64,000 bases of DNA. Origin: Octopus sinensis (Eukaryota). The stretch is taken from contig NC_043014.1 of assembly GCF_006345805.1 (NCBI RefSeq), positions 18,290,001-18,354,000 of the forward strand, in the 5' to 3' direction. Below are positions 1-64,000 of this stretch, one piece after another. The notes below the pieces were generated by a model. It saw only the letters and a program-made list of their open reading frames with translations. It made no database searches and had not been told where the DNA came from. A program made the translations under genes and the position numbers. Numbering within the stretch: the stretch's first letter is position 1; every line of letters starts with the position of its first letter.

Positions 1-43
<43 letters not shown>

Positions 44-588
44 TACAGTGTACATTTAAACACATAAGAAGTTCCATCATAGCACTCCTTACGCTAGAAG
101 GAACAGCTAAAGTACAAACCAATAATTTGGGATAAAATCTTTAAGGGAATGAAAAATAAAAAAATATTTACCATATATAGTCTATTGACTAATTTTTCTA
201 TACGCTAAGCTACTGTCTTCTTACATTTCACTTCCACTAAATATCTCTACTTCCATGCCTTTAAGCTTTATTCTAATTCGCCTATCGCTCTATATCTCTC
301 CACTATTTGTTTTCTGCTAATTTCTTTCTCCTTCTCTTTCTATAAACTACCTTTGGTGTTATATCTACAACGGATTTTTAAAAAATAACTTGACAGCGTT
401 CCTTTCACTATATACGCAGTCATCACATTCTGTTAAAATGTCTTATTGATGTGTTTGGTTTCTTTCTTTCCCTGGTGAGAAGATTGCATTGTTTTACACC
501 ATTTTATTCCTTCTGGAATAATACCAATGATGTCTTCGAAATATATGTCGGAAGTAAAAGAATTTGAATAATATCTGCGTTTAACACC

Positions 589-689
<101 letters not shown>

Positions 690-722
690 CCTACTTACAC
701 ACACGCACACACACATACACAC

Positions 723-753
<31 letters not shown>

Positions 754-789
754 TGTATGTATGTATATATATATATAGATATATGTATA

Positions 790-1340
790 TCCAGTCACAA
801 GGCTTTGGTCGGCCGAAGACTATAGCAGAAAGCACTTGTTCAATGTGCCACGCCGTGGGAATGAACTCGGAATCATATGGCTGGGAAGTGAACTTCTTAT
901 TTCTTATTTCTTTACTGCCCACAAGGTGCTACACACTGAGGGGACAAAATAAGGACAGACAAACGGATTAAGTCGATTAAAATCGGCCCCAGTGCGTAAC
1001 TGGTACTTATTTAATCGACTAGAAAGGATGAAAGGCAAAGTCGACCTCGGCGGAATTTGAACTCAGAACGTAGCGGCAGACGAAATACGGCTACGCATTT
1101 TGCCCGGCGTGCTAACGTTTCTGCCAGCTCACCGCGAACTTCTTACCACGCAACCACGTCTACGTGTATATCTTTAATCTTTTACTTGGACACTTGCTTT
1201 GACAGATTTTAGCCGAACAAGTCGACTCTAGTATTTATGCTTTATTTTTTTGAAAATTTGTTACTCATTCGATCGCTCTCATTGATCAAACTACTAAGTT
1301 ACAGGGACATAAACAAAACAACACTGGTTGTCAAGCGAAG
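790..1340 (-). mobile_element. tRNA-derived SINE family B copy, interrupted by a family A SINE
   Basis: Matches the full copies at 42167-42585 and 63380-63756 (cacaaggctttggtcggcc...tgccacgc...gaac...cttaccac); split at 900-1135 by another SINE. Confidence 0.7.
900..1135 (-). mobile_element. Full-length tRNA-derived SINE family A with 10-bp target-site duplication
   Basis: Minus strand starts gcggtgagctggcagaaacgttagc (A-box-like), has gagttcaaattcc (B-box-like) and ends ccttgtgggcagtaaagaaataag; flanked by gaacttctta at 890-899 and 1136-1145. Confidence 0.85.
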
Positions 1341-1562
1341 GGATGTGCAACACAGGCACACATATTTCCACCCATATGTGTGTATGTGTGTGTAAGTCTA
1401 GGTGCTCCTTGAAACACAATGCGGTTAAGCAGAATCCGGATTATAAGTGAGTGCTGTTACGAGACCCTCTGGATTATTTATCTCCTTCTATTCATCATCA
1501 TCATCAGCATCACATATATATATATATGAACAAATAAATGAATAAATATATATATATATATA

Positions 1563-1602
<40 letters not shown>

Positions 1603-2691
1603 AGGTAATGGAGAAGTAAAAGGAGTGACTGCTCCCCCGAATACATTTTTTAAAATTGAGGCCTTTTCTAAAATATTCTTTTAAACTTTTTAGCAACAAA
1701 TATCAGAGGTTGTAAATTTCATACATAATGACATTGTTACTGAAACATGAATTTAATGAATAACTAAGGAAGTATTTCAAGTAATATAAGAGAAATGAAC
1801 TGATAATTGTTTGGCCTTTATTTATGTCCTCGCTTCCCCTAACGTTAGAACCTGCTATGCTTCTCATACAAACACACACACACACACAAATGTATATGCA
1901 TATATATATATATATATACGATGGGTCTCCAATACATTCATGCAGAATGTATTGGTTGGGCAGGGGATAAAATACACTTAACCTAAGTGTCACGCGGTGG
2001 GACTGAACTCGAAACTATGTTTGTAAAGTGATCTTATTGACCACACAGCCATACCCGCACCTATATTTAGCTCAATTAAAAATTGCTTTCATTTTGGTAC
2101 CTAGGTAATTTGTGATATGCACCTAAGTATTTATACTTCAAAATTACCTGAAATTTATTTCTTTCGTAGTATATAATATGTATTTATGTAAAGTTAATAT
2201 AATTTCAGAATTAATTTGTTAATCTCCATATTTTACATTACTTTTCATGTTAAATTTAGTTTCAACATTATTGACTTCCGAGCTCCCAGACTGGATTTTG
2301 CAAACATTTTTTGCTACACTTTGCTCTGTTATGTCGATAATTTCAAATTTCATTTAAATTTCAACTCAATGTTTACATTTCCTGTTGTACGATTCCCCTC
2401 GAGGAAATGTATATATAAATGTTTAACACAATTCTCATTTGATTTCTTTCGTACCGTTTTAATGTTTATGTACCCGAGTATTTTCCGCTTAAAATATAAA
2501 TGTCTCAGATTATATAAATATATGCATCTATAATATATAATATATTATAATTTTAAGATGAATACCTCGAGATATTTTTAACTCGTAATCGTATATTAGT
2601 GCACATAGACGCACAGATATACATACAGGTATACACTATTACAGCCACACACACACACATATATACATAACATATATATATATAAACAGGG

Positions 2692-2772
2692 TCTCACTGA
2701 TGAATTCTCCCTGGGCAAATAAATTATCTTGTTTGCTGAATTATAAAGAAACTGCAGGACTGCAGTCTGAGA
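2692..2772 (+). ncRNA. Type I hammerhead ribozyme-like motif, copy 1 (extended stem III)
   Basis: UCUCA-CUGAUGA-long stem II-GAAA-CUGCAGGACUGCAG-UC-UGAGA; stem I UCUCA/UGAGA; predicted cleavage after C2767. Confidence 0.7.
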
Positions 2773-3096
2773 ATTTTCCGGTTTAGTAAATGTTTTTATC
2801 TTCATTTCACTTAATTTATCAAGCTTCTGGATTCCTAGCACATATTTCGCCTTAATGTACTGATATATGAAAAATATGGCTTGTGTTAGTAATACCAGCG
2901 ATTATATTATTTTTTTTATTCTATCGCAATTTGATTTGTTTACATATTTCTCGATAAATTATGAGCGCCAGGCGATATACCAGAATTCCCTAGTGTTGTC
3001 GGGACGTTCGGAGTCTGCGCAGTGATATGATTATTAGGAAGAGTAACTCACTAGACGCACATGCTTCTAGTGAGTTAGGATCCCAGAAAAACAGGG

Positions 3097-3168
3097 TCTC
3101 ACTGATGAATTCTCCCTGGCAAATAAATTATCTTGTTTGCTGAATTAGAAAGAAACTGCAGTCTGAGA
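3097..3168 (+). ncRNA. Type I hammerhead ribozyme-like motif, copy 2
   Basis: UCUCA-CUGAUGA...GAAA-CUGCAG-UC-UGAGA; GUC cleavage triplet ends at 3163. Confidence 0.72.
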
Positions 3169-3491
3169 TTTTCCGGTTTAGTAAATTTTTTTATCTTCAT
3201 TTCACTTAATTTATCCAGCTTCTGTATTCCTAGCACATATTCGCCTAATGTACTGATATATGAAAAATATATGGCTTGTGTTAGTAATACCAGCGATTAT
3301 AATTATTTTTTATTCTATCGCAATTTGATTTGTTTACATATTTCTCGATAAATTATGAGCGGCAGGCGATATACCAGAATTCCCTAGTGTTGTCGGGACG
3401 TTCGGAGTCTGCGCAGTGATATGATTAGTTAGGAAGAGTAACTCACTAGACGCACATGCTTCTAGTGAGTTAGGATCCCAGAAAAACAGGG

Positions 3492-3564
3492 TCTCACTGA
3501 TGAATTCTCCCTGGGCACATAAATTATCTTGTTTGCTGAATTAGAAAGAAACTGCAGTCTGAGA
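3492..3564 (+). ncRNA. Type I hammerhead ribozyme-like motif, copy 3
   Basis: Same core; GUC ends at 3559. Confidence 0.72.
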
Positions 3565-3887
3565 ATTTTCCGGTTTAGTAAATGTTTTATCTTCATTTCA
3601 CTTAATTTATCAAGCTTCTGTATTCCTAGCACATATTTCGCCTTAATGTACTGAGATATATGAAAAATATATGGCTTGTGTTAGTAATACCAGCGATTAT
3701 AATTATTTTTTTATTCTATCGCAATTTGATTTGTTACATATTTCTCGATAAATGATGAGCGCCAGGCGAATACCAGAATTCCCTGTGTTGTCGGGACGTT
3801 CGGAGTCTGCGCAGTGATATGATTAGTTAGGAGAGTAACTCACTAGACGCACATGCTTCTAGTGAGTTAGGATCCCCAAAAAACAGG

Positions 3888-3960
3888 TCTCACTGATGAA
3901 TTCTCCCTGGGCAAATAAATTATCTTGTTTGCTGAATTAGAAAGAAACTGCAGTCTGAGA
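3888..3960 (+). ncRNA. Type I hammerhead ribozyme-like motif, copy 4
   Basis: Same core; GUC ends at 3955. Confidence 0.72.
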
Positions 3961-4286
3961 ATTTTCCGGTTTAGTAAATGTTTTTATCTTCATTTCACTT
4001 AATTTATCAAGCTTCTGTATTCCTAGCACATTTTTCGCCTAATGTACTGATATATGAAAAATATATGGCTTGTGTTAGTAATACCAGCGATTATAATTAT
4101 TTTTTTATTCTATCGCAATTTGATTTGTTTACATATTTCCTCGATAAATTATGAGCGCCGGCGATTACCAGAATTCCCTAGTGTTGTCGGGACGTTCGGA
4201 GTCTGCGCAGTGATATGATTAGTTTAGGAAGAGTAACTCACTAGACGCACATGCTTCTAGTGAGTTAGGATCCCAGAAAAACAGGG

Positions 4287-4357
4287 TCTCACTGATGAAT
4301 TCTCCTGGGCAAATAAATTATCTTGTTTGCTGATTAGAAAGAAACTGCAGTCTGAGA
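4287..4357 (+). ncRNA. Type I hammerhead ribozyme-like motif, copy 5
   Basis: Same core; GUC ends at 4352. Confidence 0.72.
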
Positions 4358-4675
4358 ATTTTCGGTTTAGTAAATGTTTTTATCTTCATTTCACTTAATT
4401 TATCAGCTTCGTATTCCTAGCACCTATTTCGCCTTAATGTACTGATATATGAAAAAATATGGCTTGTGTTAGTAATACCAGCGATTATAATATATTTTTT
4501 TATTCTATCGCAATTGATTTGTTTACATATTTCTCGATAAATTATGAGCGCCACGATATACCAGAATTCCCTAGTTTGTCGGACGTTCGGAGTCTGCGCA
4601 GTGATATGATTAGTTAGGAAGAGTAACTCACTAGACGCACATGCTTCTAGTGAGTTAGGATCCCAGAAAAACGGG

Positions 4676-4748
4676 TCTCACTGATGAATTCTCCCTGGGC
4701 AAATAAATTATCTTGTTTGCTGAATTAGAAATAAACTGCAGTCTGAGA
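4676..4748 (+). ncRNA. Hammerhead-like motif, copy 6, core mutated (GAAA to UAAA)
   Basis: CUGAUGA is intact but the catalytic G12 reads T (4732); likely inactive or a sequencing error. Confidence 0.55.
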
Positions 4749-4914
4749 ATTTTCCGGTTTAGTAAATGTTTTTATCTTCATTTCACTTAATTTATCAAGC
4801 TTCTGTATTCCTAGCACATATTCGCCTTAATGTACTGATATATGAAAAATATATGGCTTGTGTTAGTAATACCAGCGATTATAATTATTTTTTTATTCTA
4901 TCGCATTTGATTTG

Positions 4915-4962
<48 letters not shown>

Positions 4963-5059
4963 GATATACATACATACTGCAGATATAAATATACCTAAAT
5001 ACATACATACACACACATATATACATATATATATAGAATTGTACATACATATATGTGTA

Positions 5060-5418
5060 TGTGTCGTGGCACTCTGTCGGTTGTGACGACGAGGGTTTCA
5101 GGTGATCCGACCAGCCTGCTCGTGAAATTAACGTGCAAGTGGCTGAGCACTCCACAGACACGTGTACCCTTAACGTAATTCGCAGTGAGATTCCGCGTGA
5201 CACAGAGTGTGACAAGGCTGGCCCTTTGAAAATACAGGTACAACAGAAACAGAAAGAAAGAGTGAGAGAAAGACGTGGTGAAAGATTACAGCAGGGTTCT
5301 ACCCCCTCCCACCCGGAGCCTCGTGGAGATTTAGGTGTTTTCGCTCAATAAACACTCACAACGCTCGGTCTATGGCCGCGAGTCCACTGCCCTAACCACT
5401 GGGCCATTGAGTCTCCAC
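5060..5418 (-). mobile_element. tRNA-derived SINE family C
   Basis: Minus-strand head gtggagactcaatggcccagtggttagggcagtggactcgcgg; related copies at about 18930-19178(-), 40885-41215(-), 44352-44640(+) and 25195-25330(+). Confidence 0.75.
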
Positions 5419-5419
5419 T

Positions 5420-5469
<50 letters not shown>

Positions 5470-5645
5470 ACAAACACACACACACACACATACATACACA
5501 CACACACATATATATATTATATATGTATAAATATATATACATGCATATATGTACAAATAATGATTGTAATCTGAGACATCATTAAATGTGTCTTCCAAGT
5601 GGTGCCATTAAGTTAGACATGGTCTGGACCAATTCTGGCCGAAAC

Positions 5646-5697
<52 letters not shown>

Positions 5698-7977
5698 TTA
5701 TCTATCTATCAATGTGTTTGTCTGTCTGTCTATGTGAAACACCTTGTAGGTTTGGACACACTGTGGGCATACAGTAAACTTATGCGTACGTATATACAGT
5801 CTTCAGACAAACATACATATGTATAATATTTATGCAAATATAATTATTCATGTACATGTTTGCATGCTCACATATGCCCAATATATGGATATACATATGT
5901 AGTTATTTACGTATGCTAACGCAAACGCGCACATGCGTCTCTGCCTACATGCATATGCATACATACATGCATTCATAGTTACATAGATACATCATGCATG
6001 CATGCATGCGTACATACATACATCCATAAATACATACATACATACATACATACATACATACATACATACATACATACATACACACATGCATGCATACATA
6101 CATACAGTACATTATGGTAGTTCGTGACAAAATTGAAATAGACAAAACAATATTTTTGCAGTAATAGAGTTTTCGAGTTTATTATGCTTTCGTGACAAAT
6201 TTTGAAATTTGAAACCAATAGAGTTTCGAGTCTGATGCAGAACGAAGCTTCTGAGTTCGTAAGTTACAAATCTCATATATTAAGATGCACTTAGATATAA
6301 TTTAACATTCATATTTCGGTACAGGCCAACTAACTTTATCTATTACATTTTTATAGCGGTGTTTCTCAGTTTGTCTTTATAACGTAATCTCTCTCTCCCT
6401 CTCTCTCTCTCTCTTCCGCGACCAACTAAATTCAATCTATATTTATCATAAAACACTCTCATTTTATATTTTATTCTCGCTCGCTCATTATCTTCGCGTA
6501 ATTTCTTACAACTTGAGTTGAGACACTGCCATTTTTACGGATGCTACAGCTGCACATATGTGTGTGTGTGTGTGTGCTTGTCTATGTTTGAGTGTGTATT
6601 ATACTATATTTCATATAATATAATATAATATAATATAATATAATATAATCTATATTTAATAAAACATAGTGTGGATGTGTGTGTGTCTGTGTGTAGTGCG
6701 TATGTTCCTTATGGATTCGACGTATGATGTATCAAAAGATTCAGTAATCGTTCGGCTACGAAATGTAGTAAGAATTTGTATAACAACGCTTGTTTACTAC
6801 AAAAATCACCTCGGAAACGAGGGAGGGTCGCACAATTTTCAGGTTATTTCGGGCAATATTTGAATGAATTGACATATTGAACCATCTGATCACCACAATA
6901 AACACACCGTCAATCTATAAATAAATAAAAATACTTTAAAATAAAACCCAGCAACAATATAAAAGGAGTATTATGTGTGGAGTTGTGATGCACAAATCAT
7001 TGTATGTCAACGGAAAAGGACCAGAAATGCCTGCTTCCCGAACAATTATTGGCACATATTCCGACAATAATGGACTTTGTGCCACAACTAAACTGCCAAA
7101 GTGGATGTCTTCAGTATTCCATGGTTAAACAATGTCTCGGAAGTATTGTGATGCTATTTCTTTGTACAAAGCCCAATTTTCAATAGAAAATTCATTAATG
7201 AACCGAAAACAATTTGTCAATTTAGATTTTCTTGGCAGCAAAAAAACTCAGCAATGCCAAAGGAGAGTTCTCAGGTTTACGTTCAATAAAATTTCTCCAA
7301 ATTTTAGACACTGTATGAGCCTATATTCGTTCGAGTGTGGTAAAGACGTGAAGCAATAAGTAAAACCTTTCGAGCTGTTTTGCCTTTAACATTTTACCTT
7401 TTATTCAGCCAATTTTATGTAAAATTGCTTATGGTTATTAGTATATATCCATGCATATTATTCATTCTAAAAGCCACGAAATTCATATGGATTTTTCTAT
7501 AATCTATCCATTTTTCACAGTGGTTGAGCGTGTACTATAGAGTAGGTGGTGCGATGGAAAACAAATGTCTGGCTTAATTACCTCAATGGAGATATCAACA
7601 CCGCGCATCCATGAGAGGGCAAATTAAGGTCACATACACACGTGTCTGCCCACGGTGCGGCTCCTTTCATCGGTCGGAATGTAGACAGTGTTCTTTGATT
7701 GATACAATTTTAAATCAATTTTTCCTTATCAGAGACATGTATTGCACTACTAGTTAGTATTGGTGTTATTATCATCAACGACCCGGGCAACGCCGGAGTG
7801 CATTGCGTATGGTGCGTACGCTCCGCTTCAACCCGAGAATTAGGTATATATATTTATAATAATACAACGCCAGGGTGCGTTGCTACTATAATATAACATA
7901 ATATAGTATATATATATATATGATTATATGTATATATGTATATATATATATATTTATATATATATAAAACATATGTG

Positions 7978-8017
<40 letters not shown>

Positions 8018-8120
8018 AATACAAAACAAACAGGAAAATATTATCTCTCACCTTATAAAGCTAACATTGTTTCTATTGCACTAAGATATACATGCATGCA
8101 CACATTCACACCACACACAC

Positions 8121-8154
<34 letters not shown>

Positions 8155-8245
8155 ATCAAATGGATTATACGGATAATACCATACCAAATTTTGGTGCCTT
8201 CAACTTAAGTACCATATTCGTCTGAATCTAAATTTTTGCTGAACT

Positions 8246-8287
<42 letters not shown>

Positions 8288-8503
8288 GTGTGTGTGTGTG
8301 TGTGTGTGTATGTGTGTGAGTGTATATATATATATATACATACATGTACATATATACATATGTCGCTTGAAAAATAGCGAGATGAATAAATATTTCTACT
8401 AGGAAATTGTGGGTAGCTGTATTTCACGAAACGTGTGGCTTTTAGTATCTTTCTGTCTATCTTCGCTCTCTCTAACTCTCCTCCTCTCTCCCTCTCTCTC
8501 TCC

Positions 8504-8547
<44 letters not shown>

Positions 8548-8858
8548 GATATATATATATATATATACACACTTTTATATGCATATAATACACATGTATT
8601 ACATATATATATTCATATATATACATATGAATATATATAATATATATATATATATACACTTTTATATTGCATAAAATATATAACATGTATATACATATAA
8701 ATATATACACTGTATATACGTATATATGCATATATACATATGCATATATATATACATAATAATATAATATATATTATATAGATAATTACCTTTAACCCCA
8801 TATATACGTTGTGTTGTAATATAATATATATATATATACCTTTACCCATATATACGTT

Positions 8859-8890
<32 letters not shown>

Positions 8891-9325
8891 CATACATATA
8901 CATGTATATATGCATATGCATGTGTATGTTTGTGTATGAAAGTTTGAGTCGGTGAGAGAGCTATTTTATAAATTTTTATCAATTTGTTGTTATTCATCAT
9001 AACGAAATAAATCCGAATCAATTGACATATTGAACCATTTGACCACCACAATAAACACACCGTCAATCTATAAATAAATAAAAAATACTTTAAAATAAAA
9101 CTCAGCAAATCATTTAATATTTTTGTATTGAAATTTCCTCGTACATATTAGTAATTCAAAATCAATCGTAAAGTAATAGACAGTTTAAGAAAAATCAACA
9201 TAAATGCAAAATCTGGAAATATAATATTTGTCAAGTCAAATATTTCACATTTATCTAATAGAGAATGCATACATACGTACACGCATACGTGCGCGTGCAC
9301 ACACATATGTTATGTGTATATAAGT

Positions 9326-9369
<44 letters not shown>

Positions 9370-9426
9370 CTATATATACATATATATTTGCATTATATAT
9401 CTATATGCATTATATATATGTTATTA

Positions 9427-9484
<58 letters not shown>

Positions 9485-9485
9485 A

Positions 9486-9625
9486 CTTTATTTAAGCAGC
9501 AGAAAATTCAACAAAACCTGTTACTCTGAGTTTCCCGTTGCCGTTCATCGGACAGTTTTTGCTAGAAAAACTGTCCTATGAACGGCAACGGGAATTGTTG
9601 AATTTTCTGGCTGCTTTAAATAAAG
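9486..9625. repeat. Fold-back palindrome containing a minimal hammerhead-like motif (PLE terminal-repeat type)
   Basis: Arms agcagcagaaaattcaacaa...ttcccgttgccgttcatcggacagttttt / aaaaactgtcctatgaacggcaacgggaa...ttgttgaattttctggctgct. Minus strand 9555-9518 reads CUGU-CCGAUGA-acggcaacgg-GAAA-cucagag-UA-ACAG. Confidence 0.7.
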
Positions 9626-9691
9626 CATATACTCTACCACTGGTATTTGAGTACTCGTTTTCCACCTGTTTCACATCTAAGTGTTTACTCC

Positions 9692-9729
<38 letters not shown>

Positions 9730-10389
9730 TATATACGTATATATATATTACTGATTACAAGATCAGTGATTATATATATTATATATATATATATATATAT
9801 ACACATTTTATATTAGCTAATATGTATATGTATACATGCACACGTAAATACATACATATATATGTAAATATATATGTCGACCTAGACGTACATATTTATA
9901 AAAGAAAGTGGTTATTATTCAACTCAATAATTGGTTGCGTAAGCAATTTTCTGAAAAGGAAATTTGAGTCACATATGACCTGAAGAGTGTGATTGTGTGC
10001 AAATATATCCGTGTATGTGTGTGCGTTTGTATAGACGTATGTATGTATGCATATATGTTCTTATATACATGCATATATAAATACAAATATATATAAATTT
10101 AAAAATATATATATACATATATATACATACAAGTATGTATGTAAGCATATATATATTTAGATGTGTGTATACATTAGTTGTTAATATATAAAAATGCTTA
10201 TGTACATAAATATGTGACTGTATATATATACATTACACACATGGTCATATTCACGTACGTACACACACACTAGCAATAAACGTTTTTGAGAGCCAGGAAT
10301 ATTTTATATATATATATAATAACTTCAGTATCTGAACTATCTGACAGCAATCCAACTTTCATGTGCGTGGTAGTATATATAATTTAGGT

Positions 10390-10463
10390 GGCCGGTTAGC
10401 TTAGTTGGTTGCAGTGTCGTGCTAATAACGCGAATGTCATGGGTTCGTGTCCCATACTTGTCA
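10390..10463 (+). tRNA. tRNA-Ile(AAT) pseudogene
   Basis: ggccggttagcttagttggtt...tcgtg-ctAATaa-cgcga...atggg-ttcgtgt-cccat-acttgtca. Anticodon and T stems pair; acceptor and D stems have mismatches and the T-loop A58 is lost. Confidence 0.8.
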
Positions 10464-10477
10464 GAAAGTTAGAGAAC

Positions 10478-10690
10478 GCTGCGACTTGGCAACATCGTTA
10501 ACACATGGGCCAAAATGCTTAGCGGCATTTCATCCGTCTTCACATTTTGTGTTGAAATTCCGCCAAGGTCGACTTTGCCTTTTATCATTTCGGGGTCGAC
10601 AAAATACGTACAAGCTGAGCACTGGGGGTTGATTTAGTTGACTTACCCCGTCCACCGAAATTACTGACGTTGTGCCAAAGTTTGAAATCA
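10478..10690 (+). mobile_element. SINE family A, diverged copy
   Basis: ggcaacatcgttaacac...gaaattccgccaaggtcgactttgcc...tgtgccaaagtttgaaa. Confidence 0.75.
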
Positions 10691-12044
10691 ATATAGATAT
10701 AGATAATTTAGAAGCTGTCTACACAGCTTCTTCAATAACCTGTGTCGCACAGTTCATCGCACAAAATGTTTGGCTTCATTGCACATGAAATCGTGAGAAA
10801 ATGCGATATTTGTTATTAAATATTAATATTATGGCGTCGGTTGTAACTCAGATTTCCATAAAATTTGTGTCCAAAGTATTGTTACGGTTGTCAAATATTG
10901 ATGTCTCGTCCTTATTTGTATATTTAGCGTTTCGAAAAGTCTTTAAAAGTGTCTAAGTATTGAATGCTGATGTGTTGTTGAGAGTGAGTGGAATGTTAGG
11001 CTGTTTATCTAACGTTTTATTAATAGTCTTAAAGGTGACGCTGTTATCAGTGTTGATAAGTGTGACGTAGTACTGGAGTATGTGTGCGTAGTGGGATGTC
11101 AAAAATGTGAGGTAGACAGAAAAAAGAGTACGTGGAGGAGGTGCACAACTGGATTCGTGGTATAATACTGCTAATTCTAAGTTGATGGGATTTTCCAAAT
11201 AATCTGCGGGAATACACTTTTCTTGGATTATGAAATCGGACTGTTAAAATAAAAGCAATCTAACTAAAGTATCTTCATTTATGAAATTAAATATTGGAGT
11301 TCTTGTAAACTCAAGGGACTCCAACTTTTGAATGTGTAATGCATCAATGAACCCAGTGTAGATGAGCTCAGAGACGTGTATAATAAATGGCAGGTGATTT
11401 ATGTATATAAATATGTGTATAGTTCTCTGTGCCTGATCATCATTACTAAGGGAGATTTCTGCTCTGCCCAGTTAATGAAAAGGGAGTAAAAAAATTGTCC
11501 TTAGCATTGCCTGTCTAACAAACTCGCTGTCGGCAAGAGAAATAATTTCAAAAACGTAAAGAGCAGTGACACAACTTGCTTAATCACCCTGTCTATCTCT
11601 GTCTGTCTGTCTCTCTGATGAAGTTCCTTGTTTTATGACCAAATATTACCAAATATTTTCTTACCAAATATAGTTAATATTTTCACATATTTTTGCACAT
11701 CACTGGCAATACCATACAGCATTGGAAGCAGAAACAACTGTTAAATGGGACGCAGTCTATTTGCATTGAACTAATTAATAATAATTGATGTAAGTCAATT
11801 GTTGTTCATCAGAACTTCTCCATTTACTGTTTTCTTTAAATTTTGATTCTTGATAAACCCATGTTTATCCTTGTCTTTACTTATAACTTATGAGCATTAT
11901 ATGTTTGCATATGTATGCCCATGGTTAAGCATAGATAATATACCTGCATTGTAATGGATACTTCTATCCCTTACACGGTTATTTTAACCATTAACTCAAC
12001 AAACTTTAATACACGCACACACACAAACACATGCATATACATAC

Positions 12045-12200
12045 GGCGGGCTTCTTTCAGTTTCCATCTACCAAATCTACTCACAAGGCTTTGGTCGGCT
12101 CGAGGCTGTAGTAGAAGACACTAAGGTGCCACACTGAACCCGAAACCATGTGGTTGGAAGCAAGCTTGTTACCACACATCACTTCTGCGCCTATAAATAA

Positions 12201-12266
<66 letters not shown>

Positions 12267-12400
12267 CAGTGTGGTATATATACATGACAGTGTGGTAAGA
12301 AGCTTGCTTCCTACCCACATGGTTCCGGGTTCAGTCCCACTGCGTGACACTTTGGCTTGATCATGTGTCTCTTACTATAGCCTCGGACCGACCAAAACCT
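12045..12400. mobile_element. Two SINE family B 5' fragments, head-to-head around (TA)n
   Basis: 12045-12190 on minus and 12283-12400 on plus (gtggtaagaagcttgcttcctacccacatggttccgggttcagtccc). Confidence 0.7.
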
Positions 12401-12414
12401 GGAACAGAAGTAAA

Positions 12415-12680
12415 GCTGCTACGTTAGCTAGATACGTATGGACTTTGGACGATAACGAAACAGTGCATGTGATTAAATGGAAAGTAATTGAGAAATCCCT
12501 AACTTATTTGAATGGATCGACTAAATATAGACTTTATTTGGCTGAAAAAGCGCAGACCCTATTCAGATCTAAGATACCTAACTTTGTATAGAACTCCAGT
12601 TCAGAAATTTCCAGTGCTTACATGCATATGTATAAATACATTTTGAGGAATTGGAAAATTCCGCCTATTCCTGACTGACT
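12415..12680 (+). pseudogene. Penelope-like element GIY-YIG endonuclease C-terminal remnant
   Basis: Translates ATLARYVWTLDDNETVHVIKWKVIEKSLTYLNGSTKYRLYLAEKAQTLF...*NSSSEISSAYMHMYKYILRNWK, matching the PLE pattern TxLxxYxWxL...IKWxII...CxLCLxEK...LNxRxE...CxH with the Cys residues decayed. Confidence 0.7.
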
Positions 12681-12952
12681 TGATATATTTCCAGCCTTCT
12701 CATTTAAAGCCTTAGGAGGATACTACTTTTTACCTTTTGACACCTTAGTTTCGTTTTTCGTTTGCTGAATGTTGCCATCTCAGCTTCAGAGCGTTTCTTC
12801 TGTTTATTCAGTTTCTTAGTTCCTTATGATTTTATGATATGAAACTATTAGTATCGCTTTAATACATATATTGTGATCTTTAGATAATAATATTTATCCC
12901 TCACCAGATGGAGCACTTTAATTTGAATTTTCTATGATGGATCAGTATATTT

Positions 12953-13069
<117 letters not shown>

Positions 13070-13338
13070 ATGTTTGTGTTTACGTCCGAAAAACTTAGAG
13101 GCTCGCCAAAAGAGACCAACAGAATAAGTAGTAGGTTTACAAACAATAAATTCTGGGGTCGATTTGTTCGACTAGAGGCGGTCCTCCACCATGACCGCAG
13201 TCAAATGCCTGAAACAAATAAACGAATAAAAGAATATATATATATATATAAAATCCCCTAAAAAGATGAACAAAAAAAAACGTGAGGACGTGGTATATGT
13301 AAAGTATTAGCAGACGCTCAGTCAAGGAAAGAAAGATG

Positions 13339-13373
13339 GTTTAACGTTTCGAGCAACGATCTTCTTCAGAAAC
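13339..13373 (-). ncRNA. Minimal type I hammerhead-like motif in a PLE terminal-repeat fragment
   Basis: GUUU-CUGAAGA-agaucguugcuc-GAAA-CG-UU-AAAC; palindromic AACGUU stem III. Confidence 0.6.
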
Positions 13374-13516
13374 AGAGGAAGTCCAATAGAAAGGAAGACG
13401 GTGGAAGAAAATCGCCAACGATTCACGTGTGGTTACCTTTATTTATAGACATGTCTTACCTTCTCTCTTCTCTCTCAATCTCTTACTCTCTCTCTCTCTC
13501 ATAGATTGATAACCAG

Positions 13517-13564
<48 letters not shown>

Positions 13565-13939
13565 CACGTACACTAAAGGATTAAGTACATACACATAGCG
13601 ATATAGATATATATATATATATATATATGACATCTATTTGTACATATCTGTACACACATATGTGTGCATATGTACATATATGTGATTGGAAGTATGTACT
13701 TGTGTCTGTATATACACACATAGATTATGTGGGCGATATCTTCAACAGAGACGTTACAATCTTATGTGTTTCTTCAAGTGTTTCGATTCCGTCTATGTAC
13801 ATATATTTACTAGATTACTGACATTTATTAATGGTTTTTTGGCATTTTGTTGATATTCCATTTTCAATCATGAATGGCATTTTTGACGACGCGGGTATCC
13901 TAGTACAAACACACACGTGAAATAAATGATATAATACAA

Positions 13940-14925
<986 letters not shown>

Positions 14926-16391
14926 ATGTATGCATTCGAAGTCAACTTTCACTTCAGGCAGACGCTAAAATAGGAATTTAAGTCATTTAATAAAACTCGA
15001 GGTTGATACCAAAACGTTGAAATCTACCCTCAAATGGGAATTAACCCAGTTGTTTAAAGTTATTATAGCTAAAGCTATTTCTTAGTCTCTTTGCCCCATT
15101 ATAATTAGATTTTAAGCTACATAAATCTATCCGTCTCTTTTCATTAAAAGAAGTAATAATTTAATAGAAGAAACATTATTATAGAGTTATACAAAGGCAT
15201 AAGAGATTATTCCGTCTTATGTTTTACTGTCATTATTGAATACATTTGGTGTTTATTTTTGATCCCCTACAAAAAGGAAGAAATCTATAGTTTAAAATGT
15301 AAGAGACATTCCTAGTATATTTTTTTCAGTATAGACACAGTGTGAAAAACGCTAAAATGCTGAACGCTTGTTTATCCTGTCATAAAAATATAGTATGTGC
15401 CTTTCATTTATGTTTCTTTTTTGCATCTTTCAGTCATTGGACTGCGGCTATGCTAGACCACCGCGATGAAAGATTTATTCCAACGAATTCACTTTAGTAC
15501 TTCCTTTTAAAATCTGGTACGTATTATATCGGTCTTTTCACCAAACCGCTAATTTACAGGGACAGTCTGAAACACACACACCTACTCTCACACAAACACA
15601 TATACTGTTTAATTGATAAGAATTTTAAAACTTCAGGAGAACAAGGAATAATTGTTTTTTAATCACAGACCACGATGAAAATAAATTTAGAATTTAAAGC
15701 CACGATTGCTGTTATAAACGAAAATACGACGGCTTCCATACATTTCGGCCATCCAATTTCATGCAGAAGGTATTTGAAAGCACTTGCCCAAGGTACAGCG
15801 AAGTAGGGTTGAACCTGAAACCACGTGCTTGTAACGCGAGCTTCTTAACCACACAGCCATGCCTAAGCCTGAAGAAGAATTACGATAAACAGTGAGAGCG
15901 CGTTTCAAATTTAATACACGGTTTAGAATTTCCAAATAAAGTGGAAGAATTACAATAAATCTTCTAATCATTAATAAATGTAGCACTTCTATTAATTTAT
16001 TTTAATAATCTGTTGCGTGCAACATTTGGGGAATTTTAGGGTGTGAGTTTAACAAATGTAAAATTTTATGCCAGAGAATTAATACAAAAATAACTACAAA
16101 ATAAACGAATACAGAAACAATATGATTTATATATGTAAGCTTGGATAGATTCTATGCCAAAAATGTAAATCTTTCTTAGACTTACGGATAAAATAATACT
16201 TATTGTGCATTACATGTGTAATTTATAAAACAGATACACTTTCAGACATACGTATTAAACACACATAACTAAGCGCGGGCGTACGCACACACACACACAA
16301 AATTTTATGAGGTAAACTTTAAAAAGAAAGCGAATACAGTAAATATATATTGAATATAGAGATGCATGGATAGTTCCTATGTTGAAAATGG

Positions 16392-18321
16392 GGATCTTTT
16401 CTTTTTGAAAGCCAGATTTTTCAGATTTTTCTAGTTAACTAAATAATTTGAAACTTCGTATATTGGTAGAATGTGTCAAAAGAAAACAATAATTTCAACT
16501 AGTTTTTTTGACAAAAATGTATTTTATATGTTTAAACGTAGTTTAAATCTGCGAATTTTAACCAATCGTATTCTCTGTAATCAGTTGAAATTATTTGCTC
16601 CGTCTAAACATATTGTTACTGTGACGTAAACAGCGCACACGTACTGTTTACTTTGGATGAATAATAAACACATATTCAGTGTTTTTGTATAGGCTTCGGG
16701 TGTTTTCTCTATACAATGTATATATTTACTATAAACTTGTGCACACGCTTTGATTCTTCAGTTTGACACACGCCTTGAACCGGTTATTTGGCTTGTATGC
16801 ACCCACATACACACACGTACCCATCCATACGCATACTCGCACATAATCAGGGCCCCTCTGCGTTTTCGCTCGTCGATGTGCTAGGAATAACACCCAAATC
16901 CCCTTAAAACCATATACTACTGGGTAATATAATCATAGATGCTATATCTGAAAAAAAAGTGGGGGGAGGGCGCAAAAATACGGGTTGGTCATAGTTGGAA
17001 CCCTTTGATCCTCAACGGGTTTATCAGGATGACCTGAGTTAAATAGCAATAACAATATATTTGTAATATTGATTTAAGACACAAAGCATATATTTTGGGG
17101 TGAGTGGAGGGTATAATCATTTATATCGATCTCCAATACTTGATCGATGTATTTTCTCGACCGTGGAAAAACAGACGGCTTGTTTTGAATTCCGGTGAGG
17201 GTTGAAACCCGAACGTATAGGACCGTATCCCTAAACATTCTAACAGTCCTTTACCAAGCCCTTGTCAGCATGTAATATCATCTGATCCACATTATCTCTC
17301 TATTATTTGTCCACGCGAAAAAATATATCATCAAGGTGACATAGTTAAACTTCGACGAAAAATATAATGTAAAGCTGGCAGAATCGGTAGTGCATCGGAT
17401 AAAATGCCTAGCGTCATTTCTTACGAATCTTTACGTTCCGTGTTCGAATATTGCTGAGCTTTCCTTCTTTCGGGCGGCGCTTATAGAATAAGTACCAGTT
17501 GAATACAATCGACTAGTTCTTCCCATCAGCTTCAGGCCTTGTACTTACTGGGGAAAGAAATATTATTAAGGAAGCAGGTGGGGCAAGCTGGCAGAATCGT
17601 TCGTGCGTCGGACAAAATACTTTGTGGCATTTCTTCCGACTCCTCACGTTACCGTCGGCGTCGACTTTACCTTTCATGATCAATTAAGTACCAGTCAATG
17701 TAATCGATTAACCCCTCCCAAATTTTTGGTCTTGTGCCAAAATTTTGTGCAATTTTATTTTTTATATCGAAACTAAATATATAGTTTTAGCTCTCAAGGT
17801 GAACTCCAAGCAATTACCTATCATGAAAGGTATTCTAGGTTTGACCATCTACTCCAAAGGCACGATGAAGTGGTGGGCAGTTAAAATGTTTTAAAACGTG
17901 GATTTTTCAGAAAAATAAGATTTAATGCGAATTACATGTATTTTAGTGTGACGAAAATTACCGAAACCCCTTCATTTTATTCTCGACAGCTATTTCGAAA
18001 GCCCGCCGTATTTTTATTATTATTCTGTCTGTTTAGGACTTTGTTATATGGGGCGGTGATGTTTACATTTTAGCTATGTTAACAAAATAGCTATTTACGT
18101 CACAGTAACAATATTTTGAGGAGCAGTAAATAATATGAGGCCGAAAGAAAGAATATCATTGGTTAAAATTCGAATTTTTAAACAACGTTAAACTTAGAAA
18201 TTACAATTCCGTTTTCATTTTGGTTTACAATTATGTTTTCTTTTGACACATTCTACCAGTATACGAAGTTTCAAATTGTTTAGTTAACTAGGAAAATCTG
18301 GCTTTCAAAAGGAAAAGATCT
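16392..18321. mobile_element. Non-autonomous DNA transposon with ~240-bp TIRs and 8-9-bp TSD (Merlin-like or MULE-like)
   Basis: Left TIR ggatcttttc...attgttactgtgacgtaaacagc (16392-16634) and right TIR gctatttacgtcacagtaacaat...ggaaaagatc(t) (18090-18321); (t)gaaaatgg is duplicated on both flanks; SINE fragments are nested at about 17370-17745. Confidence 0.8.
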
Positions 18322-18489
18322 GAAAATGGAAACCTTTCGTTGTGTTACTTGTAAAATAATTTTCAATCATCGCCAATTATACGTATACTTTAAACCCAGT
18401 TTCTATGCTTATATATATAGCTTTCTTGTGTGTGTGTGTGTGTATTCATATATGTATATGTGTATATGTATGTAAATATATTTATATAT

Positions 18490-18720
18490 AACTTTTATAT
18501 TTTACTTGCCTCGTCATTTGACTGTGGCCATGCTGGGGCACCGCGCTGAGGGATTTTTAGTCCAACAAATCGACCTCAGGGCTTTTAAGCCTAGAACTTA
18601 TTCTATCAGTGTATTTTGCTGAACCGCTAAATTAACGGTGCAAAATACACCAACACCGGTTGTAAAGCGGTGGTGGGGGACAAAGAGACACTAAACACAC
18701 ACACATATACACAAACACAC
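18490..18720 (-). mobile_element. SINE family B 3' half
   Basis: tcatttgactgtggccatgctggggcaccgc...gaaccgctaa...acaccggttgt. Confidence 0.75.
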
Positions 18721-18738
18721 ACACACATGAATATATAT

Positions 18739-18804
<66 letters not shown>

Positions 18805-18929
18805 TAGGGAGAATTCACGAAAAAAAACAAGGACGAAGACAGGTGGTGTAGAAAAGCAAACAGATGTATTATCATTCCGGTGTCCGACACGGAGTAACTC
18901 ATTCATACATTCTGTCTTCTGTCACCCAT

Positions 18930-19178
18930 TACAAGCCTAGCCAGGCTCATAGGCCCGGTTTTCCGGTTTCTATGTTTCCCCCAGCTGGACGGGACGCCAG
19001 TCCATCGCAAAAAGAGAAAGAGTACAACAGGGGTCGCCACCACCCCCTGCCGGAGCATCGTGGAGCTTTTAGTTGTTTTCGCTCAATAAGCACACACAAC
19101 ACCCGGTCTGGGAATCGAAACCGCGGTCCTCCGACCGCGAGTCCGCTGCCTTAACCATTGGACCATTGCGCCTCCACC
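18930..19178 (-). mobile_element. SINE family C
   Basis: Minus-strand head ggtggaggcgcaatggtccaatggttaaggcagcggactcgcggtcggaggaccgcggtttcgattccc. Confidence 0.75.
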
Positions 19179-19588
19179 ATTCATACATTAAAAAAAGAAA
19201 AAATGTAAGACGTGATTTAAAGATATAAATAAAATTTAGCTACAAATATGTGCCTGTATGTGTGAAAGCTATGCAATTTAAAAATATAAATAAAATAAGA
19301 TTTAAATATAAAATATATATAAAAAAATTTTGAAGTTTACATGTATATACATATAAGAATATATACATAATTACACATATTTGCTGGATGGCTGTTGACT
19401 GCTCACGAGTTCCTCCGCCCATTGTCGGGTGTTATTTTTCATGCCACAGAGTGTTCCACAATCACCCTTCTCACCAAGCTTGCCTGGTAGTGTTGCCAGT
19501 TTTGTCACCGACAACAGAACCATGCAACAGATACTACTGGATTACATGTTACCAGTGGCACTCAAATGCGACATGACTATATCTAAAA

Positions 19589-19697
<109 letters not shown>

Positions 19698-20360
19698 GCA
19701 CGATGGGCTTCTTTTAGTTTCCATCTACCAAATCCATTCACAAGGTTTTAGACGGTCTGAAGCTATAGTAGAAGAAACTTGCTCAAAGTGCCACCCAGTA
19801 GGACTGAATTGGGAACGATGTGCTTGGGAAGTAAGCTTCTTACCATATAGCCAAGGGGAGATTGACAGGTTTAGGGAGAGAGAGAGAGAGAGAGATAGTG
19901 AATGAGAAAGTGAGAAAGAAAGAAAGAGCAAGAGAGGGAGAGAGAGAGAGAGAGAGAGAGAGGGTCTAAGTATATACACATAACAATATTGATAGATTAC
20001 AAAATTACATGATTTACCTCTTCTAAGTGCTCTGTTCTTATGTGAAGTGAGAAATGATTATGCATGGGGTATTTTGAAAATAATTTCAGTAACACAATCA
20101 GGAATTAGATGTCGCAGAGAAGTGCAATTTCTTTTCATAATTATATTGTGACATTGAGAAATGCTTTGAAAAGAAACAGAACAAATAAAAGATACATGTT
20201 TATGAAAAATATATCAAAACTTGATATTTTGAGATTTTACTATTCGTTTTAGATTTTTTTAAAAATGCCAGAATAAAAGTTAGATAGATATATGAGTCAT
20301 ATAATAATGATGATGATGACGATGATGATAATTATTATTATTACTTTTTTTTATTATTAA

Positions 20361-20572
20361 GGGGGCGAGCTGGTATAATCGTTAGCACATCAGGCGAAAT
20401 GCTTGGCAGTATTTCGTCTGTCGTTACGTTCTGAGTTCCCATTCCACTGAAGTCGACTTTGCCTTTCATCCTTTCGGGGTCGATAAATAAAGTACCAGTT
20501 GAGTACTTGTGTCGATGTAATCGACTATCCCACTCCCATAAAATTTCGAACTTTGTGCCTATAGTAGAATGG

Positions 20573-20604
<32 letters not shown>

Positions 20605-21241
20605 AGGCGGTGAGCTGGCAGAATCATTAGCACGCCAGGCAAAATGCCTAGCAGCATTTCGTCCGCCTTTACGTTCTGAGTTCAAATTCAAGGTTGACTT
20701 AGCTTTTCATCCGTTTAGGATCGATAGAATAAATATTAGTTGAACACTGGGGTCGATCTAATCGACTAGCCCCTTCCCTACAAAATTTTAGGCCCTGTGG
20801 CTATAGTAGAAAGGATTGTTGTTGTTGTTATTGTTATTGTTATTATTATTATTATTATTATTATTGAGATGGTGAGCTGATAGAACCATTAGCACGCCGG
20901 GCAAAGTGCATTTCGGCATTTCGTCCGTCATTATGTTCCGAGTTCAAGTTCCGTCGAGGTCGACTTTGGCCTGCAAGCCTTCGGGGTCGATAAATTACGT
21001 ACCAGTCGGACTATTATAATTGCTGTTGTTGTGACGGCGGTGATTTGGCAGAATTGTTAGCACGCTGGATGAAATTCTTAGTGGCATTTCGCCCGTCGCT
21101 AAGTTCTGAGTTCAGATTCCGCCAAAACTCTACGTTTTATCCTTTCTGGGTCGATAAGTTAAGTACCAGTTGAGTACTAGGGTCGATCTAATCGACTGGC
21201 TCCCTCCCCAAAATTTCAGGCCTTGTACTTATCCTAGAAAT
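20361..21241 (+). mobile_element. Four head-to-tail SINE family A copies separated by (ATT)n/(GTT)n
   Basis: Heads at about 20361, 20606, 20866 and 21035. Confidence 0.85.
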
Positions 21242-22939
21242 GTTTTTTTTTGTTGTATGACATGAAAATACAACTCTGATAAAACTCTCGAAAAATTTAG
21301 GTTTAATTGTGCAGAAAAGAAATTCATTTTTTTTCTTTTTGCTTATGAAGTGTTTGAAACCATTTTGCTCCCGCTTGCATATCTAGTTAATCTTTGGGCA
21401 TTATACTTTTACAAATAGGCATCAAAATTTAATATGGTATTTTCTGTGGAAGAGTGAGTTGTTGCTATATTCATATGTGGTATGAACATAATTTTGAGAA
21501 GCTGGTAAAACGAAGACAATACCTAATAAATATTCTGAGTTTCCAAAAGATAGTCACATTCTACTAAACACATATGGCGAAAGGACAAATTTTAATAATA
21601 AAGGTTACAGTTCCTTATTCTTTAGTAACAATAATTTGAAAAATGACCCGATAGATGAATTAGCATGAATTAGGGAATAAAACTGAAAGAAGTTTTGCAT
21701 ATGAGATGGCCGCTGTATTGTATGGTGTGTGCTCCGTCGACAGCAAAAGCGTTTCCAGCCTTTATCAGGGAAGATGAAGAAAATGGCAGGCAGGGCTACT
21801 GTGTTATAAACCTGCCCACTGGCTAGTGAAACGAAACATGAAGTTTACGATTAGAAATACCGGTAATGGCATTGATCGTAGTCTCATCATCGTCAGGAGA
21901 TGATGGACATGGAGATGGGGCAGTAACATACTGTAGAATAAGGTGTGCAGAGAAATACATGTCATTATTTCTCCCCCAAACCGAAAATTGTACTAGGTTG
22001 TGGTTGCAAAGAGAAAAGCAATACTATTGATGCGGGAGGGAAAAGTCAGTTGAAATATGTGTGGAAGTCTGATCTCCTTGACAGCTTCCTGCGTATGAGA
22101 AGAAGAGGAGGAGGAGACGAAAAAGACAGGGGAAAGACACTAAGCGAAAGAACCAAAGCCGTTGTCACTGCAAAACCAGCCGAGACACAGAGTACAACCT
22201 GAGCGGAAGAAATTTTGTTTTCAGTCAGAGATGCGGGAGGGGACCAAGGAGCTCGAGCTTTCTTCCCACAGTACAGCACTTGTGCGTGCGTATGTATGTC
22301 TCCCCTCTCTCACACTACACACACACACAAACGCGCGCGCACACACACACACGCATGCGCATAGACGCACATACACGTGTGTACATATGTATGTATACAC
22401 GTGAGCAAAAAAAATGACGAAAACGAACCAGATATGTTTGTGTAAATTTGCCGCATGTTATTTATACTGTAATTTATATATATTATTTGCACCAAATGTT
22501 TTCATAACTCTTAAATATTCACTTAATAGCATCGTAAAGGGAAAAGGATAATTTTTACAAATTCACATGTTCAATTGTTTTGAAGCGAAATATAAATTCC
22601 TAAAATTACCAGATTTTCATCTTCTAAGCTCATGGGCCGATATCTTAGGTAAGACATTAGACACTAAAGATGTATATAAAAAAAATTTGGTTAATTGAGT
22701 TGTTTTTGGTTATTCATTTTTGGAGGAAGTTTTGTAAAAAGTATTCAAAATTTTAAGAAGTGTACTTTTATGTCTCGTTTAAATGGAACTGTGCAAGTTC
22801 CTGTTTAAATAACAAGTCGTACATAAACAAGTATAATATTAAGTAACAAATTATTTTTTTGTTAAATATGCCTTCAAAGAAAAATAATTACATGCTGAAA
22901 TGGTTATAATATATTAAATTACTATTCTTTGTTTGTGAA

Positions 22940-23520
22940 GCAGGCACCACATATTTGAAAGTCCACAAGATATAGAAATATAAGAAAATTCCTGTTTCTC
23001 TATCTTCCACGATGGGAATAATAGGCCTACTCTTCTAGAAAACTGATTCTGTTGAAAAGGAGGGTGGATCTGGCCGGCCTAGAACAACTGCAGGTACAGG
23101 TGACAGAAGAATGAAATTCTTAGCTTTTCAGGAATGTAAACATGCTTTCTGCAGCTGTTTTGAAGCTTTAGAACATTGCTGAAAGATATTGGTACTGCTG
23201 AAAAAGAAGAAGTGAAAATTCTATTAACCCTTAGGAAAATAAAGACGCATCGAGGACAGCTGGTTCTTTTTTGGCTAACTGTGATCCAGACTGATAAGTT
23301 CTCTGGAACGATGGATTTTATTGTGATTACCGAGAACGTTGTTTTTAAGGTGTTATTGACATCCTCTACTCTGACTACTTTTAAAAGTCTTTGATGCATG
23401 GGGTGTGGAGTAGAATCATAGTGCTGTGTACATTTTCATTTGCAGGTGCTGGTAAACTCATGAGGTAGACCAGCCAGATACTGTCTTTGGAATATTTAAG
23501 ATTGTTAGAGACCGAATGAA
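22940..23520 (+). pseudogene. Decayed Tc1-type transposase fragment
   Basis: KTDSVEKEGGSGRPRTTAGTGDRR (GRPR motif) from 23039, and HGVWSRIIVLCTFSFAGAGKL at 23397 resembling Tc1 HGGGSVMVWGCFSxxGxGxL; stops and frameshifts present. Confidence 0.7.
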
Positions 23521-23685
23521 TTTCCCCTCAGCTTCGCATTCACAGTTACTAGATGTCATTTCTTCGTCTCGCAACACAATCTCGAAGACCAAATGGCACT
23601 CTGCTATTTTATCTAAGTGATTATTTATTGTTCACGTCGATATATATTTCTCTGTTATTTCATTTGAAAAAAATATTGTTTTAAG

Positions 23686-24352
23686 TTGGTGAGCTGACAC
23701 AATCGTTACCGCACCGGAAAGAACTGCTTAGCAGCGTTTCATCCGACTTTACGTCCTGAGTTCAAAAGCTGCTGGGGTCGAATTTGCCTTCTACCCTTTC
23801 GGGATCGATAAAATGAATACCAGTTGAACACCGGGGTCGATTTAATTGACTTACTTCCTTCCCCGAATCTGCTGGCCTTATGTCAAAATTTATACCGATA
23901 TTATTCCCTTGTTTCGAGCGGCAAGCTTGTACAGTCGTTAACCCGCCAAGTAAAAAGCTTAGCGGCATTTCGTCTGTTTTGCCTTCTGAGTTCAAATTCC
24001 GCCGAACCGACTTTGCCTTTCATCCTTTCGGGGTTGATAAAATTAAGTTCCAGTTAAACACTGGGATCGATATAGTTGACTTACCCTCCTCTCAAAGTGT
24101 TGGCCTTGTGCCAAAATTTGAAATCATCATTATTATTATTATCAAAACGGTGAGCTGTTAGAATCGTACGCACGCCGGGAGAAACGTTTAGCGGCAGTTC
24201 GTCCGTCTTTAGATTCTAAGTTCAAATTCTGCTGCGGTCGACTTAGCATTTCATCTTTGGAGGTCGATAAAATAAGTGCCAGCCAGAGCTCTATGTATTC
24301 AACTAGATCTCTGCCCCAAAATTTCAGGCCTTGTGCTTAGAGTAGGAAGGAT
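23686..24352 (+). mobile_element. Three head-to-tail SINE family A copies
   Basis: Heads at about 23686, 23915 and 24147, each with gagttcaaa and gtcgataaaat motifs. Confidence 0.8.
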
Positions 24353-26920
24353 ATTGTTTCCTTGCTTTTTTATCTTTATCTCCTAATTTAGTCATCGTAC
24401 ACAGTTTTTCATGTCTTTGATCGTTGTGTCTTTTTGTGCACACTGGTCTCAAATCTCGTAATGGGTTGTGGGCACCGATGAATGACCTTCATTATTGCAT
24501 CAATATGCAACGATCTCTGCATCATTCTGAAGTGATTATAATCGTTATCGTGGTCGATGTTTAGTTATAAATTAACCCTGACCCAGCATATCTCTGATGA
24601 AACAATTTTCCGTCGTGCCAATTATTTCATATTTCTCCCACAGTACAATTCGGATTAAATTATCCAATACCACTTTTAATTTTAACGAAGTAGAAGTTAA
24701 TTCACGCGAGGTCTGGTTCCTGTTTCTAGAGATTATTACATTGCGTAGAAGTTTCCTCATAAGTTTGGATACTTTATCGTTTCAGACACAAGAAACTCAT
24801 GAAGAAAAAAAAAACGAAAAACAAAAACAACCAAAATCTCCCGAAAAATAAGCGAAATTTGAAACAAAAGAAAACACAAAAAAATATAAATGTAAATAAA
24901 TATCACAAAATAAAGAAAGAACAAGAAAAAATAGCATCAAACATGAGAAACGCTGAATGAAGGATTTCCAAGATGTAACTTGTAAGCTTTCATTTGGTGT
25001 CAATTAAAATGGATTAAACGATTACAAGTTTAGACATTACGTGTGGTCTGTAAAAGTAGAATTCTGTAATTAAATTCCTCAAGATATGTAGTCCGGTGGG
25101 TGCTGTTCTGATTTAATCACGATATTGTCATCCGCATTATGTATTTATGAAGACAGGTAGAATTAGAAGTCGTAGACCACATATGAAAATTTGAAGCAGC
25201 ATAGCCTAGTGGTTAAGGTTTTGTGCTTACGGTCGCAGGATCGTGGTTTCAGTTTCTGGAGCGAGTAGTTCGTTGTGTTTTTGAGCGAATCACTTCATTT
25301 CACTTTACCCTATGAGAAACCCTGTGACACTCTAAACGTCCTGTTTAGTCGGAACGTTGTTATCTAGGTCATTTAAATCAGTAATGTTCAGGAGTTGATG
25401 ATGATTAAATTATCCGGTAGTATGTATTACATATTTTTATGTTCCGCCTTCAAAATTCTGTGAACTAGCAGAGTTGCTGGGGGCAAAATCACTTGCAATA
25501 TTTGCTCCTTTTCGCTGGGCTTTGTGTTGAGATCCTGCTTTACCTATCTTTAATATCGATAAGATACAATATCAGTCAACATTAGTGGATTGACAGATTT
25601 GTTAAAGCACCTAACATTATGCTTTTGCGCTATTTGTTACAGCTGTGTTCTTTCGTGGTGGTGTTTATCAGTCATTTAGTTTAACACTACCAGCTGGTAC
25701 TTGGCTGTTTTTAGCAAAGTTCATTCTTTTGCGAAGATTTGAGGATAAGTTTCTTCCTTTCTCTTCCTCCCTAAACGTTAAATAAATAAAAAAAACTGTT
25801 TTGTGTTCTATTATTCTAAAGTTGGTGTAATAAAGTACCAGGAGGCGAAAGGATTGGCACTACACCTCCCATAAAATGTGTGATCTTGTGCATTTATTAC
25901 AAATAAAAATAAATATAATTAGAGCGGTAGATGTCAGAATAGCAATAGTGTTTCTCAACCGATGTTTCTGGAAATCTGGAGCTACAGATAAATTTACTAA
26001 TTCACTGCAAATACATTTTTATGTTTAATTCTATGTTCGTAATATTATTATGCACGCACGGCATACTAACTAAGACAAGAAGAAAATCTTAACAACTGCC
26101 GTTAGTTAACACCACGAATAAATTAACATCCTAAATGGGAATTATTGGAAAATATGGTTTAAATATGGTCTTCATTAAGATGAAATTTTTAAAACTTGTC
26201 GTGTCTGATGGATTTAACTTTGTCAAACCATGTAAAGACAGTTTTCTGATTTCTTTAACGGCTTAAGAAGTTTGACTTAATGCAAGAGAAAGGAAAAATA
26301 ATTGAATTGAGATTATGATAACTTTTGAGTGAGAGTCACATAGCTGAGCAGTGTAATGATCAAAGGCGATCAAACCATTAACCGTCCTGCGTCCTGACGG
26401 TTATGTAGGAATACATTATCCAAAGTACTTTGCCTTAACTTAAGACAGTGGAGCATCATTTGAGGAATATTTTACTGCTATTTCTAACAGAAAGATATAC
26501 TATATACAATCTCCTGCTTCGACTCAGAATTGTTCGTGGTGGTGGAGCTGATCTGGTATAATGTGTTGATGAGGGATATACATTGAATAATATGTGAAAC
26601 GGATGTTCCAGGACGCACATGAATGGTAGTGCATGTGAGGTTAAAATGGACCACACCATGGGAAGGTATGATCAAACCCTTAATGTAGATCAGAGTGACG
26701 GCATAGTTTTTATAAGTGACTAGCATTAAAGACCCGTCGTTGCCGGGTCATAGTGCTAGTGCATGTACATATGTGTATATATATATGTGTACATATTACA
26801 TGTACATCTATATATATACATCTAAACATATAAAGTACAAAATACAAAGTTATATCTTGATATCGCTAGTGATAACAATACTCAAAATATGTAACAGACT
26901 GGAATTGTTAGCCCGTCTCT

Positions 26921-27212
26921 TGTAATTTCAATCAATTGTATATTGTCCTCCCTCTTGTATAGGAGTGTGGCTACAATCCAGCCTACCTCTACTTCTGGAG
27001 GTGGGGGGGCATTTAAATTTTTTTTCCGGGACGTCCTACGTCCCAAGTATATAGGTAGAAATAACATATTTCCACTTTGCAAGTTCGAGTCGAGTACTCC
27101 CTTACACGCTCCGTTGACTCGAACCTTGCTTTTATTGGGGCGAATTTACCGCCTCTGATTAGATATCTTTCATAGTCACACCAAGACACTTTTCGAAGGT
27201 GCTTTCCTCCAT
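26921..27212 (-). pseudogene. Fragment of a paralogous gag-like ORF1
   Basis: MEESTFEKCLG...RGGKFAPIKARFESTERVREYSTRT/QSGNMLFLPIYLGRRTSR...PPEVEVGWIVATLLYKREDNIQLI aligns by eye with MEAIEEAF...KGLEYGTITVQFKNEKAARNIAAK...FYLFPSYLNRRTTRI...PPHLEGELITAAVIKGNEDKVDIL of the adjacent ORF. Confidence 0.7.
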
Positions 27213-27359
27213 GTTATTTCTTTATTACCCACCAGGGGCTACGAAGAATGGCGGACATAACAAAACATGGGGGACAGAACAATATGATTAAATTTATGAG
27301 CAAATGAAAATGAAAAAATGATAATATGAAAGCGATGCTAACGGCCCCCTCCGCCAGCA

Positions 27360-28713
27360 TCACTTACCTGTTCTTTGGTTTTCACTGTCACCTGAATGTT
27401 CATTCCCAATACGAAGACCATCCATATCCATTCTTACTCCGAAACTGTCCTCCATATATTCCACGAATTCATCGCTCATTCTTGTATCTTTCACCTCCCA
27501 ATTCTCCCTTTCACACCTCAACACAAACTCATATATATTCTTCTTTTCCAGCACTGCATATCTGGTCCCATCCATTTCATACCATTCATACTCCTCCATT
27601 ACCCTTTCAACCTCTTTCTGTTCAGTCACAATATAAATGTTCGGCCTGGGTTCGTTTTCAAACTCTTGTCTGTCTGTATTATTATTTTTCTTTTGTTTTC
27701 TTGTTGGAGGGGAGCGGGTGATTTCACTGTCTGCAGGGGAAGGGTGGGATTCAGAGGGTGCGGGTGGTGTTGGAGTGGGTTGGGGCTTCGCACAGTTTTT
27801 CTTTTTCTTTCTTTTTCTCTTTTTTCTTTCTTTTTCTCTTTTTTCTTCCTTCTTCCCACTCTTGTTGCATCTCCTCTTCTGTCGTTTCTTTTTCCCTTTG
27901 GTTCTCTTTGGTTTCTTCATCTTTTGGGGCTTCCGCAACGATTTCCTTTTCTTTTTCCTTTGGTGGGGAAGGGCAGTAGGCTCTTATGTGACCCCTCAGG
28001 CCACACTTGTAGCACCTGGGCGCCCTACCCTCCACCCACACTCTCATAATAATATTTCCAGTTTTTATACTGTCCGTAAGCTTTTCTATAACTTCCGCCT
28101 CCGTCTGTATGTTCATTACTAGTGTGGCACCTCTCACGCCTTCATATTTTATAATGGCATGGAGGATGTCCACTTTATCTTCATTTCCTTTGATAACCGC
28201 AGCCGTTATTAATTCGCCCTCTAGGTGTGGAGGTATTCCTTCCACCCTAATTCTGGTGGTCCTTCTATTCAAATACGAAGGGAACAAGTAAAACTTTTCT
28301 GTACTCACCACCTTGGCTGCTATATTCCTGGCTGCTTTCTCATTTTTAAATTGTACCGTTATGGTTCCATATTCTAATCCTTTTGTCATGTACACAATTT
28401 CTTCTCCTGTCTGTTTGAAAGCCTCTTCAATTGCTTCCATGTTAATCACTTCCATTTTTCTACCTCCATTCATAAATACTTTATATTTAATGGTTCTACG
28501 ATGGAACCAGTCTCCGCGCCCTGCTAGAGGCAACAGCTCAACCTCTCCGTTCTCCTCCTCCTTCATGAACTCCTGGAAGTCCGTCAACTTAGCCAGGTCT
28601 ATCTCTTTTTCTGTTGACTTCTTCGCTATATCTGCGTAGGTGCTTTCCATTTTTTTCACCGCCAACTCCTCCTCAGATGTCGACGAATTTTCAGAGAAAT
28701 TTCTCCCTTCCAT
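27360..28713 (-). CDS. Gag-like ORF1 with CCHC zinc knuckle (L1/Tx1-type retroelement ORF1), one frameshift
   Basis: 320-aa ORF 28713-27751 contains CYKCGLRGHIRAYC, preceded by an RRM-like region and followed by a Lys/Glu-rich tract. It continues in the frame of ORF 27938-27360 after an A-rich run (~450 aa if joined). Confidence 0.75.
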
Positions 28714-29439
28714 CTCATCCGTTTGGTAAGGCGGCTCATAGTCGCCTCAGACCGAAAAACGGCCTCCCGAACAGAAAACGTGCGACGCACAGAACCAGTG
28801 CGACGCGAAACCGCACCAACCGACGTTCCAATTCCGCAACCACAATTCACTTTTTGTTCTTTTTTCTTTTTGAACCGAATTTTACAGAGCGCAAAAAAAA
28901 CGCGACCTTTTTTCTCTACATTGTATACTTTATAGACAATAGTCTTTTCTTTATTTTAATTTTTTATTATCCATCTGGACTATTCCATTTCTGCACGCTA
29001 ATTTTTATTTTATTCCCATTCACGTGAAACCACTTATTCAAGATCAAGTCATTCATGCAATTTTATACCAATTGCTATTTTTACTTTTTTTATGTTACGA
29101 TTATATTATACTTTAGTTTGATTTTAATTATTACTTACTACGTATAATTCAATTGTTATTATTATTTTTATTGTTAAAGTAAAAGTATCTGACATAAAAT
29201 AGAGAAATGTTTTTGTTTCACTTTTAACACGTAATACTGAAATAGTGGGGAAGATATGATATTGCTATGGGCTCGCTCTAGGCAAGAAGTTGAACATTTT
29301 TTTTTGCCCATGAACCTACAAGGACTCAAAGTAAGGCATGTGTAAAATTTGAATGAAATTGGTTGTGTAGTTCTTAAGTTTTAGGGAAACACACAGACAG
29401 ACAGATAGACAAACACACATTCTCAGTTTTATATATATA

Positions 29440-30154
29440 CTAGCATTAAAGACCCGTCTTTGCCGGGTCATAGTGCTAGTGCATGTTTATATGTGTATAT
29501 ATATGTGTACATATTACATGTACATCTATATATATACATCTACACATAAAATGCAAAATACGAAGTTATATCTTGATATCGCTAGTGATAACAATACTCA
29601 AAATATATAACAGACTGGAATTGTTAGCTCTTCTTTTTTCTCTACATTGTATACTTTATAGACAATAGACTTTTCTTTAATCTAATTTTTCATTATCCAT
29701 CTGGACTATTCCATTTCTGCACGCTAATTTTATTTTTAATGTATTCCCATTCATGTGAAACCACTTATTCAAGTTCAAATAATTGATGCAATTTTATACC
29801 AATTGCTATTTTTACTTTTGTTATGTTACGATTATATTATACATTAGTTTGATTTTAATTATTATTTACTACGTATAATTCAATTGTTATTATTATTTCT
29901 ATTGTTAAAGTGAAAGCATCTGACATAAAATAGAGAAATATTTTTGTTTCACTTTTAAATAGTGGAGAAAATATGATATTGCTATGGGCTCGCTCTAGGC
30001 AAGAAATTGAACATTTTTTTGCCCATGAAACTACATGGACCCTAAGTAAGGCATGTGTAAAATTTGAATGAAATTGGTTGTGTAGTTCTCAAGTTTTAGG
30101 GAAACACACAGACAGATAGACAGACACACGTTCTCAGTTTTATATATATAAAGA
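29440..30154 (-). mobile_element. Non-autonomous Helitron unit 2 (715 bp)
   Basis: Minus strand begins A|TCtttatatatataaaactgagaac...tgtctgtct and ends with hairpin plus CTAG at 29440. The pair sits between host A and T with no TSD. Confidence 0.85.
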
Positions 30155-30404
30155 TGACAGGCATAAGGAGACACCTCGGCGGACAGCTTAGATATGAGTA
30201 GAAGTCACCTCATTTTCTCGTGACTGGAAGAATTTAAAATTACACTCGTTTAAGAATAGATGCTGAATAGAGGCGGGATGAGTTATGGGGTTTTCAGAAA
30301 CAAATTCTTGTGTGTTTATGAGGCATATTTGTACTTATATATATGTATACATATTTATGTTTGTGTAAATTTACATCTATATACATTTAGGAATATATAT
30401 ATAT

Positions 30405-30463
<59 letters not shown>

Positions 30464-30679
30464 TTCTTACATATAAATACATATATTGGAAGCTACATAG
30501 ATTTATCTATCTATATATCTGTCTGCCTATCTGTCTGTTAGTATGTATGTATGTATGTGTATATGCATATGTACATATCTATTTTTTTAAAATTATTTTT
30601 CCTTCGTAGAATTCAAGCCGGTCGCTAAAACGGTGCTATAACGAATGTATAAGTGTGTAAATACATGCACATAAGTTAT

Positions 30680-30711
<32 letters not shown>

Positions 30712-33521
30712 AATTGCACGTATTTTTGTCAGTGAACAGGTCGCGGTCTTAAAGCGACGAAAATATTTTGACAAATTAAACTTAAATGTGGAAGTGAATC
30801 GAACAGCTTTTGTGTGTTTCTTAAATGGCTTTCAAATACCTTCCACGCTGCAATTGTTTTCGTTTCAGCACGCGTTCTCAGATCAAATCACTTGCTATGC
30901 AAGTACATCTCCTATATATATATATATATATATAAGAGTACCTATGTATGCTCGTAAGATCGTATGTATGTATGTATGCATGTATGTATGTATGTATGTA
31001 TGCTCGTAAGATCGTATGTATGTATGTATGCATGTATGTATGTATGTATGCATATATGCATGTATGTATGTATGTATGTATGTATGTATGTATGCATACA
31101 TGCATGCATGTATGTATGTATGTATGTATGTACGTGTATTTTATAGTTAGAAGGATCAAAGCTGGTAAGAAATGCCGAGACTATTTCACTGTGGGTGTGC
31201 TACTTAAAAAGCCATTTTCGTAGAGGGATAAACTAGAGACAATAGGAAACTACCACAGCAATTGTACATTTCCTCATACTAAAGGATCAGAAGTAAGTGC
31301 TGCGGTACGACAGGCAAGTGAAATCGCAGGTTGTGCGCTGCACAATAAGCCACATTAGACTTCGTAGTAATCGTTTTGCAAATATTGTGGTAGTACTGAT
31401 GGAGGTGGTGGTGGTGGGTAACACTTTCCCGTAGGCGATTGCCAAACGATTTCCTCTCCGGCGCTATATATAGGGAATATTCTTCTCGTATACTGAAGTA
31501 TTGCAGCTGCGAATTAACTGGCGGGAAATAATTGTTTTAGTGTTGGTGCAGGTGTTAAAAGTGTGAAGTTACATTGCAACAGCAGGTATAGAATGGAAAT
31601 ATAGGTATTTATGACAATGGACTCGTCCAATCAGTTGTCTGGAAGTAGAATAACACTATGTATATGTAAACACACACGCACAACACACATACACATATAT
31701 ATGTATATATATATATGTATATATATATATATGTATATATATATGTATATATATATGAGTATATATGTATATATATATATATATAATATATATATATATA
31801 CATACATACATGCACACATATTTGTATACATCATTAAGTAAGGTTGGGAGAACGGTTTGAATAAGCATATAAAAGCTAACATTCTATTATGGGAAATGTA
31901 TATGTCGATAGTTGGTCAAGTTAGATATATTTTCCCCACGACTGAATACTTTTAAACACGGTAGGAATACAGTAAAATGATGCCAACTGACGATACCAGT
32001 TCTTTTGGATTGCACCAAGCTGTGCCTATGTAATTTAGGATGATCCTTGGATGGAATATAAAATATAACATGTATGTACAGGGTGCTGTGAATAAATTGT
32101 CGTCTAAATTACGGAAAAATGAAAATAACGCTGATATCTCATTTTAACAGATATTTTTACCAACATATCTTGAAATACTTAACATTAGTTGGTCTTAATA
32201 TTAGTTAGTAAGAATAGACCCCCTTTTGTTTGTAATTGGCTATCCTGTTGCAGGTTCAATCCGAGGAATATTGAAATAATATCTATCTTGTCCGGAGAGC
32301 ATCACAAGAGGGATGAGTGTGTGAAACACGTTTAAGGCTGTTGTCTTGAACACGAATGAGAATATCATGATTTTCAATGGGATCACAAACCATAAGGATG
32401 GTTTCTTCATTAGATGTGGGCTCATTAAAACAGCGTAAAATGCTTTTACTATAGTTTATTATAGATGTAACGAACGCAGAAACACACACATACACTCATA
32501 GAATTGATAATATTGAAAACAGTAAAACGTACACATAAGAAGTTCAAGTGAGACATAATGTAGTGAATAGAGTTACAAAACATTCTTTCTGTAGCATAGT
32601 TATGCTATAAAAAAATGGTAAGTCACTAATTTAGCGAAAGTTAGTATGCATCACCAATGTAAGAAAGTACAGAAAGTCAACATTTATTTGGAACATGTAC
32701 TAAATGTTATGAAACTCACGATTGAATGAATATCACGGTGGAGAAATTGAAAGTCCAAGAAAATTCAGAAAACATAATTCAATTTCTTACACAAAAATAA
32801 TTTATTTTACAAATTTGAAATAAATGCTGAACCAAGTTAGAAAGAGTGGAAAAGAGCTGCTGAGGCTTTCTACTTCGCCAAGTTTCCGAATTTGTTATAA
32901 TATCCAGAGTAAGATTTTTTTTAGATATACTTTCGAGTATTGTGAGTGCTGTTAAATCAGCCAAACATTCATGTTGGTAGTACTTGAAAGTGGACGTTGT
33001 TTATTTGGAGTCCAAGCCGCAAGGAAACTTTCGATATCGGAGCATTTCACTGTTGTGCGGGGAGTTACATTCATAAAGTAACACGTACACACACACGTGC
33101 ATTAACGCATACGTAAATCCTATCTCTGTCCCTCTGTGCGTCTGTCTCTGTCTTTAGATGTGTGTGTATGCGTCAGACGTCCCAAAAATGTATTTATACT
33201 AACCTACAGAAACTCTGTCACACACATACTTGTCAGTCATTAGCCTAACGTACGTAACGAACGCGCAAACACATAGAATATGTGACGTCATCATCGTTAT
33301 GGTAGTGGTATATGATGTTCACAATAGGTGACTAAAAGAAAAATTACTATCTTGAATCTTTGTAATGCAAAAAAGTGAGTGAAAAAGTTTCGTTGGTAGC
33401 CAAAAGCTTACTGAATCTTTTGATACCCACACGTCAAACACGGCAACTCGGTTTTGGAATGCATAAAGAACATACGCACACACACACATACAAACTTTCT
33501 TTTATATATATGATATATATA

Positions 33522-33569
<48 letters not shown>

Positions 33570-33796
33570 CGTGGTTGCTGTTTTTTTGCAGAACAAGTTC
33601 ATCTCTTCAGTTAGTAAATACTGTCCTGTGCTTTCATATGACTACCATGTACAGCTTTGGACAAGCAGACCATATTGTAGTTATATTTTTGAGAACGGAG
33701 TATCCGTTCCTAGTTCAATTCAATGGGTTTCAAATGCTTTGCAACCATCGGAAATCATTTCTCAGCAAACCGATCGACGTTCCGGCATCTTGTCCC

Positions 33797-33827
<31 letters not shown>

Positions 33828-34026
33828 ATATCGACAGCCAATGGGAGACAATCCTCTTTGTTGACATTAAGTAGCGAGCTCCTTTCATCTTCCATATTCT
33901 ATAGAAGCCAGTCACTAGGGAAGCCTTTATCCAACAGGTTTTGGGATCTGATGATACGTCATAAAGCCAGGCCCTTTATGGGCATGAAACTGAAAGTAAA
34001 CCCATAAACCGGCCTTATATATATAC

Positions 34027-34087
<61 letters not shown>

Positions 34088-34102
34088 TATATATAATATA
34101 TA

Positions 34103-34290
34103 TTGTATAAAGAGCCTGGGTAAGTCCAAAGCAATGCGAAGTAAATGCAAGGTAAATCACAAGAAAACAAATATATGAATTGATGTAAACTTAGAAGGTA
34201 AGTCTACATTAATTCATATATTTCTTTTCTTGTGATTCACCTTGCAATTACTTCGCATTGCTTTGGCCTTACCCACGATCTTTTATACAA
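34103..34290. repeat. Long inverted repeat (~90-bp arms, 7-nt loop)
   Basis: ttgtataaagagcctgggtaag...atgtaaactt / aagtctacatt...cttacccacgatcttttatacaa; about 90% complementary by eye. Confidence 0.9.
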
Positions 34291-34926
34291 AATATTCTAT
34301 ACAATGCTTCATTGTAATTATTCCATTATATATATATATATATCTGTGTGTATGTGTGTATTTTAATGAAATTAAGATTTTGTTTATATAGACATGATTA
34401 GAACGAGTGCTATGACGAAACAAACAATATAATTATATATGCAATGTAGTAATAGACAAAGAAAGCGAAAGGAAAACTAAATATATCTCAATGAAACTAT
34501 TATATATATATATTCATATATATGTATGTGGTTGTATATATATATGTGTGTGTATATATATATATATCATTTTGACCAAGTGTTTAAGTCGCTAATCTCA
34601 TGGTTATTAATTGCTGGGTTTGATTGTCGGACCAGACGGCATTTTCTCTAAGCAGTAGCTTTTCTTCTGCTTCTGCTTAATCAAACCCCGTATAAACTCT
34701 GCGCACACGGCCCTAGAGTGAAAGTATCCTTTTTACACACACACATACACACACACATGTATGCATGCATGTGTGTGCGTGCATATGTATGTGTATAAAT
34801 ACGCGTTTGTGTATATCTCTTGGTTTGTGTGCATGCATTAACGCGTTCAAAAACACAGCTATGCAAACACACTCGCATATGCACAGTCACACACAAACGA
34901 AAGAATTTTGTGTGTGTGTGTGTATG

Positions 34927-34957
<31 letters not shown>

Positions 34958-35108
34958 GAGGGAGGGAGATAGAGAGAGAATAAGAGAAGCGGTAAGACTG
35001 TTATCTTTAGATGTTCTTTCCATCCTCTCTCGGTATATACATATCTGCGTGTGCATGCGTGTGTGTGTATGTATGTATGTACCTATGTATGTGTATATAT
35101 ATATATAG

Positions 35109-35177
<69 letters not shown>

Positions 35178-35684
35178 ACATTTTTAAAATTACACACTTG
35201 CACACACCATACGCTCCCAAAGACACACACACATAATTGTGGATCCGCAAGTCGCAGCCAATGAGATGGCATATACGAAATGTCTGGTGCTGGGTTTGGA
35301 GTTCACTATTATTTTAACATTTCACACTCTCTAGTCAGTACCCCTGACTTTAGTAAATCAACTTCTTTACTTCCTGTATCAATTTATCATTAAAAAAATA
35401 TATATGCTGATGTCGGTGTTTGTGGTATTCATAAACATGATGGTGCTGTTACTGCTGCTGTTTTTTTTGTTTAGCCCCGAGTCAGGCAAATATAAGATCA
35501 ATAGGTATTAAATCCGTGATCATGGCTTGCAAATATGGCTTTCTGGTGCAGAAAATTGCTTTGCAACCCCATATTTTGGGATTGAATCCCGCTGTGCGTC
35601 ACTGGTCAAGCGTCTTCTACGAAAGCACCGGGCCAATACTTTGTTAGTGAATTTGGTAGACGTGAACTGTGTGGTAACCCGTCG

Positions 35685-35798
<114 letters not shown>

Positions 35799-36375
35799 CA
35801 TGTTTGTTCGTATGTGTAGGTGTGCGTGTGGTTATGTTTCTCCTCACTCCCACCACTCGCACAACTGGACATCGTTTGTTTACGTCTCTATAACCTACTG
35901 ACTCGTCCAAAGGGACGGACAGAATAAGTACCAGACTTATAAACTGGGGTCGTTATATTCCACTAAAACATTCAACCCGAGTGCCCCAGCATGTTCGCAG
36001 TTCAATTTCATATTTTCTTTTATTTTTCAAGCCTTGCGTAACCTGCTCTGCGATATCAAATTCAATCTCATTTGATAATGTGCATCTTACGGAAATCTTG
36101 GCTGCTATTTCAAATGCCTTGAGAGACCATGAAGAGAATCCTTGGGTTACTGGTGGTTTCTAAGTATGATGAGTGGTTGGTGAGTGGGGATTTTCATCTG
36201 AATTATGTAGCATTTACCTTTTGATCTGTGAGTGTGTTTGCGTGTGTGTTTTTTGTGCTGTGTATGTGCCCTTGTTTGCCTGCACATGTGTGCAGTTCGA
36301 CTGTCGCATTATCTTTTTTCTGTTTGTCTCTCTCTCCCACTCTCTCTCTCTCTCTATGTATGTATGAATGTATGT

Positions 36376-36418
<43 letters not shown>

Positions 36419-36422
36419 AATA

Positions 36423-36617
36423 CAGGGTGTCCCAGAAGTTGCGCACTACCCCGGTTTTATAAAAATAATACACCCTAATTGATTTCAAAAACACGTTTTC
36501 AAAATAATCATAAATGCTTAAATTGAGCAGCCTCTGCAATAAAAAAAATGCATCAGTTATAAAAGTAAAATGAATTGCGTGAAAAAACCAGAATGGTGCG
36601 CGACTTCTGGGACACTC

Positions 36618-36619
<2 letters not shown>
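36423..36619. mobile_element. Tc1/mariner-type MITE
   Basis: TIRs cagggtgtcccagaagttgcgcac / gtgcgcgacttctgggacactctg, inserted in (TA)n. Confidence 0.8.
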
Positions 36620-36703
<84 letters not shown>

Positions 36704-38404
36704 AAGTATGGGGGTTTAGTTCACAGGTGATCTAAAACGATTAGGCACGCTAGGTAAGTACTGTAACGGATTACTAAGGCTCCAAGGTTATAGCCGAGAC
36801 GGTAGTTATGGAGACATTGCAAATTTCCGATGCAGCGGATATATAATTGTTATCCAATAATAATGTGTCAAAATGTCTTGAGATGCTTGCCTTGCTTTAA
36901 CGTGTGTTGTCCTTTTTAACAATTCTGTCTCTATATATATCGTTGCTATTATGCGAAAGTGTCGTAAGTCTGAAACGTAGCTTTTCAAAGAACGAAAAAA
37001 TAGATTTACTATTCCATTTTTTTTATTTATTAGCAATAGTTTACGTACATATATTTTGTATTGTAGTATGATTATAGACATTTATATATCTATTTATTTA
37101 TAATATATGTGGATGTGTGTGTTTGTATATATGTGTATTTGATGATGTGTGTATATACATTTATTTATTTGTATGTGTGTGGGTGTGTATATATTGGTGT
37201 AAGTGTATATATTGAGTATTGTATGTATGTACATGTATGTATGAGTGTGCATATGTGTATGGGTGTAAGTGTGTGTATATATGTGTGTATATATGTATAT
37301 ATATATGTATGTGTATGGATATTTTCTTATTTATAATTTTTATGTATTTATTAATCTTATTAGATTTTTAGAATATATTTAATAATAAGTGGTTTTTAAT
37401 CATTTAATTTATTTTGTATTAAGTTTCATTTATCATAGTTATTTTATTAATAAATATTATAGTACAGAGAGATTTTATTCTGTATTTGTGAATTCATTCT
37501 TCTTACAATAATAAACATATAATTTTCCATTCATAATCTTTAATAAACGTAGGTTCCTCACGCGTAATGAATTCTTCAACAATTTATTCTTTTTTTTGCT
37601 AATAACGTAATTCCATGAGTATTCTTATAAACGCTGTATAAGACGTTTTTTGAATCAAAATTTTAGTTCATTGTTTAAACCTCGCCAAGATAAGTATGTA
37701 TCTTTTTAAGATCTTCAAATTGTAAATTTTAATATTGTGTAAGCCTTTGGAGTAATAATATTCTCCTTATGTAAATATCGTTGTTTATGTAACGATCTAA
37801 TTATCGTAATTTTCTATGTTATTAGATATTAAATAAATTAGATAAACTTTGATAAAATCAGATATGTTTCGACTAAAGATTGGTCTAGGCCATGTCTAAT
37901 TTAATAGCATAATTTATATTAGATAATTATTCCCATTCATAATTATATTTATAGTACTTATAGTATTTATTTGATACTATATTACTAAGAATTGAATATT
38001 TCTATAAGTATTTTACATAAGATTTTGAAAGCCTGCTTAAGTTAGTTTATCTGTATTTTGAAATTAGCTATTTCATCTTTAAATATGAAAAATTAAATTT
38101 ATTAGGTTTTCATTATATACAATTATTTATAGAGATTATTTTAGATCTTGATTATAATATTTATATATATTTTCATTGATAATTTATATATATTAGTCAT
38201 TTTAAATATTTATGTAATTAGATATAGACTAATATTGATATTAGATTATGGGTTTTCTAGCTTATAAATTGAAGTTAATATTTAACATTATAGTCGATTT
38301 CGATATAATCATATTTAATAATAGAGTTTATTATAAGTAAAATTATTATATTATATATATTATTTATATCTTAAAAATATCGATTATATTTTAGATATTT
38401 AAAC

Positions 38405-38468
38405 CATCTGATGAATGACTGCGACTCAAAATTTTGAAGAAGTTAGCAGGCATGAAACGATCGTAGTG
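38405..38468 (+). ncRNA. Minimal type I hammerhead-like motif
   Basis: CAU-CUGAUGA-augacugc...gcaggcau-GAAA-CGAUCG-UA-GUG; palindromic stem III. Confidence 0.6.
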
Positions 38469-38721
38469 TGATATTAATTATATTTTTTAAATAATTTTGT
38501 TATATATTTAAATAATATAAATTAAATAATCTTATGTATTGGCTTAAGTTTTCATAGTTTGATTTGCCTAATAGTGGTTTTGTCTCTAATTTAATATAAT
38601 ATATATTATATATATATATATAATATATATAATATATGAATATATATATATTATATATATATATTATAATATATATATATATATATATATAATATGGATA
38701 TATATATATATAATATATATG

Positions 38722-38761
<40 letters not shown>

Positions 38762-39869
38762 CAGAGAGAGAGAGAAAGAGAGAGAGGTTGTTAGATATAT
38801 GAAATTGTATATTAGCAGCAGTTACATATATATATATATATATAAATATAACTTACTTGTAAAAGGATGCGTGGCGTTCGATCATATAATAATATAAATA
38901 ATATATAAATATATGCATATATACATAATACATACATACATGTACATACCTACATATATATGTATATATACATGCATATATGGGTACAAGACATAAAAAA
39001 ATGTCGTTGAACACAGTGAGAAACGAAAGCATAAAAACAAAAACGTAGAAACGAACTTTTTTTCGTACAACGAAAAATCAAACAGAAACAATACATGCAA
39101 CATAAAGAATATTCCCCTTCATCCCTGTTTCATCTACTCCAATACGTATATATATATATATTTATAGGTTGCTAGATATATGAAATTGTATATTACGTAT
39201 ATGTGTATAAATATTGTGTATGCATATATGTATGAGACAAATAATAAAAATAGTTTCAAATTTTGCCACAAGAGTAGCCATTGAGGAATGGGATGAGTCG
39301 ATTACATCAACTTCAGTGTTCAAATGTTACTTGTTTTATCGAACACGAAAAGATGAAAAGCAAAGTCGACCTCGGCGGAATCTGAGACAAATAATAATGA
39401 TAATCCCCTATTCACATCTTCACATTAATACAAATATACACAAAATGACACAAAAAGAAACAAGGAACCCAAGTGTGATAAATAAGGCACATAATACAAT
39501 AAGGAATTTAGTAACAGTTTTAGCATTTCAAATGAGGCAATTTCGTTTAAAAGCCACAAATTATGAAGTTATCGAAGGACCTGATTGCAATCAGAATCCC
39601 AACATACATACAGATTTAATATTTGAGGTGTTTTGTTATTGGGTGTAGTCTTCGGCCAGTCTATCTTACCATAAGAAAACAAAGGTTGGTGATAAAACCA
39701 TGCATGTTTCAATTCATACTTTGGTCTAGGAAAGATACGTATATTTAAAGACTGATCGGATTATGTATGTATATGTTTGTATGTATGTATAAATCTATCT
39801 TATACATACATACATACGTCTACCTAAACACATCACACACACACATACATACACATATATATGTATTTG

Positions 39870-39902
<33 letters not shown>

Positions 39903-41889
39903 TAATTATATATATATATATAACATATATACATACATGCACATATACATATATATACACACTTCTACACAGTTCTTGTCAGCAAAATTCACTTATAAGT
40001 AAGTAATTACTAAACAATAATCAACCCAGAATTAGAAACATAAATCTTAATTAAAGAACATAAACCAATAGACATTGCTACATAACAATCTATAACTTTT
40101 GAAATACGGAAACATAATTAAACAAACCAAACGTAAATTAAAGAATAACATAACGCGCTTAGCTATCAGGCAGCTATCGATAACCTTGATTATAGAAAAT
40201 ATACGTGGATGAATATTTCCATCTAAAAATATATAAATAATATGAAATAACTAAAACACCCACATCGTAATGAAAATGTTCACTAACATATTTAAAGCAT
40301 TAAAACATAATTAAAACGAGTTAATGTACACCAACGGAATAACACATCGCTTTAACTATCCGGTATCAATTATCTTTAGCATGGGAATAAATTGACGTAG
40401 ATCTATAACTACTATATAGAAATTTAAACCAATATTTTAACAGTAAGTACAACATATATACAATACAACATCGACTGAATCAAACAAAACGTAGCGAAAA
40501 TATTCGTTATACAAAAGCATCATGGTGCCTACGTACTTCGAATAAAGCCGCTTAATCGCTGTACGGGCACAAGATTGTAATCTGTAAGTGGAAGTCCAGA
40601 ATTACTCTTTAACAGAAGTGACGATGAATACAACACAATAGAGCAATATATACCATAAACTATAAGACAACGACATTACATTTAATACTACTTAAAATTA
40701 GTCGTCCTGTACTAAGTCATAAACAAGAAATGACTCAGAACTTGTAATTTCGCAGTTTCTCCTAAGTTAATAATTGAAACGTTTATCTCATTTTCCTAAC
40801 GTAACCTTGTTTTCCATGTGCATGATTAACCTTTTAAATGTTACCCAAATTACACCAAACTTATAGCTTACTCTTAGCGGAATTCTCCTGGCTCTCCGTC
40901 GGTTACGACTACAAGTGTTCCAGTCGATCTGGTTAACGGAACTGTGAAGTTAACATGCAAGTGGCTGAGCACTCCACAACTACGTATATCTTTAACAAGA
41001 TCCAGCGTGACACAGGCCCCTTGAAACACAGGTACCACTCCAGCGTGACACAGGCCCTTTAAATTACAGGTACCAGTCAATTTTGATAGCTGAGTGAACT
41101 GTAGCAACGTGAAATAAAGTGTTTTGTTGAAGGACACAACGCGCTGCCGGGAATCGAACTCACCACCTTACGATCGTGTGTCGAATACTCTAACCACTAA
41201 TCCAGGTGCCTTGGCAAAGCTACTCAGTATTTGTGAAAATTAAAGTTACCAGTTTTATTATAAATATTACAGCCTTTTTATCCCCACAAATTATCTTAAC
41301 ACCTAAACAGTTCACCTCATCTGCCGAGTCACCATTTCTATTCGCTTAGAGATGTTCTGGATATATTCTACGAAGTAAATATTCAAAGTAATTGTTAAGT
41401 ATATATGCAGTTAATTCTAAGCTGTTTGATTTAATTCATCTTCCTTAATAATAAATCCCAAGATAACAAAACTCATATGAAGACAACTATACATCGGATA
41501 ATAAAAGGCTAAAATTACCACCGATTGGAATACACTAACATGTTTACATATCCTCTCCACTTAAGCAATATCTGTGCAGTCAACCATAATGCTAACCATC
41601 TCTGTTTTGCTATTACTTAAACAAATAAAACCATTATATCTACATTTGGATAATAACAAAAATAACTTCACCGTTTCCAACGGAAATATATTTATAACAT
41701 TTATGATCGCTATAACAATAACTTTAAAAATACCGTCTTCTGTCCTTTTCAAATCGAGATTAGTATACAGTATAGAAATAGCATATACATGCTTACCCCG
41801 AACTACTTTATATTTGCGGCTTGCTTTAAAATTGTTTACTCGACCTCATATTACTAAATAAGTCAACAGCAAAGTTTTTAGAATACGGA

Positions 41890-42123
41890 GGTGCAGATGG
41901 TAAAGGTAGATGATGTTGAAAGTGATTAGATTCTCAGAGAAGAGGAAGGTGGCACCGAAACATGCGTCGATATAACGGACTATGGCTCTGATGATGTACC
42001 AGAATACTGGAAGTAGGTTTGGGACTAAACGTAGTCGAGAAATAAACAAGCGTAGTTGGTTCCCATTCTCATCTCAATGGTCATTCCAGGGAGCAGTTCA
42101 TACATCTCATCCTCAAAGGAAAA
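41890..42123 (-). pseudogene. Penelope-like reverse transcriptase remnant
   Basis: FSFEDEMYELLPGMTIEMRMGTNYACLFLDYV*...VRYIDACFGAT resembles PLE RT FxFxxxxYxQxxGxAMGxxMGPxYAxLF...RYIDD. Confidence 0.75.
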
Positions 42124-42134
42124 ACAATATATAT

Positions 42135-42166
<32 letters not shown>

Positions 42167-42582
42167 CTCTTTTACTCTTTTACTTGTTTAAGTCATTTGA
42201 CTGCGGCCATGCTGGAGCACCGCCTTTAGTCGAGCAAATCGACCCCGAGACTTATTTTTTGTAAGCCTAGTACTTATTCTATCGGTCTCTTTTGCCGAAC
42301 CGCTAAGTGACGGGAACGTAAACACACCAGCATTGGTTGTCAAGCAATGCTAGGGGGACAAACACAAACACACAAACACACACATACATACATATATATA
42401 TATAATATATATATATATATACGACAGGCTTCTTTCAGTATCTATCTACCAAATCCACTCACAAGGCATTGGTCGGCCCGGGGCTATAGCAGGAGACACT
42501 TGCCCAAGATGCCACGCAGTGGGACTGAACCCGGAACCATGTGGTTGGTTAGCAAGCTACTTACCACACAGCCACTCCTGCG

Positions 42583-42585
<3 letters not shown>
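42167..42585 (-). mobile_element. Full-length SINE family B
   Basis: tRNA-like head ggagtggctgtgtggtaag...gggttcagtccc, cttgggcaagtgtct core, internal (TA)/(CA) repeat, tail (gtaaaaga)n. Confidence 0.85.
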
Positions 42586-42621
<36 letters not shown>

Positions 42622-42949
42622 CCATACACACATAGACTACAAAGGCTTTGAAAAGTACAGATACGTCAGGAGTCAATGATGATGGAACACTTATATGATA
42701 TTTTTTGCGTACTAGAAATAACACTCAAAGTTCCTCAAATCACATCCTACAATCTTAACAATGGATATATTCGATTATATTGTTCTGGCTTCATTAAATA
42801 AATAATGTCTTTGACTGTGGATCTCTTTAGCCAGGGCATATCTGTCACTGATCGATAACAAATAGCATATATACACACACGCGCGTGCGCGCGCGTGCTC
42901 TGGAAATACATACGGTAATGCATCTACGTAGATATTGTTTTCATATATT

Positions 42950-43143
42950 GGCACAAGGCCAGCAAGTTCGAGGAGAGGATACATCGATTATATCGACCTC
43001 AGTGTTCAACTACTACTTATTTAACCGGCCATGAAAGGATGAAAGGCAAAATCAACCTCGGGGAAATTTGAACTCAGAACGCAAAGACAAAATGCCGCCA
43101 AACATTTTGCTTGGCGTGCTAGCGACATTGGCAGCTCGCAGCC
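42950..43143 (-). mobile_element. SINE family A
   Basis: Reverse complement of the family A consensus. Further minus-strand copies at about 39255-39385 and 51690-51860. Confidence 0.75.
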
Positions 43144-43204
43144 GTATTCATACGCATACATATTAACATGCACTCTCTCAAAGAAATCCACTTAAAAAAT
43201 CACC

Positions 43205-43250
<46 letters not shown>

Positions 43251-43472
43251 ATAGTACTCACATTTATAAAAATACAATCACACACAGTTACACGAGAACA
43301 GCACGTGAAACACAAAGAAACCACTTACACGTGCACACTAAATAAACACACAGACACTCTAACACAGGAAACGACACACGCACATTACACATAGAATCCC
43401 CCCGACACATACATTGTTATGAGCCAACGGACAAACTTTTATGTTGTTGCTCGGCATAAGCTGCCATATCTT

Positions 43473-43572
43473 NNNNNNNNNNNNNNNNNNNNNNNNNNNN
43501 NNNNNNNNNNNNNNNNNNNNNNNNNNNNNNNNNNNNNNNNNNNNNNNNNNNNNNNNNNNNNNNNNNNNNNNN
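43473..43572. other. Assembly gap (100 N)
   Basis: Run of N. Confidence 1.
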
Positions 43573-44301
43573 GGTAGACGGAAACTAAAAGAGGCTCGTC
43601 ATATATATAGATGTATATATATATTTATGTCTGTGTCTTTGTGCCTGTGTTTATCCGCCAACTACCGCTTGACAACCGGTTTTGGTGTGTTTACGTCCCT
43701 GTAATTAGTGGTTCGGCAAAGAGGAACGTTAGAATAAGTACTAGGCATAAACATATACTGGGGTCAATTGGTTCTACTAAAATTCATCAAGGTGGTACCC
43801 CAGCATGGCCGCAGTCTAATGACGGAAACAAGTAAAGGTTAAATATGATGTAATATAATATAATATAATATGAGTGTAGAATAAGAACAGAAATGGTTTC
43901 AGAATGTCTCTTCCATGTTGCAGAATTGAGATGATCACTGCACGTTCAACATCTTAGTATTTTTCTCAGAATCGAATTAAAAATTTTTAATACGGCTTAA
44001 GAAAGAGATTTTTTATGATGTAATCGAGCTATCAATCAAATAAGAAAAAACGTGTGTGAAACAGCTGTAGCAAAACCTTTAAACCAATTGTGTTCTTATT
44101 TAATGTAAACACCATCCCTGGAGGTTTCCTTAGATTGTATCTGGAACTTACATTGAATTGCGTATCTCTATGCCGGTGTGCATGGGTATGTAATTTCATG
44201 TAGGTATATATTTACTCGTATGTGTATATTTGTGTGTTTGCATCTAAGTGCATATGTATAAGTGACTGTATATGCCCGAATATGCGTGGGTACACACGGG
44301 T

Positions 44302-44352
<51 letters not shown>

Positions 44353-44685
44353 GTGCAATGGCCCGGACTCGCGGTCGTAGAATCGCAGTTTCGATTCCCA
44401 GACCAGGCGTTGGGAGTGTATCTTGAGCGAAAACACCTAAAGCTCCACGAAGCTCCGGCAGTGGGTGGTGGCGATCCCTGCTGTACTCTTTCGCCTCAAC
44501 TTTCTCTCACTCATTCTTCTGTTGGCCTGCTCGCTTAGCAACGGGTTGGCGACATTTGAAAGCTAAAACAATCCGAAGCGCATTGTGACCAGTGATGTGT
44601 AGCAACATCTGATAGCCTGGTCGATCACGGGATCACGTGAGATATATATATATATATATATATATACTATATATATATATATATA

Positions 44686-45026
44686 CGAGGGGCTACTGAA
44701 AAGGTCTTGATTGTGGATAAAAGAAAATACAAAAGGATTAGCTAATTATGATTTTATCGATAAATAAAGTACCAGCACTGTGGTCGATGTAATCGACTCA
44801 ATCCCTTTGTCTGTCCTTGTTTGTTCCCTCTATGTTTAGCCCCTTGTGGGTAGTAAAGAAATATAATTATGATTTTATCCAACATATTAACCTTTTAGAT
44901 TCATACACTTACTGCAGAGGTCGTTCACTTTATGTAAGCCTTATAAAAGAAGTCCGAAAATTGGGCCTCCAGCCTGGCCTTTCGCGACACCCTTCAAGCT
45001 AGGGGCTACTTTTCAGTACCACTCCT
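44686..45026. mobile_element. Mariner-type MITE with a 5'-truncated SINE A inserted (44759-44863, 16-bp TSD)
   Basis: Ends ta-cgaggggctactgaaaag / cttttcagtaccactc; taattatgattttatc at 44743-44758 and 44864-44879; a related MITE fragment lies at about 51866-52012. Confidence 0.75.
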
Positions 45027-45035
45027 AACGCACAT

Positions 45036-45143
<108 letters not shown>

Positions 45144-45544
45144 GAAGAGATATGTATGTATGTATGTATGTACGTACGTACGTATGTATGTATGTATGTA
45201 TGTATGTATGTATGGATGGATGGATGGATGGATGATGGATGGTGACTGAGTAGCTGGCTGGATTGAAAAATAACACTAATGATATAATGCGCATATCCTT
45301 TTATATTACAGTAAGTTAATTCCAAAGGTTATTATAATTAAGTAATTTCAAAATATAGTAATATGTATTTTACTATGTTAATCTGTTTTTCAATGCATAT
45401 TATTGGATTTGAAAGTTGTTCGTCTGCAATAACAAACTTTGGAATTAATTCCCTGAATATGAAAAGCAAAATTCTTTTGACTTTTCATTATTACTTTTCC
45501 ATATTTCTTGACTTGTGTGGAATAGCTTTTAATTATATTATATG

Positions 45545-45576
<32 letters not shown>

Positions 45577-46003
45577 ATATTATATTATATATATATTATA
45601 TATATATATATATATATATGTATATGTATATATGTATATAAACATCTGTAGAGGTAAGCATATATATGTATGTATGTATGTACGTATGTATGTATATACA
45701 TATACATATACGAAAATTTGAATATCTAGAATGTTTGCTCAACACCGCATTGATGGACAGAATTTCTTTATTTGTGTATTCAGGCTACTATGGTTTCATG
45801 TGTAAGAAATATCTTAATATTTTACCATTATATATGCCGATCAGATGTAAGAATTGTGTTCGTCTCAATTTGGATGAAAACATATATGTATGTCTGTATA
45901 CACACACACACACACACACACCACACACACACACACACCCACCACACACACACACACACACATACACACACACACACACACACCACACATATATATATAT
46001 ATA

Positions 46004-46044
<41 letters not shown>

Positions 46045-46389
46045 TAGTAAACAGTAAAAATAATTACAGACATGGACAAGAACATGAAACACACAGAGAC
46101 GACACAAGAACCACAGGACGGGACATTCGAAGCCCTCAGTCATCAGTCAAGAACCAGATCATCTTAGCAATTTCGGCTGATTAATCTTGAGATTGCTCCG
46201 ATATGGCCAGCCCGCCAAGGGAAATCTAAGCCAAGCGCATTAGATCCCCTGGAAGAAAGCTTCGAATGTATACAACGCGAGGACGGAAAACGAACGAAGT
46301 ACATAAACAAAAATACAGAATATATATATATATATATATGAATATATACATATGCATGGGTGGGTGTCTGTACTTGTATGCTGTATGTC

Positions 46390-46435
<46 letters not shown>

Positions 46436-47280
46436 TATATATATATATATGTATGTTTATCTATCTATCTATCTATCTATCTTTCTACCTATCACTATTT
46501 CCCACTCGTTTATCTCCCCTGTAACTTTCTCTTAATATGATTTTTTTTTTATAATCCTTCAAAATCACTGCCCTACACATCTCTCCTCCTTCCATGTGAC
46601 CGGTGTCCAGCCAGTCATATCTTTCCTTCTTGGCCTGACTTCCGCCAGCTCAATTTCATTCGTTCGCAGTCGAAAGACGCCCGTTGTTATTTCATGTTTG
46701 TATTCTTAACTGTGTACCATGTTCTCCCTTTTTTTTGTTTATATGTTTTTGTCTTTGTTGCACTACACATTCGCTAGCTTTCTTACAAAGGGGTCTCATG
46801 CTCTTAGCTTAGACTTTTTGGGGGGCAACCAGATCGAACCATCTCAAGTGTAACTGCCGGAAATGGTCTTGACTTCTGGGACTTGACTGATAAAAGAAAG
46901 CCTAGAAAGACCCGTCTTTTTTTTGCTTGTCCTTCTAATTGTTGTTTCTCTTGTCCGGCTTTGTATCATCTATCTGTCCGAACGTTTTTATGTCCTCTAT
47001 TGCTTTTTTGTTCCATTTATATATATATAGCGGCGTACGTACACTCTTGTGCTCATCTTAGAGAAGGTATGTATCTAAATTTTGTACGACCCTTACTCTA
47101 TCTTTTATTCCCCCTTTCATCTTCCTTTCTATTCTCGCTCCCCCTCTCTCACATTTCTTGGTTCTCTCTTTCTTTAACTTCCACTATTTCCCACTCGTAT
47201 ATCTCTCCTGTACCTTTCTCTTTGTCTCTAATTTTTTCTAATCCTTCAATCATCTATCTGCCCTCTATTGCGTTATTGCT

Positions 47281-47330
<50 letters not shown>

Positions 47331-48613
47331 GTATGTATGGTAGTATATGAAATCTTCCATAATATAATATTAATGTATAGAATGAAATGTTTAGTTTTAA
47401 TATAATGTTTCTCAATCATCTTTTATCTATGAACTATTTTACTCAGACGATGTTTAAAACTCATATAGTTTTTATAATTAGATATTAATGGGAAGTGTAC
47501 AAAAATTTGCTAAAATATTTCTTGTATTGTAGAAGTATAACTATTTTAACAGACAAAATCCTGTATCGACGCTCAAGGGACATAAGCACCCCGATTGTGA
47601 GTCATCGAGTTATATAATGGTTATAATGGAAGGTCACGATTGGCTTTCAATATTTAATAGCGCCTTTGATTTTGCTACATATTTAAAATACCATTGCACC
47701 ATATATAGCCATAGCGCCATATGCAGAATAATAATATACATTAGGTATAAAAGATCGCATTTCAAAAAATAGAAAAAGTAATTTAAAAGAATTATCGATA
47801 TTTCAAGCCCTTCGGGACTTTCAGTCCACTCCGTATAAAGGGGTATAGTTATGTAATGAATAGAATAGCACATTTTAATAGTTACCGTCCATTTTTGTTG
47901 AGCCAGATTATAAAGAACACAATATAAAAAAAAAAGCCACCGTGTTAGACGAGTACAAACAGAAATACAAACAGAATTTATGCACGCACCTAGACACACA
48001 CGAAGATATATGCACGCGCGCATACATATATCTGTACAGTTTCCGTCTACCTGATCCCGTATGTAATGGATAATATATACTGAGTGAATGGTTTCTTTTG
48101 ATAGATTTAAAACTTGTTTTAGTCATCAGATTTAAAACTTCACATTAATTTAATATAAACCGCATATCTAAGAGAATGTTAAAATTAAAGATATATATGT
48201 CACTGTAAAGATAAGGTACCACAGGTTCTTATGCGAAAGTCCGTGTTAATACGAAGGCTTTCCACACTGATAACTCTATCTATCTGTTTCTCTCTCTCTT
48301 CTTCTTTGTAAGAATTAGCTGCACCATACTCTTTAGAGACTCGTGGAAAATTCTTCGGTGTCTCTTTCCTCCAAGAAATAGAGGAGAGTTGAGCGAGGGT
48401 TTGAGAGCCTCTTAGCCTCATGTGACAAACTCCACACAAAGAATGCAGAGAAATTAGCAGATTTGGAGCTACTGTATGTCATGGAATCGTTAAAAAAAAA
48501 CATCCTTGACAGAGAGGCACCTTCTATTCTAAACTGAATAAACATCATCCCCGTAAGTGTGTGGGTTTGAATCTAAGTTAACAATTACTATTTCCTCAAC
48601 TCCACGAAGCAGC

Positions 48614-50331
48614 GACGTTGTTAAATCGTTTCCATATCGGACGAATCGGACAAAATGTTAAGTAGCATTTTTTTCGACTATTTACGTTCCCAGTTCAAAT
48701 TACGCCGAGGTCCTCTTCGCTATCCATCCGTTTCATGTCGAGCTCTGGAGTCGATCTAATCGACTAACTGATCTATTCCATCTCAATCACAGATTTTTAA
48801 ATTAATTTTTAAAAACTAAGTAGTTTGAAACTTCGAATACTGGTAGAAATTCTCATGTAGAACACGGTTTACTCTGAACGTTTTTGGTTGATTGGTTGAA
48901 ATTACCCAACTACGACAACTTTAACACGAAATAACTTCTAAAATAGAAGATTCTGTCAAAATCGTTCAGAGTAAACCGTGTTCTATGTGAGAAATACTAC
49001 CAGTATTCGAAGTTTCAAACTGTTTAGTTAAAAAAATTAATTTAAAAAATCTGTGGTTAAGATGGAATAGATCCTAACTAACTTGCTCTCATAAAATTTT
49101 AGGCCTTGTACCAATAGTAGAAAAATTTTGTTTTGGCTGGCAGTATTTTTAGGACACAGGAGACAAAAGCTTAGCGACATTTCTTCCGGTTGAAGCGCCG
49201 CCTGGGTCGACTTCGATTTTCATCTTTCAGGATCGATAAAATACATACCAGTCGAGCAATGCAGTCGATAAAATTCACCTAGCGACCTCCTCAGAAATTT
49301 CAGATATTGTGCGTATAGCAGAAAGGAATATTTTATCAATCTCTGAAGAGAGGAATGACATTGTTAAATCGTTTCCATATAGGACGAATCGGACAAAATG
49401 TTAAGTAGCATTTTTTTCGACTATTTACGTTCCCAGTTCAAATTACGCCGAGGTCCTCTTCGCTATCCATCCGTTCATGTCGAGCTCTGGAGTCGATCTA
49501 ATCGACTAACTGATCTATTCCATCTCAATCACAGATTTTTAAATTAATTTTTAAAAACTAAGTAGTTTGAAACTTCGAATACTGGTAGAAATTCTCATGT
49601 AGAACACGGTTTACTCTGAACGTTTTTGGTTGATTGGTTGAAATTACCCAACTACGACAACTTTAACACGAAATAACTTCTAAAATAGAAGATTCTGTCA
49701 AAATCGTTCAGACTAAACCGTGTTCTATGTGAGAAATACTACCAGTATTTGAAGTTTCAACTGTTTAGTTAAAAAAATTAATTTAAAAAATCTGTGGTTA
49801 GATGGAATAGATCCTAACTAACTTGCTCTCATAAAATTTTAGGCCTTGTACCAATAGTAGAAAAATTTTGTTTTGGCTGGCAGTATTTTTAGGACACAGG
49901 AGACAAAAGCTTAGCGACATTTCTTCCGGTTGAAGCGCCGCCTGGGTCGACTTCGATTTTCATCTTTCAGGATCGATAAAATACATACCAGTCGAGCAAT
50001 GCAGTCGATAAAATTCACCTAGCGACCTCCCTCAGAAATTTCAGATATTGTGCGTATAGCAGAAAGGAATATTTTATCAATCTCTGAAGAGAGGAATGAC
50101 ATTGTTAAATCGTTTCCATATAGGACGAATCGGACAAAATGTTAAGTAGCATTTTTTCGACTATTTACGTTCCGAGTTCAAATTACGCCGAGGTCCTCTT
50201 CGCTATCCATCCGTTTCATGTCGAGCTCTGGAGTCGATCTAATCGACTAACGGATCTATTCCATCTCAATCACAGATTTTTAAATTAATTTTTAAAAACT
50301 AAGTAGTTTGAAACTTCGAATACTGGTAGAA
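48614..50331 (+). repeat. Tandem duplication of a ~742-bp unit (2.3 copies) made of SINE A pieces and a 306-bp MITE
   Basis: Unit starts at 48614, 49357 and 50098; copies are near-identical. Confidence 0.9.
48769..49074. mobile_element. MITE with ~120-bp TIRs (GGATC termini), related to the element at 16392-18321
   Basis: (g)gatctattccatc...tttgaaacttcgaatactggtagaa / ctaccagtattcgaagtttcaaa...gatggaatagatcc; flanks cgactaac / taactaac; further copies at 49511-49814 and 50252-50331 (partial). Confidence 0.85.
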
Positions 50332-50676
50332 TTTGAACTCCGAGGTGTAAATAGCAAACAACTACAGTTTAAAAAGAGCATTTGTCCAACTAAAGTTTAA
50401 AAGAGGATTTATTTATCCGATGCACAAACACTTCCACCATTCCACACTATAGGCCCCTACTTTATTATGAAGTAAATTTGTTTTAATATCTTATGCCACA
50501 CTTTATGATTGATCAGTTAGAATTACCGACTATTTACGTTGGTGTATTTTATTTATTACATTAGTTAGTCAGATGGGAATGAAAGTAAGTATCATGACCT
50601 TTGCAGAGTCTAACGGAGACAGACCCAAAAGATCGATTTAGTTTGAGTAGCTTGAACATCAACACACACACACACA

Positions 50677-50765
<89 letters not shown>

Positions 50766-52036
50766 GTGTCTCATTTAATTAGGTGTGAAAGAAATTAAGG
50801 TTAATGTAAACAGTGTATTTACGGGGTTGCCACAAATATCGTGGTGGACGGATGAGGGCTGAGCTTAATCATTAAAATACAATTATTGATGTGTGTCAAC
50901 CTGAAAACCGTATAGATTCTGTCTCATAAGAGAAGATTTATTTGGCATCGAAATTTGGTGGTGAGTGTGGTGCTTGGTGAAATTTAGTTGGGTGTTGGAT
51001 CGGAGATTTATTTGTTAATGAGGTTAGAAATAAATTAAGATTTCAGGAAAAAAAATCATGACGAGGAATCAAAATTAAGAAAAACAACAAAAAAGAACAA
51101 TAAAAATAAATAAATAAAATAAAAACTCAAGAATACTTAGCAAAATGATTTGGTTTGACATTTATAGAAAGGTGTTTATGGTAATGGTGTTAGTGGTGGT
51201 GGTGGTGGTTGCGGCGATGGCAGAAGCGGGGGCGGAGGCATTAACTTTATGACACTAACGACTTTTAACTAGAAATTGGGTTGTTATATTCCATTCCCTT
51301 TCTCTCTCTTTCTCCGCACGCACACATACACACACACACAAACACACACACATGTATGTATGTATGTATGTATAAAGAGAAAGATATAAGTGTAGTGAGG
51401 TGGCAAAAGGAACACATTCCCACGGCAAATGGTCAGTTGAACAACACCGGAACTTCGCCTCCGCAACGCGAGCTCCGGATGAAGGGTCAAACAAACTCTA
51501 AATCAGACGCTGTTCTCATGTCGATTAACATTCAGAACAAATTGTGAAACATTTATTTATATCATAGTTTCAAATATCGGAAATCGAGCAATCATAGGTG
51601 TCTTCCGAAAACATTTCCAGTAATATATGTAGGAACTCAGATGTAATAATGCTAATAACAATAATAACAATATCAATAATAATAATAATGATTTCAAATT
51701 TTTCCACAAGGGCAGCAATTTTGGGGAGTGGACTAGTACTTATTTTATCGACCCCGAAATGATGAAAAGGTAAGTAGATCACGGCGGAATTTGAACTCAA
51801 AACGTAAAAACGGACGAAACACCTCTAAGCATTTCGCCCGGTGTGCTAACGATTCACCGAGTTCTTTTTACAGGGTTCAGAAAAACTGAAGGAACGTTGC
51901 AATAAGTGTGTGAATATGAGAAAGGGGGATATATGGGGGATAAAGTAATAATTAACTGATCCTCCTGTTGTTTCTGTCACCCAAAGGCCAGGAACATTTC
52001 AGTACAGCCTCGGTAATGGAGTGCATGTATAGGTGT

Positions 52037-52100
<64 letters not shown>

Positions 52101-52210
52101 ACGCACAAATATTGCAATATTTATATATGCACATATGTACCTATCTATCTGTGTACATGTATCTGTCTATCTATATATATGTATGTGTGTATATACATAC
52201 ATACATACAG

Positions 52211-52248
<38 letters not shown>

Positions 52249-52479
52249 TATATATATATATATATATTATATATATATATATATATACCCACACATACAT
52301 ATATACATATACATACTGAAAGGCATACATACATATATATACATAGAAAATATGGACCATAGAACTCTCTATATTCAGTAAAACAGTAAAATAATTGGTC
52401 CACAATTTGTTTTCAGTGCCAGTACTGATTGGACACTGGATGAGATCCAAGCCATGGATGTGAAAACCCGAAAAATACT

Positions 52480-53545
52480 AATAAACAAAATAATTTCCAC
52501 ATAAGCAGTAATGTAGACCTCCTCTACCAAAAACGAAAACAAGGCGGAAGAGGTTTAACATCGATCCAAAATGCCATTGAATGTCGTAACATATCCCTTT
52601 GGCAATATCTTTTAACCACCAAGTGCCGAAGTGCATCCCTAGACCAAGTTTGCATACATAAGGCTGATAACATAAGATTTGGAAGGCAGCTCCTTGAGCA
52701 ACATTCCTTGTCTGATAACGTAGAAGTCGCACGAGTCTACTGCAGTGTATCATCAGATGAAAGATAAACCTATATGAGCAGAAGACAATGCAAGGATATG
52801 TTAGTAAGAAAGTTCCGAGAAGATAGTAACATTGATCATCAAAGCAGTCTATCATGGACCAATAGCCAGATTACTACCTCCCACTTTGAAGGATATGCGT
52901 TTGCAATCCGGGAACTGGAAATATCAACCAAATACCTGATGCACAAAAAGGATAGAGATGGAGAAAAAGCAATAAAATGTGACAATCGATGCAGACCTTG
53001 TGGAGTTAACACCGAAGATATCATCCACATCATGAGCAGTTGTCCGAAAATGTTATCACGGTGTTTATTTACCGATGAGACATGATGTTGTAGCTGGGAC
53101 ACTCCATAATGAAATTATCGGAAGGATAACACCGAGGACAAAGAAATAAGAACCCACAGTGTGATAGAAGCCATAGCCACTCATAATAAAAAGATGTACT
53201 GGTGGAATGTCTCAGTGAAAACCCCAGTAAAATGTAAAGCACAACAAACTTGATATAATGTGCAAATTTGTATGCCCAGTAGATGCTAACATACAGCTGA
53301 AGATCAGTGAAAACGTAAATACTACGCTGAACTATTTGAGAAATCTGCGATTACTCCATCCAGATTAGAAGTTCAGCTTTATACGTGTAATTATTGGGGT
53401 TCTGGGATATGTGACACACTGCCTAAATACAAATCTTGAGAAATTAGGCTTCTCAAAACCAGAAATTCGAAGACTACAGATCCAATCCATCACTGGAACT
53501 TTGAAATTCTGTGAAAACATTTTTAGAAGTTTTATCATTTAGATA
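52480..53545 (+). pseudogene. Decayed 3' part of an R4/Dong-like LINE (CCHC plus restriction-like endonuclease)
   Basis: SHFEGYAFAIRELEISTKY...CRPCGVNTEDIIHIMSSC, then RHDVVA and WWNVSVKT; multiple frameshifts. Confidence 0.75.
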
Positions 53546-54540
53546 TATAAGAGCATGTCAAGATATGCAGGTATATGCTTGAGACATGCATAAAACAAAA
53601 CATACAAATTTGCACATATTTACACGTACATACATGCAGACATACATACATTCATACATACATGCATACATACATACATACATACAAAAATACCCTGTTG
53701 TTGACGTTGAAATTCCAATAAAGGAGCCTTCTATCTACGTCAGAAAGCAACTTTTTTTTCTATTGGCAAGAAATCTTGAAATAAAATCGAAAAATGACAT
53801 TCATACATTCATGCATACATACATGCAAATACGCATTCATACATACATAAGTATATACATACATATCAAAGCAGCTGACTAAAACATCTGGTACATTTTT
53901 AGTTCCATGTTACATCACAGGATGGGATTTATAAAGATACACATGAAGCGAAAAACATGTATAGAATCTCCTATGCGTAATTCTTCAGACAAAGATTCAA
54001 CTATAATAATTATACCTTTCTTATGTCTATCTTGTAATAAAATACGGGTAGCATGGAATTGAAAATACAACAAATATTTTCATTATTGTGTTTGATATGT
54101 AATTACTGTGCAAATAGTAATTATGCAATTACTCTGAGAATTCTATACACATACTTTTCATTAATAGGAACATTCAGAAGTGATACATACAAATTGGATT
54201 ATAACCCCTTACATACAGAAATTTGTAAGTACACACACACACACACACTTATATATATATATACATACATATACATGCATACCATACATACACACGCATA
54301 TATACACACATGTATATGTAACACATTTTTCAGCAAAACAATTAACAGTAAAATGCCTACGTCACACAATGTCTTGAATATAACCTTTATATCATTTTCT
54401 CATCTTATGCATTACGCTTGACGTCCAGACACATACAACACACACACACACATACACACACATATATATGTATATATGTACTTACATGCATGCATTTATG
54501 TATGTATGTATGAATGTATGTACGTACACACACACACTCA

Positions 54541-55640
54541 CAGGAATCCATAACTTTACGGAATTAACGTGTTTCGGAAAACTAGGCCGTAACGTGTAAT
54601 TTCGTAGTGCGAAATTCTTTTTCCTATTGATTTTCATACAATCATGTGAAAATCCGTTCCTACTGACTTTTTCGAAACAATGTACATGAAAGCAACAAAG
54701 AATAAAGAATACGATCACTTTTTACATGAAAATAACTAATTCTAAACACACAATACAATATAGTTACATAAAAACACAAAAAACATTTCAAGAGGAATAA
54801 ATTAAAGAAATAATAAGAATTGTAATATCGTAAGAGTAGGTTCTTACCACGAAAAATGTTGACTACTGTGTGAGGGTTACTGGTAGAATGAGCGTTACTA
54901 GGAATATGAGGGACAATATTTACTACATTATAGTTTTTTTATCAAGAACATCAACTTGATGGGTGAAGAAGGTATCCAAAGTTGTTTGTTATCTATAACG
55001 CATCATCTCTGTGTACAGCTCAACGGGTCACTATAGGAACGGAGCTCATTGCGAACTTCTCTTGTAATTTTTATGTTACGCTTTCAATTAGGTTCATTAT
55101 CAGCAAAAACGTGCAGACCTTTCTCTGTAAGTGTAAGCCCTCTATCAATGATTTTCGTTAACAATTTGAGTAGGCGGAACTTTTGTTGTTACCTCTCAGT
55201 TTGTTCTTTTCCCATCATCTGCTTCTCTTTAGAGAAATTTTCTTTCTAAGACACTAGTAACTCAGTTATATCGTCCTCTATGACTTTTCAGATCCTATAT
55301 TCTTTAGAAGTGTCCACATCATTCCGAATTTGATTTAGACTTTTTACTCGAAGAAAACTTGAAATTTCACGCAGTCTGGCCATATAGTTTTCCAAACACT
55401 ATTGAAAGTTAAAGGTTTCACTTCATCTTATGATTCGACTATATTATCCACAGCATACATTATATCAAATTTCTTGCAGAAATCTCTAACTAGGTTTAAA
55501 ATCCTGTCTGTCAAATGTTTTCATAATTTGTTTGAAAGTTCTCTTATAAAATGCTTTGAAGTTAGCTATCACACATTGATCCATTGACTAGAGCAAAGAA
55601 GTTGTATTATTGGGAATATAGTTTACACTCACATAAGAAA
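54541..55640 (-). pseudogene. pogo/Tigger transposase C-terminal remnant with putative TIR
   Basis: VNYIPNNTTSLL*SMDQCVIANFKAFY and NIVES*DEVKPLTFNSVWKTIWPDCV match Tigger PPNTTSLLQPMDQGVIANFKAYY...W.EV...VWKKLWP; cagg- terminus at 54541. Confidence 0.8.
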
Positions 55641-57496
55641 CAGCCATCCAATTTCGTTGGGTGTCTCGGTGCCTCGTCTAAACAAGGTTCACCAGATTTT
55701 ATAAATACTTCGCCCTTGCACTACTACTTTCAGACACTCACACACACACACACTCACAGGGTAATGCGCGCACACACACGCGCACACATACACATGCAAG
55801 CATACACACACACACACTCACAGCCGCATGCGCGTGTACACACACATACAGACGCACACGCACACACACACACGCAGACACACACTCATGGGCACATTTG
55901 TATTGGCATACATGTTGATATCTGTTGTAACTCCAGTTAAATTCAAAAGTTGATAGTGGTAATGATGTGGGTTGCATTGGTTTAGATGTTAGTGATGATA
56001 GGCGCGTATTGTTGGTGGTGTAGTAGTCATATTGTTCTTGCTAATTGTACTGTTGTGGCTGTTTAGCCTCCATTCAATCTTCATAGATCTAAGATCGAAG
56101 ACATTCAATATTTAAAATACACCAGGATACCACATTATATGTTCTTATTTGAAATGGACTTGCTTCTCAATTTCATACTGTTTATTACTATTGCTGTGTT
56201 GATGATACAACCACACAAACACACATACATTCATACACACGCGCGCGCACACACATAGTTCTATAGATACGTGCATGACATCCATATACATAAAGAAACA
56301 CATATATGCATATACTTACATAAATACATAGGTACATACATAGACATTCATATACATAAACACACACACACAAACACACACAGACACACACACACACACA
56401 CACACGTATATATATCGCGAGAAATGGAGCAACCACAGTGGTTGTGAAAGCAGATATTTGAATGACTACCAATATTAATTAATGCTTATTAACCCAACGA
56501 AATGTGACTTTGACCAAACATTCTCTACACCCCTCATCGCTTGACATCCAATGAAGTATGTTATTTCGGTTTTTCATTTTATTGTTGTTTTCTAGAATTT
56601 GGTATTTTGAATATGGTAATGTTAGTTTTTGGCATCGGAAATTACTGGAAAATATATATGGACTTGTCATAGGCTTTTGGCATTAAATATCCATCAAATA
56701 TGTCTTCAACATCATCATCATCATCGTCAGTAACACTGCTAACATCGACAGCTTCAGCACTAAAACGAACAACATCTTAACCATCATCATGACAAGTGAA
56801 CGTGTGACTGTCTTCCGTCTTGTTTACTGTCTGAATATAAATAAGTGCATCTTGAATACCTTAGACCACGAATGTTATAACTAAAATAGTAAATTTAGAT
56901 ATAATAATCTCAAATTGGATACGTTTGGAATTCTTCTCTCAGAGCTAATCTGCGCCATAGGCATTGTGAAAATTGAAAGCCAAGAGAGAAACTGGGCTCT
57001 GGTACATTACAGGCCCTATCACAAACCAAATGAGAGACTGTCTTAAATATTAATCTAAGTAGCATATATATAATCTTTTATCTTTTAACTTTTACCTTTT
57101 CCTTATTTCAGACATTTGACACCGGTCACCGCCTTGAAGAATTTTACGCGAAGGAATCGACCCCAGTACCTTTCATATATTTAAAGCATTTACTTATTCT
57201 ATTCTTTTCTTTTGCCGAACCGCTAACTTACTACGACGTAAACATTCCAACACCGGTTGTCAAGCAGTGATGGGGGACAAACACCCCCCATACATACACA
57301 CATACACAACACACACAAAGACCGGTCAATTTCCGTCGACCAAATCTACTCACAAAGCTTTGGTCGACCTGAGGCCATAGTAGAAGACACTTGCTCAAGG
57401 TGTCACGCAGTGGGCATCGTTGAGAAGCACGCTTTTTTCCACACCGTCATTCCTGCATCTAGAAACGCACGGATACAAGCACGGCCACACGTTGGC

Positions 57497-57538
<42 letters not shown>

Positions 57539-57574
57539 AACACAGACACACGCAAACATTCAAATACACACACT

Positions 57575-57637
<63 letters not shown>

Positions 57638-57682
57638 GTGATTTCGTTTTCAAAATACATCTACGCCATATGCCCGTGGACA

Positions 57683-57748
57683 TATGGTGTAGTGGTTAAG
57701 AGTGCGGGCTACTAACCCTCAAATCCCGAGTCCGATTCCAAGCAGTGA

Positions 57749-57798
<50 letters not shown>

Positions 57799-57842
57799 TA
57801 ATAATAATAACAATAATAATAATAATGATGATGATGATGATG

Positions 57843-57870
<28 letters not shown>
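57683..57870 (+). mobile_element. Left part of a PLE terminal repeat (tRNA-like head plus (AAT)n)
   Basis: tatggtgtagtggttaagagtgcgggctactaaccc...gagtccgattcc...gacctg(aat)n, same layout as the uninterrupted copy at 62623. Confidence 0.75.
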
Positions 57871-57873
<3 letters not shown>

Positions 57874-60785
57874 ACTGCAGCCACAAAAGAAGCTGGATAC
57901 TCACTCAAACCCATCCAAACAGGAGTACCACCACCCAAACAAACCCTGTGGATAAATAACATCCAAAACAAAATACAACAAATGAGAAAAGATCTGTCGA
58001 TTCTTAATGAAATCAGTAGACAATCAACGCTACTGAGTAACAAAAAGAAAACAAAAATACTCCGCAAATATAACATCACAGAAAAAGATTTACCTGAGAT
58101 AAAAGAAAAGCTGAAGCAAGATATCCTTGCCAAAGCACAAAGGATCCGCCGGTACGAGAAACGCCAGCGCTTCTTTGAACAAAACAAAAAGTTCAACTCC
58201 AACCCCAAAAAGTTCTACCAAGAACTTGGCAAAAATAAAATAGAAATCACTGCAGCACCAATGGCAGAAGAAGTGGAAGAATTCTGGAGAGAAATATGGT
58301 CGGCGAACGAACAACCAAAAAAAAGGAGTATCAAAACAACAAACTCAGCATCTGAGCAACTTTGGGCCCCCATAACAACTGAAGAGGTCGCCCAGGCACT
58401 GCAAAGACTAAGCAACTGGAAGGCACCTGGGCACGACAAGATCCCCAACTTCTGGTTGAAATATCTAACAGGAATGCATAAAAAGCTGGCTGAAATCTTT
58501 AACAACATACTAGCAGAGCCAGAGACAATGCCTGAATGGCTCACGAAGGGGAAGACCATCTTAATTCCCAAATCAAATGAGAGAGCAAAACCAGAAAACT
58601 ACAGACCAATAACCTGTCTCCCTACAATGTACAAGGCATTTACTGCAGTGATATCGCAAAGGTTGAACAAGCACCTGGACGAAAACAACCTGTTTCCAGA
58701 AGAGCAGAAAGGATGCCGCAAAGGCTCATATGGCTGTTAAGATCAACTAATGATTAATAAAGCCATAACTGAAGACAGCCACAGAAAGAAGAAAGGCGTC
58801 AGTATAGCCTGGATCGACTACAAAAAGGCGTTTGGTAGCATCCCCCACACATGGATCCTCGAAACACTAGCCATTAACAAAGTAGCACCAACAATTATAA
58901 AATTCATAGGGCACTCTATGAATAAATGGCAAACAGTACTACAGCTCCAAACAAAAATGGGACTCATGAAAACCAAAGCCATCCCCATTAGAAGAGGAAC
59001 ATTCCAGGGAGACACGCTCTCTCCGCTCCTTTTCTGCTTGGCACTGTCACCTCTATCTGATATGCTAAATAGAACTGGATGCGGATATAAATGTTACAGC
59101 AAAACGATCAGCCACCTTTTATATATGGATGACCTAAAACTATACGCTGCAAATAACAAACAGCTGGAAATACTATTAAAGGCAGTTCATGGATTTACCA
59201 AAGAAATAGATATGAAATTTGGATTAGAAAAATGCGCCAAAGTAACCATGAAAAGAGGAAAACTGGTTAAGAGTAGCAACATCATACTAGATAAAACCAA
59301 TGAAATAAAAGAATTAGACCAAAGCTAAACTTACAAATACTTAGGAATCCATGAACTAGATAAGACACAACACACACAAATGAAAGAGAAAATAAAAAAA
59401 AAGAATATTATAGACGAGTTAGATCAATACTAAAAACAGAGCTCAATACTAAAAACAAGATAATACGTATTAACACTTTAGCTGTCCCAGTTATAAGTTA
59501 CAGCTACAATATCCTTAACTGGACACTAAATGAACTGACCAAAATAGATAGGAAAACAAGAAAAATAATGACAGGATCTAGGATGCATCACCCAAAATCC
59601 GACATAGAAAGACTATATATACAACGTATAGAAGGTGGTAGAAGCCGTATGCAGCTGGAAAACTACTATAAAATAACCACCATAGGACAGCAAAAATATC
59701 TACTTCAGAAGGAAGGAAAACTGATACAAATAGCGGCAAAACACGAGCAAAACAAAAAACTGTTCTCAGTATTTAAGGAAGCTGACAAATACAAACAAGA
59801 AATCATACCACCTAATAAATATGAAGAAGAAGAAGAAGAAGAAGAAGAAGAAGAAACAACAAAAGCTATAAAACAAATGAAATCCAAACTAAAACTAGAA
59901 CAGCAAAGAACCATGATAAAACGATGGCATGGAAAGCCCCATCATGGTAAATACTGGACTAAACAAAACGCAAAAGAAATAGACAAAGAAAAATCCCAGC
60001 AATGGTTGAGAAGCTCATGACTCAAAGCAGAGACAGAGGGATTTTTAATTGCAGCACAAGACCAAACCTCCCCACCAGAAATTACCAAAAGCATGTAATG
60101 AAAAGAAATATAACAAGTAACTGCAGAATATATAGAGATGGACAAGAAACAATAAATCATATTATCTCTGGCTGCCCAGTCCTGGCTAAGAAGGAATATG
60201 TTCATAGACATGACAAAGTTGGAACCTACATACACTGGAAGCTATGCCAACATTATGGAGTAACAACAGAAAAAAGATGGTATAGGCACACACCAGAAAA
60301 GGTCACAGTAGACGAGAAAGCAACCATACTCTGGGATATGCCGATACACACAGATAGAGAAATTAAGGCCAACAGACCAGATATAGTTGTCAGAGATCAT
60401 GAAGAAAAAAATGCTTTCTAATTGATGTATCAATACCGGCAGATGACAACGTGCCTCTAAAAGAAATGGGAGGAACTTTCAAAATACAAAGACCTGGAAA
60501 TAGAGGTAACCAGAATGTGGAATCTAAAAACAGAAACAATTCCTATCATAGTAGGTGCATTAGGCATGATAAAAAAATATTCAGACAAATACATAACAAA
60601 GACACCAGGACTTACAAATACATATAACATACAGAAATTTGCACTACTAGGCACTGCACACATCCTACGCAGAACACTTTCCATACAATAACCATCAGAG
60701 CACCACAACAAATCACAGCACATACCTAAGGCACACAGAACTGCGCTCGGTAGTGAAGTGAAAGCACGCTATAAAAATAAAACTA

Positions 60786-60788
<3 letters not shown>
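57871..60788 (+). mobile_element. 5'-truncated R4/Dong-clade non-LTR retrotransposon (RT plus REL endonuclease), pseudogenised
   Basis: WKAPGHDKI, ENYRPITCL, WIDYKKAF, FQGDTLSPLLF, LYMDDLK, CxxxxxxxETINHIISGC, RHD and ANRPDIVV motifs; stops at 58740, 59328 and 60020 plus frameshifts; ORF ends at about 60691; flanked by (TAA)n on both sides. Confidence 0.92.
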
Positions 60789-60862
<74 letters not shown>

Positions 60863-60890
60863 GATGATGATGATTATGATGATGATAAAT

Positions 60891-61445
60891 GCCCTGATGC
60901 AGTACCAGGCAGTGGCTCTCGTGGCTTCTGATCGTAACTGATTGGAAGTGTTATCTTGTACATTGTTTTGTCTTGGCATAAAAGATTAGCTACAGCAAAT
61001 ATTCTGCTCAATACCACAGTTTTGCTTGTCAGTTGTTTGACCTTAACCAGTTGAGCATGTCCCTTAATGTCTGACGATATGTGCATCTCTGATCACAAGC
61101 AGAAGTAGTGGGGGGAACATCGTAGCCATGTGTTGAGAGGGATTATTTGGTGTTTGAATAATTCACCTCTGGAAATATGGGTGCTTCGCTGAACATCCTT
61201 AAACAACCCTTATTCAGGGACCTTTTCAGCGGGATGGGCTACTCGACCAGAAGAAAATACTAACTGGGCCACACCTGCAATGTCATGTGCTGTTTATCTT
61301 GATATGAAATCACCATATCGCGCACATTTGGTTGTGATACAAGTGCCTAGTGTACTCTTATCAGATGGGTAGTCATGATGGGTATACTGGGCTTCGTATA
61401 TTTTATCCCAGTGTCACTTTGATGGCATGCACTGCTCTCTCACTC
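60891..61445 (+). mobile_element. 555-bp non-coding element flanked by (AAT)n, copy 1
   Basis: gccctgatgcagtaccaggc...ctctcactc(aat)n; orientation inferred from the (AAT)n polarity only. Confidence 0.75.
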
Positions 61446-61496
<51 letters not shown>

Positions 61497-61497
<1 letters not shown>

Positions 61498-62050
61498 CCC
61501 TGATGCAGTACCAGGCAGTGGCTCTCGTGGCTTCTGATCTTAACTGATTGGAAGTGTTATCTTGTACATTGTTTTGTCTTGGTATAAAAGATGGGCTACA
61601 GCAAATATTCTGCTCAATACCACAGATTTGCTTGTCAGTTGTTTGACCGTAACCAGTTGAGCATGTCCCTTAGTGGCTGACGATATGTGCATCTCTGATC
61701 ACGAGCAGAAGTAGTGGGGGAGCATCATAGCCATGTGTTGAGAGGGATTATTTGGGGTTTAAATAATTCACCTCTGGAAACATGGGTGTTTCATTTAACA
61801 TCCTTAAATAACCCTTATTCAAGAACCTTTTGAGTGGGATGGGTTACTCGACCAGAAGAAAATTCTAACTGGGCCCCACCTGCAAGGTCATGCGCTGTTT
61901 ATTTTGATATGAGATCACCATATCGCGCACATATGGTTGTGATGCATGTGCCTGGTGTACCCTTATCAGACGGGTAGTCATGATGGGTATACTGGGCTTC
62001 GTATATTTTACCCCAGTGTCACTTTGATGGCATGCACTGCCCTCTCACTC
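61497..62050 (+). mobile_element. 554-bp non-coding element flanked by (AAT)n, copy 2
   Basis: Same ends as copy 1, with scattered substitutions. Confidence 0.75.
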
Positions 62051-62092
<42 letters not shown>

Positions 62093-62094
<2 letters not shown>

Positions 62095-62223
62095 CATCGA
62101 AAAATACCTTTGAAATTTCCATAAGACGCCTGATGAACACTGGAGGGTATATCAGCCGAAACGTTGTGTTAACAATAAACAAGATGAAGACAAATATCCG
62201 TCAAATGTAAATAATGTAAATAA
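62093..62223 (+). mobile_element. Right part of the interrupted PLE terminal repeat, with a hammerhead-like motif at 62126-62169
   Basis: ACGC-CUGAUGA...cagcc-GAAA-CG-UU-GUGU; matches 62703-62855. Confidence 0.75.
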
Positions 62224-62247
62224 GCTACACAAAAGTAATTGAAAATC

Positions 62248-62856
62248 TCTTTCAGTTCTATATTTAAGAAATGAGGAATTATGTTTCTTATTTACATTAT
62301 TTACATTTGACGGATATTTGTCCTAATCTAGTCGCCCCCTCAAAATAAGGGTAGGGGAACATCGTAAAGCTGTGACACGAGGAGATATTGATAAATCGGG
62401 TATAATTGATCATGTGTGGGACCTCGGAGACCACAGTGGGATGAAGTTAAAATAATAGACAGGGAATACCACTGGAAAATACGAAAACTAAAAGAAGCAG
62501 CACATATACTAGGACATAATAACCGCCTAAGAAGACCTAGTGCAGATATGAGTAGCATATGGGAACCGGTATTAAGGAAGGATAGAAAAATATTAGATTT
62601 ATAAGCTCTAAAATTTATTCTCTATGGTGTAGTGGTTAAGAGCGCGGGCTTCTAACACCAAGATTCAAGGCAGTGGCCTGAATAATAATAATAATAATAA
62701 TAACTTCGAAATATACCTAAGGAATGAGAACCCAGGTTTGAAATTTCCCCAGGACACCTGAAGAAGGCTGGAGAATATATCAGCCGAAACGTTGTGTTAA
62801 CAACAAACAAGATGAGGACAAATATCCGTCAAATGTAAATAACGTAAATAATGTAT
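62248..62856 (+). mobile_element. 5'-truncated Penelope-like element: inverted terminal-repeat piece, GIY-YIG C-terminus, terminal repeat
   Basis: 62333-62604 translates RPLKIRVGEHRKAVTRGDIDKSGIIDHVW.../QWDEVKIIDREYHWKIRKLKEAAHI; 62288-62329 is the reverse complement of the repeat 3' end. Confidence 0.82.
62754..62797 (+). ncRNA. Minimal type I hammerhead-like motif of the PLE
   Basis: ACAC-CUGAAGA-a-GGCUG-loop-CAGCC-GAAA-CG-UU-GUGU. Confidence 0.7.
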
Positions 62857-63379
62857 TTATTCGAGACTGTTAATTACCAGTTTTTTTCTCCCATGTCTTT
62901 ATAAACTCTACATAAACAGAGGAGTAATTTCAGTAAAAACAATATCAGGAACCAGCAGCAAAGCGAGTGCGAAACAGGAGAAATTTTCAGAATAAGAAAT
63001 TCCATCTGACAAGTATTTCGGCCCTTACTCGTTGTACTCTAAAAGCTCCAAGGTCATGACTCCTAGTTGTCCTCCTACCGCTTTCCAAAATCCTGTCTTC
63101 ACTGGGATTCGAACCTGGGTCATTCTTTTTGTGATCTTGTGTTCCCAGGTTTGTGTTTCAGACCGCTAGGCCATGGTGACCACGGAATCCATAGATCGTT
63201 TCTCTTTGTCCATATCCACATTCAGCAGGATTTACAGCTAGACTGTTGTGAACACCAGGTAAATAAATATTGTAAACAGTGTTTAAACAAGTTGTATATC
63301 CAAATACAAAATTGTTATACATCTAATATATAAAATAGAGATGCGTGCTTATTCACTTTTCATATATATATATATATAT

Positions 63380-63756
63380 TACTCTTTTACTTGTTTCAGT
63401 CATTTGACTGCGGCCATGCTGGAGCACCGCCTTTAATCGAGCGACCCCGGGACTTATACTTTTGTAAGCCCTGTACTTATTCTATCGGTCTATTTTGCCG
63501 AACCGCTAAGTAACGGGGACATAAACACACCAGCATCGGTTGTCAAGCAATGCTAGGGAGACAAACACAGACACACAAACACACACACGCATATACATAT
63601 ATACATATATACGACGGGCTTCTTTCAGTTTCCGTCTACCAAATTAACTCACAAGGCTTAGTAGAAGACACTTGCCCAAGGTGCCACGCAGTGGGACTGA
63701 ACCCTGAACCATGTGGTTGGTAAACAAGCTACTTACCACACAGCCACTCCTGCGCC
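63380..63756 (-). mobile_element. Full-length SINE family B
   Basis: Colinear with 42167-42585. Confidence 0.85.
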
Positions 63757-63769
63757 TATATAAATATAT

Positions 63770-63863
<94 letters not shown>

Positions 63864-63871
63864 GTATGTAC

Positions 63872-63906
<35 letters not shown>

Positions 63907-64000
63907 TGTATCTATGATTGTATATCCTTTTAGTCTCTGGTCCTTTTCCAGAGGTTGGGGGCCATACTGGAGCACCGCCTCTCAGTGTTTTAGGGGTCTC

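Follow-up and report, generated by a model that had tools for sequence, protein, structure and literature searches.

A dispersed tandem repeat family of Octopus sinensis with a variant hammerhead motif and a fixed insertion footprint in (TA)n

The genome of Octopus sinensis harbors a young, dispersed family of tandem repeats whose 396-bp unit carries a variant hammerhead ribozyme motif and whose insertions nearly always end at one fixed point of the unit, directly against (TA)n. We propose, as the reading that we hold more probable than its competitors together, that RNA of this family cuts itself into 396-nt monomers, circularizes, and is copied by rolling reverse transcription into nicked (TA)n, probably by the enzyme of a Penelope-like element (PLE).

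The array from which this work started lies in a stretch of 64,000 nucleotides (contig NC_043014.1, positions 18,290,001 to 18,354,000, forward strand), here called the window. A preliminary description of the window had placed 5.6 units, each with one hammerhead, at 2684-4916. Tandem Repeats Finder returned a single array in that place (2684-4924, period 394, 5.6 copies, 94% matches), the final family base of which is 4916 with (TA)n directly 3', and six CUGAUGA cores are found on its plus strand, in full agreement with that description. The six cut positions predicted there are the same GUC sites that are listed below, with spacings of 396, 396, 396, 397 and 391 nt, and its statement that the unit lacks an open reading frame fits a longest Met-started frame of 58 aa in the array. 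Each 396-bp unit is non-coding, has a GC content of 36%, and contains one type I hammerhead motif. Since the minus strand of the array has no CUGAUGA core, viroid-like replication through two strands is without support. The features of the array are the following:

2659..2683, no strand: TA-rich tract, 5' junction
2684..4916, plus strand: retrozyme insertion of 5.6 head-to-tail units of ~396 bp, 5'-truncated at unit position ~325 and ending at the fixed 3' point
2684..2789, plus strand: hammerhead copy 1, predicted cut after 2767
3089..3184, plus strand: hammerhead copy 2, intact core, predicted cut after 3163
3439..3472, plus strand: 12-bp hairpin 5' of each hammerhead (also 3044-3077, 3836-3869, 4234-4267, 4624-4657)
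3484..3581, plus strand: hammerhead copy 3, intact core (starts 3497; G12 = 3548), predicted cut after 3559
3487..3513, plus strand: predicted loop 1-loop 2 pseudoknot of copy 3, CAGGG (3487-3491) with CCCUG (3509-3513)
3881..3977, plus strand: hammerhead copy 4, intact core, pseudoknot strand short by one G, predicted cut after 3955
4279..4373, plus strand: hammerhead copy 5, intact core, 1-nt deletions beyond the core, predicted cut after 4352
4667..4765, plus strand: hammerhead copy 6, G12 replaced by U at 4732, GUC site at 4743, predicted inactive if the U is real
4875..4904, plus strand: conserved hairpin ~12 nt 5' of the fixed 3' end, one per unit
4917..4965, no strand: (TA)n tract, 3' junction, putative nicked target and primer

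The units had also been described as near-identical. Their repetition is confirmed, but the copies are not equivalent: copy 6 has U in place of G12 and is predicted to be inactive if this base is real, in copy 1 a 9-nt duplication gives a predicted 6-bp stem III and one pair of stem II is broken, and 1-nt deletions, which may be assembly errors, occur in copies 2, 4, 5 and 6. Measured against the majority sequence of the array, a unit has on average 5.6 substitutions along with 5 gap columns, yet this majority is identical to that of a clean array of 13 copies on another contig, and some of the lesions in the window may therefore have arisen in assembly.

Beyond the window, an exact 22-letter core pattern matched 400 times in the genome (control 0), and a similarity search of the genome with its own repeat gave at least 235 matches on many contigs (37 of 754 candidates scored), so that the dispersed arrays for which the preliminary description had recommended a search do exist. 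Sister relatives, first spotted through loose ends in public sequencing runs, were captured by a pattern of their own with 489 genome matches (control 0). These sister subfamilies share 66-77% identity with the unit over its full length (D, a broken locus, excluded) and are likewise tandem or wrap round the same junction. The 12-bp hairpin 5' of the hammerhead differs in sequence among them and retains its pairing. In our searches of the open-access literature, neither this family nor its end footprint was found described; supplementary lists may name octopus motifs. An assembly artefact, or a chance look-alike of a hammerhead, might be suspected from the noisy window units and the lack of an Rfam match. 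This suspicion is largely refuted by dozens of loci with unique flanks, by the presence of the repeat in four public runs of low depth from four studies, three of them presumably RNA, and by the covariation described below, and we give it hardly any weight.

The hammerhead of the window unit consists of stem I UCUCA/UGAGA, stem II UUCU/AGAA, and a self-complementary stem III, with A.A at position 10.1-11.1; the stem I sequences, the palindromic stem III and the A.A pair are all as first described. The 3' core is intact in 235 of 239 family copies found by pattern and in five of the six window copies, while conservation of the 5' core is built in, as it was a precondition of the copy search. 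In 191 copies, frequent variation within the core is confined to N7 (108 A, 83 U). Across 18 sequences representing all subfamilies, 94.4% of helix cells are paired with 29 two-sided changes, compared to 31-48% pairing when the helices were slid along the alignment and none of 500 shuffles that were as good. Compensatory changes of the kind that had been proposed as a check are thus present in both stems, with C-G to U-A in stem I and two-sided changes at three pairs of stem II; stem III is invariant across subfamilies and hence uninformative. The counts represent few independent lineage events, and that of stem II is partly a one-base register shift. This shift, in the window's subfamily, altered both strands and retained four pairs under the A.A. 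A covariance model built exclusively from the sisters recovered all six window copies (E 1.8e-15 to 8.5e-10) and had no other match in the 64 kb. Taken together, selection on the hammerhead fold in this superfamily is highly probable to us, and the dispersed arrays and stem covariation support the retrozyme reading that the preliminary description had put forward.

A further contact is predicted, in which the strand 5' of stem I would pair with the internal loop of stem II to give a pseudoknot of 4-6 bp in ten of ten subfamily representatives. All 14 sister sequences keep its four main pairs, C-G being changed to A-U in two, and a fifth pair occurs as G-C, C-G, U-A and U-G and is unpaired in seven of the 14. 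For any single sequence, 1-26% of shuffles have an equally long pseudoknot. The same strand had previously been drawn as an extension of stem I across a bulge. We have dropped this extension through GG/CC in favor of the pseudoknot: the opposing CC is missing in subfamily B, in which CAGG and CCUG are retained, and CAGG is therefore more likely to pair with the CCUG of loop 2.

The A.A pair speaks against activity. In the window's subfamily 228 of 239 copies carry it, while the sisters have G-C (B, C, D and F) or A.C (E1-E3) at this position. With 10.1-11.1 unpaired, the window's ribozyme is a variant, non-canonical type I hammerhead; alternatively, stem II may be preceded by an unpaired extra base (cf. 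the part of PMC4209133 available to us). According to the portion of PMC3088659 consulted, a mismatch here is grounds for rejecting a motif unless its activity is shown, and active U.U cases have been reported; our literature search found no paper on the activity of hammerheads with A.A at 10.1-11.1. The caveat that had been attached to the mismatch is weakened, since the A.A subfamily is itself widely spread, yet it stands. Rfam, the check proposed for the unit, gave no hammerhead match in the window at E up to 10, nor, at E up to 1e-4, in four sister loci, of which three have G-C. We read these misses as a sign of models poorly suited to a long stem II and not as a test of function. The minimum-energy fold of copy 4 alone differs from the hammerhead (z -1.28), and circular folds of the unit gave z-scores of -2.6, -0.5 and -0.7 relative to shuffles. 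We consider self-cleavage by the A.A subfamily likely.

How the family spreads can be read from its insertion ends. We mapped 57 loci that correspond to 56 insertions, as one array of ~28 units spans two loci; two others resemble a duplicate pair. The first 37 arrays were picked by similarity and the remaining 19 in genome order. In 55 of the 56 insertions the 3' end is fixed ~176 nt past the cut site and directly abuts (TA)n, the single exception ending at the cut site itself. The 5' ends are scattered over the unit, with insertion lengths from 36 nt to ~28 units, and 31 of 37 arrays have TA no more than 25 nt from their 5' end, compared to 11% of flank positions. Exact junctions between the 3' end and TA number 190 genome-wide (control 0), and exact internal junctions 338. 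The first 30 end junctions in genome order range from 36 nt to more than 1.5 kb; 13 are shorter than 176 nt and 18 shorter than one unit. Sister loci behave similarly: in 24 of 30 the end lies in TA at the homologous point, while two stop at another TA-like motif inside the unit, two continue and two end otherwise. Inversions at the 5' end were observed in two of the 57 family loci and in several sister loci. Target-primed reverse transcription is classically recognized by a constant 3' end, truncated 5' ends and a favored target, and we regard spread into (TA)n by this route as very probable. Both flanks of the insertions are (TA)n, masking any target-site duplication.

The unit itself contains plausible signals for this process. 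The motif ACAUAU lies immediately past the fixed end point and a conserved hairpin precedes it, making this hairpin a candidate recognition element for the reverse transcriptase. Since the 3' end differs from the cut site, the template must cross unit junctions. In six of the first 36 arrays the 5' ends seemed to accumulate at the cut site; this excess was absent from the 19 arrays drawn in genome order, probably reflects query selection, and was rejected. Separately, six of 30 junctions have 5' ends clustered 144-181 nt from the 3' end, a post hoc observation that was not used as evidence.

The units within an array resemble each other more than those of other arrays, diverging by 1.07% inside one array and by 2.74% from array to array, as measured on 165 full units. 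N7 is uniform in 42 of 42 loci with at least two hammerheads (41 arrays), in a family split into 128 A and 110 U. Private substitutions occur in every unit, partial ends included, of L053 (11/11), L047 (6/6), L058 (5/5), L066 (5/5) and L036 (4/4), and one is found in seven of eight units of L037. The 22 arrays with at least three full units represent 14 haplotypes, and five arrays on different contigs have one haplotype in common. The clean array L053 also contains a variant with a strict period of three over its 11 units, while in the long arrays L035, L040 and L048 variants occupy irregular subsets of units, a pattern that would fit a linear multimer, local expansion, or polishing artefacts. 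Long-read consensus could in itself homogenize or blur the units inside an array. Internal priming and repeated crossing of the unit junction make a circular monomer, occasionally a circular trimer, the simplest template, and from these sequence patterns we judge a circular RNA template to be probable.

Two other origins for the arrays have to be weighed. In one, target-primed insertion is the same, and the template is a linear uncleaved multimer, so that the A.A hammerhead is nearly dead and arrays copy arrays. The mismatch and the 2-bp stem III would suit such a course, and uniform source arrays would yield uniform daughters such as the five that share a haplotype on different contigs; contigs of two public runs also span the predicted cut site, as a circle would produce equally. 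However, private substitutions fixed in every unit require a bottleneck of one monomer, the reverse transcriptase would need to begin each time at one internal position of a long RNA, and the core and stems have been retained while stem II shifted register on both strands. We consider it unlikely. In the other, retrotransposed pieces of one or two units later expand in place by unequal crossing-over, as in a satellite model (bioRxiv 10.64898/2026.07.22.740005, in the part available). Uniform arrays and a period-3 block would be expected here too, a whole insertion is duplicated at two loci (L042 and L195/L196), and the irregular common variants of the long arrays point the same way. This origin, which seems to us rather improbable, is difficult to reconcile with the length continuum from 36 nt upward and with an array of 12 units on a different contig that has the window array's consensus and only 0.08 substitutions per unit; copy number and internal divergence were also not correlated significantly (rho 0.30, p 0.18, 22 arrays), although this is a weak test. 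Of these origins, copying from a circular RNA template remains the one we prefer.

The enzyme that performs the insertion would have to be supplied in trans. A search of the genome for GIY-YIG domains, with 150 of 5029 candidates scored, revealed intact PLE open reading frames of 775-883 aa, stop to stop, with a reverse transcriptase and, at the C terminus, a GIY-YIG domain. These elements are young, with copies up to 99% identical, their 3' ends also abut (TA)n, and one retrozyme is located in a TA tract right behind a PLE 3' end. They have a CX2-5CxxC linker, which the consulted part of PMC8557442 assigns to Neptune and Nematis. Sequence kinship to the unit was not found: blastn and nhmmer detected no homology between it and 38 GIY-YIG/PLE loci, end alignments gave p values of 0.07-0.99, a visual likeness of the 3' ends proved no better than shuffles, and 30 family 3' ends had no PLE open reading frame attached save through a common TA tract. 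Among the sampled PLEs, the terminal-repeat homology by which derivation from a PLE pseudo-LTR would be recognized was missing as well. Nor were the PLE reverse transcriptase and GIY-YIG remnants that had been reported from the window found there. With six PLE proteins of this genome tblastn gave a best E of 0.29, and the best profile match had E 0.44, searches that other PLE clades could escape; the reverse transcriptase that is present, at 57871-60421, is LINE-type (RVT_1 and zf-RVT).

The link to PLEs is thus circumstantial, and we favor them as helper with some reserve. The same cycle could be driven by a helper outside the sampled elements, either another PLE family or a LINE, given that the unit and the sampled PLEs have no 3' sequence in common, that only a small part of the GIY-YIG candidates was scored, and that LINE reverse transcriptases are present. 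We hold such a helper to be a minority prospect, because the (TA)n target and the end anatomy are those of the young PLEs, the 5' inversions are as described for PLEs, the retrozymes have no poly(A) tail, and the LINE of the window is located in (AAT)n and not in (TA)n.

With a PLE as the favored helper, the cycle might proceed as follows. Read-through transcription of an array would be carried out probably by Pol II, since the four T4-T7 runs in the unit would stop Pol III. A B-box-like 10-mer of the unit is not conserved in most sisters, and we rejected it. The hammerhead is modeled to cut after GUC with the aid of the CAGGG/CCCUG pseudoknot, probably through pairing of two palindromic stems III, as motifs with a weak palindromic helix III are described to act as dimers in the part of PMC4209133 consulted. 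The A.A mismatch would probably slow cleavage and let some multimers survive. By analogy to coral, mussel, and axolotl (PMC7229834, in part), a host ligase may then close the monomer. Finally, an endonuclease, presumably that of the helper, would nick (TA)n, the free end would anneal to ACAUAU, which lies ~176 nt beyond the cut site, and the reverse transcriptase would pass through the junction repeatedly until it drops off. Such a last step would explain why the 3' end is fixed and the 5' end variable, why 5' inversions occur now and then, and why arrays consist of a single haplotype. A bolder version, which we offer tentatively, reads the arrays as genomic traces left directly by rolling-circle target-primed reverse transcription, in which an intact PLE reverse transcriptase recognizes the hairpin and ACAUAU without kinship, and a slow A.A hammerhead braced by the pseudoknot leaves multimeric circles as templates, as the period-3 array might indicate.

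Judged from its sequence, the octopus family appears to work like non-LTR retrozymes and by its anatomy belongs with them, a class that is already known. The available text of PMC7229834 defines these elements, describes their circles in coral, mussel, and axolotl, and offers PLE reverse transcription of a primed circle as a hypothesis. Its metazoan retrozymes share with the octopus family tandem non-coding units below 45% GC with one type I hammerhead each, dispersal over many loci, a 2-bp stem III with a tetraloop, and PLEs in the same genome, and axolotl HHR_Amex2 too has a mismatch at the base of stem II, U.U. The 396-bp family has tandem units of low GC within the 150-450 bp that characterize the class, and dispersed arrays with signs of retrotransposition in their 3' ends, truncation, TA target, and inversions. 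The unit had been thought to lie at the long end of the known sizes; long it is, but it comes close to the 350-390 bp of the mussel. In contrast to these relatives, as far as the text consulted describes them, stem II of the octopus unit is long and contains an internal loop, a predicted pseudoknot replaces the usual contacts between loops, position 10.1-11.1 is A.A or A.C, and both the priming site and the (TA)n target are defined. Hammerheads in a cephalopod are not surprising, given the 235 Rfam hammerhead_1 matches counted in the giant squid genome (PMC6962438, in part).

Xenopus retrozymes, likewise present as monomers, dimers, and multimers at many loci and co-occurring with EN+ PLEs, have been tied to PLE ends with local amplification favored, and one of nine predicted dimers was cleaved in vitro (bioRxiv 10.64898/2026.07.22.740005, in part). 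The octopus unit differs in having no homology to the sampled PLE ends, and the Xenopus study includes no molluscs and, in the text examined, no mapping of insertion ends. EN+ PLEs of the Neptune/Nematis type (PMC8557442 and PMC4209133, each in part) resemble the octopus family in their type I hammerhead, palindromic loop III, microsatellite targeting, and 5' truncation and inversions, while the octopus unit has no open reading frame, a full rather than minimal hammerhead, and long tandem arrays of a short unit. Pseudoknots are common in hammerheads according to the excerpt of PMC3088659, whose pseudoknot-stabilized examples similarly have a base-paired contact between the regions of stems I and II; the contact predicted in octopus joins the stem I bulge strand to the stem II internal loop of a repetitive animal type I motif. 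The accessible portions of PMC7761336 describe retrozyme repeats as having no motif that points to a helper, and those of PMC8490949 add nothing on mechanism.

How animal retrozymes re-enter DNA, and by which enzyme, is left open in the consulted parts of PMC7229834, PMC7761336 and the Xenopus study. The new element brought by the octopus family is its insertion footprint, a defined priming site together with a defined (TA)n target. In addition, the family and its sisters constitute a natural series of hammerheads, with G-C, A.C, and A.A at 10.1-11.1 and a covarying pseudoknot, that Rfam misses. With a priming site, a target, young near-identical insertions, and an intact candidate reverse transcriptase-endonuclease in hand, a reconstitution test can now be designed.

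Within the retrozyme family, the very clean array at locus L053, elsewhere in the genome, carries a single-base variant that recurs at each third unit (L053:2300-6460, 11 units). At two further places, L042 and L195/L196, insertions of equal length are paired in tandem with TA in between, and these pairs reflect either duplication of the whole insertion or a duplication introduced by assembly. The palindromic stem III and the cut site form the centre of short duplications or fold-backs in three places, suggesting slippage of the reverse transcriptase (RT) there:

L136: 3' of the hammerhead
Window 2748-2767: within hammerhead copy 1
L033: at the 5' end

The window also holds two further hammerhead-bearing or hammerhead-like elements, together with other retroelement-like and tRNA-like features.

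Further features within the window
433-666 (+): second hammerhead-bearing repeat, one copy, core mutated, 91% identity to the copy at L119
10389-10464 (+): tRNA-Ile(AAT)-like sequence
27751-28746 (-): open frame of 331 codons, CCHC zinc knuckle (weak match, E 0.017)
38392-38745 (+): member of a third family, hammerhead-like, with GAUC as its palindromic loop and (TA)n at its end
57871-60421 (+): broken LINE-type RT (RVT_1 and zf-RVT), flanked by (AAT)n tracts

The L119 copy of the second repeat looks intact, and the third family also occurs as an inverted pair at L076. The 331-codon frame resembles a retroelement ORF1 or gag. The tRNA-like sequence is possibly of SINE origin. The LINE-type RT presumably resembles R4/Dong elements.

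Unrelated hammerhead-like motifs are numerous elsewhere in the genome (L071, L090, L091, L093, L095, L115, L141 and others). A palindromic stem III loop was no criterion of the motif scan, and such a loop is present in 10 of the 12 distinct matches whose loop is not UGCA or UGUA. Hammerhead-like motifs also lie close to the 3' end of young Penelope-like elements at L088, L092 and L094. There, as read by eye, U3-A8 appears to replace C3-G8, a substitution on record as a hammerhead variant in PMC4209133.

Follow-up and report, generated by a model that had tools for sequence, protein, structure and literature searches.

A stretch of the Octopus sinensis genome (64,000 nt of contig NC_043014.1 in assembly GCF_006345805.1, positions 18,290,001 to 18,354,000; hereafter the window) contains two adjacent Helitron-like units, one of which is longer than the other and holds a retroelement ORF1 gene. 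The locus raises the question of whether a rolling-circle DNA transposon has been disseminating this nucleic-acid-binding gene, as the original prediction proposed, or has only been the place where it landed. The features on which the answer depends are listed in Table 1. Overall, the locus leans against co-mobilisation of the gene-bearing insertion (element A) by the Helitron. The reading that we favour, with somewhat better than even confidence, involves three nested ordinary events, namely a Helitron with an ORF1 fragment (fragment B), a tandem pair, and a later retrotransposition of A into B.

Table 1. Coordinates of the features of the locus (positions in the window; all on the minus strand)
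Feature	Position	Strand	Description
Helitron-like unit 2	29440..30154	-	715 nt, non-autonomous; A|TC start, AT-rich body, hairpin and CTAG end
B stub kept in unit 2	29633..29681	-	rest of B (~306 nt, matching 27218-26913) missing in unit 2
Unit 2 3′ terminus and imprecise head-to-tail join	29439..29480	-	hairpin 29469-29451, CTAG 29443-29440; z -5.41
Helitron-like unit 1	26720..29439	-	holds fragment B and element A; 5′ end without TC at join with unit 2
B 5′ stub in unit 1 "backbone"	28907..28955	-	profile positions 48-62, first strand of RRM1
Element A	27214..28906	-	~1.68 kb, candidate ORF1-only non-autonomous LINE-like insertion; 3′ end ambiguous, 27224 to 27214
CpG-rich leader of A	28714..28906	-	CpG observed/expected 1.80 (0.87 for the window)
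ORF1 of A	27360..28713	-	two RRM-like domains and a single CX2CX4HX4C knuckle (about 28010-27970), then a charged linker and the C-terminal part
3′ tail of A	27215..27290	-	matches the 3′ end of the SINE-like repeat common in the window; AAGAAAT-type end unit
B 3′ part	26918..27223	-	profile positions 63/64-165; same register as stub, frameshifted twice
Unit 1 3′ terminus	26719..26760	-	19-nt GC hairpin 26749-26731; terminal CTAG 26723-26720; target T 26719

As predicted, the two units lie head to tail; both are on the minus strand (30154-29440 followed by 29439-26720). They are about 5% diverged, with 34 mismatches over 702 aligned bases and 8 indels, and self-comparison of the window matches 28907-29439 to 29633-30150 at 90.1% and 26705-26921 to 29425-29637 at 91.3%. 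The outer 5′ end of the tandem reads A|TC (30155|30154), with the 5′ TC of canonical Helitrons, and the outer 3′ end reads CTAG|T (26720|26719), the outer flanks ending in A and beginning with T, without duplication, as in an A|T target. Both units end in CTAG, a form of the 3′ CTRR, and 11 nt before the 3′ end both carry a GC hairpin of 19 nt, within the 16-20 nt range of the Helitron palindrome. Folding of the terminal 51-mers gives z = -4.89 (unit 1) and -5.41 (unit 2), with 0 of 200 shuffles as good, and the two hairpins rank as the top two among the 406 CTRR+T sites of the window. In unit 1 the 19-nt hairpin is nested in a longer hairpin with CTAG on both arms; what had been described as a 42-bp palindrome is an imperfect structure of 16 pairs (7-bp outer and 6-7-bp inner arms), present in both units.

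No RepHel reading frame was found in the ~720-nt backbone, which is interrupted by stop codons in every minus-strand frame and encloses no ORF of 100 aa, and unit 2 likewise contains no ORF of that length. An autonomous Helitron was rejected for want of a RepHel frame, and Helentron, DINE-1 and HINE were rejected on the target (A|T rather than TT) and on the ends (TC and CTAG rather than T-rich). Near its 5′ end, unit 2 carries a (TA)n and GTCT-type microsatellite. When subterminal repeats of 12-15 bp were sought among the 25 longest of 204 inverted pairs, those near the unit ends were TA-rich runs. The joined outer flanks gave only microsatellite-like matches to the rest of the window, where neither an empty site nor a host repeat was seen, and the 64-kb window holds no third copy of the unit. 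Rfam identified one tRNA in the whole window and none inside the locus. The assignment of both units to non-autonomous canonical-type Helitrons is supported.

The inner join reads CTAG|TATATATATAAAA and is 2-4 nt short, TC included; hence it is not a precise rolling-circle CTAG|TC junction, and a precise concatemer was set aside. The canonical ends predicted for both units hold for the outer A|TC and for both hairpin-CTAG termini, but not for the start of unit 1 at this join. Two related Helitron copies came to adjoin head to tail, and the tandem may have originated as an imprecise rolling-circle concatemer, by local duplication, or through one copy inserting into the other's first bases.

The extra length of unit 1 had been read as cargo, and fragment B bears on where this cargo begins. 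B is a diverged paralogous ORF1 piece matched by 60 of 149 homologues. A profile was built from 60 homologues with the window protein left out. Profile positions 48-62, corresponding to 45 nt next to the left junction, score best at 28952 (24.4 bits) and 29678 (22.0 bits), ranks 1 and 2 of 127,912 windows, while the next-best window reaches 13.6 bits and A's own site 12.9 bits. Because this 15-column stub window was chosen after an earlier hint, shuffle and all-window controls were run: 0 of 5000 backbone shuffles reached 24.4 bits and, over all 217 15-column profile windows, the top score outside 26700-30200 was 18.5 bits. B resumes at profile position 63/64 directly after A (12.4 bits; 9 of 10 registers tried were negative), and 35 BLAST alignments start within the stub when it is added to the B query (77 of 266 proteins matched). 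No B was found beyond profile positions 48-165 on either side (anchored scores of 0, 0 and 1.4 bits, against 23 for the positive control), and a 6-residue look-alike of B in the backbone is equalled by 1.2% of windows. B is an internal fragment of a LINE type I ORF1, about 360 nt long and cut at both ends, and is a dead remnant.

The left "cargo border" is the insertion point of element A into B, not a boundary between Helitron and cargo. The stub occurs in both units and lines up exactly with the register of the remainder of B, so unit 2 is no empty precursor. The 1.99-kb length difference is made up of the 1.68 kb of A inserted in B and of some 0.31 kb of B that unit 2 lacks. The prediction that unit 1 equals unit 2 plus about 1.99 kb was right on the extra length and its orientation, but it overlooked that unit 2 keeps the first ~48 nt of B. 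Similarly, both parts of the proposed composite, a CCHC ORF1 and a piece of a paralogous ORF1, are present, but the latter starts in the supposed backbone and the left border was misplaced. A is not a duplicate of B, as the two share 24% identity over 114 aligned residues and B groups with P0134 (96/92 support), separate from A, in a tree of the 34 of 267 rows that span most of B (6 of 31 branches supported, bootstrap not settled). At the DNA level, B aligns to A no better than in shuffles (97 against 94 +/- 8).

In the favoured reading, unit 2 would separately have lost about 306 nt of B through a deletion from the same purine-rich site. The gap in unit 2 ends within 5 nt of the end of B similarity (26913 and 26918), so the deletion model needs a coincidence. 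Homology-primed repair would avoid it: an ancestor like unit 2, with the stub only, would have suffered a break by the stub, invaded another B copy, copied ~306 nt and been end-joined, and A may have entered B later or already sat in the donor. This accounts for B ending almost where the shared backbone resumes, and for the in-register stub. However, this model needs ectopic invasion, a rare event, with no more than ~48 nt of homology, as well as a prior capture of a 48-nt piece and the chance placement of the A site no further than 4 nt from the former end of the stub. We regard repair as quite improbable.

Element A itself resembles a retrotransposon. The model of its ORF1 protein (pLDDT 88.0 for the part up to the knuckle) best matches tandem RRMs in Foldseek (E 8e-6 to 1e-5), and its best VIA match is the La RRM (Z 9.4, rmsd 2.4, 81 aligned residues). 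The CCHC knuckle directly follows the second RRM-like domain, the order found in type I LINE ORF1, and the protein is accordingly a LINE type I ORF1 with two RRM folds and one CCHC knuckle. Gag sequence matches extend little beyond the knuckle, and no capsid fold is among the matches listed in two fold searches, the region before the knuckle being modelled as two RRM-like domains. The reading frame had been called near-intact, and the long CCHC ORF exists, but an A-rich run near 27860-27800 shifts its frame, and comparison with homologue P0003 (E 1.6e-13) shows it continuing to 27360 in a second frame. Neither frame segment has an internal stop. The C-terminal frame matched neither a small profile of the C-terminal parts of four homologues nor, at E 0.1, any Pfam family. 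The CpG-rich leader is a putative promoter. Only 147 nt separate the ORF1 stop from the tail end, hence A has no ORF2, and no LTRs surround the ORF, self-comparison giving no repeat that both ends of A share. With ORF1 present and ORF2 absent, as in bipartite non-autonomous LINEs, A is a candidate ORF1-only element of the HAL1/HeT-A/Ag-Sponge kind, whether a family or one internally deleted copy.

The protein family of A is highly diverse and high-copy, and has no Pfam match except a weak zf-CCHC. Pfam over 153 of 265 homologues (37 at E 0.01, 29 at E 0.05 and 87 at E 1e-5) revealed no reverse transcriptase, endonuclease, capsid or RepHel, and the family could still have an ORF2. Among the matches listed (120 of 322), none of which carries a name, homologue clusters at 90% identity reach 159 member sequences; such clusters fit a mobile family and could equally be ORF1 of full LINEs. 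A word-index search with the A ORF alone gave no match among 4648 candidates, but it also missed P0003 (59% identical and within the length range) and is therefore uninformative on close copies. A weak search among 7415 candidates for forms longer than 1507 aa, ORF1-ORF2 fusions that would name the LINE clade, gave no match. No title or abstract on element A, or on an ORF1-only LINE in octopus, was found in a literature coverage without most subscription journals and Repbase, and A may already be catalogued.

The 3′ tail links A to the local SINE-like repeat. The tail motif occurs at exactly three sites of the window, A and the two tailed SINE-like copies (895-1135 and 44757-44875), with 0 expected in 100 shuffles for a pattern drawn from these three; an unbiased 28-nt scan gave 0, 3 and 4 mismatches, then none below 10. 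The likeness fades before the SINE body. The sole LINE recognised in the window ends differently, in (AAT)n, and no partner LINE with the tail of A was found within the window. By the SINE-LINE tail rule (PMC4824008), a tail shared with the SINE-like repeat implies a common partner, and the enzyme of this partner LINE would also serve the local SINE. As predicted, no properly placed TSD borders the extra 1.99 kb, and A has none either. From the reading register, tail and target overlap by about 10 nt at the 3′ end of A, and because of this overlap the missing TSD is not a pointer to Helitron capture. The AAGAAAT-type tail end may have paired with a ~10-nt match in B, which would leave a blunt insertion lacking a TSD; against this, the overlap could be tail sequence in place of lost target.

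Two further explanations were considered, and even together they are very improbable. A could be a retrocopy or captured copy of an intronless host gene (domesticated, ZCCHC3-like) with a SINE fragment at its 3′ end; one Atlas neighbour of homologue P0004 is a ZCCHC3 cluster (score 0.89, a lead only), but the SINE likeness is limited to the last 30-90 nt of A and the family is highly diverse, with many copies. Alternatively, the tandem could be an assembly artefact of two haplotypes, in a window that holds a 100-N gap at 43473-43572; against this, the units differ by 5% plus 8 indels, and their flanks are unique and form a clean A|T target.

Element A is absent from sister unit 2 and splits B in register. 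At the indel rate seen between the units, 7.7 frameshifts would be expected over the 1354 nt of its ORF, which has 1 (P(<=1) = 0.004) and no stop (P = 0.27 for zero stops), although this clock is soft, its rate being drawn from an AT-rich, microsatellite-bearing backbone. This suggests that A is less decayed than the unit split predicts and younger than that split, which fits insertion here as well as in a donor copy that later moved. Donor insertion is one route to a Helitron subfamily that carries the B stub, A and the B 3′ part, was amplified by rolling circle, and of which unit 2 is a deletion derivative; alternatively, the composite may have been captured already nested elsewhere. The 3′ terminus of unit 1 is intact, the outer A|TC could act as the start of the tandem as a whole, B is truncated at both ends like captured fragments, and bat mRNAs retroposed into Helitrons were then propagated to 118 copies (PMC4224331). 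The decay data are equally compatible with an insertion into a donor copy that then moved. However, a single A-bearing copy is in view, and with one A-bearing template the decay of A should equal the unit divergence, which it does not. In addition, the four bases past the unit 2 stub suit an uninterrupted B better than an excision at the exact 5′ end of A, and the inner junction differs from CTAG|TC. Such a subfamily is unlikely.

Under the favoured series of three events, a non-autonomous Helitron would have taken up B, part of which both units hold; two related copies came to sit head to tail; and A, from a distant paralogous family, would have been reverse-transcribed into the B of unit 1 by the enzyme of a partner LINE. 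The Helitron is the landing pad of a frameshifted copy of A and shows no sign here of having been its vehicle. Retroelement carriage by the Helitron thus stands for part of B, but the near-intact gene is absent from unit 2. Its dissemination by the Helitron was not borne out, given that A has its own retrotransposon-type tail, splits B, is missing in the sister and is less decayed.

As most probably read, the locus is a worked example of element-in-element nesting, in which subtracting the short copy from the long one misplaced the cargo borders because the shorter of two sister copies may have arisen by deletion. Element A is the more interesting by-product, a candidate ORF1-only LINE with a tail common to a SINE-like repeat, from a large family without a Pfam model beyond the knuckle. 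A broader scenario, which we hold to be rather improbable, is that the lineage of A is abundant, ORF1-only and shares its RT with the dominant SINE, and that the Helitron offers a second, DNA-based route, having acquired the family on two occasions (first B, and then A by homing to a tail-like site in B) and multiplied in its A-bearing form, thereby dispersing a transcribed two-RRM zinc-knuckle gene that possibly acts in trans on LINE/SINE mobility. If the A-bearing Helitron were multicopy and transcribed, a DNA transposon would be amplifying the RNA-chaperone gene of a retrotransposon, and the bat retrogene cases would be widened from host genes to a retroelement gene.

Canonical Helitrons are described with a 5′ TC, a 3′ CTAG, a 19-nt palindrome 11 nt from the end, and an A|T target without TSD (PMC4778049; PMC4067079). 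The octopus tandem shares all of these with non-autonomous Helitrons of the Helibat/Helraiser type, and differs in a 3′ hairpin that a further pair of arms encloses, CTAG being present on both strands. Head-to-tail pairs of the same orientation, with CTAG adjoining the next start, are reported in bats and maize (PMC2267711; PMC5876387); as presented there, the join is a precise CTAG|TC, whereas 2-4 nt including TC are missing in octopus. It is worth noting that the maize pair was read as consecutive insertions, hence adjacency alone is no proof of a rolling-circle concatemer. Bat Helitrons carry retrotransposons and retrogenes, some of them retroposed into the Helitron and then propagated, according to PMC4224331. 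In contrast, the octopus insert is ORF1-only, lacks a poly(A) and TSD, sits within an older piece of the gene family to which it belongs, and is in view as a single A-bearing copy, while propagation after insertion is seen in bats. HAL1 (L1 clade), HeT-A (Jockey clade) and Ag-Sponge (CR1 clade) are characterised in PMC5786205 as bipartite non-autonomous LINEs with an ORF1-bearing 5′ part, no ORF2 and a LINE-type 3′ end. Element A resembles them in the first two respects and probably in the third, and is unlike them in a tail common to a SINE-like repeat and in an ORF1 without a Pfam family beyond the weak zf-CCHC. Finally, in the Khazina-Weichenrieder classes, type I LINE ORF1 has its RRM(s) directly before the CCHC (PMC4120745). 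A agrees with this in its two RRM folds with the knuckle straight after, and has one knuckle where the two-RRM subtypes tabulated in that source have three.

Unit 1 and unit 2, two head-to-tail copies of a non-autonomous Helitron-like element, differ by about 1.99 kb of DNA, which the original prediction described as a gag-like cargo. The extra DNA in unit 1 was confirmed, but it is composed of A, an ORF1-only LINE-like insertion, and of ~306 nt, missing from unit 2, of B, a diverged paralogous LINE ORF1 fragment. Weak matches of several homologues were found in the Helitron backbone beside the left junction. When positions 48-62 of a profile from 60 homologues, the window protein excluded, were scored over 127,912 six-frame windows, rank 1 was 28952-28908 (24.4 bits) and rank 2 its unit-2 twin, 29678-29634 (22.0 bits), followed by a next score of 13.6. 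The best score outside the locus among all 15-column profile windows (217 tried) was 18.5, and the observed score of this stub was reached by none of 5000 shuffles. B continues at position 63/64 right after the tail of A, and 35 BLAST alignments obtained with the pieced B as query start within the stub. Together, the rank of the stub, the resumption of B in register and the alignments starting in the stub argue that B (profile positions 48-165) was once a single fragment, later interrupted by A; unit 2 retains only its first ~48 nt. The reading register further implies that the target within B would have had ~10 nt matching the end of the tail of A. In integration of the L2/CR1/RTE type, the LINE tail pairs with the target and insertion occurs without a TSD. 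The available text of one review (PMC4760211) deals with annealing during initiation and with the joining of 5′ ends, and leaves tail-target pairing without a TSD aside. Sequence identity between A and B is 24%, and the two stand apart in a rough tree.

Positions of the Helitron locus and of other features of the window
Feature	Position	Strand	Description
Unit 2	30154-29440	-	directly followed by unit 1
Unit 1	29439-26720	-	directly after unit 2
A	28906 to about 27223	-	within unit 1
ORF1 of A	28713 (start) to 27360 (end)	-	frame change in A-rich run near 27860-27800
Terminal hairpins	26719-26760, 29439-29480		hairpin and CTAG|T readable on both strands
Flank	26719-26705	-	just past final CTAG
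Tandem repeat	2684-4924		394-nt unit x 5.6, 94% identity; (TA)n at borders
tRNA-Ile(AAT)	10389-10464	+	ARAGORN and Rfam
SINE-like repeat	10478-10651		diverged copy of common repeat, 13 nt downstream of the tRNA
Assembly gap	43473-43572		100 N; 13 kb from Helitron locus
Tandem repeat	48614-50334		period ~743 nt, 98.7% identical; ~300-nt imperfect palindrome in each unit
Decayed single-ORF LINE	57871-60790	+	RT (Pfam RVT_1), C-terminal zinc finger, PD-(D/E)xK-like stretch
Two ~607-nt copies	60839-62092		93% identical; each flanked by (AAT)n tracts

Over its 1354 nt, ORF1 of A has a single frameshift and not one stop codon, against 7.7 frameshifts expected from the unit-to-unit indel rate (P = 0.004), a rate taken from AT-rich DNA and probably too high; the lack of stops is unremarkable (P = 0.27). 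In B, two frameshifts occur in ~310 nt. Because its defects are few compared with both the expected frameshifts and B, A seems to be more recent than either B or the split between the units. The stretch missing from unit 2 stops 5 nt or less from the end of the similarity of B, and tracing B in both directions beyond its known limits revealed no further extension. A deletion in unit 2 needs this match of ends as a coincidence, which would be accounted for if B had been copied, primed by homology, into a Helitron that already had the stub; such copying is itself quite improbable. A further point against the reading that we favour is that a young A could have entered a donor copy that later moved. 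Amplification of a Helitron already bearing A, in keeping with the originally suggested spread of a retroelement gene, is judged unlikely. The course of events that we favour, with moderate confidence, is one in which a Helitron would have captured B, the tandem would have formed, A would have retrotransposed into B and part of B would finally have been deleted from unit 2.

Both frames of ORF1 of A are tracked by its homologue P0003, and a full-library search gave 204 proteins at E ≤ 0.001. In a profile search, 322 of the 8000 proteins scored were matches, and their clusters contain as many as 159 members. Of the Atlas neighbour clusters of a homologue, one is mostly molluscan. That the locus represents a host gene or an artefact is very improbable. 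The AlphaFold model of the protein (61-row alignment) has a pLDDT of 88.0; its top Foldseek matches are tandem-RRM proteins, and its top VIA-align matches single RRMs (Z 9.4, rmsd 2.4, 81 residues). These predicted RRM folds, with the zinc knuckle directly after the RRM-like part, make ORF1 of A a type I LINE ORF1 under the definition of PMC4120745, and there is little similarity to retroviral Gag outside the knuckle. Two homologue predictions, P0039 and P0080, fuse ORF1 with C2H2 zinc fingers or LDL-receptor class A repeats, and P0080 also has a stretch matching a window repeat (5094-5371 and 19074-19139 were noted with the two proteins); the fusions may stem from chimeric gene predictions or from exonised copies.

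ORF2 is absent from A, as only 147 nt lie between the ORF1 stop and the end of the element. The last 28 nt of A match two other sites in the window at 3 and 4 mismatches, with no other site below 10, and both are 3′ ends of a common short repeat, for which 20 matches are listed in the window besides the tail of A (query copy included). A B-box-like motif of this repeat occurs at 9 places versus 0.1 expected, and the repeat resembles octopus SINEs; on the basis of these motifs it is a putative tRNA-derived SINE. Gapped similarity between the tail of A and the repeat spans 75-90 nt, with scores of 59 and 65 versus maxima of 48 and 57 in 1000 shuffles. Since SINEs have tails in common with their mobilising LINE (PMC4824008), A would most simply use the same enzyme as the SINE-like repeat. 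A, whose leader is CpG-rich (o/e 1.80), is a candidate ORF1-only LINE, linked to a SINE through its tail. The decayed single-ORF LINE, which is 5′-truncated, lies between (AAT)n tracts and presumably belongs to the Dong/R4 clade, was rejected as partner of A because its end differs from the tail of A.

In this AT-rich window (34% GC), where microsatellites and short interspersed repeats are abundant, BLAST puts the identity of the parts shared by the two units at 90-91%; they differ by 34 mismatches over 702 bases and by 8 indels. Provided that a calibration for octopus, JC 0.09 for 25 My (PMC13282606), holds for this host, the units would, by our own arithmetic, have separated roughly 7 My ago. 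The outer ends read A|TC (5′) and CTAG|T (3′), and flank duplication is absent. Both units carry a 19-nt GC hairpin 11 nt from the 3′ end, with the same spacing as in Helraiser (PMC4778049) and in a position covered by the canonical Helitron definition (PMC4067079). Their terminal 51-mers are the top two of the 406 CTRR+T sites in the window (folding z of -4.9 and -5.4 versus shuffles). What had been described as a 42-bp palindrome is this 19-nt hairpin extended by outer arms of 7 bp, which gives 16 pairs altogether, and it occurs in both units. The reverse readings of the terminal hairpins are the third and fourth best of the 406 sites, and judging by sequence the hairpin might act as a terminator in either direction. 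RepHel coding capacity is absent from the backbone. The host flank past the final CTAG resembles the 5′ start of the unit in a shared TATAAAA(A)CT-like stretch, and the BLAST unit match runs 14 nt into it, by chance or through target preference.

At the inner join the sequence is CTAG|TATATATATAAAA; by contrast, a precise CTAG|TC join characterises rolling-circle circles and the Helitron tandems of bats (PMC4778049, PMC2267711, PMC5876387). The tandem may have arisen by imprecise joining, by local duplication or by unit 2 inserting itself within the initial bases of unit 1. The TCA at the end of the outer flank makes this last route possible, but unit 1 would then need to have had G|T as its target. 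Elsewhere, the ~743-nt tandem is possibly a MITE-like repeat in tandem, and no Helitron ends were noticed at the viewed borders of the 394-nt tandem.

Bat Helitrons were described to carry retrotransposons and retroposed sequences, which were later propagated (PMC4224331), and Helitron tandems and captures are reported from Xenopus (PMC12001565). The RTE element described in a study of LINE expression in the octopus brain (PMC9115989) is, from the available text, of a different family from A. A matches the plan of the ORF1-present bipartite non-autonomous LINEs HeT-A, HAL1 and Ag-Sponge (PMC5786205).
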